Below, piece after piece: positions 1-64,000 of a stretch of DNA of 64,000 bases. The translations under genes were made by a program, and so were the position numbers. Within the stretch, counting starts at the first letter, position 1. Each line of letters begins with the position of its first letter. The DNA is from an uncultured Candidatus Binatia bacterium (GTDB taxonomy: Bacteria; Desulfobacterota; Binatia; UBA9968; JAJDTQ01). The stretch lies in the NCBI GenBank assembly GCA_965213675.1, contig OZ243916.1, forward strand, positions 2,176,001 through 2,240,000. The letters run 5' to 3'. A model generated the notes under the pieces. It was not told where the DNA came from. It made no database searches and saw only the letters and a program-made list of their open reading frames with translations.

Positions 1-1254
1 CCACTTGGTCCCATCCCTGGCAATCGGCGAAGGGGCTTCCAAGGAAAGGATCTGCAACGTCTTCTGTATACGACCATTGCTGATGTTGACTGCTTCCTCA
101 ATTTGCGGAACCGACAAACCGTCAGGTTCCCGCTCAAGGGCATCCAGGATCTCTAGAACTTCAGCACGCGTCGGAAAAGCACTATTGATGAAGTAGTTCG
201 TGATCCCGGTTTCTTCCTCCCCGCTCAACAACACGCCATACGCCGCATCGAGGGCCCTCCCCGCGCGACCAACCTGCTGATAGTACGCCACTGCGGACCC
301 TGGCGTCTGGTAGTGAATGACGAATGCCAGATCCGGTTTGTCAAAGCCCATGCCCAAGGCTGTGGTGGCCACAAGCGCCTTTATCCTGTTTTGGAGTAGA
401 GCTTCTTCCAGGCTGGGCCGCTGATCCGTTTCACTCGTATAGGCAGGTATGTCCAGACCGCGAGAACGGAGCCACTCACTGACCTGTTCCGCATCCCGGA
501 CCGTTAGCGTATAGATGATCCCGTGACCCGGAAGAACGCGCAATTGTTGATCCAACCACGCAAGCCGCTCCGCCTGACTCAGCAACCGAATCGTCTGAAG
601 ATCGAGGGAAGGTCGGTTGAGATCGCCACGGGAAATTTTCAAGTCTGGCCCGAGCACTTCCGTCAAATCATCAATCACCCGGTTGTTTGCCGTAGCGGTA
701 GTCGCCAGCAAGCGAAGATTCGCCGGCAAGGTGCGCACGATGCGTTCGACCAGCCGGTAATGGGGGCGGAAGTCGTGGCCCCAGTCCGAGATGCAATGCG
801 CCTCATCTATCACCAGCAGTGCAATACGATCTGCAATCTTCCCGAGCACCTCGGCACGGAAGCGTTCATTGGCCAACCTTTCGGGTGAGATGAGCAGGAT
901 ATCCACCTCGTCCCGATGGACAGCGTTTTCGACCTGGCCCCAATGGTCCTGATTGTCGGAATGAATTGTCTCGGCGCGAACCCCCATCCGCTCAGCCGCG
1001 GCGATCTGATTTCGCATAAGCGCCAGTAGCGGACTAACGAGAAGCGCAGGACCCATACCCTGTTCGCGGAGCAGCTTCGTTGCAATGAGATAGACAAAGC
1101 TCTTGCCCCACCCCGTCTTTTACACGACCAACAACCGGCCGGTCCCGTCCACGACATGCTGGATAGCCTCTTCCTGGCCCTCGCGAAACTCTGCGTCAAA
1201 CTTACCGGAACCCAATCGCAGCAGTTTCAGAGCAGCATCTGGCTGATAGATCAT
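1..1254 (-). pseudogene. RecQ-family (RqlH-like) DNA helicase, 5' part, with in-frame TAA at codon 45; continues off the window edge
   Basis: Manual translation from ATG 1254: MIYQPDAALKLLRLGSGKFDAEFREGQEEAIQHVVDGTGRLLVV*KTGWGKSFVY...SPLLALMRNQ...ISPERL...IDEAHCISDWGHDFRP. TAA at 1120-1122 lies just before Walker A. Not in the ORF track. Confidence 0.85.
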
Positions 1255-1374
1255 GCCTCAAGCTCTCCCTTGTCGTTAGCCAGATTACCAATCGAAGCGA
1301 CGCCGTTGCTCGTCGTAGATTTCCGACTCGACCTAGCTTCTTTGGAGGTCCCGGGCTTCTTCGAATATGACCGA

Positions 1375-1776
1375 TCATCGACGACCCGTTGGCACGACAA
1401 TCTCACACACCGGACCCGTGGCGCGACCGAGCTTCCGGTCGAGGGTCGCCAGCGGGCAACCCAGCGCTTCGGCCAATGCGAGGTACCAGGCGTCGTAAGC
1501 TGTCAGGTTGCTCCGCAAGGCCCATACGCGATCGGCAAACGGCGCGAACGGGAACAGGGCCAGCTCAAGCCGCACCAAGTCCCGGTGTCCGCTGTTGGCC
1601 TCCAGCCGCGAGATCTCGCCGGACCGTTCCAGCCGCCGCAGGATGTTGGTCGCCTCGACCAGCGCCAACTCGGGGGCCGCCAAGGGCCCCTCGGCCACAA
1701 CCGATTCCGCCCACCGTCCCTTGTGTCCCGAGTCCACCAGCGCCGCGACCAGCACGGATGCGTCAAGGACGATCAC
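1375..1776 (-). CDS. vapC: PIN-domain (VapC-family) toxin
   Basis: 133 aa; IVLDAS start, LTAYDAWYLALAE and LATLDRKL PIN motifs; 4-bp overlap with the upstream antitoxin. Confidence 0.9.
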   Translation of the reverse strand: MIVLDASVLVAALVDSGHKGRWAESVVAEGPLAAPELALVEATNILRRLERSGEISRLEANSGHRDLVRLELALFPFAPFADRVWALRSNLTAYDAWYLALAEALGCPLATLDRKLGRATGPVCEIVVPTGRR

Positions 1777-2009
1777 GTCCGGTCCGCGTCACGGGCGCGC
1801 AGGATGCCGGCAGGTCCGACGCGCGAGCCTGCCGCTTCCTTGCGCTCACGGACGCCCTGCAGCCACGCGTCGAGGGAGGGCCGGGACGCGATGCGCTCCA
1901 GCTCGCAACGGAGATATTCCTGCATGGATTGCCGCTGCGACGCCGCCCGCACCGCGAGTTCGTCGCGCACATGCTCCGGAACGCCTCGAATGGTAATCTG
2001 TACCGGCAT
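1773..2009 (-). CDS. FitA/VapB-like ribbon-helix-helix antitoxin
   Basis: 78 aa, MPVQITIRGVPEHVRDELAVRAASQRQSMQEYLR is an RHH pattern; directly upstream of the PIN gene. Confidence 0.85.
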   Translation of the reverse strand: MPVQITIRGVPEHVRDELAVRAASQRQSMQEYLRCELERIASRPSLDAWLQGVRERKEAAGSRVGPAGILRARDADRT

Positions 2010-2238
2010 GACCGCATTCTGACATCAGTGACAGCAAACAGCAAGCAACATGCGGCATGAGTATCCCGGGGCGGAGCGGCGCGGCCGAAGATGGCCGGAA
2101 GGCCATGCCTGAAATTGCCGAGACCCGCGATAGTTGCTAGGTTACAGGAAACATCGTGATGCTAGCCTAATTGTGATGCTAGCCTGTTAGATGTCGGTTG
2201 TACCCATTCCAGCCGTGTCAGGCACAGGAGGTTTTGCC

Positions 2239-3303
2239 ATGTCCGTGATCGATGCCGATACCCATGTCGATGAGTCCGATGCCACTTGGGCCGCGTTGGA
2301 GGGGACACCGTATGCGAAGTACATGCCGGTGACGGTCCACATGTCCGACGACGAGGCGGATCGGGCCGGCTTCAACAGCACCACGCGGCGCAGTTGGGTG
2401 GTGGAGGGCCGGCTTCAGAATCGCGCGGTGCGGGACGAGATCAACCATCCGCCGCGGGTGCGGCGGGAGCTGGACGACGTGGAGGGGCGGCTGGCGCACA
2501 TGGACGAGATGGGCGTGGACATTCAGGTCATCTTCCCGACCTTCTTCATCCGCCACAACACCCAGAACGCCGAGGCCGAGTGGGCGCTGGCCACCACCTA
2601 CAACCGCTGGCTGGCCGAGAAGTGCGCGCCCACCCACGGGCGGCTGCAATGGGCCGCGGTGCTGCCGTGGCTGAACACGGAAATGAGCATCGAGGAGCTG
2701 CGCTGGGCCAAGGAACACGGCGCCTGCGGAGTCTTCAAGCGCGGCTTCGACATCGGCCGCAAGGTCACCGACCCGCACTTCTTCCCGGTGTACGAGGAGG
2801 CCAACCGCCTGGACATGCCGCTGTGCTTCCACACGGGCCACCCGCTGCCGTCGCGCGAGTGGGACCGGGGCTTCCCCATCATGTACGCCTTCGCCGAACT
2901 GGTGACCTCCAAGGTGCCGGAGATGTTCCCCAACCTGCGTTTCGGGTTCATCGAATCCGGGGCGTCGTGGATCCCCTACGTAATGTCGCAACTCGGGGCC
3001 ACCAAGCGCGCGGCGCTCCGTGGCACGGGAACCACCCTGCCGCAACTGCACGATCTCGACCCCGACATCTTCCGCAAGAACCGCACCTACATCACCATCG
3101 ACCCCATCGACGATGTCGAGGCGCTCCTGAAGTTCCACACCGAGGACAACCTGATCATCGGCACGGACTACAGCCACACCGACATCTCGGCCAACCTGAG
3201 CGGGCTCAACGAAGTGCACAACTGGGTGGACGAGGGGCGGATCAACAACGAGCAGGCCGAGAAGATCCTGAATACCAATTCGCGGGTGTTCTACGGGTTG
3301 TAG
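2239..3303 (+). CDS. Amidohydrolase_2 family protein
   Basis: IDADTH, FHTG, FIESGASW and IGTDYSH motifs; ATG 2239 follows AGGAGG. Confidence 0.85.
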   Translation: MSVIDADTHVDESDATWAALEGTPYAKYMPVTVHMSDDEADRAGFNSTTRRSWVVEGRLQNRAVRDEINHPPRVRRELDDVEGRLAHMDEMGVDIQVIFPTFFIRHNTQNAEAEWALATTYNRWLAEKCAPTHGRLQWAAVLPWLNTEMSIEELRWAKEHGACGVFKRGFDIGRKVTDPHFFPVYEEANRLDMPLCFHTGHPLPSREWDRGFPIMYAFAELVTSKVPEMFPNLRFGFIESGASWIPYVMSQLGATKRAALRGTGTTLPQLHDLDPDIFRKNRTYITIDPIDDVEALLKFHTEDNLIIGTDYSHTDISANLSGLNEVHNWVDEGRINNEQAEKILNTNSRVFYGL

Positions 3304-3333
3304 GGCCGCCGACACATCCGGCGGTGCAGACTC

Positions 3334-4230
3334 CTAGAACTCCATCAGGTCCTCGGCAACCACCACCTCGCCCGAGTAGTGCTTCCTCACCTCCTCGGCC
3401 CAGGGCTCGTAGTCGTCGGTGCCGACGCGGCGGGTGAAGTGGGACAGCACCACCTTCCTGACGGCTGCCTGCGTCGCCAGCTTGCCGATGTTCTCCAGGC
3501 CCATGTGCCCTTGGGTGGCCTGGCGCATGATGCCTTCCTGCTCGACCGTGCTCATGGCCTGCCAGCGGCCGTCCCGGATCATTGCGTTCCTGCGTTCGTC
3601 ACATGAGGAAGTTTCCGTAACCAGCACGTCCGCATCCTTGGCCAGCGCGGTGACGGCGGCGCTGGCGCCGGTGTCGCCGGTGAACATGATGACCCGGTCC
3701 GGGGTCTCGAAGCGATAGGAGTAGGACTTGTAGCGGCCCGCCTTGTCGCCCCGGTGGAAGCTGAAGTGGGTGTTCTCGACGGCGGTCACGCGCACGTTGT
3801 CGTCCTGGTAGACCTCGCCGATGCCCACGTCGTGCCCGAAGAACACCTTGTCCAGCGGCACGCTCCGGCCGCCGTCGGCGATACGGATGTCGGCGCTGAT
3901 GCTACAGTACTTCACCGTGGCGTCCACCAACTCCTCGGTCCGGGGCGGTCCGTAGACGTTGATGGGTTCGGTACGCTGGCCGTCCCAAGCCAGGGACATG
4001 AGGGTGCCGAGACCCGCCGTGTGGTCGTCGTGATGGTGGGTCAGAAAGATGATCCCCACCTTGCGCACGTCCGCGCCGGCCCGGGCCATGCGCCGCGCCA
4101 CCCCGTCGCCGGCGTCCACCACGTAGTAGGTGCCGTTGACGGTGAGCAGGTGCGAGGTCTGCGCCCGCCGGGGGGTCAATGACGGTCCACCGGATGTCCC
4201 CAGGGTGATGAGTGAGGATGGCGTCTTCAT
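3334..4230 (-). CDS. Metallo-beta-lactamase-fold hydrolase (RNase Z/arylsulfatase-like)
   Basis: LGTSGGP, VDAGDG, THHHDDH (HxHxDH), FTGDT, LSHF motifs. Confidence 0.85.
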   Translation of the reverse strand: MKTPSSLITLGTSGGPSLTPRRAQTSHLLTVNGTYYVVDAGDGVARRMARAGADVRKVGIIFLTHHHDDHTAGLGTLMSLAWDGQRTEPINVYGPPRTEELVDATVKYCSISADIRIADGGRSVPLDKVFFGHDVGIGEVYQDDNVRVTAVENTHFSFHRGDKAGRYKSYSYRFETPDRVIMFTGDTGASAAVTALAKDADVLVTETSSCDERRNAMIRDGRWQAMSTVEQEGIMRQATQGHMGLENIGKLATQAAVRKVVLSHFTRRVGTDDYEPWAEEVRKHYSGEVVVAEDLMEF

Positions 4231-4241
4231 GAGGTGCTCCT

Positions 4242-5075
4242 TCAGTCGGTGCCGAGCCGTTTCTCGCCAGCGACGAGGCCGAAGTGGAAGCCGCCACTGA
4301 GGTGAACCCCATCGCCGGTCTTGTCGTAACGAAAGTATCTCTCCTGGAAGCGCGCCTTCAACTCCGGCGGCCTCCGTTCCAGCTCGTCTATTACCTCGAT
4401 CCAGTGCCGGCCGGTGGGAATGCCGTCGGTGCCGTCCTGATCCACGGGGTAGGTGTGGAGATCGTCGCGCACCACCTCCATGCCGCCGTCGGCCATGAGG
4501 CGCCGGATCTCTTCCTGCGCGAAAAAGCGGAATCCGGCGCCGTGGGAGCGCTGGAAGACCTCGTTGATGAGGCTGTTGACGGCCGCGTCGAGCGCGTCGT
4601 CCGCCGCCGCGATGATCGGATCGAGGATGAAAAGGCGGCCGCCCGGCTTGAGCACACGCCTCGCCTCCCGCAGCATGTCCGTGGCGCTAACGAAGTGATG
4701 CAGGCTGAAGGCGACCCACGCGCAGTCGAAGATGCCGCCCTTCAGCGGCATGCGCTCGGCCGTGGCGGCGATCCGGCCGTAGCGGGGAATGGGGTCCGCG
4801 TCCGGTTCGCGCGACACCCGCAGCATGGCCAGCGCCGGGTCGATGCCGACCACGCTCCCATCAGCCAGGTTTCCGGAAACCGGCCGGGCGAAGCGGCCCG
4901 TCCCGGTGGCCACGTCGAGCACGGTCTCGTCGCCGCGCAGCGCCATGGCCTCGATAAGGCGCTCCTCCAATTGTCCGCGGATATCGGACACGGCCGCCTT
5001 TCTGTCGAACGCCGCCGCGTGCGCAGGATCGTGAAACTGCGCGTTGGCCGAGTGTGGATGTGAATGCTCGCTCAT
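4242..5075 (-). CDS. Class I SAM-dependent methyltransferase
   Basis: VLDVATGTG motif I, FSLHH, RVLKPGG; likely start MSEHSHPH (5075) or 5105, not the longer ORF-track start. Confidence 0.85.
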   Translation of the reverse strand: MSEHSHPHSANAQFHDPAHAAAFDRKAAVSDIRGQLEERLIEAMALRGDETVLDVATGTGRFARPVSGNLADGSVVGIDPALAMLRVSREPDADPIPRYGRIAATAERMPLKGGIFDCAWVAFSLHHFVSATDMLREARRVLKPGGRLFILDPIIAAADDALDAAVNSLINEVFQRSHGAGFRFFAQEEIRRLMADGGMEVVRDDLHTYPVDQDGTDGIPTGRHWIEVIDELERRPPELKARFQERYFRYDKTGDGVHLSGGFHFGLVAGEKRLGTD

Positions 5076-5122
5076 GGTGCCTTGCTCCTCCGACAGGTCC
5101 GTCATGCCGGCGTGGTGTCCGG

Positions 5123-5746
5123 CTAGTCGTCCGGCCCCCTGTGCGCGGTGGCCGACTCGTCGACCCAGTCGCCCTCGGTGTACGACAACCCGTCTTTCGC
5201 CGGAACCGTGCGCTCGCGACCGGCCCGATAGAAACGGCAACTCTTCGGACCATAGCAGAAAGTCTCGACCCTGTACCGTTGTCGCGAAGGGTTCCATTGA
5301 TCCAGTATGATGCCGACGGGCATCCGGCAACCCCACATGCACGTCGCGCACCGGCTTGCGTAGGTGCGCGGGCTTAACCGCCGGTGCCCGCGCTCGCGGT
5401 AGGTTTCCAGGTCCGGCGGCACGCCATGGAACGGCGGCGCAGCCGGCGCCTCCGCCTCGGCTTCCCGGAGGACCTTGAGCCGGCTCACCCGGTACCACCC
5501 CGCGGTTTCCGTATTCGGGTTGGCCACGGGCACCGCCACGCCGCTCGCTTCCATGCCGGCGCGAAACCGGTGCTTCGCGTGCGCCCCCCGGCCCACGGCG
5601 ATGGCGGCCTGCTCGCGCTCGCCGGCGCAAGTCCCGTCGACCCGCAGCACGTAGCCGTGATAGCTGTGGGAGCGCTCGTCGAGAGAACGCAGCAGCCGGA
5701 CCCGGGGCTGCACGGAGACGATGATGCCGGACCAGGGTGCGTTCAT
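5123..5746 (-). CDS. Hypothetical protein with C-terminal Cys cluster
   Basis: ATG 5746 follows GGAGG; protein-like sequence with CATCMWGC...CYGPKSC. Confidence 0.7.
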   Translation of the reverse strand: MNAPWSGIIVSVQPRVRLLRSLDERSHSYHGYVLRVDGTCAGEREQAAIAVGRGAHAKHRFRAGMEASGVAVPVANPNTETAGWYRVSRLKVLREAEAEAPAAPPFHGVPPDLETYRERGHRRLSPRTYASRCATCMWGCRMPVGIILDQWNPSRQRYRVETFCYGPKSCRFYRAGRERTVPAKDGLSYTEGDWVDESATAHRGPDD

Positions 5747-5777
5747 GCTTACCTCCCGGATCGTCGACTTCGCGCCA

Positions 5778-6938
5778 TCAAGGCGCCTCGGTGCCTTCGT
5801 TGAGGATGGAAAGATAACGGTCGTAGACAAACAACCGGTCACGCTGCCTGCCGGTAATCTCCCGGGCGATTCCCTGGTTCACGAGCAACTCCATGGCCGA
5901 CGCTACGGTGTGAAAGGTAAGCCCGGTATCGCGGCACGCCCCGGGCAGCGACAGGATCGGCCGGGACTTGAGTGCATCGTGGACACGCAACGCCGTCACC
6001 GCGCGCCGGCCTGCCGCTGTCCGGACCCGTTCCCGATCATCCTGGAACATCCGGGACAAACGTTGGGCGGCGCCGACCGCGCCATCGGCCGTCATTTTCA
6101 CGCCTTCGAGGAAGAAGTCAAGCCATGCTTCCCAGTCCCCGGTGAGGCGCACTCGGTTCAGGAGATCGTAGTAGGTGCTCCGGTGTTGCTTCAGGAAAAG
6201 ACTGAGGTACAGGAGCGGCTGGCGCAGCACGCCGGCCTGGCACAGCAGCAGGGTGACCAGCAACCGCCCCACGCGCCCGTTGCCGTCCAGAAACGGGTGA
6301 ATGGTTTCAAACTGGACGTGCGCAAGCGCGGCGCGCAGGAGCACCGGCAACTCCTCGGCGTAAAGAAAACCTTCAAGCGCCGCCATGCAGCCGGGCACGG
6401 CGGTGTGTGGCGGCGGCACAAAGGCAGCGTTGCCCGGCCGCGAGCCGCCGATCCAATTCTGTGAACGGCGAAACTCACCGGGCGTCTTGGAGAGATTCCG
6501 GTCCCCGGACAACAGCACAGCGTGGACCTCGCGGATGAGGCGATTCGACAGCGGAAACTGTTCTCCAAGACGCCGCAAACCATGGTGGAGCGCCGCCACG
6601 TAGTTCGAGACCTCGGCCGCGTCGTCGACCGGTACTCCCGGCGCGTCCTCCAATTCGAAGAGAAGAAGATCCGAGAACGACGATTGCGTACCCTCGATTT
6701 GGGACGAGAGCACCGCTTCCTTGCGGACGTAGGCGTAGAGGAAAAGCGCGTGGTCCGGCAACAGCGTCGCCACACCATCGAGGCGGCCGAGAGCCAGGAC
6801 AGCCGATTCCACGGCCTGTTGCAAGGCACCGTCCAGGACCAAAGCGGGTTTGGGCGGCAGCGGCGCCGGCACGAAAGCACGAACGCGCTCCTCGCCGACA
6901 CGAGTCACCTCATAACTGCCGCATTCTCCGCGCTGCAT
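5778..6938 (-). CDS. Fic family protein (N-terminal DUF4172-like, C-terminal HTH)
   Basis: Canonical HPFLDGNGRVGR Fic motif; EAVLSSQIEG. Confidence 0.92.
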   Translation of the reverse strand: MQRGECGSYEVTRVGEERVRAFVPAPLPPKPALVLDGALQQAVESAVLALGRLDGVATLLPDHALFLYAYVRKEAVLSSQIEGTQSSFSDLLLFELEDAPGVPVDDAAEVSNYVAALHHGLRRLGEQFPLSNRLIREVHAVLLSGDRNLSKTPGEFRRSQNWIGGSRPGNAAFVPPPHTAVPGCMAALEGFLYAEELPVLLRAALAHVQFETIHPFLDGNGRVGRLLVTLLLCQAGVLRQPLLYLSLFLKQHRSTYYDLLNRVRLTGDWEAWLDFFLEGVKMTADGAVGAAQRLSRMFQDDRERVRTAAGRRAVTALRVHDALKSRPILSLPGACRDTGLTFHTVASAMELLVNQGIAREITGRQRDRLFVYDRYLSILNEGTEAP

Positions 6939-6980
6939 GGCCGGACTTCCCTATTGAAGGATATTGCAATAACGCCGCTC

Positions 6981-7013
6981 GCTATTGTAATTAGCACACT
7001 AATTTACAATAGC
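6981..7013. promoter_or_regulatory. Inverted repeat upstream of fic, probable operator
   Basis: GCTATTGTAA-N13-TTACAATAGC, perfect 10-bp arms in an AT-rich gap. Confidence 0.55.
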
Positions 7014-7041
7014 TGGACGCCTCTTACAATGTGCTTGCCAC

Positions 7042-8055
7042 CTACGGCAACGGGCACTCCGGCGTCAGCCGCTTCAACTCGGGGATGACCTCCTCGCCGA
7101 AGCGCTGGATGGTTTCGAGGGTGACGGCGGACTCCATGCCGGGCCAGTCCACCATGAACCACATGATCTCGGCGCCGAATTCCTGGTGGTAGGAGAGCAC
7201 CTGCTCGGCCACCTCGGCCGGACTGCCGAGGACCAGGCGGTCCTGCTGCAACTGCTCGAACGGAAGGTCGTAGCGCTCCCCCGGCTGGCCCCAGCGCTGG
7301 TAGCGTTCGTAGCGCCGCTCGTAGCCCTCGCGGATTCGGTCTTCGGCCTCCTTGCGGCTGTCGGCGACGCAGAGGTCGCGGAAGATGTAGAGGCCCTCGA
7401 AGGGGCGGCCCTGGGCCTCCAGGGCGCGCTTGTACGCGGGCACGGCCTCGCGCAGGAAGGTCTTGGTGTGACGGCGGCTGGCGATCCAGTGGTCGGCCAC
7501 CTCCGGCACGCGGGTGACGGTGGGCAAGGTGTCGGCCCCCAGCAGGATGGGCGGCCGGGGTTTCCGGATCGGCTTGGGCTCGATGGTGACGCCGTCGATC
7601 CGGTAGAACCGGCCCTGGTGATGCACCTCGTCTTCGGTCCACAACCGCTTCACCACCTCGATCCCCTCCTCCAGCCGGGGGCGCTTCTCGCGCAGGGGCA
7701 TGCCCATGGAGGTGAACTCGACGTCGCGGTAGCCCTGGCCGATGCCGAACAGGAACCTGCCGTCGCACAGGTTGTCGATGGTGGCGGTGTACTCCGCCAC
7801 CATCAGAGGCTGGTGCATGGGCAGCAGGAATATCGCCGTGCCCAGGTACATGCCGGGGGTCAGGCCCGCGAAGTACGACAGCAACGGCAGGGATTGGAGC
7901 ATGGCCGCGTCCGGTCCCGTGGAGTAGTGCTGCGCCACGAAGAGCGCCTCGTAGTTGCTGGCGTGGGCCACCCGAGCCCGTTCCGTGAAGTCGCGGCAGA
8001 CGCCGGCCCGGTCCAGGTCCGAGGGGTAGCTGCCGAACGCGATGCCAAAACGCAT
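7042..8055 (-). CDS. Luciferase-like (LLM class) flavin-dependent oxidoreductase
   Basis: FVAQHY, LGTAIFLLP, GRFLFGIGQGYR, PRPPILLG, GSPAEV. Confidence 0.9.
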   Translation of the reverse strand: MRFGIAFGSYPSDLDRAGVCRDFTERARVAHASNYEALFVAQHYSTGPDAAMLQSLPLLSYFAGLTPGMYLGTAIFLLPMHQPLMVAEYTATIDNLCDGRFLFGIGQGYRDVEFTSMGMPLREKRPRLEEGIEVVKRLWTEDEVHHQGRFYRIDGVTIEPKPIRKPRPPILLGADTLPTVTRVPEVADHWIASRRHTKTFLREAVPAYKRALEAQGRPFEGLYIFRDLCVADSRKEAEDRIREGYERRYERYQRWGQPGERYDLPFEQLQQDRLVLGSPAEVAEQVLSYHQEFGAEIMWFMVDWPGMESAVTLETIQRFGEEVIPELKRLTPECPLP

Positions 8056-8167
8056 GATGAAACCTCCTGACCTCCTGTTGTGGTGGATTGTGGTGGAGAT
8101 ACCCGACTTGACCCGTTAGCGCCATAGAGCGAGTGACTGATCTCAATCCTGCTCGAGTAGCGCGACG

Positions 8168-9391
8168 CTACAGGTCGGCGAAGGGAAGCGCGGTCACGCC
8201 GGAACCGAGGGGCAAGCGTATGTCACCGGGGTGCACCACGTAGCCGGGCATCGCGGTGCTGCCAATGTCTCCCTGCAGCGTCCTGATGGCACTGGCCATT
8301 GCCGGCCGCGGGGTCGCGGAAAGCTTTACCTCGATGGGGACGAGTCCACCGCTGGTCTCGACCACGAAGTCCACTTCCGTGCCCGCCACGGTCCGCCAGA
8401 AGTAGACTCGCGGCTCCATCCCCCGATGCGTCAGAGTCCGCACGATCTCGGACAGCACGGCCGTCTCCATGATTGCGCCGCCCATGGGGCCGGAGGCAGC
8501 ATGTTCGGGGTCCTTGAGACCTGCGAGATGGCACAGCGTGCCGACGTCGGCAAAGTACACCTTCGGGGTCTTGACGAACCGCTTTCCGACGTTGGCGAAA
8601 TAGGGGCGCAGCACGATCACCTGGTAGGTGGCCTCGAGCACGGACAGCCAAGCCTTGATCGAATTGACCGCCACCCCGAGGTCTCGAGCGACGTCGGCAA
8701 GATTCAGGAGTTGGGCGCTTCGGGCCGCCAGCAGGCGGAGAAAATTCTGATACTGGGTCAGGTCTCCCACCTGCCGGACGGTACGCACGTCCCGTTCAAG
8801 ATAGGTCTGGATGTAGCTGGCATGCCAGAGGGAGGCGTCCCGACCGGAGTCTACGGCGAGTTCCGGGTATCCGCCCCGAAGGAAGCGCTTCCACAGTTCG
8901 CCAAATCCATGTGGCGTTCTCGAAGACGGCGGACGCTTGCGTTCCCAAGCAAAGACGGTCCCAGGCCGTCCCTCGGCTTCCCGCCTCGACAACGGCAACA
9001 GGCGGAGCATAGCCGCGCGGCCCGCCAGCGATTCGGTCACCTTCTCGGCAAGCAATAGATTCTGTGAGCCGGTCAGAAGATATTGACCGTTCGTGTCGCG
9101 GTTCGCATCGATCTTCTCCTTGATGTAGGGAAGCAGTTCGGGCGCGTACTGCACCTCGTCAAGGACCACCGGTGCCGGATACAGTTCCAGAAACCCGCGC
9201 GGGTCATTCACGGCGGCCGCACGAACGTCCGGATGCTCCAGGGACACGTACCCGTAACGCCTACCAAAGAGATGTTGCAGCAGGGTTGTCTTGCCGGACT
9301 GGCGCGGCCCCGTCAGGACGACGGCGGGAAACTCCGCGGCCGCCTTCCTGAGAACGGGTTCGAGCGAGCGTTTGAGGTACGGCGAGCCCAT
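8168..9391 (-). CDS. AAA_14 ATPase with DUF4143 C-terminal domain
   Basis: GPRQSGKTT, LDEVQ, TGSQ, GGYP, KTPKVYFAD, EVDF..PIEVK. Confidence 0.9.
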   Translation of the reverse strand: MGSPYLKRSLEPVLRKAAAEFPAVVLTGPRQSGKTTLLQHLFGRRYGYVSLEHPDVRAAAVNDPRGFLELYPAPVVLDEVQYAPELLPYIKEKIDANRDTNGQYLLTGSQNLLLAEKVTESLAGRAAMLRLLPLSRREAEGRPGTVFAWERKRPPSSRTPHGFGELWKRFLRGGYPELAVDSGRDASLWHASYIQTYLERDVRTVRQVGDLTQYQNFLRLLAARSAQLLNLADVARDLGVAVNSIKAWLSVLEATYQVIVLRPYFANVGKRFVKTPKVYFADVGTLCHLAGLKDPEHAASGPMGGAIMETAVLSEIVRTLTHRGMEPRVYFWRTVAGTEVDFVVETSGGLVPIEVKLSATPRPAMASAIRTLQGDIGSTAMPGYVVHPGDIRLPLGSGVTALPFADL

Positions 9392-9398
9392 GGTGAAT

Positions 9399-9421
9399 AT
9401 TATGCATTCTTAGTGCATAAT
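9399..9421. promoter_or_regulatory. Inverted repeat overlapping the probable promoter of the AAA ATPase gene
   Basis: ATTATGCA-N7-TGCATAAT, lying between a minus-strand TTGAAA and the start codon. Confidence 0.55.
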
Positions 9422-9467
9422 TTCAATCCATCCGATCTACCTCCGTCCCACGGACGCCTCACGAAAC

Positions 9468-10232
9468 TCAACCGATGACCCGCTCCCCCGGCACGCTCCG
9501 GACGTCCATTTCAAACTCCAGTCCCTGGACCGGCGGCCGGGCGTAGGTCCATGTGACGCCGTCCGGCGCCGCACCCCGGCGGACGACCTCGTCGGCGAGA
9601 AACCCATGGATTTCGTGGACCGTGTAGAGCTGGCTCGTGGTGGCGTCCGCCCACGTCAGGCCCAACGCCGCCATCCGAAGCTCCAGCGCTCCGAGGACGA
9701 ACTGCGCCTTTTCCCGCATGGCGTCGGGCGACGTGTCCCCGAGACGGATGATCCGGGCGCCGTACCCGCCCGGTCCTTCGGGCGCTTCGCCGGAGCCCGC
9801 GATCACGAAGCTCTTGAGCCCCGCCGCGTCACCCGCCCCGGCCGGCACCGTGTACGAAAATGCATGGAAACAGGGTTCGCTCGGAGGACGCACCTCGGGA
9901 CACACGTTCGACCGTGCGACGGGGTTGTCGTCGTCCTTGAAGAGGCCCCACCGTTCGAGCGTGCTCACATAGACCCGATTGAACGCAATGAAGCCTTCTT
10001 CCGTGAACTGCCCCGGCGAGCGCAGCTCGCAAGCGCAGAACGCGGTGGGCGGCCGTCCGAGGCCGTCGAGATACGTCTCGATCCGGCGAAACCCTTCGTC
10101 GAGGGGCACGGGGCGCGCGAACCGGGCGCGTTCGATGACGAATCCCGGCTCCGCCGAAACACCCCCCGAGTACTGGAACCGGCCCCGCACGTACCGGTAC
10201 CCGCCGGGTTCGAAGACTGTTGTTTCCGCCAT
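9468..10232 (-). CDS. CnbZ-like protein (2-amino-5-chloromuconate deaminase family)
   Basis: FQYSGGV, CACELRSP, NPVARSNVCP, SFVIAGSGE, RPPVQGLEFEMDVR resemble CnbZ-family proteins; substrate unknown. Confidence 0.7.
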   Translation of the reverse strand: MAETTVFEPGGYRYVRGRFQYSGGVSAEPGFVIERARFARPVPLDEGFRRIETYLDGLGRPPTAFCACELRSPGQFTEEGFIAFNRVYVSTLERWGLFKDDDNPVARSNVCPEVRPPSEPCFHAFSYTVPAGAGDAAGLKSFVIAGSGEAPEGPGGYGARIIRLGDTSPDAMREKAQFVLGALELRMAALGLTWADATTSQLYTVHEIHGFLADEVVRRGAAPDGVTWTYARPPVQGLEFEMDVRSVPGERVIG

Positions 10233-10259
10233 GTCGCACCTCCCGTATCCGGAGTTCAG

Positions 10260-10769
10260 TCAAGCCTCGGCGCACCTTGCGATCTCCCGCGCCAACCCGT
10301 CGAAGATCTGGGCGTGGACCGGGTAAAGCCGGTACCAGTAAAGCAGGCCGCCCAGGCCCTTGGGAAGAAGAGCCGCGGTCTGCTCCAGCAGGGTCTTCCC
10401 GTCATCCGCCTCCGACACCCGGAACTGGAGCCAAGCGCGGCCCGGCAGCTTCATCTCCGCCCTCAGGCGGACCAGTCGCCCCGGCTCCAGGGCCTCCACC
10501 CGCCAGAAATCCAGCGCGTCGCCGACGCGCAGCTCGTCGGGGTGGCGGCGTCCCCGGCGCAGCCCCGGACCCCCCAGCAGACGGTCGACGATGCCCCGTA
10601 TCCGCCACATCCAGTCACCGTAAAACCATCCCCGGTCGCCGCCGATGCCGGTGAATACCCGGTGCACCTCCCGGGCCGGCGCGTCCACCTGTCGCGTGCG
10701 GCGTTCGAAGATCATGCCTTCGTGCGACTCCACGCGGGAGAAGGAGTCGGGCGTAGCTGCTGCAGGATC
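10260..10769 (-). pseudogene. C-terminal DUF2867 fragment of a YbjT-like NAD(P)-binding protein
   Basis: IGGDRGWFY...LRVGDALDFWRVE...AEMKLPG...GLLYWY. The frame opens only at about 10769 after a TGA, so the Rossmann domain is missing. Confidence 0.65.
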
Positions 10770-10813
10770 TCATAGTCGTGCTATGACACCCATCCACATA
10801 CAGATTCCCGCAG

Positions 10814-11491
10814 TCATCCCTTGAAAATGGTGTGAGCTACCTTTCCGACCGCCTGACACGCCGCCGCATCGAATGCCCCACCTACGAGGCCACCCACCAC
10901 TGGTACACCCTTCATAAGAACTATGGCACCTTTCTCTCCGGCTTTGGTCAATAACCGGAAGCCAACTCTCTTGTTTACCTCGATCAGAACTTTCCCGGGC
11001 ACTTGCATCACAACCTGTTTGGTCAGTTTACCTGCAATTGTAACTCCCGCCTGTTTCAGCACTTCCTTAGCGGAATCACCTACAATCGACAGCAATACAA
11101 ACGTTCTGACTCTATCCTCTTCAAGATCGTGCCCATCTATGACTGCTATTGCTCCTGCCATTCTGGCCTGAATTATCCAGGATGCACCCAACGCGGTCGG
11201 GACAGCGACAGGTAAAGCTAATAGCCCGCCCAAACCTGTAATAAACCCTGTCGTGAAATTTTTGCTGGTCTCCCACTTTATCAACGATGCAACTCGCTCG
11301 TCGTTGTCAGTGTACGACGCGTCAATCATATATTCTTGTGCCAAATTACTGGCTGACGATAAGGGTGGAACACCCTCTACCGCCTTACCAACAATCCACG
11401 TCACCAACTGTAATGCCTTCGGTTCATCATCAACCACGTGTTTGTCCTTCTTCGGGGCACCGTCTCCGGTCCTGACGATTCGCACGTTCAA
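10814..11491 (-). CDS. EcsC-family protein
   Basis: TGFITGLGG..LPVAVP, QARMAGAIA, INK-like VNKRVGFRLLTKAGEKG, VPVVGGLVGG; more AT-rich than neighbours; 4-bp overlap with hsdM. Confidence 0.8.
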   Translation of the reverse strand: MNVRIVRTGDGAPKKDKHVVDDEPKALQLVTWIVGKAVEGVPPLSSASNLAQEYMIDASYTDNDERVASLIKWETSKNFTTGFITGLGGLLALPVAVPTALGASWIIQARMAGAIAVIDGHDLEEDRVRTFVLLSIVGDSAKEVLKQAGVTIAGKLTKQVVMQVPGKVLIEVNKRVGFRLLTKAGEKGAIVLMKGVPVVGGLVGGAFDAAACQAVGKVAHTIFKG

Positions 11492-12981
11492 CCACCCGCA
11501 TGCCGCAAACCGGCAAGCATTTCGCGGAAACTGTTGAGGCCCGCCTCAAGGTTCTCGATGATCTCTTCGGCGAGGTCCTCGGGTTCGGGGAGGTTGTCGA
11601 GGTCGGTCAGGTTCTTGTCCTTGAGCCAGAAGATGTCGAGGCTGGTCTTGTCGCGTGCGGCGAGTTCTTCGTAACTGTAGCTGCGCCAGCGGCCTTCCGG
11701 CGCGTCGTTCTCGTCCCAGGTGCGCTTGCGCTGATGGCGGTTCCGCGGGTTGTAGCACTTCACGAAATCCAGCAGGTCCTCATAGCGCAGGGGCTTCTTC
11801 TTGAGGGTGTGGTGAATGTTGGTGCGGTAGTCGTAGTACCAGACCTGTTTCGTCCACGGGTCGGGGCTGGCTTCGCGGTTGTCGAAGAAGATCACGTTGG
11901 CCTTGACCCCCTGGGCGTAGAACACGCCGGTGGGAAGCCGGAGGATGGTGTGGAGGTCGGTGTTGTCCAGCAGTTTCTTCCGGATGGTCTCGCCGGCGCC
12001 GCCCTCGAACAGCACGTTGTCCGGCACCACGACCGCGGCGCGGCCGTCGGTCTTGAGCATGGTCTGGATGTGCTGCACGAAATTGAGCTGCTTGTTAGAC
12101 GTGGCTGCCCAGAAATCCTGCCGGTTGTAGGTCAGGTCGTCCGTCTCCTGCTCCCCTTCCTCGTTGGTGAAGCTCATGGAGCTCTTCTTGCCGAAAGGCG
12201 GGTTGGCGAACACGTAGTCGAACCGCTGCCCGGCGTCGGCCACGAGCGCGTCGTTGGACGATATGGGCGCGCCGCCGTCGATCTCGCCGATGTTGTGGAG
12301 GAGCATGTTCATGAGGCACAGGCGACGGGTATTGGCGACGATCTCGTTGCCGTAAAATGTCTCGTGCTTGAGAAACGCGTTCTGTTGCTGGTCCAGCTTG
12401 AAGTTGTCCTGGTTGGTGAGGAAGTCGTAGGCCGCCAGGAAGAACCCGCCGGTGCCGCAGGCGGGGTCGGCGATGAGCTTGCGGGGTTCGGGCCGCACGC
12501 ATTCCACCATGGCCCGGATGAGGGCGCGCGGCGTGAAATACTGCCCCGCGCCTGACTTGGTGTCCTCGGCGTTCTTCTCCAACAGCCCCTCGTAGATGTC
12601 ACCCTTGATGTCGGCGACCATGGTGACCCACTCGGTGGCGTCCACCATGTCGATGAGGCGGTAAAGCTTTGCCGGGTCCTGGATCTTGTTCTGGGCCTTG
12701 GTGAAGATCTGCCCCAACATGCCGGGCCTGGCGCCAAGCTCACGAAGCAGCGTGACGTAGTGGCTCTCCAGTTTCGCGCCCCGCTTCGACCTCAGACTCG
12801 TCCAGTTGTACTCGGCCGGGATGTCCACATCGCGATCGTAAGGCGGCTTCCCGTACTCGTCCGCCATCTTGAGAAAGATCAGGTAGGTGAGCTGTTCCAG
12901 GTAGTCGCCATAGCCGACGCCGTCGTCGCGCAGGGTGGTGCAGAAGCTCCAGACTCTGGAGACGATGGGAGCGGTGTTCAT
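11488..12981 (-). CDS. hsdM: Type I restriction-modification methyltransferase subunit
   Basis: GAGQYFTPR, DPACGTGGF, NPPF (m6A motif), VVPDNVLFE. Confidence 0.95.
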   Translation of the reverse strand: MNTAPIVSRVWSFCTTLRDDGVGYGDYLEQLTYLIFLKMADEYGKPPYDRDVDIPAEYNWTSLRSKRGAKLESHYVTLLRELGARPGMLGQIFTKAQNKIQDPAKLYRLIDMVDATEWVTMVADIKGDIYEGLLEKNAEDTKSGAGQYFTPRALIRAMVECVRPEPRKLIADPACGTGGFFLAAYDFLTNQDNFKLDQQQNAFLKHETFYGNEIVANTRRLCLMNMLLHNIGEIDGGAPISSNDALVADAGQRFDYVFANPPFGKKSSMSFTNEEGEQETDDLTYNRQDFWAATSNKQLNFVQHIQTMLKTDGRAAVVVPDNVLFEGGAGETIRKKLLDNTDLHTILRLPTGVFYAQGVKANVIFFDNREASPDPWTKQVWYYDYRTNIHHTLKKKPLRYEDLLDFVKCYNPRNRHQRKRTWDENDAPEGRWRSYSYEELAARDKTSLDIFWLKDKNLTDLDNLPEPEDLAEEIIENLEAGLNSFREMLAGLRHAGG

Positions 12982-14606
12982 GCGCGGGAGTCCTTCGATG
13001 TGGTCTTGGCCTGCCGCGCCAGGGCTTCGCCTGCCGCGGTGCGCCGATAACGCTGAATTCGGCTGGTTGGCTTGTCCGGGAGCGTCATTTCGATCAGACC
13101 GGCTTCGAGGGCGGGGCGGAGATACGCCATGAGGAAATGGGGCCGGTGAGTCAGGCTCAATGCAGCCTGCAATTCGGCGCGGCTCATCTCTCCGGTGAGG
13201 GCCACCACGAGTTGCCCGACTTGCCCGGTGACTTGCCCGGTGACTTGCCCGGTGACTTGCCCGGTGACTTGTTCGGTCTCATGTTCGGTGACTTGTTCGG
13301 TCTCATGTTTGGTGAATTGGGGGGCATCTTGTTCGGTGGGCTCCGGGCGCACCCGTTCGTGCACCGGAAGACGGACCAGAAACCACGTGCGGTCGTCGTC
13401 GCTCTCGAAAATTGGGGCCGGAGAGCCGTTTTCCCGCATGGCCCGCAGGATCTTGGGCACTCCGGTGGACCTGCCTTCGGCCAGATCGAGTTCCTTGAGA
13501 AACTCGCCGATTCGGCGGTTGCGGTAGCGGCGGCTCACGGCTTGCCCCTTCTCGAAGTCCTCCATGCGGATGGATCGGTCGGCGCCGGGAAAGCTCAAGA
13601 CCACCAACTCGTCAGGGGTGATGCGCACCTCCACCGGCTCCCGCTCCTCGTAAGAGCGATGGTAGACGGCGTTGACCAGCGCTTCCTCGATTGCGCCGAT
13701 GGGAAAGTTCCAGAATCGCTCGGCTTCCGGCTTGTACGGATGCTTGACGACCGTTTCCTTCAGGTAGTTCCGCTCGATGTAACCGATCGCCTCGCCGAGG
13801 ATGATCGACAGAGGGCCGCGGAACTCCTTTTCCTCGAATCGGTCCCCACCCGGGCCGTCCGGGAACCACACGACGTCGATCTGGGTTGCGGGGAAGAAGT
13901 CGTGCGGACGGTCGTTGAAGAACAGCAAGCCGACGTTCTTGGGGAACATCGCTTCGGGCGGTCCGCCGACGAGGTTCATGCGCTGACCCAGGGCCGCCAC
14001 CGACAGACCGGCGGCTTCAGAAGCGAGGTCGCTGCCTATATCCCGCAAAAACTCCCGGATCAGCCGATGGGACAGGTCATCCAGCGATGCCGTCTGGCGA
14101 TATCGATCATCGAAGGGCACGGTGGCGGTCAGGCTCAGCAACTCGCGCTCGTCCTGGCCCCTGGCCCGGACGGTGCTGCTGTGTCTGCGGATGAAATAGC
14201 CCCACTCTTGCCGTTTCGGCGTCAGGCCGAGCCTGGCCTTGTAGGGCCGGGTCTCGCCGCCGGGCGCCCACAGTACGAGGATTGTCCGGCCATCGACTTC
14301 ATAAGTGGCCGTAAGCGGGTGGTACTGGGGCTGTATGGCCGAGTGTCCGAGATTGAGCAGTTCCCTCTGTATCGCGTCAACCGAATCGGGATTAATGCCC
14401 GTGGGCGGCAGGACCGGACGGCCGTTCTGTTCCTCGACGCCCACTACCACGTAACCGCCGCCCAGATTGTGAAAGTCGTTGGCGAAGGCGCAGATGGTGT
14501 GCAGCACGGCCTTCGGATTCCAACCGGCCTTGTACTCGACGCGCTCGCCCTCGATGGTGCGCTGGCGCAGCAAGTCGTGGAGGTTGATGGGAAGCTTGCC
14601 GGTCAT
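12978..14606 (-). CDS. Schlafen/AlbA_2 + HATPase_c_4 + C-terminal HTH protein
   Basis: EGERVEYK...ICAFAN...GGYVVVGVEE (AlbA_2); EEALVNAVYHRSY, YRNRRIGEFLKELDLAEGRSTG; C-terminal wHTH ending PDKPTSRIQRY. Confidence 0.85.
   Translation of the reverse strand: MTGKLPINLHDLLRQRTIEGERVEYKAGWNPKAVLHTICAFANDFHNLGGGYVVVGVEEQNGRPVLPPTGINPDSVDAIQRELLNLGHSAIQPQYHPLTATYEVDGRTILVLWAPGGETRPYKARLGLTPKRQEWGYFIRRHSSTVRARGQDERELLSLTATVPFDDRYRQTASLDDLSHRLIREFLRDIGSDLASEAAGLSVAALGQRMNLVGGPPEAMFPKNVGLLFFNDRPHDFFPATQIDVVWFPDGPGGDRFEEKEFRGPLSIILGEAIGYIERNYLKETVVKHPYKPEAERFWNFPIGAIEEALVNAVYHRSYEEREPVEVRITPDELVVLSFPGADRSIRMEDFEKGQAVSRRYRNRRIGEFLKELDLAEGRSTGVPKILRAMRENGSPAPIFESDDDRTWFLVRLPVHERVRPEPTEQDAPQFTKHETEQVTEHETEQVTGQVTGQVTGQVTGQVGQLVVALTGEMSRAELQAALSLTHRPHFLMAYLRPALEAGLIEMTLPDKPTSRIQRYRRTAAGEALARQAKTTSKDSRA
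13218..13320 (-). repeat. Intragenic 12-bp tandem repeat encoding (QVTG)4 plus degenerate HETEQVTE units
   Basis: GACTTGCCCGGT x4 perfect at 13218-13265, then imperfect 12/24-bp units. Confidence 0.9.
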
Positions 14607-16204
14607 GACATTGTCTTGGCCCGTCTACGTTTTTCTGAAGTAATGGTGTGGCTGGAGCATGCCGCTTTGTCAGCCTTGATTCGTTCGAGCAACACAGAAG
14701 CAGGCTCATCGTTGGGATCCTGCGGGACGAGTCGACCTGCAAAGGCTTCATTCAAGATGGACTGACGTAGCAACACCGCTCGCTCCAAGGCAGCGATGAT
14801 CTCTCGCTCGCTCTCCTGAAGGAACTTGAACTTGTCCTCCAACAACAGAACGACTTCATGCTGTTCAAGGGGGGAACAAATAGGTAGGGCAAGCTGGGCA
14901 AACTTGTTTGCACTCAGGTGATTGATCCCAACACCGCCCGCGACTCGCGCAAATTTCCCACTCAAGTAATAAAAGCGGTAGAGCCACAGGAGATAGGCCG
15001 CATGCTCTCCGCAATAGGGTCGGTGTCGGATCACTGTATTTTGGAAACAGCAATTCGGAATCTGACCGTCCCAAATCGCCGGTTTACCGACCTGCGCTGC
15101 GCTTCCTGATGCTTCGGACAGCACCAAATCCCTCTTTTCCAGTCGATAAGTGTTCAATTCGTGGGGAGCAAATTCCATATCGAGGACGTCGTCCAACTCC
15201 AACCCCTGCTCCGTGATATTTGCTGCTCGAATATATTTTGTTGGGTAACTCTTTGACCTGTTCCTTGGAGATCGCTGACGACCGAGTTGAATGGCGCCTA
15301 CAACCTCGGCGGATAGCCATTGCCAACTACTGGGTAGTTTTTCCAATAGTCCCATCTCTTCTTCTGCAAACGCTGGCACCTGTTTTACGCCTCTCGGTTT
15401 GTTTGGCTTCTTTCCCTCCTTCCCATTGGCTTCCCACCGTCGAAGTGCGGTCTTCCAATCGGTGAGTTGTTGACCGTGCCGTGCTTCGCGCTCCCGCTTG
15501 ATGTGGATCAACAATTCCTCGGGCGTCTCGAGCTTATCCTTGTTCTCTTCGCGCCATTGCGCCGTGAGCTTGCCTTCGAAGGCGTGCTTCAGGACAGCTT
15601 GTCGATAGACTTCAAGGTGCCTGCGCGCCGTCTTCAGGCTCTCGATGCCCTTGTCGAGTTCCGAGAAGAGTTCTTCGATCTTGGCCACGATGCGGTGCTG
15701 CTCGTAGCGGGGGGCAAGTGGAACGGTTACTTTAGCAAGATTCCTGCGAGAAACTCTTTTTCGTGTTGACCCGGAGCTATGCGTTTCAATATCGGTTCGT
15801 GTGCGAGCACTATTGATGGCGTACATAACGTATTTGGGGTCGATCACCGAAGTACCTAGACGAACCACACACACGTCAACTACCGTTACGTACTCCTCCT
15901 CCCCATCCAGAGGGAAGATGCAGCAACGCCCGAGCGGCTCCGCCAATCGTGCGACGAGTAGATCTCCCTTAGCCAGAAACGTGCAATTCAAAGCATGGGC
16001 TTTAGCTCTGGTTAGAAATCGGGCGGATTTGTCGAGGAAATTCCCGTCCCCGATGTCCGCCAATTGGACGAGTCGAACGGCCCCGTTGGGATCCTGATCC
16101 TTGGTCTCCACCCAATCGCCGTCGGTGAAGAGTCCATCAGACGCAACCAACTCACCAATGCTGGCATCCACCCAAGCGGAATGTGCCGCGCCGTCGTCCC
16201 TCAT
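14603..16204 (-). CDS. hsdS: Type I restriction-modification specificity subunit
   Basis: Two TRDs with PLAPRYEQHRIVAKIEELF and SPLEQHEVV conserved regions; AFAGRLVPQDPNDEPASVLLERI tail. Confidence 0.93.
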   Translation of the reverse strand: MRDDGAAHSAWVDASIGELVASDGLFTDGDWVETKDQDPNGAVRLVQLADIGDGNFLDKSARFLTRAKAHALNCTFLAKGDLLVARLAEPLGRCCIFPLDGEEEYVTVVDVCVVRLGTSVIDPKYVMYAINSARTRTDIETHSSGSTRKRVSRRNLAKVTVPLAPRYEQHRIVAKIEELFSELDKGIESLKTARRHLEVYRQAVLKHAFEGKLTAQWREENKDKLETPEELLIHIKREREARHGQQLTDWKTALRRWEANGKEGKKPNKPRGVKQVPAFAEEEMGLLEKLPSSWQWLSAEVVGAIQLGRQRSPRNRSKSYPTKYIRAANITEQGLELDDVLDMEFAPHELNTYRLEKRDLVLSEASGSAAQVGKPAIWDGQIPNCCFQNTVIRHRPYCGEHAAYLLWLYRFYYLSGKFARVAGGVGINHLSANKFAQLALPICSPLEQHEVVLLLEDKFKFLQESEREIIAALERAVLLRQSILNEAFAGRLVPQDPNDEPASVLLERIKADKAACSSHTITSEKRRRAKTMS

Positions 16205-18966
16205 CCCGCCAACGCCTCATTCAACTCATCAATCACGCCGTCCATCCGGTCGCCAAACAACCGGTACATCCGCCCCAACCCGCCCTTGCCGTCGAACGGC
16301 GCCATGTCCAGGTCGCCGGGTTCCAGGTGAAAGGACTGGCTGATGTGGTCCCGGATCATGCGGAGCCACTCCATCTGCTCTTCGTTGAACTTCTCACCGC
16401 CGCCGCTGTGGTGGGTCATGATCCAGTTCTGGAAATTGCGGCGCACGGTTTCGGCGTAGGGCGACAGGGTCGCGTCGATGCCGCACACCCTGCGGATCAG
16501 TGCGACCAGCGCCGTGAGCTCGCTGGCCGGTTGGCCGCCCTTGTATTCATCCAGCAGGGCGTAGGCCTGCCACACCCGCAAGGGGGACAACAAGGGTCGA
16601 TCGCTCTTGAGCCTGTCGAACACCTCCCGGATCATGGCGTAGGTCAGCTCCCGGCGGCGATGCGGCTGGTCGTAGAAGATCGTGAGGGCTTCGATCTCGT
16701 CGCGGTGAGCTTCCATGTAGCTATGGAAGTCCTGCACCATAGACTCGGCGTTCTCTTCGGCGTCGCCCTCCCATTCGGCGCGGAGGACAGTGTCCAGGCT
16801 TTCGTGGTCGATGGTCTGTTCCTTGTCGCGGCGGATGGAGTCGATCAGCTCGATCAACTCCCCGTTGAAGACGGCCGCGGCGTCGCCGACCAAGTGTTCC
16901 CGCGCCTTGTCGTACGCCACGGGCGACGGCCTCATGCCTTCAGACACGGGCTCCATCTCGCGCGCCTTCTCGTCGATGCGGTCCGGATCAATGGCGGCCA
17001 GCAGATTGCCGACGATCTTCGTCAGTTCGGCACCCCCGGCCTTCGCCTTGATCCGTTCCTTCTCGGCGGAGTCGAGCTGTTGATCGAGCCGGGCGAGGCG
17101 GCCGGCCAGGGACGCCACCGTGTCCTCGTCGCGCGCTCCCATCATCACGCCCATGGCGAGATCCTTGAGCGGCACGGAAGGCTTGGTGATGAGCGGCCCG
17201 CTGGCGGTCTTGAGCGACTTCGTGACCCCCACGGCGTCCACGATCACGTAGTGGGTCTTGGCGGTGAGAGCCGACGGCGTGACCTTCCTGAGATCGTCGT
17301 GGCCGAGGGTGCGGGTGCCGCGACCCTTCATCTGCTCGAAGTAGTTGCGGCTCCGCACGTCGCGCATGAACAGCAGGCATTCCAGCGGCTTCACGTCGGT
17401 GCCGGTGGCGATCATGTCCACGGTCACGGCAATCCGCGGGTAGTAGTCGTTGCGGAACTGGGCGAGGACGGACCTCGGGTCCTCCTCGACCCGGTACGTG
17501 ATCTTCTTGCAGAACTCGTTGCCCTCGCCGAACTCCTCGCGCACGGTCTGGATGATGTCGTCGGCGTGGCTGTCGGTCTTGGCGAAGACCAGCGTCTTCG
17601 GGACTTCCGTGCGGCCGGGGAATATCTCTGGCAGCTTGTCCCGGAAGGCGCGGACGACGGTGCGGATCTGGTCCGGGTTCACCACGCTGCGGTCGAGCTG
17701 GTTGGCGGCATAGGTGGTGTCCTCGTCCTGTACCGCCCAGCGGCTCCGGCGCGTCAGGCGCTCGCGCTTCTCGATCTGCTGGTTGGCCCTGAGTTGGCCG
17801 CCGTGGCGGGTCCTCTCCGTGTCGATGGCATATATTTCGTTGCCCACGTTGACGCCGTCGGCCACGGCCTGCTCGTGGTCGTATTCGCTGACGACGTTGG
17901 TCCTGAAGAACCCGTAGGTGCGACTGTCCGGCGTGGCGGTGAGGCCGATGAGATAGGCGTCGAAGTATTCCAGGACCTGGCGCCACAAGTTGTAGATCGA
18001 CCGGTGGCACTCGTCGATGATGACGAAGTCGAAGAACTCCGGCGGAATCCTGTCGTTGTAGACCACCGGCATGGGTTGTCTGGGCTGGACTAGTTCCTCC
18101 GGATTGATATTCTCCGCGGACTCGTCCATCTCCTGGCCCTTGAGGAGCGAGTACACGCGCTGGATGGTGCTGATGCAGACCTGGCTGTCCCCCGCGACGT
18201 AGGACGACCTGAGCCGCTGCACGTTGTAGAGCTCGGTGAACTTGCGGTTGTCGTCGCCGGGCAGGTAGGCCATGAACTCCTGCTCGGCCTGTTCGCCCAA
18301 GTTCCTGGTATCCACCAGGAAAAGAACCCGCTTGGCGTCGGCGTGCTTGAGAAGCCGGTAGATCGACGTGATGGCGGTGTATGTCTTGCCGGAGCCCGTG
18401 GCCATCTGGATCAGGGCACGCGGGCGGTCGTCCTTGAAGGATTCCTCCAGCTTCTCGATGGCGTTGACTTGGCACGCCCGCAGGCCGGCCGGGGCCAACT
18501 CCGGAAGCCCCTGGAGCCGCTTGCGGAGCGAGGCCGGCTGAGCGCGCCAGTCCTGTACGGTCTCCGGCCGGGGAAAGCCGAACACTTCGCGGGATCGGGG
18601 CTTGGGATCGCGCCCATCGGTGAAGCGGGTCAATACGCCGGTGGACTCGTAGACGAAAGGCAGCGGCTCCTCGTTGTTGAACCAGTTCAACTTCGCAGCG
18701 GCATAGGCGGAAGACTGCTCCTCGACGATGGTGATCTTCTCGCCCCATACTGCCGGTTTGGCCTCGACCACCCCCACCGGCTTCTTGTCGACGAAGAGAA
18801 CGTAGTCGGCCGGGCCGACGTCGGTCTGATACTCGCGAACGGCGACCCCAAGGCCAGCGCTGAAGTCAATCTTCTTCTTGTCCTGAACGACCCATCCCGA
18901 CTGGGACAGTATCGCATCGATCCTGTCCCGGGCAGTCTGTTCGCGGGTTTGGTTGGGGCTTGCCAT
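16201..18966 (-). CDS. hsdR: Type I restriction endonuclease R subunit (EcoEI-like)
   Basis: ADYVL..VVEAK nuclease, MATGSGKT, DECH, LTATP, QMKGRGTR. Confidence 0.95.
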   Translation of the reverse strand: MASPNQTREQTARDRIDAILSQSGWVVQDKKKIDFSAGLGVAVREYQTDVGPADYVLFVDKKPVGVVEAKPAVWGEKITIVEEQSSAYAAAKLNWFNNEEPLPFVYESTGVLTRFTDGRDPKPRSREVFGFPRPETVQDWRAQPASLRKRLQGLPELAPAGLRACQVNAIEKLEESFKDDRPRALIQMATGSGKTYTAITSIYRLLKHADAKRVLFLVDTRNLGEQAEQEFMAYLPGDDNRKFTELYNVQRLRSSYVAGDSQVCISTIQRVYSLLKGQEMDESAENINPEELVQPRQPMPVVYNDRIPPEFFDFVIIDECHRSIYNLWRQVLEYFDAYLIGLTATPDSRTYGFFRTNVVSEYDHEQAVADGVNVGNEIYAIDTERTRHGGQLRANQQIEKRERLTRRSRWAVQDEDTTYAANQLDRSVVNPDQIRTVVRAFRDKLPEIFPGRTEVPKTLVFAKTDSHADDIIQTVREEFGEGNEFCKKITYRVEEDPRSVLAQFRNDYYPRIAVTVDMIATGTDVKPLECLLFMRDVRSRNYFEQMKGRGTRTLGHDDLRKVTPSALTAKTHYVIVDAVGVTKSLKTASGPLITKPSVPLKDLAMGVMMGARDEDTVASLAGRLARLDQQLDSAEKERIKAKAGGAELTKIVGNLLAAIDPDRIDEKAREMEPVSEGMRPSPVAYDKAREHLVGDAAAVFNGELIELIDSIRRDKEQTIDHESLDTVLRAEWEGDAEENAESMVQDFHSYMEAHRDEIEALTIFYDQPHRRRELTYAMIREVFDRLKSDRPLLSPLRVWQAYALLDEYKGGQPASELTALVALIRRVCGIDATLSPYAETVRRNFQNWIMTHHSGGGEKFNEEQMEWLRMIRDHISQSFHLEPGDLDMAPFDGKGGLGRMYRLFGDRMDGVIDELNEALAG

Positions 18967-18972
18967 TGCCGC

Positions 18973-20439
18973 TCAATCGCCGGTGGTCTCTTGCCGGGGC
19001 TGTTCCTGAAGCTGCCAATCGCTGGTGTAGTAGGCCTTCAAGTCTCCACTCCCGCCATTCTCTCGATAGTAGATGATCGCTTGTTTCTGCCCGACATCGT
19101 CCTGTGAGGCAAGGTCGTCCAACAGTTCTGAAATATGAGACCGCAACGTTACGAGACTGCGCTCCGGACCTGACTGAATCCTGTCCATCTCCGCCTCTTT
19201 TTCCACGCGCGCCCCCCGCCAAGAAACGTTCCTTTTCCACCACCCCATGCCGTCGACAGAATTCTGCAGATCCTCGCGGTATTCTTCGATCGCGTCATTC
19301 TCCAAGAGTTCTCTGAAAGACTTTTCGTAGTCGTTTATCCGTGAATTTAACGCGGAGAACCTTCTGTAAGCATCATCCGGATTGTCCTGAAGAGCCAGCT
19401 TCGACCGGAGATGGTCGATCTGGATATCCGCGAGACTTGCTGCCGTGAACAACTCGATATCGGACAGGGCAAGATTGGCCTCGAGCTCGGATCCAACAGG
19501 CCTCTTCAAAAGAAAAGCGTACTTCTGACGCAGGACGTTCAGATCTCTTTCCGCCAGTGCCAGGCGGGTCCTCATATCATCCGTGAAACGCCGGCATCCG
19601 TCGAACTCTTCGGAAACATCCCGCAGTCGTCCCAACGCGCTGGCAAGAGCAGCGTAGTCATCTGCGGTGTGACGGACGAGCAATTGCTCCACCACCTTCG
19701 CCAATTGGTCCAGAGAACCTTGAATCTGGTCCAGGCGAGCACAAGTCATCATTGACGATAGCGTCGTGAAGAGCATGACAGGCACGACAACCGGCAGAAT
19801 GGCACCACTTGCCGCAACGAACGGCGCTTGTGCGATAATCCCTCCCGGCCCCATCACGGCCGAACCGACACCGGTGCCGATTTGCATCAAGGTAGCGGGG
19901 TTGGCCGTCGCCAGGAAGACGTTGCCCGCGAGCAGGGCAGATGTCGCGGCGGCCCCAGCGCCGGCAATCGGTAGACAAGCCGTATCCAGTATCCCCCCGG
20001 ATCGAAAGGGTTCCCCGCGCGCAAGGATATTCTTGTCTATTTGACGTCTCAATACACGGCTCAAGTCTGTACCGAAGTCAATGACGCCGAGTTTTTGTCC
20101 TTCGAATTCTATAATCTGTCCCTCTGGATGCCCCGGTACTCCGTCATCCCGGACCACGGCGACACCAGCCTCCTCGGTCGATCTTTCCGTATCCGTAGCC
20201 GATCCTTCCGTATCCGCGACCGAGGCGGCCCTGCGTCTGGCCACGGTCCAGACACCTATCGCAAGGGCCAAAGACAAGACCGCGAGCGATGCAACCTGTT
20301 GCCCGGTGAAACCGAGCACAAGACCCGAAAGGATGGCGAGGACAGCGACGATTACGATGGCGGCCAGCATGGCTCCGTCCACACCAGCACCCAACCTGCT
20401 TGCCCGGAATCCTCCCCCTGAACGCCGTTTTTCCGCCAT
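18973..20439 (-). CDS. Hypothetical membrane protein (2 N-terminal TM helices, central Gly/Ala hydrophobic segment, helical C-terminus)
   Basis: ATG 20439 overlaps the RES stop (TGATG) after GGAGG; about 488 aa; stops 6 bp before hsdR. Confidence 0.75.
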   Translation of the reverse strand: MAEKRRSGGGFRASRLGAGVDGAMLAAIVIVAVLAILSGLVLGFTGQQVASLAVLSLALAIGVWTVARRRAASVADTEGSATDTERSTEEAGVAVVRDDGVPGHPEGQIIEFEGQKLGVIDFGTDLSRVLRRQIDKNILARGEPFRSGGILDTACLPIAGAGAAATSALLAGNVFLATANPATLMQIGTGVGSAVMGPGGIIAQAPFVAASGAILPVVVPVMLFTTLSSMMTCARLDQIQGSLDQLAKVVEQLLVRHTADDYAALASALGRLRDVSEEFDGCRRFTDDMRTRLALAERDLNVLRQKYAFLLKRPVGSELEANLALSDIELFTAASLADIQIDHLRSKLALQDNPDDAYRRFSALNSRINDYEKSFRELLENDAIEEYREDLQNSVDGMGWWKRNVSWRGARVEKEAEMDRIQSGPERSLVTLRSHISELLDDLASQDDVGQKQAIIYYRENGGSGDLKAYYTSDWQLQEQPRQETTGD

Positions 20440-21152
20440 CACGACACCTCCGACCTTGATATCTCCACTTCCGCCGACCCCGCCCACCGGAATACCCAAG
20501 CCTCGCCTTCGCGGACGTTTTGCACAAGAATGGGCCGGAATGCCGCCAGGCACTTCCCGCCTTCGTAGCGGGCGGATGGGTACAGCACACCGTTCCCGCC
20601 AACCGCCAGGATGTCCCGGGCCAGCGCCTGCCCCGCGGGATAGGCTTCGGCCGGGTCCTCACTGAATACGGCCTCCCCCGTCCTCTCGCCGAGATCATGG
20701 AACCGGCTCACGAAGCCGGCCAGAAGCTCCCGGAATTCTGTGATGTTCTCGTAGATGCCGGTGGCGCGAAGCTCGCGCGTGAGGTGCCACGCAACCTCGG
20801 CCTTGGCCGTGTCCGTCGCGTTGTTCCCGTACGACGCATACCACGCGCCGCGTTCGGGGCCGTTGAACCGGTTGCCCATGGGGCGCGTGTGGCAGAACGC
20901 CGCGTTCACGTGGTTCCAGCCGTCCCCGTCGGCCTTCGTCAGCAATTCTCCCGGTTGGATGCCGGCGGGGACTGTCCATGAAAATGGCGTCATGGATGAC
21001 GTGAGCCCTTCGATCTCTTCCAGAATAGCGCGCTCGGCCGGATCGTCCGCGAGCAGCGCCATGACCGGCTGGTCCACGTAGCCGGCCGTGACCAGGCGAA
21101 CGGTGGCCGGCTCGACGACCTCACGGACCGGGAGGTCCGCGGCGCGGATCAC
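20439..21152 (-). CDS. RES-domain toxin (NAD+ phosphorylase/ART-like)
   Basis: NRFNGPERGAWYA, AEVAWH, GVLYPSAR (R-E-S residues). Confidence 0.88.
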   Translation of the reverse strand: MIRAADLPVREVVEPATVRLVTAGYVDQPVMALLADDPAERAILEEIEGLTSSMTPFSWTVPAGIQPGELLTKADGDGWNHVNAAFCHTRPMGNRFNGPERGAWYASYGNNATDTAKAEVAWHLTRELRATGIYENITEFRELLAGFVSRFHDLGERTGEAVFSEDPAEAYPAGQALARDILAVGGNGVLYPSARYEGGKCLAAFRPILVQNVREGEAWVFRWAGSAEVEISRSEVS

Positions 21153-21598
21153 GCTCCGCTCCGGAGCGCGTCGATGTGCTGCCGGGCTCGCATCATGGCG
21201 GGGATGCCGCCGGCGCTCATGACCTCGAGCGGGGTCTTGCCGTCAAAACCAAGGCCGGTGTTGGGAGCCTTGGGCCAGCCAAAGGCCAGCGGTCCGTTGA
21301 AGAGCGATGCAAGCCCGTTGAACAATCCGATGATCAGGCTCGCGCGAGTCAACTTGTCCTGGTCGAGGATGCCCCTGTAGCTGCCGGCCTTCATGCGGCT
21401 CCAGGTGGCCGTGGGCACGTCGAACAGCGCGGCGCCCTCGGTATTGGTCAAACCCCAGGCATCGGCCGCGCGCACCACGGCCTTGACGATGACCGCGACC
21501 CTGTCACGGTCCCCGAGGGGCATGAGGAGTCTGTCTCGGGGAATATCTCGAAGTTCTCGAAGTGGACGCGCCATTCTCCAGCTCTCTTGTTGGATCAT
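21149..21598 (-). CDS. Xre/MbcA/ParS-family antitoxin
   Basis: WGLTNTEGAALF HTH and W...PN...F.GKTPLEVM..GG..A...R..IDALR C-domain; start may be 21574. Confidence 0.88.
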   Translation of the reverse strand: MIQQESWRMARPLRELRDIPRDRLLMPLGDRDRVAVIVKAVVRAADAWGLTNTEGAALFDVPTATWSRMKAGSYRGILDQDKLTRASLIIGLFNGLASLFNGPLAFGWPKAPNTGLGFDGKTPLEVMSAGGIPAMMRARQHIDALRSGA

Positions 21599-21639
21599 AT
21601 GATGATTAATAAAGTATCATATGATAGACACGGCGTCAA
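21594..21639 (-). promoter_or_regulatory. Sigma70 promoter with two palindromic operators for the TA/RM operon
   Basis: TTGACG(21639-34)-N17-TACTTT(21616-11); ATCATATGAT at 21594-21603 and 21616-21625. Confidence 0.7.
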
Positions 21640-21774
21640 TCCTTCAACAGACCCACTCCAAACTGTTTGATTGCGTTGGGAGTGCCGCGTGGCATAGTAT
21701 GCGCGCCTGATCGAGGGCATGCCCACGGCAGGGGTCATGGGCCTTACTGTCGAGTTCAAACAAAGGAGGAGAAC

Positions 21775-22206
21775 ATGGCTTATTCCGGAGGGTGCGACCA
21801 CGTCAAGACTCACTCTGACAACGATCCGATCGACGTCCACACCTGTCACTGCTCCGTATGCAAGCGCGTCACCGGACAACCCACGACCCATGTCGCGTTC
21901 TTCGCACACGCTGACATCGTCGTCGACAAACTCGATGGCCTGAACCGCCAGCCGTTCAACGATCAGAACCCGGATGGTCCTCTGGAACTGTGTGCCTGCA
22001 CGGACTGCGGCACGCCTATCATGCTCGATGACAAGATGGGGCGCATTCGCGCAATCGCACCGAACCTGATGGGCTTTGACCCGGACAGCATGCCGGCGAC
22101 CTATCACGCCTTCTACGATCCGGCCACCGGTGTCCCGCGACCGGACGACGGCCGCCCGGTTCATGAAGGGCTTCGCCCGGACTTCGTCTGGCCCGACCCG
22201 TCCTGA
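21775..22206 (+). CDS. GFA/CENP-V family Zn-binding protein
   Basis: YSGGC, CHCSVC, CTDCGTP; ATG follows AGGAGG. Confidence 0.85.
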   Translation: MAYSGGCDHVKTHSDNDPIDVHTCHCSVCKRVTGQPTTHVAFFAHADIVVDKLDGLNRQPFNDQNPDGPLELCACTDCGTPIMLDDKMGRIRAIAPNLMGFDPDSMPATYHAFYDPATGVPRPDDGRPVHEGLRPDFVWPDPS

Positions 22207-22237
22207 AGCAAACCCCCTTTCCGCGGCGCCACAGACG

Positions 22238-22272
22238 GCAAGACCCCGACGGGTTCTCCCATCGGGGTCTTG
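22238..22272. terminator. Hairpin downstream of the GFA gene
   Basis: CAAGACCCCGA-N12-TCGGGGTCTTG inverted repeat; no strong U tract. Confidence 0.45.
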
Positions 22273-22322
22273 CGCCAACCGGAAAGAAACGTCCGGTCGA
22301 TCAAGCGTTGGGTTCAGGCGTT

Positions 22323-22472
22323 TCAGCCGATGACCCGCTCCACCGGCACGGTATACGCGAACGCATGAAAGCTGGGTTCGCCGGGAGGATCGACCTCGGG
22401 ACAGACGTTGGAACGCGCGACGGGGTTCTCCTCGTTCTTGAAAATGCCCCAGCGTTCGAGGGTCCCCACATA
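22323..22472 (-). pseudogene. Internally deleted remnant of a second cnbZ-like paralog
   Basis: Translates YVGTLERWGIFKNEENPVARSNVCPEVDPPGEPSFHAFAYTVP|VERVIG*; 34/43 aa identical to part of 9468-10232, then jumps to its C-terminal ERVIG. Confidence 0.9.
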
Positions 22473-22545
22473 GGAGTCTGCGGCGCAGGCTCCGAGGACA
22501 ACTACGCATTTCGCACGGCGTGTGGGGGTCGGTGGGGGTGGGAGT

Positions 22546-22621
<76 letters not shown>

Positions 22622-22715
22622 ACGACTCGCGAAAATCTAGCACAGGACCTGCTTGATTTCCAGGCCGAGCAAATCCCAGGGGCTTGAGTTCGTCCTTCCC
22701 GTCACCACCCCGCGC

Positions 22716-23048
22716 CTACCTCGGATCGATCACTTGGTCGAGGTAGATCCATAGCACGCGCGAGTAGCGGAACAGGAACGGGGAGGCAACGACGAGGAAC
22801 AGGCATGAAACGATGTAGATGGAGGCGGCGGTGAAGCCGAGGAGCAGCATGGCGGCGATGATGGGAAGCACTGCGGCGATGGCCAAGGCGTAGCTGAAGT
22901 ACATGGCGCCGACGAAGTAGCCTTGCTCGCGCTCGAACACAAGGCCGCAGACCGGGCACTGCCGGTTCATCTTAAAGATGCCGGCGAAGATGGCGCCGTC
23001 GACGCAGCGGGGACAACGTTCCCGGATGATGGCGAACAGCTTGTTCAC
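22716..23048 (-). CDS. DUF983-family membrane protein
   Basis: CPRC...CPVCG, EQGYFVGAMY, two TM helices. Confidence 0.8.
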   Translation of the reverse strand: MNKLFAIIRERCPRCVDGAIFAGIFKMNRQCPVCGLVFEREQGYFVGAMYFSYALAIAAVLPIIAAMLLLGFTAASIYIVSCLFLVVASPFLFRYSRVLWIYLDQVIDPR

Positions 23049-23124
23049 GCGCGCTCACCTGAATGGCCGGCTTGTCGAACCAAGGCCTGCCGTGCCCCTT
23101 GTCGCGCTTGTCGCGTTTCACCGG

Positions 23125-24255
23125 TCATGGCGTCGGTTGCCTCTTTGACGGCCCTTCGCACAACTCGCGGTGGGTTGCGGCGGTGCGGGCAGCCGCGCCG
23201 TCGGGTGCGGCGGCGGCCGGTGGCGGCAGCGTGTCGAACGGATCTTCGGCCTCCCTCGCCGCGGCACGCACCCTCTCGATGACGCGGGGCAGGTCTTTGC
23301 CTTCCCGTTGGTATAGTTCCTCGAATCTCGCCAGGTCGGTGACGTAGATCAGGCTCTGCAAGACCACGGCATTGTTCAGTCCGTGCCGGCTGAATGACGT
23401 ATAGCGGCGCTTGGGTGTCCCCGCGCCCGAATCAGCCCAGCGCCGCCGGCTTTCGGCGAACACCCGCTCACGGCGGCGCAGCTTCCCGGCCTCGGGTATC
23501 GGTTCGGCGTAGAGCGCCCGCAGGCACCGTGTCAGCTCCATCAGCGCGCCAGAGAACTCGATCTCTTCCCGCCATCGCCGGCGGGCAGTCCTGGCTTCGG
23601 AACTCTCCGGACCATGGCGACGCGTGAAAAATTCAATGGCGCCGCGCTTGCCGACGAAGTTGGCAAGGCTTTCGTTGAAGGCCACCGAGCCGGGGATAAA
23701 CAGGGTGTTGTGCAGCAACTCGTGCAACACCGTGTCCGCCAGGCTCACCTGATCACGCTTCAACAGGCGCCCGAGGAGGGGGTCGTCGAACCAGCCCAGG
23801 GTGCTGAAGGCTCCGGCCGGACGGATGTAGATGTCGTGTCCCTGAGCCTTCAAGCGATCACCTTCCCCGCGGGCGTCGTTCCCGTCGAAGAACCCCTTGT
23901 AAGGGATGCGCCCAACGAACGGGAACCACCAGGTGTAGGGCTCGAAGGATGTCTTGGGCACGGCGGACAGAACGTGCAGCAGCACCGGACGGTCCACCTT
24001 CGAATAGGCTGAGTAGCTGCCGCCGACGTCCAGTTGCAACTCGTCCGCGGCAAAGTCCCGCAACTCCAGCACCATCTCGAGCTTGCGCCGCGCGTCCGGC
24101 GCCACGCCGTCCCCGGCCAGCACCGTGGTGATGGGCGTCCGGCGCCACAGGATGCGTCCCTCTTCGTAGGCCGCGCGGATGTAGTATCCCGGCGCGCAGC
24201 CGCCGAGAAACAGCAACAGGAAGGCGCCTATGACGCGCGTGAACGTTGTCGCCAT
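23125..24255 (-). CDS. Putative zinc aminopeptidase lipoprotein
   Basis: Lipobox LGGC, WWFPFVGRIPYKGFF, FSTLGWFDDP, HELLH, FNESLA. Confidence 0.85.
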   Translation of the reverse strand: MATTFTRVIGAFLLLFLGGCAPGYYIRAAYEEGRILWRRTPITTVLAGDGVAPDARRKLEMVLELRDFAADELQLDVGGSYSAYSKVDRPVLLHVLSAVPKTSFEPYTWWFPFVGRIPYKGFFDGNDARGEGDRLKAQGHDIYIRPAGAFSTLGWFDDPLLGRLLKRDQVSLADTVLHELLHNTLFIPGSVAFNESLANFVGKRGAIEFFTRRHGPESSEARTARRRWREEIEFSGALMELTRCLRALYAEPIPEAGKLRRRERVFAESRRRWADSGAGTPKRRYTSFSRHGLNNAVVLQSLIYVTDLARFEELYQREGKDLPRVIERVRAAAREAEDPFDTLPPPAAAAPDGAAARTAATHRELCEGPSKRQPTP

Positions 24256-24407
24256 GTCGCTGGAATCCCTGGTTCATCCGGTCTTGATTTGAAACGTCAA
24301 GATTCCTGGAGACGTCCGGATTCCTGGACTCGACGGTCTGAGGCATAGCCTCTCGGATGTCGCCTGTGTCGCGTTACCCGTCATTCTTTACCCCAATGTT
24401 GCAAAAG

Positions 24408-24515
24408 AGTTCGTGGAGAGCGACTCGAAACACGAGCTACGAAGCGTCACTCCCACGAAAAAAGTTCGTGGAGAGCAATTCAAAATACGACCTACGAAAC
24501 GTCATTCCCGCGAAA
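24408..24515. repeat. Imperfect tandem duplication, 55-bp period
   Basis: AGTTCGTGGAGAGCGACTCGAAACACGAGCTACGAAGCGTCACTCCCACGAAA vs AGTTCGTGGAGAGCAATTCAAAATACGACCTACGAAACGTCATTCCCGCGAAA. Confidence 0.8.
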
Positions 24516-24591
24516 GCGGGAATCCAGGCGGGGTGGGGGGGCACCGTCAGTGGGTCCCTCTCTCTGGATTCCCGCTTTCGCGGGAATGACG
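24500..24591. repeat. REP-like palindromic element (GTCATTCCCGCG type)
   Basis: CGTCATTCCCGCGAAAGCGGGAATCCAG...CTGGATTCCCGCTTTCGCGGGAATGACG, perfect 28-bp arms. Confidence 0.9.
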
Positions 24592-24796
24592 CTTCCTAAA
24601 ATTTCCCATAACCCTACTCCGCCGCTCAACCTCACCTACAGTGACATCCCCAACAACCCCCTCCTTGCAAGTCCCATCCCACTTGCCTCCCGGTCCTCTC
24701 CTTGCTTCCAGCTTCTGCAATATTGGGGGTTACCCATCTGCTTGTATTTCTTGTCGCCGGCGGCGTTGCGTTTGCTGGCGTCGCGCCCGCCGCATG

Positions 24797-24820
24797 GGGC
24801 GACCGCCGGTCTCCCCTACA
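24797..24820 (-). repeat. GTAG-type REP unit
   Basis: TGTAGGGGAGACCGGCGGTCGCCC: GTAG head plus imperfect palindrome, just after the ABC gene stop. Confidence 0.55.
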
Positions 24821-24822
24821 AG

Positions 24823-26790
24823 TCATCGCGCCTCCGTGCCGCCGCTCCCCTCCTCCTGGAACTGCAACTCGTGCAGCCGGTGGTACACGCCGCGCCGCTC
24901 CATCAACTCGGCGTGGGAGCCCATCTCGCGGATGACGCCGCGGTGGAAAACCACGATGCGATCAGCGTTGCGGACGGTGGACAGGCGGTGGGCGATGATC
25001 AGACAGGTGCGGTTGGCCATGATCTTCTCGAAGGCGCCCTGCACGAGGAACTCGGTCTCGGTGTCGACGCTGGAGGTGGCCTCGTCCAACACCAGGACCT
25101 CGGGGTCCAGGACGAACATGCGCACCAGCGCCAGGAGTTGGCGCTGCCCGGCCGAGAGATTGTTGCCGCGCTCGCGCACGGCGGCACGCAAGCCTCCGGG
25201 CATGCGCTGGATGAAACCCTCGGCATTGGCGCTGCGCACGGCCGCGTGGATGCGCTCGTCGGGAATCGCCTCGTTGCCCAGTTTGAGGTTGGACAGGATA
25301 TCCCCGGAGAACAGGAACACGTCCTGCAACACCGTTCCCATGTGCCGCCGCAACGCGTCGAGTTCCCACTCGCGCACGTCACGGCCGCCCACTCGCACGG
25401 CACCGCTGTCCACGTCGTAGAAGCGGCTCATGAGCTTGATGGTCGTGGTCTTGCCCGAGCCGGTGGCGCCGATGACCGCCACCCGCTCGCCTGGCTCGAT
25501 GCGGAAGGACACGCCCTTGAGCACCGGGTCGTTGGGACGGTAGCTGAACCACACGTTGTCGAATTCCACCGCGGCGCGGGCCGCACCGTTTCCCCCGGAT
25601 GCCCGGTTCTCGCGGGCCGCGGACGCATCGTTCTCGGGATGACCCACTACGGGGCCGGCGTCCGACAGCGCGCCCTCCGGAAACCCGCCGTATGCAGCGC
25701 CGGCAACCGCGGCGCCGGTGCGAGCAGCGGGTTCAGCTTCCCTGCCCGATTTCTCCGGCGCGGTGTCCAACAGCTCGAATATCCGCTCGGCCGCGGTCAT
25801 GGCCGCCTGGATCACGGCGTACTTGTTGCTGAAATCGCGCAACGGCACGAACAGCCGGCGGATGTATTCGCTGAAGGCCACGAACGTGCCGATGCCCACG
25901 ACGCCCTGAAGCACTTCGCCGCCGCCGTACCACAGCAGCAGCGCGATGCTCAGCGACCCCGCCGCTTCCACCATGGAGAACAGCGAAGCCTCGTAGACGT
26001 TGGAGCGCTGGATGGCGTCGCGGTGCGCGCGGTTGAGATCGTCGAACTCCTCGTAGCTCCGGGCCTGCCGGTTGAAAAGCTGGATGACGGCCATGCCCGG
26101 GATGGCCTCGCCGAGATAGGCGTTGACCCGGGCGATGCGCGTGCGGATGAGGCGGTAGGTCTGCCGCGCCTTGATGCGGAAGACGTTGATGCCCAGCAGC
26201 AGGAACGGGATCAGCGCCAGCGACACCAGCGTCATTTCCACGTGCAGCGACAGCATGATGGCGACGATGGCCACGATGAGGACCAGGTCCGCCACCAGAT
26301 TCATGGCGCCGGCGGCGAACATTTCCTGCAGGACCTCCACGTCCGTGGTCATGCGCGTCATGAGCCGGCCCACCGGGTTGCGGTCGAAGTAGCTCATGGG
26401 CAGGCGCTGCACGTGGGAGAAGAGCTCGATGCGCAGGTCGGCGAGACACCGCTGCGCCACCCTCATGGACAGGAAGTACTGGAAGAAGTACGCCGCGGCC
26501 TCCGCCGCCAAAGCCCCGGCGAACAGCAGGCCGGTGGTCATGAGCGTGAGGCCGTCGCCCGCGCTGACGGCGTCGATGCCGAACTTGAGCAGCAGCGGCT
26601 GGGCCAGGTTGAAGCACTGGTGCACCGGCAGGAGCAACAGCGACAGGAAAAAGATCTTCCGGTGCGGCCGCACAAACCGCCACAGGCGCCGGGCCAGCGC
26701 CACGTCGTAGGCCTTGCCGGTGATGTCTTCCTGCTCTTCCGGGGCGTTCATGGGCATGCGACGCCCGTAGCCTCCGCCGCCGGCCCTCAC
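24823..26790 (-). CDS. ABC exporter, fused TMD-NBD (MdlB/YheH-like)
   Basis: GATGSGKT, LSAGQRQ, LDEATS, IAHRLST. Confidence 0.93.
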   Translation of the reverse strand: MRAGGGGYGRRMPMNAPEEQEDITGKAYDVALARRLWRFVRPHRKIFFLSLLLLPVHQCFNLAQPLLLKFGIDAVSAGDGLTLMTTGLLFAGALAAEAAAYFFQYFLSMRVAQRCLADLRIELFSHVQRLPMSYFDRNPVGRLMTRMTTDVEVLQEMFAAGAMNLVADLVLIVAIVAIMLSLHVEMTLVSLALIPFLLLGINVFRIKARQTYRLIRTRIARVNAYLGEAIPGMAVIQLFNRQARSYEEFDDLNRAHRDAIQRSNVYEASLFSMVEAAGSLSIALLLWYGGGEVLQGVVGIGTFVAFSEYIRRLFVPLRDFSNKYAVIQAAMTAAERIFELLDTAPEKSGREAEPAARTGAAVAGAAYGGFPEGALSDAGPVVGHPENDASAARENRASGGNGAARAAVEFDNVWFSYRPNDPVLKGVSFRIEPGERVAVIGATGSGKTTTIKLMSRFYDVDSGAVRVGGRDVREWELDALRRHMGTVLQDVFLFSGDILSNLKLGNEAIPDERIHAAVRSANAEGFIQRMPGGLRAAVRERGNNLSAGQRQLLALVRMFVLDPEVLVLDEATSSVDTETEFLVQGAFEKIMANRTCLIIAHRLSTVRNADRIVVFHRGVIREMGSHAELMERRGVYHRLHELQFQEEGSGGTEAR

Positions 26791-28535
26791 AACTCCTCCA
26801 GTTCATCCGACATCTGCTGGCGCCGGTACATCTGCGCGTAAAGCCCGCCGGCGCGCACAAGCGATGCGTGGTCCCCGCGCTCGACGATGCGGCCCTCGTC
26901 CAGCACCAGGATCTCGTCGGCCTGCCTGATGACCGCCATGCGATGCGAGACGATGATGCACGTCTTGCCCTGGAGCACGCTCTCGAAGCCGTTGAGGATG
27001 CGCTGCTCGGTGTGCGCGTCCACACTGGACAGGCAGTCGTCCAGGATCAGGTAATCGGGATCGGCCAGGATGGCCCGGGCCAGGGTGGCCCGCTGCTTCT
27101 GGCCGCCGGAGAGGGCGATGCCCCGCTCCCCCACGCGGGTGTCCAGGCCATCGGGGAAGACCTCCACCTCGCTCTCCAGATCGGCGACATCCAGGACGCG
27201 CCGCACCTCCTGCTCGGTGGCCTCCGCATCGCCGAACTTGAGGTTGCTCTGGATGGAGGTGGAGAAGAGAAAAGGGTCCTGCGGGGCGTAGCCGATGGCG
27301 CCGCGCAACTCTTCCAAAGACAGCGCGCGGACATCCACGCCGCCCATGCGGATGGCGCCGGAAGTGACATCGTAGAGACGTGGAATCAGGTGCGTCAACG
27401 TGCTCTTGCCCGAGCCGGTGCGCCCGACAATGGCGACCTTGCGCCCCGGCGGCACCTCGAAGCTGATATCCTTGAGCACTGCTTCGTCATGGCCGGTTCC
27501 GTTGTAACCGAACGACACGCGGTCGAACTCGATGCCGCGCTCCTTGTCGCGCAACGGCGCCGGATGCTCGGGGTCGGCGATGGCCGGCTCCACCGCGAAG
27601 ATCTCCTCCAGCCGCTCCATGGCGGCGCGCCCGCGCTCCAGAAGCGAGATCATCCAGCCAAAGGCGGCCATGGGCCAGGCAAGCACGTTCAGATACAGGA
27701 TGAACGCCACCAAGTCGGCCACGCCGCTCTGCTCCCGCATGATGAGCCAGCCGCCGTACCACAGAACCACCATCACGGTGAAGCCGTGGAGCGCCACCAT
27801 CATGGGATTGATCATGCCGCGGCAACGGGCGAGGTCGAGGCTCCGTACCTGGTATTCGTCGTTCATCCCGGCGAAGACGGCAGTCTGGGGGCGCGCCTGC
27901 ACATACGCCTTGACCACGTGCATGCCGCTCAGGTTTTCCTGCACGTGAGCGCTCATGCGCGACATCTGCCGCTGCACCCGCAGGGACGCGCGCTGGATGC
28001 GCCCGCGGAACTGCCGGAACACCAGTGCCAGAAGCGTCAGGCAAGCGGCCACCGCCAGCGTCAGCCGCCAGTTCATGGCAAACATGAAGATCGCCGCGTA
28101 GACGAAATAGAGCGGCGTGTTCACGAGATTCAGGAACCCCGGACCCAGCAGCATGCGCACGGCGTTGATGTCGTTCACCGCCCGGGACATGAGGTCCCCG
28201 GTCTTCTGGGCCTGGTAGTATCCAAGGGGCAGCTTCTCCAGGTGGGCGAAAAGGTCGTTTCGCAGGTCGTATTCGACGTTCCGGCCCGCGTTGAAGATGA
28301 TGGAGCGGGAAATGCCCCGCAAGAGCCCACCCCCCGCCGCGGCCACGGCAATCAGCAGCACGTAGGTGCCCAACTCGGACTCGGGGTCGCCGCGCTCGAT
28401 GACGTCGATGGCCGCCCGCACCCACCACGGCACCAGCATGAGCAGGCTGGTGGTGCCGATCAGGCACAGCCCGCCCACCAGGTAACGGCGCCAATAGCGC
28501 CACAGATAGTCGATCAACCGTTCGATGCCGGCCAT
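26787..28535 (-). CDS. ABC exporter, fused TMD-NBD (MdlA/YheI-like)
   Basis: GRTGSGKS, LSGGQKQR, degenerate Walker B LDDCLS; heterodimer partner of the next gene. Confidence 0.93.
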   Translation of the reverse strand: MAGIERLIDYLWRYWRRYLVGGLCLIGTTSLLMLVPWWVRAAIDVIERGDPESELGTYVLLIAVAAAGGGLLRGISRSIIFNAGRNVEYDLRNDLFAHLEKLPLGYYQAQKTGDLMSRAVNDINAVRMLLGPGFLNLVNTPLYFVYAAIFMFAMNWRLTLAVAACLTLLALVFRQFRGRIQRASLRVQRQMSRMSAHVQENLSGMHVVKAYVQARPQTAVFAGMNDEYQVRSLDLARCRGMINPMMVALHGFTVMVVLWYGGWLIMREQSGVADLVAFILYLNVLAWPMAAFGWMISLLERGRAAMERLEEIFAVEPAIADPEHPAPLRDKERGIEFDRVSFGYNGTGHDEAVLKDISFEVPPGRKVAIVGRTGSGKSTLTHLIPRLYDVTSGAIRMGGVDVRALSLEELRGAIGYAPQDPFLFSTSIQSNLKFGDAEATEQEVRRVLDVADLESEVEVFPDGLDTRVGERGIALSGGQKQRATLARAILADPDYLILDDCLSSVDAHTEQRILNGFESVLQGKTCIIVSHRMAVIRQADEILVLDEGRIVERGDHASLVRAGGLYAQMYRRQQMSDELEEL

Positions 28536-28829
28536 GTGGGAAGAAGCGGACCCCCTGGAGATTCGGATAGCTGCACGTCTTGCGGGAGGAAGGCCGCCGC
28601 AAAGGCGTTCGATTCAACTTAGCCAACGCGGTGGCGGATTTCCAATCGTGTTGCCCGCCACCGGGAGGGGGCGACGAAGGCCATCACCTTGACAACGCTG
28701 CCCTGAGTTGCTATCCGAAGTTCGTTGCTTGTTCAGTTTCTCCTTTGAAATCGGAGCGTTCGCCGTTCTACCCCAAACGCCGCCAGCATTACTGCCGGCG
28801 GCGCGGGATCAAGAGCAGGACCACGCCAC

Positions 28830-29459
28830 ATGGCCGAGCTTGAAGCACCGCACCAGAGCCGCCTCTATTCGGATCTCGCCCCGCTCTACGACAAGACGTT
28901 CGCGAGGTTTTTCTACTCGCGCGAACGGACGGTCATACAGGATCTGGGCATTACCAAGGGGGCCGAGGTCCTGGAGGTGGGTGTTGGAACCGGCGCGTCG
29001 TTTCCCGCCTATCCGCGCAACTGTCGTGTGATCGGCATCGATCAGGCTCCGCTCATGCTCGCCCAGGCGCGTGAGAAGATCGCCAAGTACGGCTGGCGCC
29101 ATCTCGACGTCAAGGAGATGGACGCCCTGAACCTCGACTTCGCCGACAACGCCTTCGACTACGTGACCGCGTTCCACGTAGTCACCGTGGTCCCCGATCC
29201 CATTCGCATGATGGCCGAGATGCGCCGCGTCTGCCGGCCCGGCGGCACCATCGTCATCGTCAACCACTTCACCACCGAATCGCGCTTCTGGGGTTCCGTC
29301 ACCAAGTCCCTCGACCCCATCACCCGCCGCCTCGGCTGGAGCACCCGCCTCAAGCTCAAGCCCTTCCTGCATCAAACCGGCTTCACCGGCTGCAGGGCCT
29401 ACCGGTTCTCGCGCTTCTCGCTGTACACGGTGGTAGTGGGAACGAACGAAAAGGCATAG
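28830..29459 (+). CDS. PmtA-like SAM-dependent methyltransferase (phospholipid N-methyltransferase family)
   Basis: LAPLYD, VLEVGVGTG, VVTVVPDP, RVCRPGG..IVNHF. Confidence 0.75.
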   Translation: MAELEAPHQSRLYSDLAPLYDKTFARFFYSRERTVIQDLGITKGAEVLEVGVGTGASFPAYPRNCRVIGIDQAPLMLAQAREKIAKYGWRHLDVKEMDALNLDFADNAFDYVTAFHVVTVVPDPIRMMAEMRRVCRPGGTIVIVNHFTTESRFWGSVTKSLDPITRRLGWSTRLKLKPFLHQTGFTGCRAYRFSRFSLYTVVVGTNEKA

Positions 29460-29485
29460 ACCCGCCCCACGCCTGGCTCCTCCGG

Positions 29486-29674
29486 TCAGGCTGGACCCCG
29501 CCCGACATCCGCCAGCCCGATTGCGGTCACGCGCTCCCCGAGCGGGAACCGTTGCTCCCCCGGGTAAACCATGAACAAGTGGTCGAGCTTGAGATCGGCC
29601 AGCACCACGCCCCGGCTGCGTCCCAGCGCTTGCGTGACCTTGGGCTCAATGGCGTCTCGTTCGATGAAGGACAT
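29486..29674 (-). pseudogene. Collapsed AAA_14/DUF4143 ATPase gene (N- and C-termini fused)
   Basis: MSFIERDAIEPKVTQALGRSRGVVL stops just before Walker A and joins ADLKLDHLFMVYPGEQRFPLGERVTAIGLADV, which resembles the C-terminus of 8168-9391 (YVVHPGDIRLPLGSGVTALPFADL). Confidence 0.75.
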
Positions 29675-29731
29675 TTCCTTGAAAATTGCCGCCGCGGCAA
29701 TAGATTTTCAAGGTTTTCTCGGGGTGAGCAG

Positions 29732-29882
29732 CACTGCTGCCCCACAAAGACCAGGTACCGGGCAGGGGGAGTTGAGGGGAAGGTAGGGCAGGGGGAGGCG
29801 GGCGGAGGATGGAGAGGAGGGGGCGGCGGTCGAATAGGTTGAGATAGAGGAGGCGGAGGATTTGGAAGAAGGAGAGGGATAG
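29732..29882 (-). mobile_element. Probable right-end remnant of an IS4-family element
   Basis: Frame reads LSLSFFQILRLLYLNLFDRRPLLSILRPPPP..PQLPL, like IS4-family transposase C-termini, followed by the IR-like end TTTGTGGGGCAGCAGTG. Confidence 0.55.
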
Positions 29883-30028
29883 GTACCGGTCACGGCGTTG
29901 AGGGTGCGGTCATGGAGGGGACCGGGGTCTAATGGCAGGCGCCCTTCGATGCCTCCTCGGAAACGTTGCCGGATTCTGGATCAACCACCACCCCTCCCCC
30001 AATCGCCGAATCCGCTCGGCCCACGACG

Positions 30029-30694
30029 TTACGGGATGGACGGATTCACCAGCACACTCCCGTCATCGGCACATCCATCCTCTCCCGCCACCCTCACCTT
30101 CCGGCCTTCGACGACGAGGCGGCCTTCGCCGTAGAGCTGGATGGCGCGGGGGTAGATGCGGTGCTCCTGGGCGAGGATGCGCTGGGCGAGGGTTTCCTCG
30201 GTGTCGCCGGGGAGGACGGGGACGACGGCCTGGATGATGATGGGGCCTTCGTCGCAGCCTTCGCTGACGAAGTGGACGGTGCAGCCGGCGAAGCGGACGC
30301 CGTACTCGACGGCCTGGCGCTGGCCGTCGAGGCCGGCGAAGGCGGGCGACAAGGCGGGGTGGATGTTCATGATGCGGTTGGGGAAGCTTTGCACGAAGTA
30401 CGGCGACAGGAGACGCATGAAACCGGCGAGGACGACGAGTTCCACGCCCTGACGCCTCAGGTGCTCCACCACCACCTGGTCGTAGGCCTCCCGGGAGGCG
30501 TGGCCGCGGTGGTCGATGACCGTGGCGGGGATGCCGTGGTTCCGGGCACGGGTGAGCCCGTAGGCGTTCTCGCGATTGCTGACGACGGTGTGGATGCGGG
30601 CGTCGAGCCGGTTCTGCTCGATGGCGTCGATGATGGCCTGTAGATTGGTGCCGCCGCCGGACAGCAGCACACCGATGGGGACGTTGCGCTTCAT
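30029..30694 (-). CDS. purN: Phosphoribosylglycinamide formyltransferase
   Basis: SGGGTNLQA, LAGFMR, NIHP, GCTVHFV, DEGPII. Confidence 0.96.
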   Translation of the reverse strand: MKRNVPIGVLLSGGGTNLQAIIDAIEQNRLDARIHTVVSNRENAYGLTRARNHGIPATVIDHRGHASREAYDQVVVEHLRRQGVELVVLAGFMRLLSPYFVQSFPNRIMNIHPALSPAFAGLDGQRQAVEYGVRFAGCTVHFVSEGCDEGPIIIQAVVPVLPGDTEETLAQRILAQEHRIYPRAIQLYGEGRLVVEGRKVRVAGEDGCADDGSVLVNPSIP

Positions 30695-30890
30695 GGGAGG
30701 GCTTCCTGTTTGGTTAACCATCGCGGCGAGTGCTTCGACTCCCGCCAGGACCCTGCGGGCTTATCAAGACTCTGCCGGGAGGCAGGGGAATGGGTCCATT
30801 TCGCTGGGGTCCATTTAGCTGCCTCTCGCGACGATTGGATAAACCCGGCAGGCACCTGTGGCGACGACGACCGCGGCGGATTCGACCCGG

Positions 30891-31925
30891 CTACTTGATG
30901 AACGAGACGCCGCGGCGCCCTTTGCGGATCTCGCCGATGACGGCGCAGGGCTCACGGCGGCGGCGCAGCGCGCGCTCCACGCCGGCGGCGTCCTCGGCGC
31001 CCACCACCAGGGCCATGCCGATGCCGTTGTTGAAGGTGCGGTCCATCTCGGCTTGGTCCACATGGCCCAGCCTTGCGATGAGATCGAAGACCGGCGGAAC
31101 CGGCCAGCTTCCCCGTCGTATCCATGCGCGCAGCCCCGCGGGCAGGACGCGGGGCAGGTTCTCCACCAGACCACCGCCGGTGATGTGGGCGATGCCCTTG
31201 ATGCGATGCCGCGCCACGAGCGCGCGAATGAGCGACGCATAGATGCGGGTGGGGGTGAGCAACTCGTCCGCCAAGGTTTGTCCCAGGTCCGCCACCCTCG
31301 ACCGCAGCTTGAGCCCGGCGGTTTCCAGCAGGACCTTGCGCGCCAGCGAATAACCGTTGCTGTGAAGCCCGCTGGAAAGCAGGCCGATGACAACGTCGCC
31401 GGCGCGCGCGGCACGCGGGTCGGGTATGCGCTCCTTGTCCACCACGCCCACGCTGAACCCCGCGAGGTCGTACTCGCCGTCTCCGTAGAAGGACGGCATT
31501 TCCGCGGTCTCGCCGCCCAGGAGCGCGCAGCCGGCCTGCCGGCACCCTTCCGCCACCCCGCCAATCACCGCCCGGACGGTGGCGGGCTTGAGCTTGCCGG
31601 TGGCGAAGTAGTCGAGGAAGAACAGCGGTTCGGCCGCTTGGGTGATGATGTCGTTCACCCCCATGGCCACGAGATCGATGCCGACGGTGTCGTGGCGGTC
31701 GGCCATGAAGGCGATCTTGAGCTTGGTGCCCACCCCGTCGGTGGAAGAGACCAGGACCGGGCGCCGGGCGCGCACTCGCGACAGGTCGAAGAGCCCGCCG
31801 AACCCGCCGATGCCGCCCATGAGTCCGGGCCGCGCGGTCTTGCGGGCCACGGACGCGATGGCGCGCACCAGCCGATGGGCGCCCTCGACATCGACGCCGG
31901 CGTCCTTGTAGGTGAGTTTCGCCAT
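30891..31925 (-). CDS. purM: AIR synthetase
   Basis: YKDAGVD, TDGVGTK, GGETAEMP, HSNGYS, HITGGG. Confidence 0.97.
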   Translation of the reverse strand: MAKLTYKDAGVDVEGAHRLVRAIASVARKTARPGLMGGIGGFGGLFDLSRVRARRPVLVSSTDGVGTKLKIAFMADRHDTVGIDLVAMGVNDIITQAAEPLFFLDYFATGKLKPATVRAVIGGVAEGCRQAGCALLGGETAEMPSFYGDGEYDLAGFSVGVVDKERIPDPRAARAGDVVIGLLSSGLHSNGYSLARKVLLETAGLKLRSRVADLGQTLADELLTPTRIYASLIRALVARHRIKGIAHITGGGLVENLPRVLPAGLRAWIRRGSWPVPPVFDLIARLGHVDQAEMDRTFNNGIGMALVVGAEDAAGVERALRRRREPCAVIGEIRKGRRGVSFIK

Positions 31926-31936
31926 GGCGCGCCGCG

Positions 31937-32635
31937 CTACTGTTGCTGCCCTTGGTTCAGCATCTCCAGCGCCCGCCGCGCCGCTTCCTGCTCCGACTGC
32001 TTCTTGCTCCGGCCTTCCCCTTGGCCCACGAGGCGGCCGCCCACGCGGATCTCCGTCTCGAAGCACTTGTCATGGCTCGGGCCGGACTCGCGCACCAGCC
32101 GGTAGGTGGGGGGAACCCGATAGAGCCGCTGGCTGACTTCCTGGAGTCGGGTCTTGTAGTCGTCGAGTCCGAGATCCGTATAATCCAGGTCCATGGCGAA
32201 ATGCCGTTCCACCACCGGCTTCACCGCCTCGTAGCCAGCCTCCCGGTAGATGCCGCCCAGCAACGCCTCCAGCGAGGCGGACAGGATCGATTCCTTGCGC
32301 CGGCCGCCGGTGCGCTCTTCGCCCTTCCCCATCCGCAGCACGGCGCCAACGTCGATCACCCGCGCCTTCTCCGCCAGCACCTTCCGGTTCACCAGCGACG
32401 CGCGCATGCGCGAGAGATCGCCCTCGCTCCTTTCCGGGAAGCGGCGCATGAGCATGTCGCTGATGACCAGCCCCAGGACGGCGTCCCCCAGAAACTCCAG
32501 GGTCTCGTTGTGCGCCTCCATGCCGCCGCCACAGGAAACGTGGGTCAGGCAACGGTTCAGCAGCAGCGGGTCCTGGAAGTGGTAGCCAAGGGCGTCCTGG
32601 AAACGGTCCAAAGCGTTGCCGTCGTTGGTCAGCAT
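31937..32635 (-). CDS. rnc: Ribonuclease III
   Basis: NETLEFLGDAVL signature; C-terminal dsRBD DYKTRLQE...SKKQSEQ. Confidence 0.96.
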   Translation of the reverse strand: MLTNDGNALDRFQDALGYHFQDPLLLNRCLTHVSCGGGMEAHNETLEFLGDAVLGLVISDMLMRRFPERSEGDLSRMRASLVNRKVLAEKARVIDVGAVLRMGKGEERTGGRRKESILSASLEALLGGIYREAGYEAVKPVVERHFAMDLDYTDLGLDDYKTRLQEVSQRLYRVPPTYRLVRESGPSHDKCFETEIRVGGRLVGQGEGRSKKQSEQEAARRALEMLNQGQQQ

Positions 32636-33933
32636 CGCGCTTCCCCCTGGAGCCTCCCACGGGACCACTGCCGAAGCGTGACCGGGACCTCGCGGTGCAC
32701 CAGCTCGGGACCGCCGGCGAACCATACCGGCAGGTAGTTGCGGCTGTATCCCTTGAGCCAGCCGGGCTCCCCCGCCACCGGCTGTTCCGCCAGCACCGAC
32801 ACACGCTGCCCTACCTGGCCGCGGCAGAACTCCTGCTTCTTGCGCGCGCCCAGCTCGCGCGCCCGGCGCGAGCGTTCCTTCTTCTCCGCGGGCGGCACCT
32901 GGTCGGTCATCCCGGCCGCGGCGGTGCCCCGGCGGGAAGACCAGGGGAACACGTGGAAATAGGTCAGTGGCAGGCCGCCGAGGTAATCCAGCGACGCGGC
33001 GAAAGTTTCTTCGCTCTCACCGGGAAAGCCCACGATAACGTCCGTCCCAAGGGCGGCCAGGGGAAGCTTGCCGCGCGCCCGCGCCATCAACCGGGCGAAG
33101 AAGGCCGTGTCGTAATTGCGCCGCATGCGCTTGAGGATGCCATCCTCGCCTGCCTGCACGCACACGTGCAGGTGCGGGCAGACCACTTCCGAATCGGCCA
33201 TCACCGACAGGAGATCGTCCGTGACCTCCCGCGGGTCCAGGGAACTCAGGCGCAGCCTCGGGATCAAGCCGCTGCCGGCGATGCGCCGCACCAGTTCGCT
33301 CAGCGCAACCCGCGGGGTCAGGTCGTGGCCGTAGCCGCCGAGGTGGATGCCCGTGAGCACGATCTCCGCGAAACCGGCTTCCGCGAGGCCGCGCACCTGT
33401 TCCAACACGCGCTCCGGCGGAACGCTGCGGCTGCGGCCGCGGGCGGTGGGGATGATGCAATAGCTGCACGCAAAGTTGCATCCTTCCTGCACTTTGAGAA
33501 ACGCCCGCGTGCGGCCCAGGAAACGCCGCGCGCCCAGGACCCCGACGGCGCGTTCGTCCCGGGAATTTCCGACGGAAACGGCGGGGGCGGCCTCCGACCC
33601 ACCGCCGGCGACGCAACGCACCAGCTCGTCCATGCGGTTGAGGCCCACGACATGGTCCACGCCCGGAACCCGGGACACCTCGTCCGGGCTCACCTGCGCG
33701 TAGCAACCCGTGACCACCACCCGCGCCGCCGGGTTGGAGCGCCTCGCCTTGCGCACAAGCTGGCGCGCCTCCCAGTCGGCCCGGTCCGTGACCGTGCAGG
33801 TGTTCACCACATACACGTCCGCCGGCTCGTCGAACCGCACGAACGCGCACGACTCCCGCGCCAGACGCTCCTGCATCACCGCGGTGTCGTACTGGTTGAT
33901 CTTGCAACCCAGTGTCTTGATGGCTACGCGCAT
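32629..33933 (-). CDS. mtaB: tRNA t6A37 methylthiotransferase
   Basis: TLGCKINQYD, NTCTVT, GCYAQ, CNFACSYC, GRSRS. Confidence 0.93.
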   Translation of the reverse strand: MRVAIKTLGCKINQYDTAVMQERLARESCAFVRFDEPADVYVVNTCTVTDRADWEARQLVRKARRSNPAARVVVTGCYAQVSPDEVSRVPGVDHVVGLNRMDELVRCVAGGGSEAAPAVSVGNSRDERAVGVLGARRFLGRTRAFLKVQEGCNFACSYCIIPTARGRSRSVPPERVLEQVRGLAEAGFAEIVLTGIHLGGYGHDLTPRVALSELVRRIAGSGLIPRLRLSSLDPREVTDDLLSVMADSEVVCPHLHVCVQAGEDGILKRMRRNYDTAFFARLMARARGKLPLAALGTDVIVGFPGESEETFAASLDYLGGLPLTYFHVFPWSSRRGTAAAGMTDQVPPAEKKERSRRARELGARKKQEFCRGQVGQRVSVLAEQPVAGEPGWLKGYSRNYLPVWFAGGPELVHREVPVTLRQWSRGRLQGEARC

Positions 33934-35048
33934 CGGTCCCCCACGGGAGCCCCGCGATCCGCTCCCGGCGCCACGACCCCGGAGCATCTTTCCGCCCTGT
34001 CGATCCAGCCGCCGCCCAGTACCCGCTCGCCGCGGTAGAACACCGCGGCCTGGCCGGGGCTGACGGAAGGAAGCGGGTCAGTGGGCCGTACCTCCACCTT
34101 GTGATCGCCCAACGCCCGCAGCGTACAAGGCGCCGGCCGCGAACGGTAGCGTATCTGCACTTCCGCGGCCGCCTCTCCTTCCGGGGGCGGCGTGATCCAA
34201 TTGACGCCGCTCGCGGTAAAGGCCTCCGTGCGCGACTCTTCGCCCGGGCCCACCACCACCCTCCGCGTGTCCGCGTCGATGCGCAACACGTACAATGGCC
34301 GCGGGGCCGCGATGCCGAGACCCCTTCTCTGCCCCACGGTGAAGCGATGGATGCCGTCGTGACGGCCGAGCACGCGGCCGCGGCTGTCCACGATCTCACC
34401 CGCGCCAAGCTGCCCGGGCTCGGCCAGGGACGCCACCACCGCCCGGTGGTCGCCGAGGCAGATGTCCTGGCTCTCGGGCCGCTCGGCCACCGGCAAGCCC
34501 AGTTCACGCGCCTTGGCGCGCACGGCGTCCTTGTGAAGCCCGCCCAACGGAAACGCGATGCGCTCGAGCTGGCGCGGCGACAGCGCGAAGAGAAAGTACG
34601 ACTGGTCCTTGTTCCGATCCGCGCCGCGCAGCAACCCCGCCCGGTCGCGGCCGTGGGCGACGCGAGCGTAGTGGCCCGTGGCCACGCGCTGGATGCCGCG
34701 GGGCTCCGCCCACGCCAGCAGCCTGTCGATCTTGAACTCGCGATTGCACGCGACGCAGGGATTGGGCGTGGCGCCCTCCAGGTAGCTGCGGGCGAAGGGC
34801 TTCACCACCGCCTCGCGAAAGTCCCCGCGCTGGTCCAGCACCGTATGGGGAATCTCCAGCAGCGCGGCCACCTCTTCCGCGCCCCGATGATCCGAGCAGT
34901 TGCGCGGCCCCAGGTCCGGGCCCTCCCACAGGCGCAACGACACCCCCACCACGTCGTATCCCTGCTCCAGCAGGAGCGCGGCCGCCACCGAGCTGTCCAC
35001 CCCTCCGCTCATGGCCACCGCCACCCTCTTGTCCGCCGCTGCCGTCAC
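33924..35048 (-). CDS. mnmA: tRNA 2-thiouridine synthase
   Basis: MSGGVDSS, TPNPCVACN, TGHYA, KDQSYFL, ESQDIC, PGQAAV; GTG start likely at 35048. Confidence 0.96.
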   Translation of the reverse strand: MTAAADKRVAVAMSGGVDSSVAAALLLEQGYDVVGVSLRLWEGPDLGPRNCSDHRGAEEVAALLEIPHTVLDQRGDFREAVVKPFARSYLEGATPNPCVACNREFKIDRLLAWAEPRGIQRVATGHYARVAHGRDRAGLLRGADRNKDQSYFLFALSPRQLERIAFPLGGLHKDAVRAKARELGLPVAERPESQDICLGDHRAVVASLAEPGQLGAGEIVDSRGRVLGRHDGIHRFTVGQRRGLGIAAPRPLYVLRIDADTRRVVVGPGEESRTEAFTASGVNWITPPPEGEAAAEVQIRYRSRPAPCTLRALGDHKVEVRPTDPLPSVSPGQAAVFYRGERVLGGGWIDRAERCSGVVAPGADRGAPVGDRCA

Positions 35049-35100
35049 CTTGCTCTCATAGGGTTGCTGAACCTGGTTGCTGAACCCCCCGTCCCCACCC

Positions 35101-35207
35101 CTGGATTCCCGCATTCGCGGGAATGACGTGTTCGTCACGTCCCCGCCTGGAGGTTCTGACACCACCAGGAAACGGGGATGACCGGGGGGGATGACGAGGG
35201 GATGACG
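35101..35207. repeat. Half copy of the GTCATTCCCGCG REP-like element plus short GGATGAC repeats
   Basis: CTGGATTCCCGCATTCGCGGGAATGACG at 35101-35128 differs by one base from the arm at 24564-24591; GGGGATGAC x3 at about 35174-35207. Confidence 0.8.
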
Positions 35208-35216
35208 ATTCGCGCT

Positions 35217-35930
35217 TCAGTTCTTGTACCGGCGCACCTCTTTGTCTTCTTCCTGCTGCCGCGCCTCGATCCCGCCCTGCCTGACATCCAGCTCGTTCAC
35301 CCGCTCCTCCAGCTTGCGGATGTAGGTGGCCAAGTGGCTCAGGGACCTGGCCATGGGGTCGGGCAGGCGGTCGTGGTCCAGGGCGATCTGGTGCTCCACC
35401 GGATCCCGATGCACGCCGTCGCCCTCCACCACCTTGCCGGGAATGCCCACCACCGTGGAGTTGGGCGGCACGTCCTTCACCACCACCGAGCCCGAACCGA
35501 TCTTGCTGTTGCGGCCCACCACCACCGGACCCAGCACGGTGGCGCCGGCGCCGACGATGACGCAGTCCTGCACCGTGGGGTGTCGCTTCTCCTTGCGCAG
35601 ACTGATGCCGCCCAGGGTCACGCCCTGGTACAGCGTCACGTCGTCGCCGATTTCCGTGGTCTCGCCGACGACCACTCCCATGCCGTGGTCGATGAAGAAT
35701 CTTCTTCCGACGGTCGCGCCGGGATGTATCTCGATGCCGGTGAGAAAGCGCCCCAGATGGCTCACGAAACGCGCCAGATTCTTCCAGCCGACGTGCCACA
35801 GGCGGTGGGCTACGCGGTGGAACAGAAGCGCGTGCACGCCCGGATAGCTGAGGAGGACCTCGCCAAGGTTCCGCGCGGCGGGGTCGCGCTCGAAGGCGAC
35901 CCGCACGTCCTCTTTCAGAAGACTCCACAT
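35217..35930 (-). CDS. cysE: Serine O-acetyltransferase
   Basis: [29 protein letters not shown]. Confidence 0.96.
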
Positions 35931-36030
35931 CGGCGGCTCCCGTGCAGGATCCGGCTGCCGGTCCGGCCCTGCTGCATCCGTTGGCATGCGCGGTCGGGCA
36001 CGCCGGCGTGACGGACGCGGACGTTTCCCC

Positions 36031-37662
36031 TCAGGACGCGGGCGGCGCCGCCGAACGGGCCTTCCCGGCGCCGCCCTTGCGCGCGCGGCCCTTCTTCTTC
36101 CGGTCCTTGTAGAGTTTGTAGTCGATGCTGTCGACCAGCGCCTGCCAGCTCGCCTCGATGACGTTGTGGGACACGCCCACCGTGCCCCATTGACCGTGGC
36201 CGTCGCCCGACTCGATGAGCACCCGCACCGCGGCGCGGGTACCCTCCCCCGACGACAGCACCCGGACCTTGTAGTCCAGCAACTCCACTTCTTCCAGGGA
36301 CGGATAGAACCCCGTGAGAGCCTTCCGCATGGCCTGGTCCAGCGCGTGCACCGGCCCGCTGCCCAGAGCGGCGGCGTGCTCCATCACGCCGTTGACCTCC
36401 ACCTTGACCGTGGCCTCCGACAGGGGCGCCTCTGTCTCCACCCGCTTTTCGTCGATAACGCGGAACCCGTCGAGGCGGAAGTTGCGCTTCTTCTTGCCCA
36501 ACGCCTCCTGGATCAGGAGCTCGAAGGAAGCCTCCGCGGCCTCAAACTCGTAACCCTGGCTCTCCAGTTCCTTGATGCGATTGAGGATCTGGTGCACCGC
36601 TTGATCCTGACCGTTGAGGTCGATGTCGTATTCCCGCGCCTTGTAGACGATATTGCTCCGTCCCGACAGGTCCGACACCAGCACGCGCTGGCGGCTCCCC
36701 ACCCGCTCCGGCTCGATGTGCTCATAGGTCTCGCGGTTCTTGATGATCCCCGAGACGTGAAGTCCGCCCTTGTGGGCGAACGCACTGTCGCCCACGTAGG
36801 GTTGGCGCTTGTTGGGCACCACGTTGGCCAGTTCGTACAGCAGGTGCGAGATCTCCCGCAGCCGGCGCAACTGCGACGGCCGGACGATCTTGTGGCCCTG
36901 CTTCAACTGGAGGTTGGGCAGCACCGAGCACAGGTTCAGGTTGCCGCAGCGCTCGCCGAAACCGTTGATGGTGCCCTGGATCTGGCGCACGCCCTTCTCC
37001 ACCGCCGTCATGGTGTTGGCCACCGCCAACTCGCCGTCGTTGTGGCAATGAACCCCCAGCGGCGTTTTCACCTCATCCTTGACCCGCGTCACCGCCGCGC
37101 CGATGTCGGCCGGCAGGCCGCCGCCGTTGGTATCGCACAGGACGATCCAGTCAGCGCCGCCATCCTCCGCCGCCTTGAGACACTCCAGCGCGAACTTGGG
37201 ATTGTGGCGGTAGCCGTCGAAGAAATGCTCCGCATCGAACATCACTTCGTCGACGCGCTTTTTCATGTAGGCGATGGAATCGGCGATCACTTCCAGGTTG
37301 GCCGTCTGGCTGATGCGCAGGTCGTCGCGCACGTGCAGGTCCCAGGTCTTTCCCACCAGGGTCACCACCGGGGTCTGGGCCGCCAGCAGGAGTTTCAGGC
37401 TGGCGTCCTGGGAAGGCTTCACCGACGGCCGCCGCGTGGTGCCGAAGGACGCCACACGGGTCTTGCGGAGGTTGAGCTTGCCGACCTCCTTGAAGAACTC
37501 GGCGTCGCGGGGGTTGGAGCCGGGATAACCGCCCTCGATGTAATGGATGCCCAGCTCCACCAAGCTTTCGGCGATGCGCAGCTTGTCCTTCAGGCTGAAG
37601 GAGACGTCCTCGCTCTGGCACCCATCCCGCAGGGTGGTATCGTACAGCAACAATTGACTCAT
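36031..37662 (-). CDS. cimA: Citramalate synthase (Geobacter-type)
   Basis: [48 protein letters not shown]. Confidence 0.92.
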
Positions 37663-38897
37663 GCCCTCACCTTGCTCATGCCCTCGCTGTCTTCGATCAG
37701 CGAAGCGTGCAGCGCATCCACGGCCCTGTGACTGTCCGCCTCGTTCACCACCACCGACACCTTGATCTCAGAGGTCGAAATCATCTCGATGTTGATGGAC
37801 TGGTCGGCCAGCGCCTTGAACATTTTCGCCGCCACGCCCGCGTTGGTTCGCACACCCACGCCCACCACCGACACCTTGGCCACGCGGGTGTCGGCGGCCA
37901 CTCCCTTAGCTTGGATCAAGGAGGCGGTTTTTTCAATCAATTCCATGGCCTTGGGATGGTCCTTCCTGGGCACGGTGAAGGTGACGTCCGTCGTGCCGTC
38001 CTCGCTGGCGTTCTGGATGATCATGTCCACGACGATGTTGGCGTCCGCGATGGGACCGAAGATCTGGGCCGCGAGGCCGGCACGGTCCGGCACGCCGCGG
38101 ATGGTGATCTTGGCTTCGTCGTTGTCACAGGTCACTGCCGAAACCAGAACCGAATCCATCTGTTCTTCCTCCTCGACCAGCCAGGTGCCGTCCACATCGC
38201 TGAAACTCGAGCGCAGGTGGACCGGGACGCCGAAGTTCTTCGCCGTCTCCACCGAACGGATCTGCAGCACGCGGGCGCCCATGCTGGCCATCTCCAGCAT
38301 CTCGTCGCAGGTGATGCGCTCCAGCTTCCGCGCGCGCGGGCACACAAAGGGATCGGCGGTATAGATCCCGTCCACGTCCGTGTAGATCTCGCACACCGCC
38401 GCGTTCAGGGCCGCGGCCATGGCCACGGCGCTCGTGTCCGAGCCGCCGCGCCCCAGGGTGGTGATGTTGTCGTCCTCGTCCACCCCCTGAAAACCCGCCA
38501 CCACCACCACTTCGTTGTGCTTGAGCGACTCCAGCACACGGGTGGCGTCGATGCTCTTGATGCGCGCGCGGCCGTACACGCTGTCGGTGGCGATGCGCAC
38601 CTGGTGCCCGAGAAACGAGCGCGCCGGCTGCCCCAGCTCCTTGAGCGCCAGCGCCAGCAGCGCGCACGACACCTGCTCGCCCGACGCCAGGAGCACGTCG
38701 ATCTCCCGGTCGTCCACGTGCGCCGAGACCTGGTTGGCCAGGTTCAGCAGGCGGTTGGTCTCGCCGGACATGGCCGACACCACCACCACCACGTCGTTCC
38801 CGGCTTCGCGGGTGGCCGCCACGCGCCTGGCGACGTTGCGGATGCGTTCCACCATGCCGACGGAGGTGCCGCCGTATTTCTGCACGATCAGTGCCAT
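37659..38897 (-). CDS. lysC: Aspartate kinase
   Basis: [22 protein letters not shown], two ACT domains. Confidence 0.96.
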
Positions 38898-39023
38898 CGT
38901 TCCCGTATCTGTTGGCGCATGTTCATCCCGGGAGGACGCGCTTCCGCCTCTCCATCTGGGGGCGGCGCGCCCTGCGGCTTCGCTCAGCCGAGCGCCCGCG
39001 AAGCGAAGTCGCAGGAGCCCTCT

Positions 39024-39503
39024 TCAACCGGCCCGCCGCAACGCGGCTATCAGGTCCTCGTAGCGCCGGCCGCGCGCGGCGAAGCGCAGTTCCCGGCGAT
39101 CCTCGTCCACGTAGCGGAAGGCGACGGCGAGGAACTCGTCCACGCCCACCGCGTCCAGGCGCTCGAACCATTCGATGACGCAGACGCTGCCGGAGGCGAA
39201 GTATTCCTCCAGATGCAAGTCCTCCATTTCCGCGCCCTGGGCCACGCGGAACAGGTCCATGTGGACCAGCGGCACACGGCCCTGGTATTCGTTGATGAGC
39301 GTGAAGGTGGGGCTTCGCACCCAACTGTTCCCTCCCACCTCAAGCCCTTCGGCGAGTCCGTGAACGAAGCATGTCTTGCCGCTGCCGAGGTCGCCCGTGA
39401 GGCCCAGGATCTCGCCCCCGGCCATCCAGCCGCCGAGCGTCCGTCCCAGCGCCCGGGTGGCCTCTTGCGAGCCCGTCGTGATCTGAAAGCCGCTGTCGTT
39501 CAT
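39024..39503 (-). CDS. tsaE: tRNA threonylcarbamoyladenosine ATPase
   Basis: GDLGSGKT, SPTFTL, HMDLFR, IEW; start MNDSG overlaps the nnr stop. Confidence 0.95.
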   Translation of the reverse strand: MNDSGFQITTGSQEATRALGRTLGGWMAGGEILGLTGDLGSGKTCFVHGLAEGLEVGGNSWVRSPTFTLINEYQGRVPLVHMDLFRVAQGAEMEDLHLEEYFASGSVCVIEWFERLDAVGVDEFLAVAFRYVDEDRRELRFAARGRRYEDLIAALRRAG

Positions 39504-41068
39504 CCCTGCACCAGATCCCGGATCTGCATCAGTTCCTTGATGGTGGGCGGCAGCTCTTCGACGAGGTCCGACGCGATCAGCCCCACGTCGCCGCGTTGGT
39601 CCGCCACGCGGTCGCCGGCGCGGCCATGGAGATATACGCCCAGGCGCATGGCGTCCTCCGGGCTCAAGCCCTGCGCCAGGAGCCCGGCGATGATGCCCGC
39701 CAGGACGTCGCCCATGCCCCCCGTGGCCATGCCGGCATTGCCCGTGGGGTTGATGGAGACCCGGCCCTCGGGCGTGGCCACGACCGTGCGCGCGCCCTTG
39801 AGCACCAGGTAGCAGCGGTGCTCCGCGGCGAACGCCCGGGCGATGCCGATACGGTCGGCGTTGACCGCCGCGGCGTCCATGCCGGCGAGCCGGCCCATCT
39901 CGCCGGGGTGCGGCGTCAGCACCGGCGGGACGCGCGCGCCGCGCAGCCGGCTTGTGTCCGCGGCCAGATTGTTGAGCCCGTCGGCGTCGATGAGCCACGG
40001 CAGGTGGCAGTGCTCCAACAGCGTCTCCAGCGTACGGCGCGCGCCTTCGGAGACGCCGACGCCAGGCCCGAAGAGGACGGCATTCCTGCGCTCCGCCAGA
40101 CCTGCCCAATCGGCCGCCGCAAGCGCCGGCCACTGCTCGGCGCCGGGCTCTCCCAAGGCCTCGGTCATGGGTTCCACCAGCGCACCGGCGAGGATGTCCG
40201 CCAAACCGCGCGGCGTGGCCAGGGTCACCAGCCCGGTACCCATGCGCATGGCGCCGCGGCCACAGAGCACCGCCGCGCCGGTCTTGCCGCGGGAGCCGGC
40301 CATCACCAGCAGGTGACCATGGCTGCCCTTGTGGGAGTCTTCCGGCCGGCGCGGCAGGAGCCACACCAATTCAGTGGAATCCAGCAGTTCCGCGGACGGG
40401 GCCACGTCGGCCACGGCCTGGTCCCAAAGGCCGATGTCCGCCACCACCAAGTCGCCGCAATAGGTGACCCCGGGGTAGACCACCTGGCCGGTCTTGGGGT
40501 AGCCGAAAGTCACCGTCACGTCGGCCTGGATGGTCGCGCCCAAGGCGCCGCCCTTGTCGGCATCCAGCCCGGACGGGCTGTCCACCGCGATGATGGGCAG
40601 GCCCGAGACGTTCATGAGCTCCACCACCTCGGCCAGGAACCCCTCCACCGGCGCGCGCAGACCCGTGCCCAGAAGAGCATCCACCAAGAGTCCCTTGTCC
40701 GCGAAACGGTCGCGAAGCGGGTCGAGGTCGCCGCGAGGCATTTCCGTGAACCGTCCCCCCGCGGTGCGGTAGCGCTGGAGATTCGTGGCCGCGTCCGGGG
40801 ACAACTCGGCGGCCCGCGCCACGCACACCACCTCGCACGGGAACTCCCGCTGGTGCAGCAAGCGAGCTACGACCAGCCCGTCGCCACCGTTGTTGCCCTT
40901 GCCCGCCACCACCAGCACGCCGCGCTTGGCCAGTTGGGTCCAGCGCTGGAGGATCACGTCCACCACGCCCTGTCCGGCGCGTTCCATGAGCCGCAGGCTG
41001 GGGACGCCGTGGGCCTGAATGGTGAGTTGGTCCATGCGGCGCATCTCCGCCGCGGTCACCACGTGCAT
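39500..41068 (-). CDS. nnr: Bifunctional NAD(P)HX epimerase/dehydratase
   Basis: GKGNNGGDG, DALLGTG, HKGSHG, DADGLN, TPHPGEM, GGMGDVL. Confidence 0.95.
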   Translation of the reverse strand: MHVVTAAEMRRMDQLTIQAHGVPSLRLMERAGQGVVDVILQRWTQLAKRGVLVVAGKGNNGGDGLVVARLLHQREFPCEVVCVARAAELSPDAATNLQRYRTAGGRFTEMPRGDLDPLRDRFADKGLLVDALLGTGLRAPVEGFLAEVVELMNVSGLPIIAVDSPSGLDADKGGALGATIQADVTVTFGYPKTGQVVYPGVTYCGDLVVADIGLWDQAVADVAPSAELLDSTELVWLLPRRPEDSHKGSHGHLLVMAGSRGKTGAAVLCGRGAMRMGTGLVTLATPRGLADILAGALVEPMTEALGEPGAEQWPALAAADWAGLAERRNAVLFGPGVGVSEGARRTLETLLEHCHLPWLIDADGLNNLAADTSRLRGARVPPVLTPHPGEMGRLAGMDAAAVNADRIGIARAFAAEHRCYLVLKGARTVVATPEGRVSINPTGNAGMATGGMGDVLAGIIAGLLAQGLSPEDAMRLGVYLHGRAGDRVADQRGDVGLIASDLVEELPPTIKELMQIRDLVQG

Positions 41069-41071
41069 GAG

Positions 41072-41803
41072 TCAGTCACCCGCCGTTTCCGCCCGCGCAA
41101 TGAGGGCTTTCATTTCCCGCACCGCCTCGACCATCCCCACCATGATGGCCCGCGCGACAATGCTGTGTCCGATGTTGAGCTCCGTGATCTCCGCGATGGC
41201 GGCGATGGGAGCTACGTTGTGCGTGTTGAGGCCGTGGCCGCCGTGGACCTCCAGGCCGAGGCGGGCCGCCAGCGCGGCGGCTCGGCGCACGGCCTCAAGC
41301 TCGCGCTCCGCCCGGTCCGCGGCAGCGTCGCAGTACGTCCCCGTGTGCAGTTCCACGGCATCCGCGCCCAACTCCCGACTGGCTTCGATCTGCCGTGGAT
41401 CGGGGTCCACGAAGAGGCTCACCCGAATGCCGGCGCCGCGCAACCGCGCCACCACCCCTCGCAGCGGCTGGGCGAAGGCGACCACGTCGAGGCCGCCCTC
41501 GGTGGTCAACTCCTCGCGCCGCTCCGGCACCAGGCAGGCGTCGTGTGGCCCCAGGGCCAGCGCGTGCCGCGTCATCTCCTCGGTTCCCGCCATCTCCAGA
41601 TTAAGGCGCGTGCCCAGCCGTTCCCGCAGCCGGGCCACGTCGCGCTCCTGAATATGCCGGCGGTCCTCGCGCAGGTGCACGGTGATCAGGTCGGCGCCGC
41701 CACGCTCGGCGAGGAGCGCCGCCTCCACCGGATCCGGGATGTCGATCCTCCGCGCCTGGCGCACGGTGGCCACGTGGTCCACGTTGATTCCAAGACGGAT
41801 CAT
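41072..41803 (-). CDS. pdxJ: Pyridoxine 5'-phosphate synthase
   Basis: [24 protein letters not shown]. Confidence 0.97.
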
Positions 41804-41867
41804 GCTGAAGCCTCTCGCTCTACATGGAGCCCTTCGACCTCGCGCCGCCGCGTCGCGTTCCTGGCCA

Positions 41868-43298
41868 TCAACCCGACCGATTGCTGGAATGGATCGCGTC
41901 GGCGATGCCCCGCGCCAGCCGCCTGATCTCTTCTTCCGACTCGCCCTCGATCATCACCCGGGCCAACGGCTCGGTGCCGGAATAGCGCACGAGCACGCGG
42001 CCGCGGCCGTCGAGGCGGGTCTCGCTCTCGCTGATGCGCGCCTGCACCTGGTCCAGCTCGGCAAGCGGGCGTTTCTCGCGTACCGGTACGTTGACGACCA
42101 CCTGCGGCAGCTTGCCCATGATCCGGCGCAACTCGCTCAGGGGCTTCTCCTGCTCGACCATGAGGGCCAGCACCTGGAGCGCGGTGAGGCAGCCGTCGCC
42201 GGTGGTGTTGTGGTCCAGGAACACCAGGTGGCCCGACTGCTCGCCGCCCAGGTTGTGGCCGCCGCGGCGCATCTCCTCCACCACGTAGCGGTCGCCGATG
42301 CCGGTGCGCACCACTTCGATGCCGTGCCCGCGCAACGCCACGTCGAGACCCATGTTGCTCATCACCGTCGCCACCACCGTCGCCGTGGGGAGCCGACCGG
42401 CGCGCTTCAGCGCGATGGCGCACATGGCCAGCACCTCGTCGCCGTCCACCAGTTCGCCCTGGTCGTCGATGAACAGTGCCCGGTCCGCGTCGCCGTCAAG
42501 GCACACGGCCAAGTCCGCGCCCTGGGCCAGCAATGCCTCGCGGGCGGTCTCCGGGTACACCGAACCGCACTCCCGGTTGATGTTGGCGCCGTCGGGGTCC
42601 ACCGCCACCGGAACCACCTCGGCGCCCAGTTCCGCCAGCACTTCCGGCGCCACGCGGTACGCGGCGCCGTTGGCGCAGTCCACGACGATCTTGAGGCCCT
42701 CCAGGGTCAGGCGCGCCGGAAACGTGCCCTTGAGGAAGTCCACGGTCCTGCCCAGGGCATCGGCGACGCGGAACGCCTTGCCGATGTCGGTGGCCGCGGG
42801 ACGCTGCGCGCCGGCGTCACCTTCCCACACCAGCGCCTCCATGCGCCGTTCCCACGCGTCCGGCAGCTTGAAACCCTCCCGGGAGAAAAACTTGATGCCA
42901 TTGTCCTGGTACGGGTTATGTGACGCCGAGATCACCACGCCGGCGTCGGCGCGCATGCTCCGGGTCAGGAAGGCCACGCCCGGCGTCGGCAGCGGACCCA
43001 CCAGCAGAACGTCCGCCCCCATGGAACAGATGCCGGAGGCCAGAGCGGTCTCGAACATGTAACCCGACAGGCGCGTGTCCTTGCCGATGAGGATGCGCCG
43101 CCGGCGCGTGCGCTTCCGCCCCAGGGCGCCGCGCGCTTCCGCGCCACCCCCGTGACCGCCGACCACGTGGGCCACGGCCCGGCCCAGCTTCAGCGCCGTC
43201 TCCGCGGTCATGGGCTCCTGATTGGCGACGCCGCGGATGCCGTCGGTACCGAACAGACGCCGACGGCCCGAGGCTCCTTGTGATCTGTCCGTGGTCAC
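41868..43298 (-). CDS. glmM: Phosphoglucosamine mutase
   Basis: [34 protein letters not shown]. Confidence 0.96.
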
Positions 43299-43329
43299 CA
43301 AACCCCTTCGGAAGAACAACCGATCCGGC

Positions 43330-44256
43330 TCACTCGCGTGAAGTCTCCGGCGCGCCCGCGCGGATGGCCTCCGCCACGCGAACGGCCCGGCACGTCTCCG
43401 CGACGTCGTGGGCGCGGATGATGTGGGCGCCGGCCAGCACCGCCGCGGTCGCCCCGGCCAGGCTCCCCTCCAGGCGCGCGTCCGGCATGCCCTCGTCCAG
43501 CAGGCGCCCGAGAAACGCCTTGCGGGAAAGCCCCACCAGCACCGGCCGTCCCAGGGCCACCAAGGCGTCCAGGCGCCGCAGCAACTCCAGGTTGTGGCCC
43601 ATGTCCTTGCCGAAGCCGATGCCGGGGTCCACCACGAGGCGGTGCGGGCGCACGCCGCGCTCCCGGGCGAAGGACACGCGTTCCCGGAGGAAGGCGGCCA
43701 CCTCCCACACGACGTCGGCGTAATGTGGCGCGCGCTGCATGGTGCGGGGCCGGCCCTGCATGTGCATGAGCACCACGGGAACGTCCTCGGCCGCCGCCAG
43801 GCCCGCCATGGCGGGGTCGAACCGAAGGGCGCTGATGTCGTTGATCATGTCCGCGCCGGCATCCAGTGCCCGCCGGGCCACTTCCGCCTTGGACGTGTCG
43901 ATGCTGATGGGCACGGGGACCCGCGCGCGCAATCCGCGAATCACCGGGATCACCCGCTCCAGTTCTTCTTCCACCGGGACCGGGGCCGCGCCTGGACGCG
44001 TCGATTCTCCGCCCACGTCCACGATGCCCGCGCCCTCGCGCACCATCTGAACGCCGTGGGCCAATGCAGCGTCCACGTCCGCGTACCGGCCGCCGTCGGA
44101 AAAGGAGTCCGGGGTCCTGTTCAGGATCCCCATCACCGCCGTGCGCCGGCGCAGGTCCAGCACGCCGTGGCGTGTCGCCAGTACGGGAACCATCTCCGTG
44201 CCCATGTCGCCGGACGCCGGAGCCTCGGGGATGACATGTGCGGGCGTCAGTGCCAT
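43330..44256 (-). CDS. folP: Dihydropteroate synthase (start uncertain)
   Basis: [34 protein letters not shown]. Confidence 0.95.
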
Positions 44257-44350
44257 TTCGTGGTCGGGTTTTCGGGTCGGGTGCAGGCTCGGACACACCC
44301 TTTCCGTGGAGTTTGCGCGGAACTGGACTGTGTCGGGGACGCCGGTCGGG

Positions 44351-46189
44351 TCAGTTGCCGGCGGGAACGAACGTCGGGGGCTGGTCGAGACCGCTGTCTC
44401 CCATGTATTCGTTGACGATGGCGTCGATCTCGGCGCCGTCCAGCACTTCCTTCTCCAGCAACTCCTTGGCGACGCGGTGCAGCAGATCCAGATGCGTGGT
44501 CAGGAGATGCTTCGCCCGGCAGTAACATTCCTGGATGATGCGCCGGATCTCCATGTCGATCTCCACGGCGGTACTCTCGGAGTAGTCCTGCTGCTGGGTG
44601 AAGTCGCGCCCGAGAAAGATCTGCTCTTCCTTTTTGCCGAAGGTCATGGGTCCGAGCTTCTCGCTCATGCCCCACTCGCACACCATGCGGTGCGCCAGCT
44701 CGGTGGCGCGCTCGATGTCGTTACCGGCGCCGGTGGTCATGTGATCGAGGATCAGTTCCTCGGCCACGCGTCCGCCGAAGAGGATGGTCATGCTGCTGAG
44801 CAGGTGGTCCTTGTCCTGGCTGTGGCGCTCGTCCACGGGAAGCTGTTGGGTGAGGCCCAGGGCCATGCCCCGGGGGATGATGGTCACCTTGTGCACCGGG
44901 TCGGCGCCCGGCAGCAGCTTCGCCACCAGCGCGTGGCCGGACTCGTGATAGGCGGTGTTGCGCTTCTCCTCGTCGCTGATGATCATGCTCCTGCGCTCGG
45001 TCCCCATCATGACCTTGTCCTTGGCCAGTTCAAAGTCACTCATGTTGACCTTTTCCTTGTCGTGCCGCGCCGCCAGTAGCGCCGCCTCGTTGACAAGGTT
45101 CTCCAGGTCCGCGCCGGCGAAGCCGGGCGTCCCGCGCGCGAGCACGCGGATGTCCACGTCGGTTTCCAGCGGCACCCGGCGCGCATGCACCGCCAGAATG
45201 CCCTCGCGTCCCTTGATGTCCGGCGGCGGCACCACCACCCGCCGGTCGAACCGGCCGGGCCGCAGCAACGCGGGATCGAGCACGTCCGGGCGGTTGGTGG
45301 CGGCGATGAGGATCACGCCGTCGTTGGCCTCGAAGCCGTCCATCTCCACCAGCAACTGGTTGAGGGTCTGCTCGCGCTCGTCGTGCCCACCGCCGAGACC
45401 GGCGCCGCGCTGGCGTCCGACGGCGTCGATCTCGTCCACGAAGACGATGCACGGCGCCTGCTTCTTGGCCTGGACGAACAGGTCGCGCACCCGCGACGCG
45501 CCCACGCCGACGAACATCTCGACGAAATCCGATCCGCTGATGCTGAAGAAGGGCACACCCGCCTCACCGGCGATGGCCCGCGCCAGGAGCGTCTTGCCCG
45601 TGCCCGGCGGCCCCACCAGCAGACAGCCCTTGGGGATGCGCCCCCCCAGGCGCGTGAACTTCTTCGGGTCCTTGAGAAAGGCGATGACTTCCTGCAACTC
45701 GTCCTTGGCCTCGTCCACCCCGGCCACGTCACTGAAAGTCACCCGCGCCTGGTTCTCGTTCAAGAGGCGCGCGCGGCTCTTGCCGAAGGACATGGCCTTG
45801 CCGCCGCCCACCTGCATCTGCCGCATGAAGAAGATCCATACGCCGATGAGCAGGAGCATGGGGAACCAGTTCAACAGCAGCACCAGGTACCAGGGAGAAT
45901 CGTCCTCGGGCTTGGCGGCGATGCGGACATGCTTCTCCCGCAGCGTCTTCACCAACTCCGGGTCGTCGGGCGAAAACGTGCGGAAACGGTCTCCGTTCTT
46001 CAGCTTTCCCTGGACGTGCTGACCCTGAATGACGACTTCCTCGACATCGTCGCTTTGCACGGCGGACCAGAATTCACTGAACACCATCTCGGGATCGCGC
46101 CCCTGCTGCCGCGTGAAAACGTTGAAGAGCAGCAGGAACATCAGCCCGAGCACGAGCCAAAGAGCAAGGTTTTTCGTCGCTTGGTTCAA
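44351..46189 (-). CDS. ftsH: ATP-dependent zinc metalloprotease FtsH
   Basis: Two TM helices, [11 protein letters not shown] region, HESGH. Confidence 0.98.
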
Positions 46190-46271
46190 AGAGGGTTTCT
46201 CCAGCCAATCGCGCCCTGATGCGGCCTGTTCTCAGCGCAGAAATCAGAGTTAACATACAGGTACGGCTTCT

Positions 46272-47810
46272 TCAACAAGAACGCGGAGCGGCCCGGTCTC
46301 CCGCAGGCAACGGGAGGACCTTGATGCGCCACGCCGCGCGGCTGTCGGGCTCCAGCCTGGCGAAGTCGCCGCGCGCGCATCCGGGAATCCACACGATCTC
46401 CTCCCCGGCCAGCAACAACGGCAAGGTACGGCGATGGGAACGTGGCAGCTTCTTTTCGATGAACAGGTCCTTGAGCTTCTTGCGGCCCACCATGCCCAGG
46501 GGCCGGAAGCGGTCGCCGGGGCGGAAGTTGCGCACCCGGAGCGTGCCCGGGATCCGTTCCACGACGCGGAGGTCGAAGGCGGCCTCGAAGGGGCTTTCCG
46601 GGAGCTCCACGCTGTCCGAGCGCCATGTGGTGACCTTCACACCGGCCTGGGGCAGGAGGAGTTCGCCCTCGAGGGACAGGGGATGTGAGACATCTTCGCG
46701 TTCGCGCCTCTTGACCAGGCGTGTGTCCGCAACGCGGGAGACCAGCCGGACCCATTCGTACTCCCGCACCACGGTCCAGCCGCCAGGGAGGGAGACGCGG
46801 GCGTGGGGACGGGTACCGGCGATGAGGTTCAGGACGGCTTCGACATGCGCGTGGCCGGTACGCCGAAGCGTCCCCAGGACGCGGCCGAGCCAGAACCGCA
46901 CCAGCCGCGGGCGCAGCTCGGGCTCGATCCCGAGGAACGCGGCCCGGTCCAGCACATCCTCGCGGCTGACCCGCGGGTAGGCATTGGCGACCCACCGCTC
47001 CAGCAGGACGTTGTCGGAACGCAGCAGCCCGCCCAAGCGGGCAAGGCGGTCCTCGAGCCCACCTCCCGCCCGCGCCCGCAACTCCGGCAGCAGGCTCCCG
47101 CGGATCCAGTTCCGCAGGAAGCGGGGGTCGCGGTTGGTGGGGTCCTCCCGGTACGCGAGCTTCCGGCGCGCCAGATAGGCCAGAATCTCGTTGCGGGGAA
47201 CCTCCAGCAAGGGACGGATCAGCCACGGACCCCTTGCGCCGGCCGCGTCCCGATCCAGCGGCCGCGCCGCGGGCATGCCCGCAAGCCCTTCGGGTCCGCA
47301 GCCCCGGAGCAGCCACATCAGCATGGTCTCCACCTGATCGCCGCGGTTGTGTCCCACAGCGACCTTGCCGAGGCGGCGCTCCGCCGCCACCCGCGCGAAG
47401 AAGCGGTAGCGTTGCGCGCGCGCGCGGGCCTCCAGGTTTCCTGCGCGTCCCTGTCCCGCTCGGGCTTCCCGGTCTCCGGCGCGCGCTTCAGGGGCATCGG
47501 CGGCACCCGGGTTGTCCGCTTCGGGGTATTCGGCGCCCGGCAAGTCCAGGTGAGTGAGATGAAACGGCAGCGACAGGCCCTCCGCCATGCGCCGGACGAA
47601 CACCGCGTCCTGCCGGCTCTCGGCCCCGCGAATACCGTGCTCCACGTGGGCGACTTCCAGGGAGAGTGCAAGGGCCGGGGCCAGTTCCGTCAGAACGTGG
47701 AGCAGCGCCACGGAGTCCGGTCCGCCGGAAACGCCCACGAGCACCGCGTCGCCAGGGGCCAGGATGTCCTCCCTGAGCAAGGTCTGCATGAGTTTCTGGT
47801 CATGTTCCAT
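46272..47810 (-). CDS. tilS: tRNA(Ile)-lysidine synthase
   Basis: SGGPDS, HNRGDQVET, RPLL, EDPTN, RNWIR, KKLKDLFIE. Confidence 0.95.
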   Translation of the reverse strand: MEHDQKLMQTLLREDILAPGDAVLVGVSGGPDSVALLHVLTELAPALALSLEVAHVEHGIRGAESRQDAVFVRRMAEGLSLPFHLTHLDLPGAEYPEADNPGAADAPEARAGDREARAGQGRAGNLEARARAQRYRFFARVAAERRLGKVAVGHNRGDQVETMLMWLLRGCGPEGLAGMPAARPLDRDAAGARGPWLIRPLLEVPRNEILAYLARRKLAYREDPTNRDPRFLRNWIRGSLLPELRARAGGGLEDRLARLGGLLRSDNVLLERWVANAYPRVSREDVLDRAAFLGIEPELRPRLVRFWLGRVLGTLRRTGHAHVEAVLNLIAGTRPHARVSLPGGWTVVREYEWVRLVSRVADTRLVKRREREDVSHPLSLEGELLLPQAGVKVTTWRSDSVELPESPFEAAFDLRVVERIPGTLRVRNFRPGDRFRPLGMVGRKKLKDLFIEKKLPRSHRRTLPLLLAGEEIVWIPGCARGDFARLEPDSRAAWRIKVLPLPAGDRAAPRSC

Positions 47811-47959
47811 TCAGGCGAGGCGGACGCAGGACAGTGTTGTGTTGATGGCAGGGTAAGCGGTTGTTATAGCGTACCGTGACCGGCCGCTTGGCAGAATACA
47901 CCGCACCCGGCATTGCTCACAACCGAGCCGTCTCCCGAACAACCCACAGGAGCATGCGC

Positions 47960-49132
47960 ATGGCCTCACCGCTCAATCCGCCCCGGAGAATCCTTCTCGG
48001 ACCCGGCCCCAGCAACCCGCATCCCAGCGTGCTGGAGGCGCTGTCGGCTCCGGTCGTGGGCCACCTGGATCCGGAGTTCTTCAAGATCATGGAAGAGAAC
48101 AAGGCCATGCTGCGCTGGTTGTTCCACACCGGGAACGAACTGACCTTTCCGGTGTCGGGCACCGGCAGCGCGGGCATGGAGGCGTGCCTCGCGAACCTCG
48201 TTGAGGAAGGCGACACGGTGCTGGTGTGCGTGAACGGCGTCTTCGGCACGCGCATGGCCGACATCGTGGAGCGCCTCGGCGGGAACCTCGTCAAGGTCGA
48301 GGCAACCTGGGGCGAGATCATCCAGCCGGAACAGGTGGAACTGGCCCTGAAGGAGCACAAGGTCGATATCGTTACCTTGGTGCACGCCGAGACATCCACC
48401 GGCGTGTGGCAGCCGGTGGAAGAGATCTCGCGACTCGCCCATGACGCCGGCGCCCTGCTGGTGCTGGACACGGTGACCTCGCTGGGGGGTTGCCCGGTGA
48501 CCCTGGACGCCTGGAACGTGGACGCCGCCTACAGCGGCACGCAGAAGTGCCTGAGCTGCCCGCCCGGCCTGTCGCCGGTATCATTTGGTCCGGCGGCGCG
48601 GGACAAGCTGGCGCGGCGCAAGGGCAAGGTCAAGAGCTGGTACCTGGACTTCACCATGATCCAGCGGTACTGGGGCGAAGAGCGGGTCTATCACCACACC
48701 GCTCCCATCTCCATGAACTACGGCCTTCACGCCGCCCTGAGCGAGATCGAGCGCGAAGGCCTGGAAGCCCGTTTCGCCCGCCACCAACAGAACCACCGCG
48801 CCCTGGTCGCCGGCCTGGAGGTCCTCGGCATCCCCCTGGCCTCCCAGGAAGGCCACCGCCTGTGGATGCTCAACAGCGTCAAGATTCCCGAGGGCGTCAA
48901 CGACGGCGCCATCCGCAAGCGCCTGCTGCTGGATTTCAACATCGAGATCGGCGGCGGACTCGGCGCCCTGGCCGGCAAGACCTGGCGCATCGGACTCATG
49001 GGCGAGTCGAGCAAGAAGGAGAACGTGACGGCCCTGGTCGAAGCACTGGGGCGGATCCTCCGGGAAGAGGGCGCGGATGTGAGGCTGGAGGATGCAATGG
49101 AGGCCATCGAGAAGGTGTACGGCGGCGGGTAA
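47960..49132 (+). CDS. Class V aminotransferase (alanine/serine-glyoxylate, PucG-like)
   Basis: LLGPGP, HAETSTG, SGTQKCL, YHHTAP, WRIGLMG. Confidence 0.92.
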   Translation: MASPLNPPRRILLGPGPSNPHPSVLEALSAPVVGHLDPEFFKIMEENKAMLRWLFHTGNELTFPVSGTGSAGMEACLANLVEEGDTVLVCVNGVFGTRMADIVERLGGNLVKVEATWGEIIQPEQVELALKEHKVDIVTLVHAETSTGVWQPVEEISRLAHDAGALLVLDTVTSLGGCPVTLDAWNVDAAYSGTQKCLSCPPGLSPVSFGPAARDKLARRKGKVKSWYLDFTMIQRYWGEERVYHHTAPISMNYGLHAALSEIEREGLEARFARHQQNHRALVAGLEVLGIPLASQEGHRLWMLNSVKIPEGVNDGAIRKRLLLDFNIEIGGGLGALAGKTWRIGLMGESSKKENVTALVEALGRILREEGADVRLEDAMEAIEKVYGGG

Positions 49133-49390
49133 GGACCCCGTTCTCGCCGCAACTGGACGCCGCGCGGAGCGACGGTCCTCTGCCAACAAAGTCCAGTAGC
49201 CTCGGGTTTCCCGGCCAAGCACGATACGACCGCCACTACGAAGCCACCAAGCCAACGGTGGTGGCTGGCAGACACTTAGAGTCCTTCCTGTCATACGTGG
49301 ACTAGCGGCGCTCAACGTGCAATTCTTTACCCAGATCATGGGCGCCGGCAACGCGGCGCAGTGACGCGCAATGAACGGACGGGGGACGAA

Positions 49391-50728
49391 ATGAACCGTG
49401 GGGCGGACCGAAGCCGTTTCCGCCACTTGGTGGATGACCGGGTGGATGAGGGGGTGTTTCGCCTCGACCGCTCGATCTACGCCGACCCCGCGGTCTTCGA
49501 GGCGGAGATGGAGCGCATCTTCGCGGGCGGCTGGGTCTACCTTTGCCACGAGAGCCAGGTGGAAACGCCGGGCGCCTATTGGGCGACGGAAATCGGCCGT
49601 CAGCCGGTTTTCGTGATGCGCCAGTCGGATGGGTCCCTCGCCTGTTTCATCAATGCCTGTTCTCATCGGGGTGCGGTGCTGACGCCGCTCAACCGGGGGA
49701 CCGCCAATGTGCTCACCTGCCGCTTCCACGGCTGGGTGTATGACCGCGGCGGTCGTTGCGTCCGCATCAAGAACGAGGAGGCGGGCTACCCCGCCGCGGA
49801 TCGTTCGGATGGCCGCTTCGATCTGCGGCGAATCGGCGCTCTGGAATCCTACAAGGGGTTCGTATTCGGCAGCCTGAGAAGCGATGTGCCCGCGCTTCAG
49901 GATCATCTGGCGGCCGCGGCCCGCTGGATCGATCTGCTGGCCGATCAGGCGCAGAACGGGTTGGAGGTGGTGCCCGGCTGCTCCACCTACGTTGTCCACG
50001 GCAACTGGAAACTCCAGTCCGAGAACAGCGTCGACGGCTACCATGTGACGACCCTGCACAGCGTGTTCGCTGCCACCGTGGCCCAGCGCGAAGCCCGTGA
50101 CGCCACCGCCGGCCTGCGCCGCACCGAGTCCGGGCGCATCCAGGGGAAGGTGCCCAGCGGCACCTACGACCTGGGCAACGGACACATGGGGCTGTGGGCG
50201 CTGCACACCACGCCGCAGGTCCGCCCGATCTACGAGGCGCGGGCGTGGCTCGAGGAGAACCTGAAGCCGGCAGAGGTTGACTGGATCCTGAACCGCGGCC
50301 GCAACCTTTACCTCTTTCCCAACGTGATGCTGATGGACAATCCGTCCACGCAGATCCGCGTTGTGAAGCCGGTTTCCCCCAGCCTGACCGAGGTCACCGT
50401 CTATTGCATCGCCCCCAAGGGAGAGAGCCGGACGGCGCGGGCCGCGCGCCTGCGGAAGTTCGAAGACTTCTACCTGACCGCCGGGATGGCGACGTCGGAC
50501 GACGCCGCCGCGCTCGAAGCCATTCAGGACGCCTCTTGCGGACCGCGCAGCCAGTGGAACGATATGACCCGGGGCCTGTCCGACCTGGTCGCCGGCCCCG
50601 ACCCGGACGCCCGCAAGCTGGGTTTCGAGCCCGCGGCATCCTGCCCCGACTGGGAGCACGAGGGCATGCTGCACGGGTTCTACCGCGCGTGGCTGGAGCG
50701 GTTGGAGAACGTGTACGCCGCACCCTGA
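49391..50728 (+). CDS. Rieske ring-hydroxylating oxygenase alpha subunit (benzoate/anthranilate-dioxygenase-like)
   Basis: CSH...CRFHGW Rieske ligands; NWKLQSENSVDGYH....H; ATSDD. Confidence 0.92.
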   Translation: MNRGADRSRFRHLVDDRVDEGVFRLDRSIYADPAVFEAEMERIFAGGWVYLCHESQVETPGAYWATEIGRQPVFVMRQSDGSLACFINACSHRGAVLTPLNRGTANVLTCRFHGWVYDRGGRCVRIKNEEAGYPAADRSDGRFDLRRIGALESYKGFVFGSLRSDVPALQDHLAAAARWIDLLADQAQNGLEVVPGCSTYVVHGNWKLQSENSVDGYHVTTLHSVFAATVAQREARDATAGLRRTESGRIQGKVPSGTYDLGNGHMGLWALHTTPQVRPIYEARAWLEENLKPAEVDWILNRGRNLYLFPNVMLMDNPSTQIRVVKPVSPSLTEVTVYCIAPKGESRTARAARLRKFEDFYLTAGMATSDDAAALEAIQDASCGPRSQWNDMTRGLSDLVAGPDPDARKLGFEPAASCPDWEHEGMLHGFYRAWLERLENVYAAP

Positions 50729-50783
50729 GGCCGGCGGCCGGAATGCCCCGCGAATCAACCGGACAGGACAGCCAGGACAGCCA

Positions 50784-51290
50784 ATGAGCACCAACGGCAT
50801 CGACGCGGGGCTGGAGCGCGAGGTAGCGGCGCTGATCAGCCGTGAGGCCATGCTGCTGGACCGGCGCCGCTGGCAGGAGTGGCTGGACCTCTACACCGAG
50901 GATGCCGTTTACTGGGCGCCGGCCTGGGCCAGCGAGGAGGAGATCAACACCGATCCCGAGATCCAACTCAACTTGATCTACCTCAAGAACCGCGGCCGGC
51001 TCGAAGATCGGGTATTCCGCATCGAGTCACGCCAGTCCTGGGCTTCCCTTCCCCTGGACCGCACCGTGCACGTCATCGGCAACGTGCTGGTGGAGCGCGT
51101 CGCCGGTGACGCGGTGGATGCCACCGCCAACTGCATCGTGCACGTCTACGGCAAGAAGGGCGCGGCCACCCGCGGCAGCCGCTACGACTTCGCATTCAAG
51201 CGCATCGACGGCGCGCTCAAGATTACCCGCAAGAAGATCGTCTTCATCGACGACCGGCTCGAAGGGCCGGTGGACATCTATCACCTGTAG
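50784..51290 (+). CDS. Ring-hydroxylating oxygenase beta subunit
   Basis: REAMLLD..W.EWL.LY, LEDRVFRI, C-terminal DIYHL. Confidence 0.92.
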   Translation: MSTNGIDAGLEREVAALISREAMLLDRRRWQEWLDLYTEDAVYWAPAWASEEEINTDPEIQLNLIYLKNRGRLEDRVFRIESRQSWASLPLDRTVHVIGNVLVERVAGDAVDATANCIVHVYGKKGAATRGSRYDFAFKRIDGALKITRKKIVFIDDRLEGPVDIYHL

Positions 51291-51296
51291 AGAGCG

Positions 51297-52334
51297 TTGC
51301 TGAGCCTCCAAAAGATCGCTCCCGAGATGGGCGGCATCGCGTTGCGCGGGATGGAACCGCGCGACCCCGGTTCCGGCGAAATATTGATCCGGGTGGGCGC
51401 TGCCGGGATCTGCGGCACAGACATGCAGATCTACAATTGGGCGCCGCGCATGGCGCGCCGGATGGCGCTGCCGCGGGTGCTGGGCCACGAGGTCTCGGGC
51501 ACGGTGGAAGCCATCGGACCTGGCGTCGAGAGCGTCGCGGCCGGCGAACGGGTAAGCCTCGAAAGCCATATCTTCTGCGGTCGCTGCCGGCCGTGCCGGC
51601 TCGGACGCGCCCATCTTTGCGAACACACCCGCTACCCCGGCATCGACATCGACGGCGCTTTCGCCGAAACCCTCACGGTCCCCGCCGCCATCGCGTGGGT
51701 GAACCCACCCGACCTGCCGCACGAGACCGCGGCCATGCTGGAGCCCTTCGGCATCGCCGTCCATGCCTGCCTCGCGGGCGCCGGGGTTTCAGGGTTGTCC
51801 GTGCTGGTGAACGGCTGCGGCCCCATCGGACTCATGGCGGTGGCCGCGGCGCGCGCCCTGGGCGCCGCGCGCGTCATCGCCTGCGACCTCAACCCGCTAC
51901 GACTCCAGGCGGCCGGGACCATGGGCGCGGACCGCGCGGTGAACGCCGGCAACGAGGACCTGGCCCGCGTGGTGCGGGACCTCACCGGCGGGGCGGGCGC
52001 CGACGTCGGGATGGAACTCTCCGGCGCCGAGGCCGGCTTCAACGCCGTCTTCGCCGCCCTCGCCAAGGGCGGCGACTTCCGGCTGGTGGGCGCGCCGCCG
52101 TCTGCCATCCCCGTGGACTTCACCTACTGGCTGCTCAAATGCCCGGTGATGCACAACATCCACGGCCGCCTCATCTGGCAGACATGGCAGCGCGCCACCG
52201 AACTGCTGGCCACCGGCGCCGTGGACCTCGCCCCGGTACGCAGCCACGTCCTGCCGCTGTCCGAAGCGCTCCGCGGTTTCGAACTCATCCGCGACGGCGA
52301 GGCGCTCAAGCCACTGCTCGTGCCGGATCGCTAG
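51297..52334 (+). CDS. Zn-dependent alcohol dehydrogenase (Tdh-like)
   Basis: GICGTD, GHE, CGRCRPC..C, GCGPIG. Confidence 0.9.
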   Translation: MLSLQKIAPEMGGIALRGMEPRDPGSGEILIRVGAAGICGTDMQIYNWAPRMARRMALPRVLGHEVSGTVEAIGPGVESVAAGERVSLESHIFCGRCRPCRLGRAHLCEHTRYPGIDIDGAFAETLTVPAAIAWVNPPDLPHETAAMLEPFGIAVHACLAGAGVSGLSVLVNGCGPIGLMAVAAARALGAARVIACDLNPLRLQAAGTMGADRAVNAGNEDLARVVRDLTGGAGADVGMELSGAEAGFNAVFAALAKGGDFRLVGAPPSAIPVDFTYWLLKCPVMHNIHGRLIWQTWQRATELLATGAVDLAPVRSHVLPLSEALRGFELIRDGEALKPLLVPDR

Positions 52335-52404
52335 TGTCGTGTCCCGTAGATTCCTGCGATACGTTGCGCAGGATTTTCCAGGAGCCTGCGGCGCAGGCTC
52401 CTGG
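52331..52404. mobile_element. Diverged solo end of the CTAG-bounded MITE family, followed by a GC hairpin
   Basis: 52331-52377 matches 34/47 nt, ungapped, to 56234-56280; hairpin CCAGGAGCCTGC-N3-GCAGGCTCCTGG at 52378-52404 between convergent genes. Confidence 0.6.
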
Positions 52405-52419
52405 CGGCGTTCGCCCGCC

Positions 52420-53541
52420 TCACTGCCACGTCTTCAATTCCGGATAAACCTCCGTGGCGAACAGCTCCATGCTCCGCTTGGTTTCGTCGTGGGTGAGGAA
52501 ACCCGCCTGATTCATCATGAGCAGGTGGCCGACGCCGCAGCGTTCGTGGAGGTACTTGAGCTTCTCGAGGACCTTTTTGGGGGTGCCGGCGATGATCACG
52601 CCCTGATCGAGGAGATCCTCGTAGGTGCGGTTGTAGCGGGCGTTGCCCTTGGGGTCGAAGAAGCGGGTGAGGCCTTGGGGCGGGACGAAGCCGGGCGGGG
52701 CGAAGAAGCCCACGGGGCGGCGCTTGTTGAGGTACCAGAGGAGCTTGCGGCCGCCCTCCTCGGCCTGCTTGTCGGTCTCGCCGGTGAAGGTCAGGGCGCA
52801 GTAGGCGAACTTGTCGCTGCCCGGTTCGGGGTAGTTCATCTCCTCGCAGCGCTTGCGGTAAGCGCCGAACAGGGCTTCGGTCTGTTCGTAGGAGGTGAGG
52901 ACGGTGGCCAGGGTGTAGTGATGGTCGGCCACCCACGGCACGGCGGCCGGCTGGCTGCCGGTGATCCAGATGGGCGGATGGGGCTGCTGGAAGGGGCGCG
53001 GCCACGGGTTCACGTAGCGGTAGTGGTAGTGCTTGCCCTCCCAGTTGAACACATCCTGGGTCTTCCACGCCTTGATGATGAGGTCGTGGGCCTCCTGCAT
53101 GCGTTCCCGGGTGTCGGAGGGGTTGGTGTTGGCGGGATGAATTTCGGTTCCCACGCCCCGGACGAAGCCCGCGATGAGGCGCCCGCCGGAGATCACGTCG
53201 ATCATGGCGGCGTCCTCGGCCACCTGGATGGGGCTCCGGTGCGCCAGCGGAAAACCCAGCACCAGAATCCGTGCGCGTTTGGTGCGCCGAACCAGGGTGC
53301 CGGCGGTGATGGAGACATTGGCCGCCATGCACGTGGCGGTGGCGTGGTGCTCGTTGAGCATGATCTCCAGGCCCAACTCGTCGGCGTACTCGTATTCGTC
53401 GAGATAGCGGTTGTAGAGGTCGTGGGCGACCTGCGGGTCGCAGTAGCGGTTGGGCAGGGTCACGCGCATGGCCCCGTGCCGTTCTTCCACGTCTTCCGGC
53501 AGGAAGGGATAGGGCATTTCGGTGAAGTGGTAGGCCAGCAT
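52420..53541 (-). CDS. Luciferase-like (LLM class) oxidoreductase
   Basis: MLNEHH, DVISGGRL.AGFVRG, PRPFQQPHPPIW, MELFATEVYP. Confidence 0.9.
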   Translation of the reverse strand: MLAYHFTEMPYPFLPEDVEERHGAMRVTLPNRYCDPQVAHDLYNRYLDEYEYADELGLEIMLNEHHATATCMAANVSITAGTLVRRTKRARILVLGFPLAHRSPIQVAEDAAMIDVISGGRLIAGFVRGVGTEIHPANTNPSDTRERMQEAHDLIIKAWKTQDVFNWEGKHYHYRYVNPWPRPFQQPHPPIWITGSQPAAVPWVADHHYTLATVLTSYEQTEALFGAYRKRCEEMNYPEPGSDKFAYCALTFTGETDKQAEEGGRKLLWYLNKRRPVGFFAPPGFVPPQGLTRFFDPKGNARYNRTYEDLLDQGVIIAGTPKKVLEKLKYLHERCGVGHLLMMNQAGFLTHDETKRSMELFATEVYPELKTWQ

Positions 53542-53618
53542 CGTCCTGGTCCTCCTGTACTGGAAATGGCGCCCCTCGACTTCGTTCCGCTGACGCTCCA
53601 CTACGTTCGGGAGCCAAC

Positions 53619-54413
53619 CTACTCTCGATCCAGGAACTCCGTGACCGCCCGGGCCAGGGCGTCGGGCTGCTCCCATTGCGGGTAATGGCCGGATGCCGGA
53701 ATCGTGGTGAAGCCGGCGCCCGGAATGGCCTGTTGCAGCGCGCGCCCGTAGTCGGGGGTCACCACCCGGTCGCTCGCGCCCCAGAACACGTGGACGGGCA
53801 CCCGTACCCGACCCAGCCGCCGCGGGAGTTTGGGGTTGTGCATGAAGGGACGCCACGCGAACTTCAGCACCGACTGGCGGTTGCGCAGCAGCGTGAGCAG
53901 TTCGTCGCCCTCCACGCCCTCCGTGCCCGGCCACCGGAGCGCCTTGGCGGCCTCCGGGTTGTGCCACGCCAACCCGGCCAGTTCTTCCGCGGTGTACACG
54001 TAGACATCCTGCACGTCGCGCACGGTGGGATCGGAAATCTTGATGCCCACCGAATCGATCAATGCCAGGCGCCGGATCTGCTGGTGCGAACGCACCGCCA
54101 TTTCAGCGGCGACCCAACCGCCGAAGCCGTGGCCGACGACGTCCACCGGCCCCGCATCCAGGCTTTCGAGCAGGTCGAGCCCGAGGAAGGCCAGATCTTC
54201 CATGGTGTCGAGCCAGTCGGGCAGCTCGGACCGGTTCACTCCGGGCAGCGACGGCGCCACGACCCGGCAACGTGAGGCCAGCGCGTCATCCAACGGGGGG
54301 ACTGGGGTTTCAAGCTGATCACCGTAAAGGATCACCACCGAGGCGCCGTCCCCACGACGGCGCGCGCCCAGCTTGACGCCGTCGACCTCCAGGGTCTCGG
54401 CAACCCATGTCAT
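53619..54413 (-). CDS. Alpha/beta-hydrolase-fold protein lacking the nucleophile Ser
   Basis: GHGFGG in place of GxSxG; WGASD and GHYP retained. Confidence 0.8.
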   Translation of the reverse strand: MTWVAETLEVDGVKLGARRRGDGASVVILYGDQLETPVPPLDDALASRCRVVAPSLPGVNRSELPDWLDTMEDLAFLGLDLLESLDAGPVDVVGHGFGGWVAAEMAVRSHQQIRRLALIDSVGIKISDPTVRDVQDVYVYTAEELAGLAWHNPEAAKALRWPGTEGVEGDELLTLLRNRQSVLKFAWRPFMHNPKLPRRLGRVRVPVHVFWGASDRVVTPDYGRALQQAIPGAGFTTIPASGHYPQWEQPDALARAVTEFLDRE

Positions 54414-55318
54414 GAACCCTGCGCCTCCCCGGCGTGACCCCGGGTTTCCCCGGCGTGCCGCTTGATGAAATCGATGGCCAACGCATTGAATTCCGCGGGG
54501 TGCTCCGCGTGGGAACAGTGCCGCGACCTGTCGAATACCTTCACCTCGGAGCCGGGTATCTCGGCCTGGAGGTCGGTGGCATAGGTCGGGTACCGCAACG
54601 GGTCCTGGGCGCCCGCCACAATCAGCACCGGGCAGCGGATCCGGCCGTAGTCGGGCCGCACCGGACGGAAGCCCCGGGGCTGTCCGGACGGCGCCAGCCG
54701 CGCGGCCGCGCAGGCCTCCCAAACCCCAGGCTCCAGACTGGCCTTCCAACGCTCGTCCACCACGTCGTCCGCCCACCAGCGCTCGTCGTAGAAACACACG
54801 CGCAGGATGTCGCGCATCTGCTCCCGCTCGCCGGTGTAACCCGTGAGCACCTTGCGTTCGTCGTTGTCCGGCGCCTTGCCGCCGCCGCTCACGGCGATGA
54901 CCGAGGCCACGTTGAAACGCGGGTCCGTGGCCATCTGCAAGCAAAAGCCGCCGCCGAAGGAATTGCCGATGAGATGCACCGGCCCGAGGCACAGGGTCCG
55001 GAGGAAGCTGTCCACGTGCCTGAGGCGAAACCCCACCGGATCGCTGAAGCTGTAGACCCGGTCCGTGCGGCCGAACCCGGCGAGATCGGGGGCGTAGACA
55101 TGAAAGTGCTCACCGAGTTGGGCGATATTGTCGCGCCAACTGAACTCCGCCCGCCCGCCGAACTCGCCGCTGTGGATCAGCACCACCGTGGGGCCGTCGC
55201 CCACGCCGGCTTCGAGATAATGCGTGCGGATTTGGCCTGTCTGAACGTAGTGTCGGCTCACACTTGGCGGAAGGTCGGGTACGGTACTCACGGCCCCCTG
55301 CGTAACCGAAAGACCCAT
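54410..55318 (-). CDS. Alpha/beta hydrolase
   Basis: PDLAGFG, GNSFGG, AGAQD, RHCSH. Confidence 0.85.
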   Translation of the reverse strand: MGLSVTQGAVSTVPDLPPSVSRHYVQTGQIRTHYLEAGVGDGPTVVLIHSGEFGGRAEFSWRDNIAQLGEHFHVYAPDLAGFGRTDRVYSFSDPVGFRLRHVDSFLRTLCLGPVHLIGNSFGGGFCLQMATDPRFNVASVIAVSGGGKAPDNDERKVLTGYTGEREQMRDILRVCFYDERWWADDVVDERWKASLEPGVWEACAAARLAPSGQPRGFRPVRPDYGRIRCPVLIVAGAQDPLRYPTYATDLQAEIPGSEVKVFDRSRHCSHAEHPAEFNALAIDFIKRHAGETRGHAGEAQGS

Positions 55319-55433
55319 ACGTGTCAACTTGACAACGGCGGCACAGACTCGCGGCTGGCCGCAGTATGTGATAGTTCGTTTCTCAGTTCGGATGGCATCC
55401 GGACCACAAAGCTTGGACGCAGGGGGGGTTCAC

Positions 55434-56237
55434 ATGCACTGGGGTATGGAAAACAGAATGGCGCGCATCATCCAGCCGAATGATGGACGTTGCGTGATGT
55501 TGGCCGTGGACCACGGCTACTTTTTGGGACCGACCAGCGGACTGGAGCAACCACGCGAGACCATCGAACCGTTGCTGCCCCACGCCGACGCCATCATGCT
55601 CACCCGGGGCGTACTGCGCACCGCGGTGGACGCCAACATGCAGGCGCCGGTGGTGCTGCGCGTGTCCGGGGGCACCAGCATCCTGAAGGAATTGTCCAAC
55701 GAGGACATCACCGTATCCATCGAAGACGCCATCCGGCTCAACGTTTCCGCTCTGGCGCTGTCAATCTTCGTGGGCTCGGAATTCGAGAAGGAAACGCTCG
55801 TGAGCCTGGCCAAGCTGGTGGACGAGGGCGAGCGGTACGGCATTCCCGTGCTCGCCGTCACCGCGGTGGGCAAGGACATGGCTCGGGACGAGCGTTATCT
55901 GAGCCTTTCCTGCCGCATTGCCGCCGAGCTGGGCGCCCACATCGTCAAGACCTACTACTGCGAGGGCTTCGAAAACCTGGTCGCCAGTTGCCCGATTCCG
56001 GTGATCGTGGCGGGCGGCAAGAAGACCCCGGAGATGGAGGCCCTGGAGCTGGCCCGGAACGCGGTGGACCACGGCGCGGTGGGCGTTGACATGGGCCGCA
56101 ACATCTTCCAGTCCGACAGTCCGGCGGGAATGATCCAGGCCGTGCGCGCCATCGTTCACGGCGGCGCCTCGGTGGCGGACGCCTACGGGATCTACGAAGC
56201 GTCGCGGCCGTCGCCCGCGGAACGCGCCGCCGGCTAG
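55434..56237 (+). CDS. lsrF: LsrF-like thiolase / class I aldolase
   Basis: MHWGMENRMARI, LAVDHGYFLGPT, IVKTYY, AGGKK, DMGRNIFQS. Confidence 0.85.
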   Translation: MHWGMENRMARIIQPNDGRCVMLAVDHGYFLGPTSGLEQPRETIEPLLPHADAIMLTRGVLRTAVDANMQAPVVLRVSGGTSILKELSNEDITVSIEDAIRLNVSALALSIFVGSEFEKETLVSLAKLVDEGERYGIPVLAVTAVGKDMARDERYLSLSCRIAAELGAHIVKTYYCEGFENLVASCPIPVIVAGGKKTPEMEALELARNAVDHGAVGVDMGRNIFQSDSPAGMIQAVRAIVHGGASVADAYGIYEASRPSPAERAAG

Positions 56238-56398
56238 TGTGGTGTCTGGTTAATTCGCGTCATAATCTGCGGAGGATTTTTTGTCGTCGGCAAGGCGCGA
56301 TGACGAGCAGTGGCGGGTACCACGCGAGGAAGAGCAACGCAGCCGACGGCGAATAAGACCCGCAGATTATGTCGCGTATTAACCAGACGCCACACTAG
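56234..56398. mobile_element. 165-bp MITE-like element
   Basis: 39-bp terminal inverted repeats with 3 mismatches, beginning and ending with CTAG; no transposase. Confidence 0.8.
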
Positions 56399-56478
56399 GA
56401 GCTTGCCCTCGCGGGAAGGAGGCTCTGCAACGGGGTTACCTCGGAAGGTCCCCCACGGCCTGGTGTCGGAAGCGAAAC

Positions 56479-57507
56479 ATGCGCGTCGCCATGTATTACA
56501 GCAACGATGACGTCCGGCTGGAGGAACTGCCCGTTCCCAGGGCCGGCGCGGGCGAGTTGCTCATGCGTGTGGAGGCCAGCGGCATCTGCGGCACCGACGT
56601 GCTGGAATGGTACCGGCGCGCCCAGGCGCCCAAGGTGCTGGGCCACGAGGTCACCGGCGAGGTGGCCGAGGTGGGCGCCGGCGTCACCGGGTTCGCGCCC
56701 GGGGACCGCATCGTCACCACCCATCACGTGCCCTGCGACGACTGCCACCACTGCCGCTCCGGGCACGCCTCGGTGTGCCAGCTCATGCGCGAGACCCACT
56801 TCGACCCCGGCGGCTTCGCCGAATACCTGCGGCTGCCCAAGGTCAACGTGGATTCCGGAACGTTCCTGCTTCCCGATTCGCTTTCCTTCGAACAGGGTTC
56901 CTTCGTCGAACCGCTGGGCTGCGTGGTGCGGGCGCAACAGCACGCCCGCGCGCCCGCGCAGGAAAACGTGCTGGTCATCGGCGCCGGCGTCGCCGGCCTG
57001 CTGCACATCCAGCTTGCCCGGAGCCGCGGCGTCAGAACCCTGGTGGCCACCGACATCAACGACGAACGCCTGCGTCTGGCCCGATCCCTGGGCGCGGACC
57101 CCACGTTCCACGCCACCGACGACGTGCCCGCGCGCGTGCGCCAAGCCTGCGGCGGACGCCTTGCCGACCTCGTGATCGTATGCACCGGCGCCGCTCCGGC
57201 CATCCGGCAGGCATTCCAGAGCGTCGAACGCGGCGGCAAGCTGCTCTTCTTCGCCTCCACCGCCGCCGGCCACGACGTGCCCATGCCGCTCTACGAAATG
57301 TGGCGCAACGAGGTGAGCCTCGTCACATCCTACGGCGCCAGCCCCGAAGACTTGAGAGCCGCCGTGGACCTGCTGGCGTCCGGCAAGGTGCAGGTGGACC
57401 CACTCATCACCCACCGCCTTTCCCTCGCCGAAACCGGAACCGGTTTCCAACTCGTGGCCAACGCCAAGAATTCACTGAAAGTCATCATCGAGCCGCAGAA
57501 GCGCTGA
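56479..57507 (+). CDS. Zn-dependent (sorbitol/iditol-type) dehydrogenase
   Basis: GICGTD, GHE, CDDCHHC..C, GAGVAG. Confidence 0.9.
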   Translation: MRVAMYYSNDDVRLEELPVPRAGAGELLMRVEASGICGTDVLEWYRRAQAPKVLGHEVTGEVAEVGAGVTGFAPGDRIVTTHHVPCDDCHHCRSGHASVCQLMRETHFDPGGFAEYLRLPKVNVDSGTFLLPDSLSFEQGSFVEPLGCVVRAQQHARAPAQENVLVIGAGVAGLLHIQLARSRGVRTLVATDINDERLRLARSLGADPTFHATDDVPARVRQACGGRLADLVIVCTGAAPAIRQAFQSVERGGKLLFFASTAAGHDVPMPLYEMWRNEVSLVTSYGASPEDLRAAVDLLASGKVQVDPLITHRLSLAETGTGFQLVANAKNSLKVIIEPQKR

Positions 57508-57755
57508 ACCGCCGAGGGCGCGAAGGGTCGAGTTTCTCGAAGCGGTCGGCGCACGTTTCTTGCACGTTCCAGGAAGGAAACAAGCCGGCAGGGCCGCAAA
57601 GAGGTCGCGACTCAGTTACGGGAAATTGAGGAACTCACGCGCGGGAACGCGTTCCGGGATCGCCAGCATCGCTTCGAGCTCGCGATCCGGGCAGGTGAAG
57701 GTCAGCCGCAGGGACCGTGGAGAACCAGTCCTTGGCCGGCGGATTATTCGAGGGA

Positions 57756-57962
57756 TTATTCGAGCTCGGTCGTTTCAACCGGCGTTTCCCGCACCCTGCC
57801 GGCGGCGATCTCGCGCAGGGCCACGACAATCTCGCGGTTGTCGGACTCCACCAGAGGCTTGGCGCCCTTGAGGAGCTGCTTGGTGCGCTGGGAACCGAGC
57901 ATGACGAGCTTGAAGCGGTTGGTCACTTCGTCGAGGCAGTCTTCCACGGTAATTCTTGCCAC
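57756..57962 (-). CDS. rpoZ: RNA polymerase omega subunit
   Basis: [15 protein letters not shown]...ALREIAAG. Confidence 0.96.
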
Positions 57963-58023
57963 GGGACATTCTCCTGAGGTGTGAACGCCGGCGGGCGACG
58001 GAGCCGGCGGGTCCGCGGGCGAC

Positions 58024-59064
58024 CTACGCCACGGTCGGCTGCTCCAGAACTTCTTCCCCTCCCGACGTTTCGATCTCGAATCCCAGGTCTTCGATCATTC
58101 GGTGGGCGTCGGAGGCTTCCTGACCGGATGTGGTCAGGTAGCCGTTGACGAAAATCGAGTTGGCTGGGTACAGGCTCAGCGGCTGCAACGAGCGCAGGTT
58201 GACTTCCCGGCCGCCGGCCACGCGAATCTCCTTGTCCGGGTTGACGAAGCGGAACAGGCACAGGACCTTGAGGCAATACTGCGGGGTCAGGTTGGAGCGC
58301 TCCGCCATGGGCGTCCCCGGAATGGCGTGCAGGAAGTTGACCGGGATGGAATCCACGTCGAGTTGCCGCAACGACACGGCCAGATCGATGACGTCGTCAT
58401 CCTGTTCGCCAAGGCCGACGATGCCGCCGCAGCAGGTGGACAGCCCCGCGGCCTTGACGCTCTCCAGGGTGGCCACGCGATCCTCGTAGGTGTGCGTGGA
58501 CACCACTTCGGGATGATACCGGCTGCTGGTGTTGAGGTTGTGGTTGATCCGCTCGACCCCTGCGTCCTTGAGGATGCGCGCCTTGGATTCCGTCAGCAGC
58601 CCCATGCACGCGCAGATATTGATGGGGACACGGCGCTTGATCTCGGACACGGCGTCGGCCATCCGTTGGGTTTCCTTGAGCGTGGGGCCGCGGCCGCTGT
58701 TGACCATGCAGAAGCGCATGGCCCCCGCCTCCTTGGCCCGAACCGCCGCTTCCACGAGTTCTTCCTTGGCGAGGAACGGATACTTGTCGATTTCGGCCTC
58801 GGAAACCGACGACTGCGAGCAGTAGCCGCAATCCTCGGGGCACAGGCCGCTCTTGGCGTTCATCAGCACGTGGATCTGCACCCGCTTGCCGAAATAGTGA
58901 TGGCGAACGCGGAACGCGGCATCGAGCAACTCCGGCAGCCTTTCGTCCGGGCCGTGAATGACCGACTTCATTTCAGACGGGGACAGAAGCTCCCCGGCGA
59001 GCGCCTTTTCCGCAAGCTCCGCGTAGCTGGATTCCACGTTGTTCATGGAGATTTCGTCTAACAT
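58024..59064 (-). CDS. bioB: Biotin synthase
   Basis: [38 protein letters not shown]. Confidence 0.96.
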
Positions 59065-59236
59065 GGGGGTGGCGATTCCGCAAGCAAACCGCGATCATGG
59101 CGCCGGGGTTGCGCGGCGGTGGCGCCATGGGGCACGCGTCGCGGCGGCGGCCATGCGGCGGACGCGGCCTGCCGGCCTTCGGCGGGCGCTTCACCGGCAG
59201 CCCATATTGGCGAAACCGCCGCCGTGGCCTTGTCCG

Positions 59237-59725
59237 CTACCCGATGAAGAGCTGGAAGATCGCGCCCCGCTGGTTCGTCACGGTCTTGGGCATCAGCAGC
59301 TTCGGTTCGTCCGCCAGCGCGCTCTGCGCCACTTCCCAGTTGGTCTGCGGCAGGGGGTCGAGGGCGCGGATCTCGTCCAGCGACAGGTACACGGCCTGAT
59401 CGACTTCCCGCCCGTCCGGCGTGGGCGCCTCGGTGAGGCCCCGGAGCCGCAGCACGACGTAAAGGCTGTTGCCGGACTCGGCGTCGTAGCGGCTGCGAAC
59501 GCCCAGTACCCCCTCCACCTCCGCCTCGACGCCGGCTTCCTCGGCCACCTCGCGCACCACCGCATCCTCAATGGTCTCGTCGGGCTCCACGAAACCGCCG
59601 GGCACTTGCCAGTTGCCGCGCCCCCGGCGCGACGCGCGCCGGACGAAGAGAAGGCGTCCGTCCCGAACCACCGCTCCGCCCACACCGATGTTGTAGCCCG
59701 TGTTGTAGCGTTCCGGTATCGCCAT
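59237..59725 (-). CDS. NUDIX hydrolase
   Basis: Nudix box GGFVEPDETIEDAVVREVAEEAG. Confidence 0.9.
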   Translation of the reverse strand: MAIPERYNTGYNIGVGGAVVRDGRLLFVRRASRRGRGNWQVPGGFVEPDETIEDAVVREVAEEAGVEAEVEGVLGVRSRYDAESGNSLYVVLRLRGLTEAPTPDGREVDQAVYLSLDEIRALDPLPQTNWEVAQSALADEPKLLMPKTVTNQRGAIFQLFIG

Positions 59726-59786
59726 GCGTCCTTCCGTCGTTTCCAGGGAAACCCCGCTCCATTGAAAGCCTGCTCCGAAACCCTGC

Positions 59787-60146
59787 TCAAGGGTTCCGAT
59801 GACTGGCTCCGATCAATCGCCGGAGCGCCTCCACGAGCCGGCGATTCCGACCGAAATCCCAAATCCCGATGCGCGACGCCGAACGGACGTGGATGCGGTG
59901 GGCGGCGACACAGAGTTGGCATTCGAGGTCGTCCACGAAGCCCAACCAGGTGCGGCAGACGGCGTGGACATATGCGTCGGTCTCGGCGACAATGGTGGTC
60001 CGGGGAAAGGCCGCGAGCACGGCCTTCAACCGCACAAAGACCGCCTCCGGGTCTTCCGGAGCAGCCAATGGCTCGATACGATGGAGCGTCGAGGCGTCGT
60101 CTCGACTGCAAACGCACCGCGGCAGCCAGGAACAAGGCCGGAGCAT
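59787..60146 (-). CDS. DUF1499-family protein
   Basis: PC...P.CV.S, LGFVDDLE, IHVRSASRIG.WDFG.NR. Confidence 0.8.
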   Translation of the reverse strand: MLRPCSWLPRCVCSRDDASTLHRIEPLAAPEDPEAVFVRLKAVLAAFPRTTIVAETDAYVHAVCRTWLGFVDDLECQLCVAAHRIHVRSASRIGIWDFGRNRRLVEALRRLIGASHRNP

Positions 60147-60250
60147 TGAAAGGGATCCTCGGGGTCAACTGGATGCGTCGTGTCCCGCCCATTCCTGCCA
60201 GCCGGGGTTCGTGAATGCAACCGGGACCAAAACTCACGGGAGGAACACGC

Positions 60251-60997
60251 ATGGCCGATGCCTTGGGATGGCGCCGCAAGTTCGCCGTCATCGCTCCTTC
60301 AACCAATACGTCCGTGCAGCCCGAGTTCGACGACATGCGGCCGGAGGGCGTGACCAACCACTTCGCGCGCATCTGGATACCCGACGATCCCATTCACGAC
60401 GACGCGGATTTCGAGCAGCTCATGCGCAACATCCGCGCCGAGGTGGACAACGCCATCGACCGGGCCATGACCTGCCGGCCGGACTACCTGGTCATGGGCA
60501 TGTCCTCGGAAACGTTCTGGGACGGCGCCGAGGGCAGCCGGCGCCTGCTGGCGAACGTCGAGGAACGGGCCGGGGTCCGTGTGGCCATGGGATCCTACGC
60601 CTGCGAGGCAGCCCTGGAGGCGTACGGCGGCATCCGGCGGCTCGGGGTGATCACGCCGTACATGCCCGTGGGCGACGCCCAGGTGGTGCGCTTCTTCACC
60701 GACTGCGGCTACGAGGTGGCGCGGCTCAAGGGGCTCAAGTGCGAGAGTCCGGTCCTGATCGCCCACGTGCAGGCGGACACGCTGGAGGCCGCCATCACCG
60801 AGGTGGACGGCGACGGCGTGGACGCGGTGGTGCAGGTGGGCACCAACCTGGCCATGGCCCGTGTCGCGGCGGCGGCGGAACAACGTCTCGGCAAGCCGGT
60901 CATCGCCATCAACACGGCCATCTACTGGTACGCGCTGCGCCAGAATGGGTTGTCGGACAAGGTCGAGGGGTTCGGCAACCTGCTGGCGCGGTTTTGA
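60251..60997 (+). CDS. Maleate isomerase/arylmalonate decarboxylase family protein
   Basis: PSTNTSVQPE, ITPY, GTNL, KPVIAIN. Confidence 0.82.
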   Translation: MADALGWRRKFAVIAPSTNTSVQPEFDDMRPEGVTNHFARIWIPDDPIHDDADFEQLMRNIRAEVDNAIDRAMTCRPDYLVMGMSSETFWDGAEGSRRLLANVEERAGVRVAMGSYACEAALEAYGGIRRLGVITPYMPVGDAQVVRFFTDCGYEVARLKGLKCESPVLIAHVQADTLEAAITEVDGDGVDAVVQVGTNLAMARVAAAAEQRLGKPVIAINTAIYWYALRQNGLSDKVEGFGNLLARF

Positions 60998-61076
60998 GCA
61001 TTCTCTGATCGGCGGCGGTCACGCCTGGGAGCTTGCGCCGCAGCCACGGACGGCCCGACTGAGAAAGGAACCACAC

Positions 61077-61871
61077 GTGGACTTGACGGTTTATCGCGTT
61101 CCCTCGTGGACCACCGCGCAGCCGGGACTGAGGCACGGCTTCGTGGGCCGGAACGGCGGCAACAGCGCGGGCGCGTACGCGAGCCTCAACGTGTCGTTCA
61201 ACGTGGGCGACGACCCGCGGGCGGTCAAGGACAACTATTGCGCCATGAAGGGCGCCGTGGGCATGACCGGAACACGGATGGTCACCATGCGGCAACGGCA
61301 CGGCGACACCATCCTGGACGTGGCCGAACCGTGCAAGGAGGCCGGCGAGGGCGACGCCATGGTGACGGATGCGCCGGGAGTGTTTCTCGGGGTCCTCACC
61401 GCCGACTGCGTACCCATCGTGTGCTGGGCGCGCACCTCGGACCGCAAGCTGGCGGCGGTGGTCCATGCGGGTTGGCGCGGAGCCCTGGCGGGCGTGGCCA
61501 TGAAGACGGTGCGGCACATCGAGCACCGCTACGGCGTGCCGCCCCAGAGTCTTCACTGCGCCCTGGGGCCGGCCATCGGACCATGCTGCTACGAGATCGG
61601 CGCGGACGTCGCCGTCCCGCTGGTGCGGGAGTGGGGCCAAATGGCGGAGGCCGCGCTTCAATCCAGGGACGGCGGCACGTATCTCCACCTGAGACGGCTG
61701 AACGCGGCCCTGCTGGCGGCGGCCGGAGTCCCCGGCGAACGCATCGTTTCCACCGGCCCCTGCACCGCGTGCAGCCCGGCGGAGTTCTTCTCCCATCGCC
61801 GTGAATCGAAGAGAGGCGCCAGCGCCACTGGACGGCAGACCGGTTTCATCGGTTGGCCGGATATGCCTTGA
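61077..61871 (+). CDS. pgeF: YfiH/PgeF laccase-domain protein
   Basis: SLNVS, QRHG, LTADC, HAGWRG, GPAIGPCCYE, FFSHRR; GTG follows AAGGA. Confidence 0.9.
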   Translation: MDLTVYRVPSWTTAQPGLRHGFVGRNGGNSAGAYASLNVSFNVGDDPRAVKDNYCAMKGAVGMTGTRMVTMRQRHGDTILDVAEPCKEAGEGDAMVTDAPGVFLGVLTADCVPIVCWARTSDRKLAAVVHAGWRGALAGVAMKTVRHIEHRYGVPPQSLHCALGPAIGPCCYEIGADVAVPLVREWGQMAEAALQSRDGGTYLHLRRLNAALLAAAGVPGERIVSTGPCTACSPAEFFSHRRESKRGASATGRQTGFIGWPDMP

Positions 61872-61893
61872 GTCGGATGCGGAGGGAGGGGGA

Positions 61894-61933
61894 GAAACAG
61901 AAAGCCCTGGCTGACGCATGGCCAGCCAGGGCT
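61894..61933 (-). terminator. Intrinsic terminator
   Basis: AGCCCTGGCTG-N9-CAGCCAGGGCT 11-bp stem followed by TTCTGTTTC on the minus strand. Confidence 0.75.
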
Positions 61934-61986
61934 CGGCGTACTGTCGGAATTGACCAAGACCCTCAATTCCGAATTGGCTCGAGAGC

Positions 61987-62025
61987 CTAGGTCTCAGTCA
62001 CCTCGCAGCTACATATGTCATTCAT
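61987..62025 (-). CDS. Candidate 12-aa small peptide MNDICSCEVTET
   Basis: AAAGGAGGT SD 9 nt before ATG, with its own promoter and terminator. Confidence 0.6.
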   Translation of the reverse strand: MNDICSCEVTET

Positions 62026-62056
62026 ATTTTGACCACCTCCTTTCTCTGCTGGACCC

Positions 62057-62085
62057 ATCCTAGGGCAGCGAAGCCCATTTGTCAA
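62057..62085 (-). promoter_or_regulatory. Near-consensus sigma70 promoter
   Basis: TTGACA(62085-80)-N17-TAGGAT(62062-57). Confidence 0.75.
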
Positions 62086-62205
62086 ACTTTTGGAGTCTTC
62101 TCCAACGAGACATGGGCCTGAAGGAGAGTCCGGCTTCCTCCTGGTGATTCCCGCCCGCGTTCGTCGTTGAGACGAAAATACGACAGTGGTTGAAAGGGGC
62201 GACTT

Positions 62206-62805
62206 TCAACGGACCACCGCGAGCTTCTTCACGGCGAACGCGGCGGCATTGCGCACCCGTGGATCGGCATCGTCAGTGGCGGCATGGGTGAGCGCGCCCA
62301 TCATTTCCGCGCTCACGTCCCGCGACTTGGAAAGGCTGGTGACCACCGCCACGCGGACAAGCGGCTCGGGATCGCGCATGGCTTCCAGAAAGGCGGGCGC
62401 GCCACCGATGCCGGCCGCGTCCGTGACCGGACCCTCATGGATGTCCCGCAGGCAGTACACCGCCATGCGCCGCTGGGTAGCCGAGCCGCCGCGCAGCAGC
62501 GCTTCCAGACGCGCCGCCACATCCGGGTACTGTTTGCCGAGGCCGGTGAGCAGCAGTTGCGTGGCCCAGCGCACGTCCTGGTCTTCGCTCCCGAGACCAT
62601 GCGCAAGCACTTCGACGCAGAGCGTGGAGGGACGCGCGATCTGCCCAAGGGCGTAGGCCACCGGCCAACGCGGAGCGGCGCGCAACCGCCCTTCGAGGGC
62701 CTCGGCGACCCGCGGCTCCCCGGCCGCCAGGGCCACGAGGCTTTCCACCGAGCGCCGCACGACTCCCTTGTCCGTTTCCTCCAGCGCCGCGATCAGCGGC
62801 CCCAT
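62206..62805 (-). CDS. HEAT-repeat protein
   Basis: Repeated D.D..VR..A...L units (SEDQDVRWA, DPEPLVRVA, DADPRVRNAAA). Confidence 0.8.
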   Translation of the reverse strand: MGPLIAALEETDKGVVRRSVESLVALAAGEPRVAEALEGRLRAAPRWPVAYALGQIARPSTLCVEVLAHGLGSEDQDVRWATQLLLTGLGKQYPDVAARLEALLRGGSATQRRMAVYCLRDIHEGPVTDAAGIGGAPAFLEAMRDPEPLVRVAVVTSLSKSRDVSAEMMGALTHAATDDADPRVRNAAAFAVKKLAVVR

Positions 62806-62913
62806 GCGCGCATCCAGCGTCCTACCCCCTATGCCGCTCACCAGGCACGGTGTCGCACGGCAACACGCCCGTTGGACCCTCACTCCAGAGAGGGGCCGGC
62901 GGCGCGCCGCGCT

Positions 62914-63738
62914 TCAACGCGCCTGAAACGAACCGATCACCCCGCGCAGGCGGCCCGGGAAATCCGTGATGATGCCGTCCACGCCGAGGGCCAGGAGTTC
63001 GGCCATCTCGCCAGGGTCGTTGATGGTCCACACGTGCACCTCGACGCCGAGGGCGTGGGCGGCGGCCAGGGACGCGGGCGTGACGAGATCGAGGCCTTCG
63101 TGCCGGCGCGGGATCTGGAGCGCCCGGCCCGGGATCTCCGGCGGCGCCTGTCCCGACCACAGCGCGGTCATGAGAGCACGGATCTCACCGCCGGAGAAAC
63201 CCGTGGCCACGGACAGGCCGCGCTCGCGGATGACCGCGCGGGCGGAACCCATGGCGGCGTCGCCCTCCGCGGCCACCAGCACCTGCGGCGCCTTGTCGAA
63301 CTCCTCGATGAGATCAAACAACACGCCCATGGCCGGCCCCGGCAGTTCCTTGATCTCCACCGTGGCCGCGGCGTGGGGAAATTCCACGAAGAACTCCCGC
63401 AGGGTGGGTATGCGAACGTCCTGTCCGCGGAACGGATGCGTCGAGCCGCCATCGGCGGTGAATCGGTACCCGGCGTCGAGCCGCTGCAGCGCTCCCAGAC
63501 CCATTTCCCGCACCGCGCCGGCGCCGTCGGTGGTGCGCTCCACCGTCGCGTCGTGAATGATGACGATCTCGCCGTCGCGGGTGGCGTGGATGTCCATCTC
63601 GAGGCAGGTCGCCCCTTCCTCCAGCGCACGGCGGAAGGACACCAGGGTATTTTCCGGCGCGGTTCCGGCGGCGCCGCGATGGCCGGCGATGCGCGGCGGA
63701 GCGCCGGCGAAGAACGCGTGTGGCGTGGGCTGGGTCAT
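62914..63738 (-). CDS. Glycerophosphodiester phosphodiesterase
   Basis: GHRG..PENT, EMDIH.T.DG..IIHD, HVWTIND, GVDGIITDFP. Confidence 0.92.
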   Translation of the reverse strand: MTQPTPHAFFAGAPPRIAGHRGAAGTAPENTLVSFRRALEEGATCLEMDIHATRDGEIVIIHDATVERTTDGAGAVREMGLGALQRLDAGYRFTADGGSTHPFRGQDVRIPTLREFFVEFPHAAATVEIKELPGPAMGVLFDLIEEFDKAPQVLVAAEGDAAMGSARAVIRERGLSVATGFSGGEIRALMTALWSGQAPPEIPGRALQIPRRHEGLDLVTPASLAAAHALGVEVHVWTINDPGEMAELLALGVDGIITDFPGRLRGVIGSFQAR

Positions 63739-63824
63739 GGTTCGGGTGTCTTTCGGAACCGGCGGAGCGTGCCGCGTTCCTTGTGTTTTCGCCTTGTGGA
63801 ATCTATGATCCCCTGGATTTGGGA

Positions 63825-64000
63825 TCCTCGCGGCCGTGTGCCGCTGGGAACCCTCGGTGTGGATCACTGATAACCGCGGTGCCCCTCCCGGGTCAAACAC
63901 GCAGTCCCGAAGGGAAGTCGCGAGCCGCAGGACACGGCGCGCCCGACCCACGGGACGCACCGCCCATCACGGGACGTACCGCGCAAAGGAAGTCGATGGC
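63825..64000 (-). ncRNA. Structured ncRNA candidate (long rod, possibly 6S RNA), probably cut by the window edge
   Basis: Long imperfect stem 63868-63969 that needs G-U pairs available only on the minus strand; apical C(UUCG)G hairpin. Confidence 0.45.

Follow-up and report, generated by a model that had tools for sequence, protein, structure and literature searches.

The eight genes described here lie at positions 10814 to 21598 of a 64,000-nucleotide stretch of DNA (the window) from an uncultured Candidatus Binatia bacterium. ORF reading shows them to be tightly packed and all on the minus strand, as the initial annotation had stated. Based on domain calls, their order is an Xre-type antitoxin, a RES-domain toxin, an uncharacterized gene (g3), hsdR, hsdS, a Schlafen-GHKL gene (g6), hsdM, and an EcsC-like gene (Table 1). 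Judged by Pfam, PADLOC, and NCBIfam domain calls, this gene content is of the defense type, in agreement with the earlier description. The divergent GFA-family gene is the left anchor of the island by synteny among congeners. At the other end, the DUF2867 remnant derives from a gene that is intact in congeners as ORFs of 483 to 508 aa and appears to mark where the right border of the island has eroded.

Table 1. Genes, promoter, and bordering features of the locus, in coordinates of the window
Feature	Position	Strand	Basis
DUF2867 remnant, C-terminal 157 aa	10260..10733	-	PF11066
EcsC-family protein, PADLOC candidate PDC-S29	10814..11491	-	PF12787, PDLC04988
hsdM, type I methyltransferase, 497 aa	11488..12981	-	N6_Mtase, HsdM_N
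g6, Schlafen (AlbA_2) + GHKL ATPase (HATPase_c_4) + C-terminal winged helix, 542 aa	12978..14606	-	PF04326, PF13749, PF21247
hsdS, specificity subunit, 533 aa, two target-recognition domains	14603..16204	-	Methylase_S
hsdR, type I restriction subunit, 921 aa, EcoAI/EcoEI-like	16201..18966	-	ResIII, EcoEI_R_C
g3, 488 aa, cargo in the slot between RES and hsdR	18973..20439	-	Family uncharacterized
RES-domain toxin, 237 aa	20439..21152	-	PF08808
Xre-type antitoxin, longest ORF 149 aa	21149..21598	-	PF20432
Xre-RES promoter	21594..21639	-	TTGACG, two palindromes, TACTTT
GFA-family gene, divergent	21667..22206	+	PF04828; congener synteny
tRNA-Asn, adjoining the left anchor	22546..22621	-	tRNA call

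Reading the junction letters directly, we found 4-nt overlaps at five junctions: GTGA between Xre and RES, ATGA at each of the hsdR/hsdS, hsdS/g6, and g6/hsdM junctions, and TTGA between hsdM and the EcsC-like gene if the latter begins at TTG. At the RES/g3 junction (GTGATG), the overlap is 1 nt if g3 starts with the ATG at 20439 and 4 nt if it starts with the GTG at 20442, and g3 is separated from hsdR by a 6-nt gap (TGA-GCGGCA-ATG). Two starts are possible for the EcsC-like gene: TTG at 11491, and GTG at 11437, which has AAGGA 7 nt upstream and would leave a 51-nt gap after hsdM. The six overlaps of 1 to 4 bp and single 6-bp gap reported initially are thus borne out by the letters, except that the last junction may be a gap. 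A scan of positions 10000 to 22500 identified no terminator-like sites at the junctions. From this layout, co-transcription would be expected, and the eight genes probably form one transcription unit.

The first module most likely is an Xre-RES type II toxin-antitoxin (TA) pair. The antitoxin matches the Xre-like helix-turn-helix (HTH) family PF20432 (9.6e-10; 39.1 bits against a cutoff of 25.8), and the toxin matches PF08808 (5.6e-22; 78.9 bits against a cutoff of 23.2) and carries the motifs RFN at residue 95 (R95) and YPS at residue 191 (S193). As in ParST and MbcTA, the antitoxin comes first, the stop and start codons overlap, an Xre-like HTH precedes a region similar to the MbcA/ParS toxin-binding domain, the partner is a RES-domain toxin, and palindromic operators cover the promoter. 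Unlike in those systems, the antitoxin C-terminal domain falls under the Pfam cutoff (PF09722; 21.8 bits against 24.5) and far under that of the NCBIfam subfamily model (NF049845; a weak 19.6 against 90), and the toxin lacks a terminator, with the next gene beginning on its stop codon. RES toxins degrade NAD+ or ADP-ribosylate targets, and by analogy the toxin here may be NAD directed. An independent locus (L133), in a different family of the phylum, again has a RES gene, which immediately precedes a Schlafen/hsdS/hsdR string in decay.

The promoter preceding the antitoxin consists of a -35 element (TTGACG, 21639 to 21634) and a -10-like element (TACTTT, 21616 to 21611) spaced by 17 nt, a combination that falls under the threshold of our consensus scan. 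Operator O1, ATCATATGAT at 21625 to 21616, covers the spacer and the -10 element, and operator O2, again ATCATATGAT, lies at 21603 to 21594 and contains the first Xre ATG. Comparison of orthologues places the conserved start at the second ATG (21574), giving a protein of 141 aa. With one mismatch tolerated, ATCATATGAT has just two matches in the 64 kb, where 0.39 are expected, and two or more matches arose in 7 of 100 shuffled controls. Of 13 orthologous promoters, 12 have the core TCATATGA at both operator positions and one (L137) has a single mismatch in its second site; 11 of the 13 also have TTGAC, about 9 nt before the first operator. The twin operators that had been described before the antitoxin are upheld by their conservation. 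One TCATATGA palindrome covers the -10 region and the other lies shortly after it; Xre probably binds these sites and, alone or with RES, most likely represses its own promoter. The description of this promoter as the only evident one has partial backing: the consensus scan of positions 10000 to 22500, whose consensus may not be that of the host, missed it and matched a single sigma-70-like site at 20052 to 20024, inside g3, against 2.5 expected, and internal promoters may exist.

The second module, hsdR-hsdS-[g6]-hsdM, would provide the primary methylation-based discrimination as a type I restriction-modification (RM) system resembling EcoAI and EcoEI. HsdR combines ResIII (1.2e-40) with EcoEI_R_C (1.1e-39) and is called REase_I by PADLOC. 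HsdM combines HsdM_N with N6_Mtase (2.4e-72; PADLOC MTase_I, 8.7e-197), and the two target-recognition domains of HsdS correspond to two stretches of Methylase_S (PADLOC Specificity_I, 1.2e-86). These are the features of type IB systems. The locus differs from them in its gene order of R-S-[extra gene]-M, in the absence of separate promoter space for hsdR, and in an HsdR that scores under the NCBIfam equivalog cutoffs for EcoAI and PRK11448 (NF046051, 192 bits against 550; NF008521, 373 against 729). HsdS is 34 to 98% identical among congeners, compared with 89 to 96% for HsdR and HsdM.

The gene embedded between hsdS and hsdM, g6, has three domains (PF04326, 2.4e-12; PF13749, 1.2e-10; PF21247, 2.1e-24), an architecture matching that named Schlatpase-HTH or pSlfn-HisKinase-HTH. 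Its Ex4ExK nuclease motif (E19-GERV-E24-Y-K26) and the GHKL residues E308 and N312, the latter spaced as E314 and N318 of RzAgo, are the same in all 15 aligned homologues. Homologues with 40 to 61% identity occur elsewhere in the phylum, and among the 12 such loci that we checked, 3 place the gene within type I RM operons whose HsdR belongs to another family (L124, L130, and L133) and 1 within an MmeI-like methylase/helicase locus (L126). The hsdS-g6-hsdM arrangement is the sole recurring unit of the island. PrrC, the anticodon nuclease of the EcoprrI type I RM locus, joins an ABC-type ATPase to an anticodon-nuclease domain, and its position as a latent tRNA-directed nuclease gene among hsd genes suggests a backup once restriction is neutralized; g6 may act similarly. 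Membership of g6 in the PrrC family was considered and rejected, as its domains are Schlafen, GHKL, and winged HTH (wHTH) only and no family is shared, leaving functional analogy alone.

Schlafen-kinase-wHTH genes inside methylation-based defense loci have already been published. In the available parts of these sources, a Schlafen-GHKL Schlatpase module is described as standing alone in, or being fused to HsdS of, type I RM systems of Poribacteria, and the related SLFN-pAgo cleaves tRNA after ATP-driven tetramerization (bioRxiv 10.64898/2026.05.29.728809). A Schlafen with a minimal histidine kinase and wHTH is reported in association with the BREX core loci of at least 1,017 taxa as a backup effector (PMC12839542), and pSlfn-HisKinase-HTH proteins make up 19.2% of 5,930 prokaryotic Schlafens, whose catalytic motif is Ex4(E/D)xK (PMC13056530). 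Like these proteins, g6 has all three domains and both the Ex4ExK and GHKL E...N signatures, and it too is embedded in a methylation-based defense operon; its distinction is its position between hsdS and hsdM of an EcoAI-like system in Candidatus Binatia. The earlier suggestion of an embedded Schlafen-HATPase as a plausible backup RNase is well founded in these respects. By analogy, this recurrent RM passenger most likely is a latent, ATP-switched tRNase that would halt translation when restriction fails. An older style of annotation, transcriptional regulator or RecG-like, would instead make g6 a DNA-binding regulator of hsdM and hsdS and not a nuclease effector. The C-terminal winged helix is compatible with such a role, as are the best sequence match among solved structures (4rgl, 2.2e-12), which is a Fic protein's C-terminal domain, and the position of g6 directly before hsdM. 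We nevertheless regard a purely regulatory g6 as improbable given the invariance of the nuclease and GHKL residues, the persistence of an intact g6 in a congener (G007) that has lost hsdR, hsdS, and hsdM, and the phage defense via tRNA cleavage described for related architectures in the parts available of two of the sources above (bioRxiv 10.64898/2026.05.29.728809; PMC13056530).

The last gene matches Pfam EcsC (PF12787, 4.9e-11) and, near full length, the PADLOC model PDC-S29 (PDLC04988, 9.4e-72; residues 22 to 224 on profile positions 13 to 213 of 220). PDC-S29 is a single-gene candidate defense family; the only paper found to name it, as far as its available part goes, has it as an entry in a PADLOC table (PMC11514479), and the model also matches the Bacillus subtilis and Synechococcus control genomes. 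The gene is present in 2 of 28 genomes of the genus and 9 of 401 of the phylum. Four PDC-S29 contexts elsewhere in the phylum lie near CRISPR-type or vWA-type genes, as judged from N-terminal sequences, and type I RM genes adjoin none of the four, unlike here. The EcsC-like protein may have a role in defense.

To place the island in context, we compared 27 Candidatus Binatia congeners, 28 genomes of the genus including this one, across which the site is a variable hotspot. The seven genes from Xre to hsdM are intact and in the same order in two congeners (G012 and G022) at 80 to 98% identity, with the exception of hsdS at 34% in G022, and the string is decayed in three others (G008, G020, and G016). 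At least four different cargoes fill the slot between RES and hsdR, and in G021 the slot is empty. G004 and G013 have HEPN/nucleotidyltransferase-like genes there, G026 has BrnT/BrnA-like genes with a remnant of the g3 tail, and G003 has an 8-kb low-GC3 cassette. RES orthologues (at least 79% identity) are found in 12 of the 28 genomes, this one counted, and full-length hsdR in 9; both occur in 8, four genomes have a RES orthologue without full-length hsdR, and G021 has hsdR without a RES orthologue. The TA pair and the RM genes are separated in G007, G027, and G021. None of the 17 other island loci that we examined among congeners contains the EcsC-like gene, and the sole congener homologue (46% identity) is on a different contig from the island. 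The GC3 of Xre, RES, hsdR, g6, and hsdM (0.79 to 0.89) resembles that of host genes (about 0.8 to 0.9; 0.79 to 0.91 for most genes called in the 24- to 64-kb region), whereas g3 (0.63), hsdS (0.58), and EcsC (0.52) have a foreign codon composition.

These observations bear on the proposal that the eight genes are one co-evolved, layered system in which RM is guarded by NAD depletion (RES), RNA cleavage (Schlafen), and membrane proteins (g3 and EcsC) under Xre autoregulation. Such a system would be in keeping with the shared orientation and 1- to 6-nt junctions, the single conserved operator-bearing promoter upstream, the cargo ORFs that consistently abut hsdR, and the retention of seven of the eight genes in order in two congeners. 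Against it stand the absence of EcsC from every other island copy examined, the unrelated or missing cargo in the g3 slot, the occurrence of TA without RM and of RM without TA, and the foreign GC3 of three genes. In addition, RES or Xre genes do not adjoin g3 homologues outside the genus, and the other PDC-S29 contexts lack neighboring type I RM genes. We consider a single system unlikely. Association with hsdRMS elsewhere was absent for EcsC, present for the Schlafen gene, and partial for g3 and RES-Xre.

Instead, we think it probable that the locus is a chromosomal defense hotspot in which separate modules have been packed head to tail into one likely transcription unit. The hotspot would be bounded by the GFA gene, with its adjoining tRNA-Asn, and an SDR/DUF2867 gene, and two cargo slots, one between RES and hsdR and one after hsdM, would flank the restriction genes and take up one- or two-gene cassettes through recombination. 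Here, the slots would be filled by g3 and by EcsC/PDC-S29, the latter appearing to be strain-specific cargo. Conserved flanks, a nearby tRNA gene, and variable defense or TA cassettes among close relatives are shared with known defense hotspots that carry exchangeable cargo. The difference is that the cargo here lies within a co-oriented string, and in 8 of 11 loci a long ORF (at least 200 codons) stops 5 to 10 nt short of the hsdR ATG, so the cargo appears to be spliced into the operon and not placed beside it.

The same anatomy has implications for hsdR expression. The ORFs abutting the hsdR ATG include three unrelated cargo ORFs, and the last 15 to 30 nt before the ATG are conserved regardless of upstream content. 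Because cargo usually ends 5 to 10 nt before the hsdR start, transcription and translation from upstream are probably needed for hsdR expression, a dependence with which junction anatomy and congener variants are both consistent. Having no intergenic space of its own, hsdR would rely for its transcription on the Xre promoter or on promoters within the cargo and would probably be coupled translationally to the upstream ORF. The earlier claim that RM expression is tied to TA autoregulation is compatible with these junctions, but a promoter inside the cargo is also a possible source. A stronger version, which we entertain only tentatively, is that Xre-RES mainly stabilizes and controls the island, with its promoter driving the restriction operon, Xre acting like an RM controller protein, and the toxin penalizing island loss. 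In keeping with this, the pair is anchored by GFA in the 12 genomes whatever lies downstream, hsdR lacks preceding intergenic space in the window, and G021, in which an internal deletion of Xre-RES left a C-terminal RES remnant, still has an intact hsdR, preceded at about 180 nt by operator-like palindromes and a TTGAC. However, RM persists in G021 without Xre, and a 231-nt gap upstream of hsdR in G026 could house another promoter. Control by Xre-RES also overlaps with the mosaic hotspot explanation and does not exclude it.

The most novel component of the island is g3, which matches no Pfam, PADLOC, NCBIfam, or PHROG models. In structure models, two hydrophobic helices form a pair at the N terminus and are accompanied by a head of beta sheet and a long bundle of helices, and a hydrophobic Gly/Ala-rich stretch is conserved. 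Foldseek returned no matches at an E value of 1e-3 or lower, and the best VIA-align Z scores (11.9 to 12.7), to helical bundles that include CorA stalks and designed proteins, fall below the noise of about 13 for helical models. Of the membrane-acting role previously assigned to g3, the predicted membrane segments stand, and the family and fold searches found no match. The family comprises 380 clusters among 1.84 billion representatives. Within the genus, g3 is patchy (10 of 27 congeners), and a short paralogue follows hsdM in G013 and G027. Schlafen-GHKL genes occur within 10 kb of a g3 homologue at four loci outside the genus (L036, L037, L078, and L079), so nonrandom partnerships may exist.

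A role for g3 in defense is suggested by its neighbors. At 25 of 47 homologue loci, a defense-family gene lies within two genes, and at 15 of 47 the neighbor is a named defense system. By contrast, g3 might be a membrane-associated protein of ordinary housekeeping or stress function that merely landed in variable regions and has no role in defense, given that 22 of the 47 loci have no PADLOC-family neighbor within two genes, that some homologues adjoin housekeeping genes (luciferase-like monooxygenase, FtsX, NHL-repeat proteins, and ring hydroxylase), and that profile searches found no toxin-like or nuclease-like domain and no relatives were found in viral contigs. The defense neighbors, the foreign GC3, the patchy distribution, and the use by g3 of the same two slots as TA-type cassettes in congeners count against this alternative, to which we give some limited credence.

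Members of the g3 family accompany type I RM genes in this genus; their other settings include BREX, where the gene lies between pglZ and brxL, a position directly after ZacC, and loci beside HmaA/HmaC. As a speculative extension of the mosaic hotspot, g3 might found an undescribed accessory-defense family, membrane tethered (soluble in its short form) with a beta head and helical bundle, that serves as an exchangeable extra layer in methylation- or helicase-based systems. The restriction operon of this genus would then be a docking platform, into which recombination inserts cargo with its ORF stopping a few nucleotides short of hsdR and driving hsdR translation. As a point against the mosaic explanation, the 1- to 6-nt junctions that join modules of different origin are closer than would be expected of unrelated neighbors and could reflect selection for joint expression and, with it, some functional integration of this defense island.

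The locus is a defense island whose parts, probably compacted into one operon, are a toxin-antitoxin (TA) pair, a type I restriction-modification (RM) system that houses a Schlafen effector, and cargo that can be exchanged. The eight co-oriented defense-type genes of the initial annotation are indeed present as eight minus-strand ORFs at 10814-21598, and their identities in transcription order give R-S-[g6]-M as the arrangement of the restriction genes. Read letter by letter, the junctions are also as first described, with overlaps of 1 to 4 nt and a single 6-nt gap: GTGA at Xre/RES, GTGATG at RES/g3, TGA-GCGGCA-ATG at g3/hsdR, ATGA at each of hsdR/hsdS, hsdS/g6, and g6/hsdM, and TTGA at hsdM/EcsC. 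The EcsC start is a caveat, since an alternative GTG at 11437, with AAGGA 7 nt upstream, would leave a gap of 51 nt after hsdM. Contigs of four sequencing runs that cover parts of the window were fragmented. One of them, X1 (10162-11642), shows no difference from the window between the DUF2867 remnant and the end of hsdM, EcsC included, but contig and assembly may share a sample. In contigs of three runs, a joint 12984>15519 would leave out g6 together with the C-terminal half of hsdS; its shorter side is 36 letters, and it may stem from a related organism.

Genes of the island in transcription order (window coordinates) and neighbors of g3 homologs at other loci (L handles, extracted loci of congeners or more distant relatives in local coordinates)
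Feature	Position or locus	Strand	Basis
Xre-like antitoxin	21149-21598	minus	Pfam/PADLOC/NCBIfam
RES-domain toxin	20439-21152	minus	Pfam/PADLOC/NCBIfam
g3, 488 aa, without family	18973-20439	minus	ORF; Pfam/PADLOC/NCBIfam scans
hsdR, ResIII + EcoEI_R_C	16201-18966	minus	Pfam/PADLOC/NCBIfam
hsdS	14603-16204	minus	Pfam/PADLOC/NCBIfam
g6, Schlafen/AlbA_2 + HATPase_c_4 (GHKL) + Fic-like_C winged helix	12978-14606	minus	Pfam/PADLOC/NCBIfam
hsdM	11488-12981	minus	Pfam/PADLOC/NCBIfam
EcsC-family protein, PADLOC single-gene candidate PDC-S29 at 9.4e-72	10814-11491	minus	Pfam/PADLOC/NCBIfam
ZacB/ZacC, directly upstream of g3 homolog	L035, L036, L078		PADLOC
PglZ upstream and BrxL downstream of g3 homolog	L037		PADLOC
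HmaC or HmaA near g3 homolog	L053, L054		PADLOC
AbiE + SoFic near g3 homolog	L030		PADLOC
RmrA near g3 homolog	L040, L063		PADLOC
Type I REase or MTase near g3 homolog	L046, L059, L078		PADLOC
Type II MTase and type IV REase near g3 homolog	L050, L064		PADLOC
CBASS-type phospholipase + E2 near g3 homolog	L062		PADLOC
IetS near g3 homolog	L070		PADLOC
Giant gene after g3 homolog (Longimicrobiales/Gemmatimonadota)	L037 11125-17016; L040 11131-16911; L044 11126-16756		

The twin operators reported ahead of the antitoxin are both present in the window and kept in orthologous promoters. The palindrome ATCATATGAT occurs twice, 22 nt apart, at 21594-21603 and 21616-21625, and these are its only matches in the window. 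Across 13 promoters (the window and 12 orthologous congener loci), the core TCATATGA stands at both operator positions in 12, with one mismatch at the second site in the other (L137), and TTGAC lies ~9 nt upstream of the first operator in 11; the sequence surrounding the palindromes and TTGAC is variable. The promoter alignment places the conserved Xre start at the second ATG (21574, MARPL...), the first ATG belonging to operator 2. As read from the sequence, this layout is of the classic autorepressed toxin-antitoxin type, in which Xre would bind the palindromes. RES toxins have NAD-directed activity. This genome (G000) also carries a second, distant RES paralog (39% identity) outside the window at G000:C1:2962498-2963118, and similar paralogs occur in several congeners.

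Among the 27 congeners, the site between the GFA gene and the SDR/DUF2867 gene is a variable hotspot. The Xre-RES-g3-hsdR-hsdS-g6-hsdM string is intact in two of these genomes (G012 and G022) and decayed in three (G008, G020, and G016); a RES ortholog (at least 79% identity) is found in 12 of the 28 genus genomes, this one included, full-length hsdR in 9, and the two together in 8. The slot between RES and hsdR holds HEPN-like and nucleotidyltransferase-like ORFs in G004 and G013 (named by N-terminal sequence resemblance), a BrnT/BrnA-like pair with the final 34 codons of g3 in G026, and an 8-kb low-GC3 cassette of five genes (160, 126, 492, 429, and 168 aa; L138 9165-13281) in G003. Judged by their N-termini, the first two genes of that cassette resemble ubiquitin-like and E2-like proteins. 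The slot is empty in G021, where Xre-RES is internally deleted and operator-like palindromes and RES C-terminal codons remain ~70 nt before an intact hsdR. Losses divide the island in other ways as well: G007 retains Xre-RES and g6 and has lost hsdR, hsdS, and hsdM, and G027 retains Xre-RES, a partial g6, and hsdM. The position downstream of hsdM is occupied in congeners by BrnT/BrnA-like genes, by NYN-like genes, or, in G013 and G027, by a short g3 paralog (47-51% identity). Insertions between hsdS and g6, consisting of 707-aa and 358-aa ORFs in G021 (L139 11736-14932) and a 441-aa ORF in G004 (L136 9011-10336), therefore define a third cargo slot.

EcsC was found in 0 of 17 other island loci; its one homolog among the congeners, in G020, shares 46% identity and lies on a different contig. 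The DUF2867 ORF at 10260-10733 (minus strand) corresponds to the C-terminal 157 aa of an SDR-DUF2867 gene that is intact in congeners at 483-508 aa; a deletion therefore accompanied or followed the arrival of the EcsC cassette, and the ORF is probably a pseudogene remnant of the event that brought in or followed that cassette. The PDC-S29 family model has hits in only 9 of 401 genomes of the phylum and also in the control genomes of Bacillus subtilis and Synechococcus, and type I RM genes are absent near it in four other contexts of the phylum. By name, PDC-S29 is listed in a single paper, within a PADLOC table (PMC11514479), and we regard EcsC/PDC-S29 as a candidate defense gene at best.

Base composition agrees with the mosaic picture from the congeners: GC3 is 0.79-0.89 for Xre, RES, hsdR, g6, and hsdM, against 0.63 for g3, 0.58 for hsdS, and 0.52 for EcsC, and the majority of genes called in the rest of the window fall at 0.79-0.91. 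Between congeners, hsdS is 34-98% identical, against a steady 89-96% for hsdR and hsdM; the hsdS divergence is the usual specificity-domain swapping. The initial annotation had taken the eight genes for a single layered system; the missing EcsC, the variable g3 slot, the separability of TA and RM genes, and the mixed GC3 all argue against this. Its expectation that the accessory genes co-occur with hsdRMS holds for g6, which recurs with RM systems, holds in part for g3 and Xre-RES, and fails for EcsC. On the flanks, a tRNA-Asn gene (22546-22621, minus strand) lies ~340 nt beyond the GFA anchor gene. Integration hotspots typically have such a gene beside them; the interval between the anchors showed no integrase. 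The conserved gene at 9468-10232 adjoins DUF2867 here and is on the GFA side in several congeners (L013, L014, L021, L139, and L141), so the island flanks have been rearranged.

Regardless of upstream content, conservation extends over the 15-30 nt that lead into the hsdR ATG (...GGCGAGTGAGCGG(C)AATG), and at 8 of 11 loci a long ORF (at least 200 codons) stops 5-10 nt short of this start codon. Of these eight, five have g3 in this position, G004 and G013 each have a different cargo ORF, and G003 has yet another; G020, in which a stop breaks g3, G026, and G021 depart from the pattern. Cargo has thus been replaced upstream of a fixed point with the stop-start arrangement retained. The island in the window leaves no intergenic space ahead of hsdR, no terminator-like site was detected at any junction (scan counts at or below shuffled expectation), and G021 has an operator-bearing promoter remnant directly before an intact hsdR. 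Together with the docking point, these features suggest, as the most likely arrangement, that hsdR is transcribed from the Xre promoter and translationally coupled to the ORF before it, a reading in which we place moderate confidence. Promoters inside g3 may also contribute; a sigma-70 promoter scan gave counts at or below shuffled expectation and was set aside. G026 has a 231-nt gap ahead of hsdR.

The sole recurrent partnership of the island is that of g6 with the restriction genes, as g6 lies between hsdS and hsdM in every congener keeping the RM system. Relatives of g6 (E ≤ 1e-20) are present in 51 of 401 sampled phylum genomes. We surveyed 12 loci of the closest relatives (40-61% identity) with enlarged flanks and Pfam, superseding an insensitive tblastn of the window HsdM and HsdS into 1.5-kb g6 flanks, which had found RM neighbors at 5 of 29 loci. 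Three of the 12 place g6 in type I RM operons of an HsdR family different from that of the window: L124 and L130, ordered hsdM-hsdS-g6-hsdR-YgjP, and L133, which is decayed. The relative in L126 is flanked by an MmeI-like methyltransferase and helicases, that in L128 adjoins AAA_21/RloB genes, and the remaining loci have TA, integrase, partition, or housekeeping genes as neighbors. In L133 (4765-10816; genome G275, which belongs to a different family within the phylum), the decayed g6-hsdS-hsdR string is directly preceded by a short RES gene that has a small ORF upstream of it. This locus is an independent case of RES next to a type I RM system that carries a Schlafen gene; tblastn detected no similarity between its RES protein and that of the window.

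The Schlafen catalytic motif of g6, E19-x4-E24-x-K26, and its GHKL residues E308 and N312 are invariant in 15 of 15 aligned homologs. The linker between the GHKL and winged-helix domains (residues ~430-465; window ~13210-13320, minus strand) consists of four-residue repeats (VTGQ/VTEH), and homologs carry other units (VTPQ, VESG, SRPE, and VNVP) at the same site, with differing length. The prokaryotic Schlafen (pSlfn) active site has been given as Ex4(E/D)xK, and the pSlfn-HisKinase-HTH architecture as 19.2% of 5,930 prokaryotic Schlafens (PMC13056530). A preprint names the Schlafen and GHKL pair "Schlatpase," shows ATP-driven tetramerization and tRNA cleavage for a pAgo fusion, and describes Poribacteria operons in which the module is free-standing in type I RM or fused to its HsdS (preprint 10.64898/2026.05.29.728809). 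Genes combining Schlafen, a minimal histidine kinase, and a winged helix show linkage to the core loci of BREX in at least 1017 taxa and have been termed backup suicidal effectors (PMC12839542). Given these parallels, the invariant motifs, and the RM-embedded relatives, the proposal of an RM system with a backup RNase is reasonable, yet the theme has already been described. Under the PrrC/EcoprrI paradigm, g6 would be a functional analog of PrrC with no family relation, and a PrrC-like guard role for it may now be treated as an experimental question.

No Pfam, PADLOC, NCBIfam, or PHROG model matched g3, including when 21 family members were scanned singly. An exhaustive profile search recovered 380 clusters (E ≤ 1e-3) among 1.84 billion representatives, an ESM Atlas search returned unnamed clusters only, and no relatives were found in a scan of viral contigs; some homolog searches used a query one N-terminal codon longer (GTG at 20442). 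In the window protein, two hydrophobic helices (residues ~21-79) lie within an N-terminal extension; most relatives, of ~390 aa, are without this extension or have other N-terminal hydrophobic segments instead. Two structure models were obtained (pLDDT 62 and 77). The core model, built from 64 sequences (pLDDT 77, pTM 0.65), comprises a beta-sheet head formed by N- and C-terminal strands, a highly conserved, poorly modeled Gly/Ala-rich hydrophobic stretch, and a long helical bundle. Structure searches found no PDB entry with Foldseek (E ≤ 1e-3) and only generic helical bundles with VIA-align (Z ≤ 12.7). Support for g3 as a "membrane-acting effector" ends at the predicted anchor. Alignment with hhalign showed no relation of g3 to EcsC.

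Outside the island, we examined g3 homologs at 47 loci: 2 from other sites in congeners and 45 from other lineages, which by record title span Vicinamibacterales, Longimicrobiales, other Gemmatimonadota, Gammaproteobacteria, Nitrospirales, and others. Neighbors were called with an amino-acid log-odds gene caller, whose start codons are approximate, and 139 of 160 neighbor proteins were scanned. A PADLOC-family neighbor lies within two genes (E ≤ 1e-10) at 25 of 47 loci (36 of 139 proteins), counts that include related genomes and are not independent, and a named defense system lies within two genes at 15 of 47. The Zac genes among these belong to the Azaca system. At a distance of six to seven genes, 14 of 38 loci still show PADLOC matches (in 18 of 101 proteins), a figure that is not genomic background, so the islands are large. 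The upstream neighbor is co-directional within 150 nt at 17 of 43 loci and the downstream neighbor at 16 of 44. At three loci the stop of the g3 homolog overlaps the start codon of a giant gene (~1,900 aa), which weakly matches Sacsin (GHKL-like) and NOV_C. In L037, the g3 homolog and giant gene are flanked by pglZ and brxL, and two Schlafen-GHKL genes lie upstream. Adjoining RES/Xre genes were not seen outside the genus. We read g3 as an autonomous, mobile defense-island gene; that it is itself a defense or accessory gene is a tentative proposal, to which we give somewhat less than an even chance.

These observations caution that tight gene strings are not proof of designed systems, as modules joined by translationally coupled junctions can still be swapped freely among close relatives. 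With this island, the methylation-based systems that carry a Schlafen-GHKL-winged-helix gene now include an EcoAI-like type I RM. The more interesting leads are the docking point and the g3 family. The fixed stop-start arrangement before hsdR suggests that restriction expression is slaved to the upstream cargo and promoter, and g3 represents an unnamed family in defense islands of several bacterial phyla, with members embedded in loci of BREX, ZacBC, Hma, and type I RM.

Follow-up and report, generated by a model that had tools for sequence, protein, structure and literature searches.

A putative divergent variant of the Ms_IGR-5 small RNA in Candidatus Binatia, with a conserved micro-ORF and a predicted complement of the 16S rRNA tail

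An intergenic unit on the minus strand of a contig from an uncultured Candidatus Binatia bacterium (GenBank assembly GCA_965213675.1, contig OZ243916.1) is described here as a small RNA (sRNA) gene related to the Rfam family Ms_IGR-5. In our estimate the chances are about even that its product is a stand-alone RNA built for ribosome loading and translation, in which translation itself, and not the peptide, would be the function. The comparative data behind this reading are a short reading frame kept across the family while its peptide is loose, which points to ribosome engagement and transit as the conserved property. The window is the whole stretch of 64,000 nucleotides that was analysed (positions 2,176,001 to 2,240,000 of the contig), and all coordinates below are those of the window.

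The transcription unit and its surroundings

All the elements that the initial annotation had read on the minus strand, i.e., a promoter, an SD sequence, a 12-codon ORF, a 10-bp hairpin and a terminator, are present (Table 1), the terminator stem being longer than the 11 pairs counted there. We infer that transcription starts at A62050, 7 nt past the -10 hexamer. The proposed transcript of about 155 nt, driven by a promoter and ended by a terminator of its own, agrees well with the independent unit predicted here. A consensus scan of the region 61000-63000 returned this promoter as the only promoter-like site, vs. 0.2 expected from shuffled sequences. Matches to 10 of the 12 promoter positions occur at three sites in the 64-kb window, both strands included, and a perfect -35 hexamer with a 17-nt spacer is found only here. 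The predicted fold energy of a 171-nt stretch covering the element is -72.3 kcal/mol (z = -3.83), none of 200 shuffled versions being as stable, and the G+C fraction falls from about 0.70 outside to 0.53 across the sRNA unit.

Table 1. Features of the sRNA unit in window coordinates
Feature	Position	Strand	Remarks
-35 hexamer TTGACA	62085-62080	minus	kept in genus and order copies
-10 hexamer TAGGAT	62062-62057	minus	17-nt spacer from -35; TAGGAT, TAAGAT, TAAAAT or TAAACT in relatives
Predicted sRNA body, ~157 nt	62050-61894	minus	RF02471 match spans 61895-62050; 3' end within T tract
SD1 AGAAAGGAGGTGGTC	62045-62031	minus	complement of own 16S rRNA 3' tail: 14 Watson-Crick pairs and one G.U
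Micro-ORF MNDICSCEVTET	62025-61987	minus	ATG 62025-62023, 12 codons and TAG 61989-61987; start, frame and stop conserved
GAGGTG (SD2), second anti-SD-complementary site	62004-61999	minus	invariant; stop always exactly three codons later
P1 5' strand GGTGACTG	62002-61995	minus	inside the ORF
Small hairpin GGCT/AGCC	61987-61976	minus	from the G of the stop codon; genus-specific P2 remnant
P3, perfect 10-bp hairpin TCGGAATTGA / TCAATTCCGA, 9-nt loop	61972-61944	minus	61972-61963 pairs with 61953-61944
GGTCT in P3 loop	61961-61957	minus	candidate pseudoknot with AGACC (61994-61990) at the ORF end
P1 3' strand CAGTACGCC	61943-61935	minus	one bulged A; adjoins the terminator
Intrinsic terminator	61934-61892	minus	14-pair stem (G-T counted; stem 61934-61902), 5-nt loop, T-rich tail

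The element occurs as one copy per genome wherever it is matched, and the block is kept in 39 of 41 related genomes. A chance pattern is thereby ruled out and, at the level of sequence comparison, the unit is confirmed as a real stand-alone gene. With the covariance model it was found in all 24 genomes of the genus and in 14 of the 16 genomes of two other families of the order. In addition, three metatranscriptome runs, all of one sponge-associated study, contain contigs of a relative that are 95-99% identical to the window over exactly 61894-62051, the flanks being unlike. This identity delimits the conserved block and does not prove transcription, since the contigs extend beyond both ends of the unit and may be of DNA origin.

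A gene for a HEAT-repeat protein lies upstream of the element on the minus strand. From the plus strand a pgeF-like gene converges on the element, its ORF ending at 61871 and its product matching Pfam Cu-oxidase_4 (PgeF/YfiH family, E 7.8e-67). The next gene in the direction of transcription is thus convergent, and no same-strand gene was found downstream of the element. Three loci from other families of the order (L003, L020 and L026) have the same two flanking genes with the element in the opposite orientation. Elsewhere in the class, and likewise among Actinomycetota, the flanking genes are mutually unrelated (among them PALP, DUF420, methyltransferase, ABC ATPase, beta-lactamase, PMSR, FUR). 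A Pfam scan of up to three flanking ORFs per side within each locus, covering 36 of the 40 loci picked, revealed no recurring neighbour family outside the order and no radical-SAM, cyclodehydratase or peptidase partner. With the orientation inverted and the neighbours unrelated, a cis-regulatory leader is excluded, and nothing points to a cluster for peptide modification.

Relation to the Ms_IGR-5 family

In a permissive Rfam scan the element matched RF02471 (Ms_IGR-5, "Actinobacteria sRNA") over the full length of the model (1-184) with 33.1 bits, at E values of 2.5e-5 in a 2-kb search and 1.4e-5 in the whole genome. The scan returned no match at the element to tmRNA or any other Rfam family. 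The initial annotation had named Rfam among its checks and had missed this described family; the match is sub-threshold, the curated gathering cut-off being 45 bits. Two orthologues of the same order are over the cut-off (58.1 and 46.7 bits), one of them, L003, lying between the same two genes, and so are two relatives within the class (49.1 and 48.4 bits). As the window copy scores below the cut-off and these relatives above it, the element is probably best called a divergent non-actinobacterial variant of Ms_IGR-5 rather than a plain member. Among 14 well-known genomes searched as a control, two gave matches at E <= 1, both of them below the cut-off, and none did at E 0.01. A candidate paralogue in the own genome (L002; 17.8 bits, E 0.136) has neither SD nor ORF and was rejected.

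Ms_IGR-5 and the window element are both stand-alone intergenic units and share a leader starting with A, an extended SD and a short frame that ends in GAGGTG, three codons and a stop, followed by a GAAT(T/C)CC...CAG..CACC block and a terminator. They differ in phylum, Ms_IGR-5 being named for Actinobacteria, in length (about 157 nt in the window vs. 184), in the peptide (CSCEVTET vs. the WTCEVAAR type) and in helix P2, which in the window element, unlike in Ms_IGR-5, is reduced to a 4-bp hairpin.

The distribution of the element was followed with covariance-model searches, for which stricter filters were applied whenever more than 40 genomes were covered. Within the class 26 of 61 genomes have it, the own genome counted. 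It is all-or-none in 12 of the 16 other families sampled and four are mixed (f3 with 4 of 5 genomes, f115 with 2 of 7, f7 with 4 of 6, and f1, the own family). In the phylum sample none of the 146 genomes outside the class has it, and of all 151 genomes only two are positive, the own genome and another from its class. The sample of Actinomycetota, in turn, gave 50 of 151 genomes, or 46 of 147 when four genomes flagged as unpublished are left out. An exact-pattern scan requiring GGAGGTGGT and TGYGAGGTGRCTG, with one genome per species, retrieved at least 115 stretches. Among the matches listed most belong to Mycobacterium, Nocardia, Pseudonocardia, Streptomyces, Saccharopolyspora, Nocardioidaceae and other Actinomycetota, and MAGs titled Candidatus Binatia, Deltaproteobacteria, Syntrophobacter(ales) and Ignavibacteriales are also included. 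The genus-type peptide is seen in two of the non-actinobacterial MAG matches (L076 and L088). One locus of the scan (L137) was set aside as a chance match. A Leptospira locus (L091) has the layout of SD, frame and stop, has no covariance-model match at E 0.01, and is listed as a candidate.

Several reports deal with the actinobacterial homologues. The passages on IGR-5 in the Mycobacterium smegmatis study place it between MSMEG_5794 and MSMEG_5795 with a +1A start, describe its capture by NAD captureSeq and term it validated and uncharacterised (bioRxiv 10.1101/2021.12.14.472595). The RNA was re-detected according to the pertinent part of a further report (PMC10454040), and the sections concerned with the homologues of S. 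lividans and S. avermitilis give RNA-seq or transcription-unit support (PMC8079986, PMC8780764). Ribosome-protected reads are mentioned for the homologue of M. abscessus and M. smegmatis in the relevant portion of PMC4974804, and likewise for 6C and F6; since footprints thus also fall on classical non-coding RNAs, they are weak evidence for translation of the homologue. The ORF, the 16S-tail complement and the helix P1 were not found described in the family literature searched, the original 2013 description lying outside its scope, nor in the main text and three supplements of PMC9094748, and no relevant ORF is contained in the three supplementary files of the latter. A literature search on the peptide motifs gave nothing relevant, "rtceva" being the only one that matched in the papers listed, in unrelated subjects.

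Conservation of the frame, the 16S complement and the fold

For the comparison of frames 183 copies were reduced to 155 distinct cores after leaving out those from two unpublished genomes (L188 and L198) and one with an anchor mismatch (L071); one more, cut at the locus end (L148), was dropped to give 154. A stop triplet follows 15 nt after GAGGTG in all 154 cores (142 TAG, 6 TAA and 6 TGA), many of which are close kin and not independent, so that this and the following counts overstate the support. The invariance of bases is in part by construction, as 115 of the loci came from the pattern scan, and independent support comes from the 65 loci found by covariance model, which are free of the pattern constraint. 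The frame of GAGGTG is free of stops in 152 of the 154 cores, vs. 3 and 24 for the other two frames. In 142 cores ATG, GTG or TTG lies in this frame 2-9 nt past the SD (other frames, 4 and 23). The frame lengths vary from 11 to about 16 codons. About eight copies start with CTG, where sister copies have TTG, and near-cognate start codons alone are present in L075, L092, L131 and L195. The distance from SD to GAGGTG falls into all three classes modulo 3 (43/59/52 of the 154 cores), which means that the frame is kept from the start codon and not from the SD. In these comparisons, the pattern is the signature of a translated frame. A stop specific for RF1, suggested by the copies first collected, which had only TAG or TAA, was considered and rejected, six of the copies derived from the covariance model ending in TGA. 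Inspection by eye of a number of copies disclosed no slippery run and no conserved extension of the kind expected for frameshifting or read-through at the SD-like site and knot.

The SD motif of the minus strand, AAAGGAGGTGGTC, which ends at 62031, is the 3' portion of an unusually long complement of the 16S rRNA tail. The own-genome 16S gene ends in ...CTGGATCACCTCCTTTCT, and the predicted duplex with SD1 has 15 consecutive pairs and an energy of -26.3 kcal/mol. No other SD in the window is as strong: for the 2031 candidate starts of ORFs reaching at least 100 aa, the mean is -8.0 kcal/mol and the lowest value -21.1 kcal/mol. The 12-mer core of SD1 occurs four times in the 4.5-Mb genome, two occurrences being antisense of 16S genes and one being the element; the remaining one (L203) was judged by eye to lie inside a coding region, at the 3' end of a clpX-like gene, and was discarded.

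Across the family, 151 of the 155 distinct cores have 15-18 contiguous pairs with the 18-nt tail, positions 6-14 of SD1 being forced in the pattern-derived loci and positions 1-5 and 15-18 being free in all loci. At the six positions facing U of the tail nearly all cores have A or G, and the few exceptions, C or T, fall at the two outermost positions; at the six facing C a G is present in 154-155 of the 155 cores. The position facing G has C in 147 cores and T in eight, and T facing the tail A is invariant. The substitutions in SD1 thus preserve the predicted 16S pairing. The 18-nt tail is identical in both actinobacterial genomes checked (Mycobacterium and Streptomyces); the three MAGs examined contain no assembled rRNA end. 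In the minimum free energy (MFE) fold SD1 is unpaired and hence would be exposed. Between the pairable block and the initiation codon most copies have a spacer of about 5 nt; in the window it is five bases. One clade of the class starts with GTG, and there a complete duplex of 18 bp would extend into the G of this codon, which would make full pairing incompatible with initiation.

The predicted fold places the end of the ORF inside a long-range helix, P1, which surrounds a hairpin/pseudoknot domain. In alignment A2, which holds twelve copies from sister families and related MAGs, P1 is formed by GGTGRCTGAG, i.e., the codons after Glu, and CTCAGTYCACC just 5' of the terminator. In the sister families P2 is an 11-bp helix starting from the A of the stop codon, with its 3' strand in the loop of P3, making an H-type pseudoknot, and the equivalent of P3 in other families is GGGGATTC / GAATCCCC. 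Helices P1, P2 and P3 together have 92.6% of the cells in A2 paired, vs. 33-57% with slid partners, and include five compensatory pairs. Within the genus, where P2 is down to its 4-bp remnant, compensatory change is seen only in the terminator, at two stem pairs. The GGCT/AGCC hairpin is paired in 100% of genus copies and yet invariant, and is therefore uninformative, and the candidate contact between AGACC and GGTCT (5 bp) is paired in 13 of 13 genus copies, never varying. When cores are folded singly, P1 is part of the MFE structure of 129 out of the 154, and five of its positions show several types of pair (such as ACTGG/CCAGT vs. ACCGG/CCGGT, or GGTCTG/CAGATC). Some third-position changes that look silent go together with a matching change in the P1 partner (such as GTG/CAC vs. 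GTA/TAC), which indicates that coding and structural constraints overlap. In the consensus of Rfam Ms_IGR-5, the SD GGTGGT is paired with GCTGCC, a stem that has no counterpart in the window, and the 3' strand of P1 is left unpaired; the comparative data favour P1 over this pairing. The initial annotation would have been contradicted had neither ORF nor hairpins been kept in relatives, and both are.

The peptide, on the other hand, appears to be weakly constrained across the family, in keeping with a frame that is conserved more than its product. Among the 95 distinct actinobacterial copies with 12 codons, codons 2-4 vary at all three positions, most of all at the second, codon 5 is TGG, CGG or AGG (Trp or Arg), codon 6 is ACN, and GAG GTG is fixed. 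The Cys codon is replaced in distant actinobacterial copies by CGT/CGC, CCT, CTC or GAA (Arg, Pro, Leu, Glu). The CxC motif is confined to the order of the window, and its first Cys is absent from L026 of the same order. Family-wide only Glu-Val is invariant, its codons being the invariant GAGGTG and a P1 strand, and this invariance is explained by the RNA constraints. Copies of the order conform to x-[D/E/N]-x-C-x(0-2)-C-E-V-[A/T]-E-T, and in the genus the codons for Asp (GAC/GAT) and both Cys (TGT/TGC) vary synonymously only. These C/T changes also keep pairs opposite G, and they do not separate coding from RNA constraint. Judging by the conserved D, C, C, E and V, some with codons that vary synonymously only, the peptide may have a role within the order. 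No export signal was found in the micropeptide.

Possible roles and comparison with known systems

According to the reading preferred here, a ribosome would load on SD1 and initiate five bases downstream, and by reading to the stop it would unzip P1 and the P2 strand of the knot. With the stop codon in the A site, the distance from GAGGTG to the P-site codon would be 6 nt, a spacing like that at initiation, at which the anti-SD could re-pair. Transit would thereby remodel the 3' domain of the RNA or hold the ribosome; C-rich 3' strands could be freed for pairing, the stability of the RNA could be altered, or the ribosome could be held longer. Among the ideas put forward in the initial annotation, the comparative data speak most for that of an sRNA engaging ribosomes through an exposed SD.

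Three other explanations have to be weighed. The peptide itself could be the product, the very strong SD ensuring that a 12-residue acidic Cys-x-Cys peptide is made in quantity, to act in metal binding, redox chemistry or signalling. This has a low probability in our view, even though the ORF is conserved as an ORF, the order-wide C/E-V pattern is kept and the Asp and Cys codons of the genus change only synonymously, because the only family-wide invariant residues are accounted for by the RNA, the Cys gives way to Arg, Pro, Leu or Glu and its first copy is lost in L026, codons 2-4 are free, and the synonymous C/T changes preserve pairs as well and so do not discriminate. A conserved metal or redox function of the CxC peptide, as annotated earlier, finds little in its favour here. 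The same holds for a RiPP precursor, for which 11-14 residues cannot fit both leader and core; no maturase-like neighbour was seen at the 36 loci, and the neighbours differ by lineage. Neither an export signal nor a modifying-enzyme neighbour accompanies the peptide. An RNA that is not translated at all, with SD-like blocks that serve only for binding, for example to a protein or to free 30S subunits by their 16S tail, and with the ORF as a by-product, is likewise rather unlikely. Several observations speak for it: pairing preserved over 15-18 nt is far beyond the needs of initiation, the conserved fold is complex, the duplex would overlap the start codon in one clade, and Ms_IGR-5 is catalogued as a non-coding sRNA. 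What is hard to explain without translation is the interchange of TAG, TAA and TGA at one fixed triplet in every core, and that of ATG, GTG and TTG in a frame independent of the distance to the SD.

The remaining explanation, a leader-peptide attenuator or another cis-regulator of a downstream gene, for example a cysteine-responsive one, would be suggested by the layout, in which a short ORF containing Cys codons precedes helices that look like alternative folds and a terminator. Cys-rich regulatory sORFs do exist in mycobacteria, as stated in the passage of PMC9094748 citing Canestrari et al. (2020). It is nevertheless very improbable, as the next gene is convergent and no gene follows on the same strand, sister families have the unit the other way round between the two genes, its neighbours are unrelated across lineages, many copies have other codons in place of Cys, and the homologues were observed as discrete sRNAs in those parts of the transcriptome reports that concern them. 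Cysteine-sensing attenuation is largely refuted by the convergent neighbour, the inversion and the non-conserved Cys codons, and the earlier statement that the element is not an attenuator stands on the missing downstream gene and the inversion alike.

The translated-RNA reading invites comparison with several known systems. SgrS/SgrT, RNAIII/delta-haemolysin and SR1/SR1P are dual-function sRNAs whose peptides, of roughly 26-43 aa, are conserved as peptides. Similarly to them the window element is structured, has its own promoter and terminator and contains a short frame, the translation of which is predicted here, while its frame is conserved more than its peptide. We know of no match of 15-18 nt to the 16S tail in SgrS, RNAIII or SR1. 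Leader-peptide attenuators and the mycobacterial Cys sORFs resemble the element in that translation of a short ORF would remodel helices by a terminator; the element differs from them in having no downstream gene, in being leadered with an extreme SD instead of leaderless, and in its non-conserved Cys codons. tmRNA is a stable, ribosome-engaging RNA with a tRNA-like domain and a short frame among pseudoknots, and it has no SD or start codon. The short frame among pseudoknots is common to tmRNA and the window element, and an SD with a start codon is present only in the latter.

6S RNA and mycobacterial Ms1 hold RNA polymerase, and a short templated product accompanies release of the 6S type. 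The window element could, by analogy, be a ribosome-directed counterpart of 6S RNA, conserved and strongly transcribed, which captures 30S or 70S particles through a duplex of at least 15 bp with the entire 16S 3' tail and holds them at a pseudoknot roadblock, the anti-SD being passed from SD1 to GAGGTG at the stop, and which lets them go only on completion of a short, sequence-indifferent peptide. This extension of the preferred reading is speculative and, as we see it, quite unlikely; what bears on it is the predicted energy of the SD1 duplex and the substitution pattern of SD1. The analogy is functional only, i.e., an RNA posing as the ideal substrate of some central machine, with a short product made on release; the machine would be the ribosome instead of RNA polymerase, and sequence and structure are unrelated. 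If true, it would mean an RNA-based parking or metering of ribosomes common to Actinomycetota and a Binatia-like class.

For years Ms_IGR-5 has been listed by Rfam and by transcriptome papers on mycobacteria and Streptomyces as a validated sRNA without an assigned function, and gene finders and sRNA catalogues have each seen half of the object. As far as the searches show, the 16S-tail match, the conserved frame with a loose peptide and the P1-enclosed fold are new relative to the literature searched. Taken together with the above comparisons, the family reaches well beyond Actinobacteria, its most constrained feature is a pairing-preserving complement of the whole 16S tail, and it has a micro-ORF that keeps its frame and stop position while the peptide drifts and that would end inside a helix missing from the catalogued structure. 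These points in combination turn an anonymous sRNA into a concrete hypothesis of RNA-ribosome engagement, which may be tested in M. smegmatis and Streptomyces.

Orientation and copy number of the unit

In the window and at three loci from other families of its order (L003, L020 and L026), the whole sRNA unit, from promoter to terminator, is flanked by the same convergent pair of pgeF-like and HEAT-repeat genes. The orientation of the unit within this pair is reversed between the window's genus and the sister families, an inversion in place of a 200-bp gene. Judged by covariance-model matches (RF02471), the element is single-copy in all its carriers other than G506, an actinobacterial genome with two matches, and G006, of the window's genus, with a weak second match.

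Locations of the unit, its candidate copies and similar sequences
Feature	Location	Strand	Details
Unit, window	61894-62085	-	
Unit, sister family	L003:1419-1605	+	
Unit, sister family	L020:1497-1700	+	
Unit, sister family	L026:1500-1691	-	
G506 matches	C126:9255-9458; C17:3902-4104		43.9 and 41.1 bits
G006 second match	C1:2831237-2831384		weak
Mycobacterial-type copy	L086:991-1171	+	165 bits
Spirochaetes candidate	L091:835-1074	-	same extended SD, GTG start, GAGGTGGCTGAG, two further codons, TAG
12-mer AAGGAGGTGGTC	L203:1501-1512 (C1:3303428-3303439)		within coding region
Promoter-like site	window 9426	-	TTGAAA-16-CATAAT, 10/12 consensus matches
Promoter-like site	window 7003	+	TTTACA-16-TACAAT, 10/12 consensus matches

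Copies of doubtful affiliation

The mycobacterial-type copy L086 lies on a 7-kb contig of a MAG titled Gammaproteobacteria, and this contig is probably mis-binned actinobacterial DNA rather than the carrier of a gammaproteobacterial copy. The candidate L091 comes from a record titled Leptospira weilii; its frame ends in VNESCCKQLTCEVAEQ, and GCT and GAG inside GAGGTGGCTGAG bring the codon count to the usual three. Since no covariance-model match was obtained for it at E 0.01, the locus may be a spirochaete homologue that has diverged very far.

Promoter-like and SD-like sequences

Besides the promoter of the element, two sites in the window reach 10/12 matches to the promoter consensus. The 12-mer AAGGAGGTGGTC has a single other non-rRNA site in the own genome of the window's organism, in a coding region which was read by eye as the 3' end of a clpX-like gene, with a lon-like start after it. 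In a clade of class relatives (L151-L153, L155, L156) the SD block matches the 16S tail by Watson-Crick pairs throughout, reaching the G of the GTG start, and the frame includes GGTGATC (codons Val-Ile) as a third heptamer complementary to the anti-SD.

The catalogued structure and P1

In the RF02471 consensus structure GGTGGT of the SD is paired with GCTGCC, and the block ending GCAGTCACC is left unpaired. P1 (GGTGGCTGC/GCAGTCACC), the long-range pairing of the ORF end with the strand just before the terminator, is an alternative helix found again in most copies, and with it the RF02471 family model would change.
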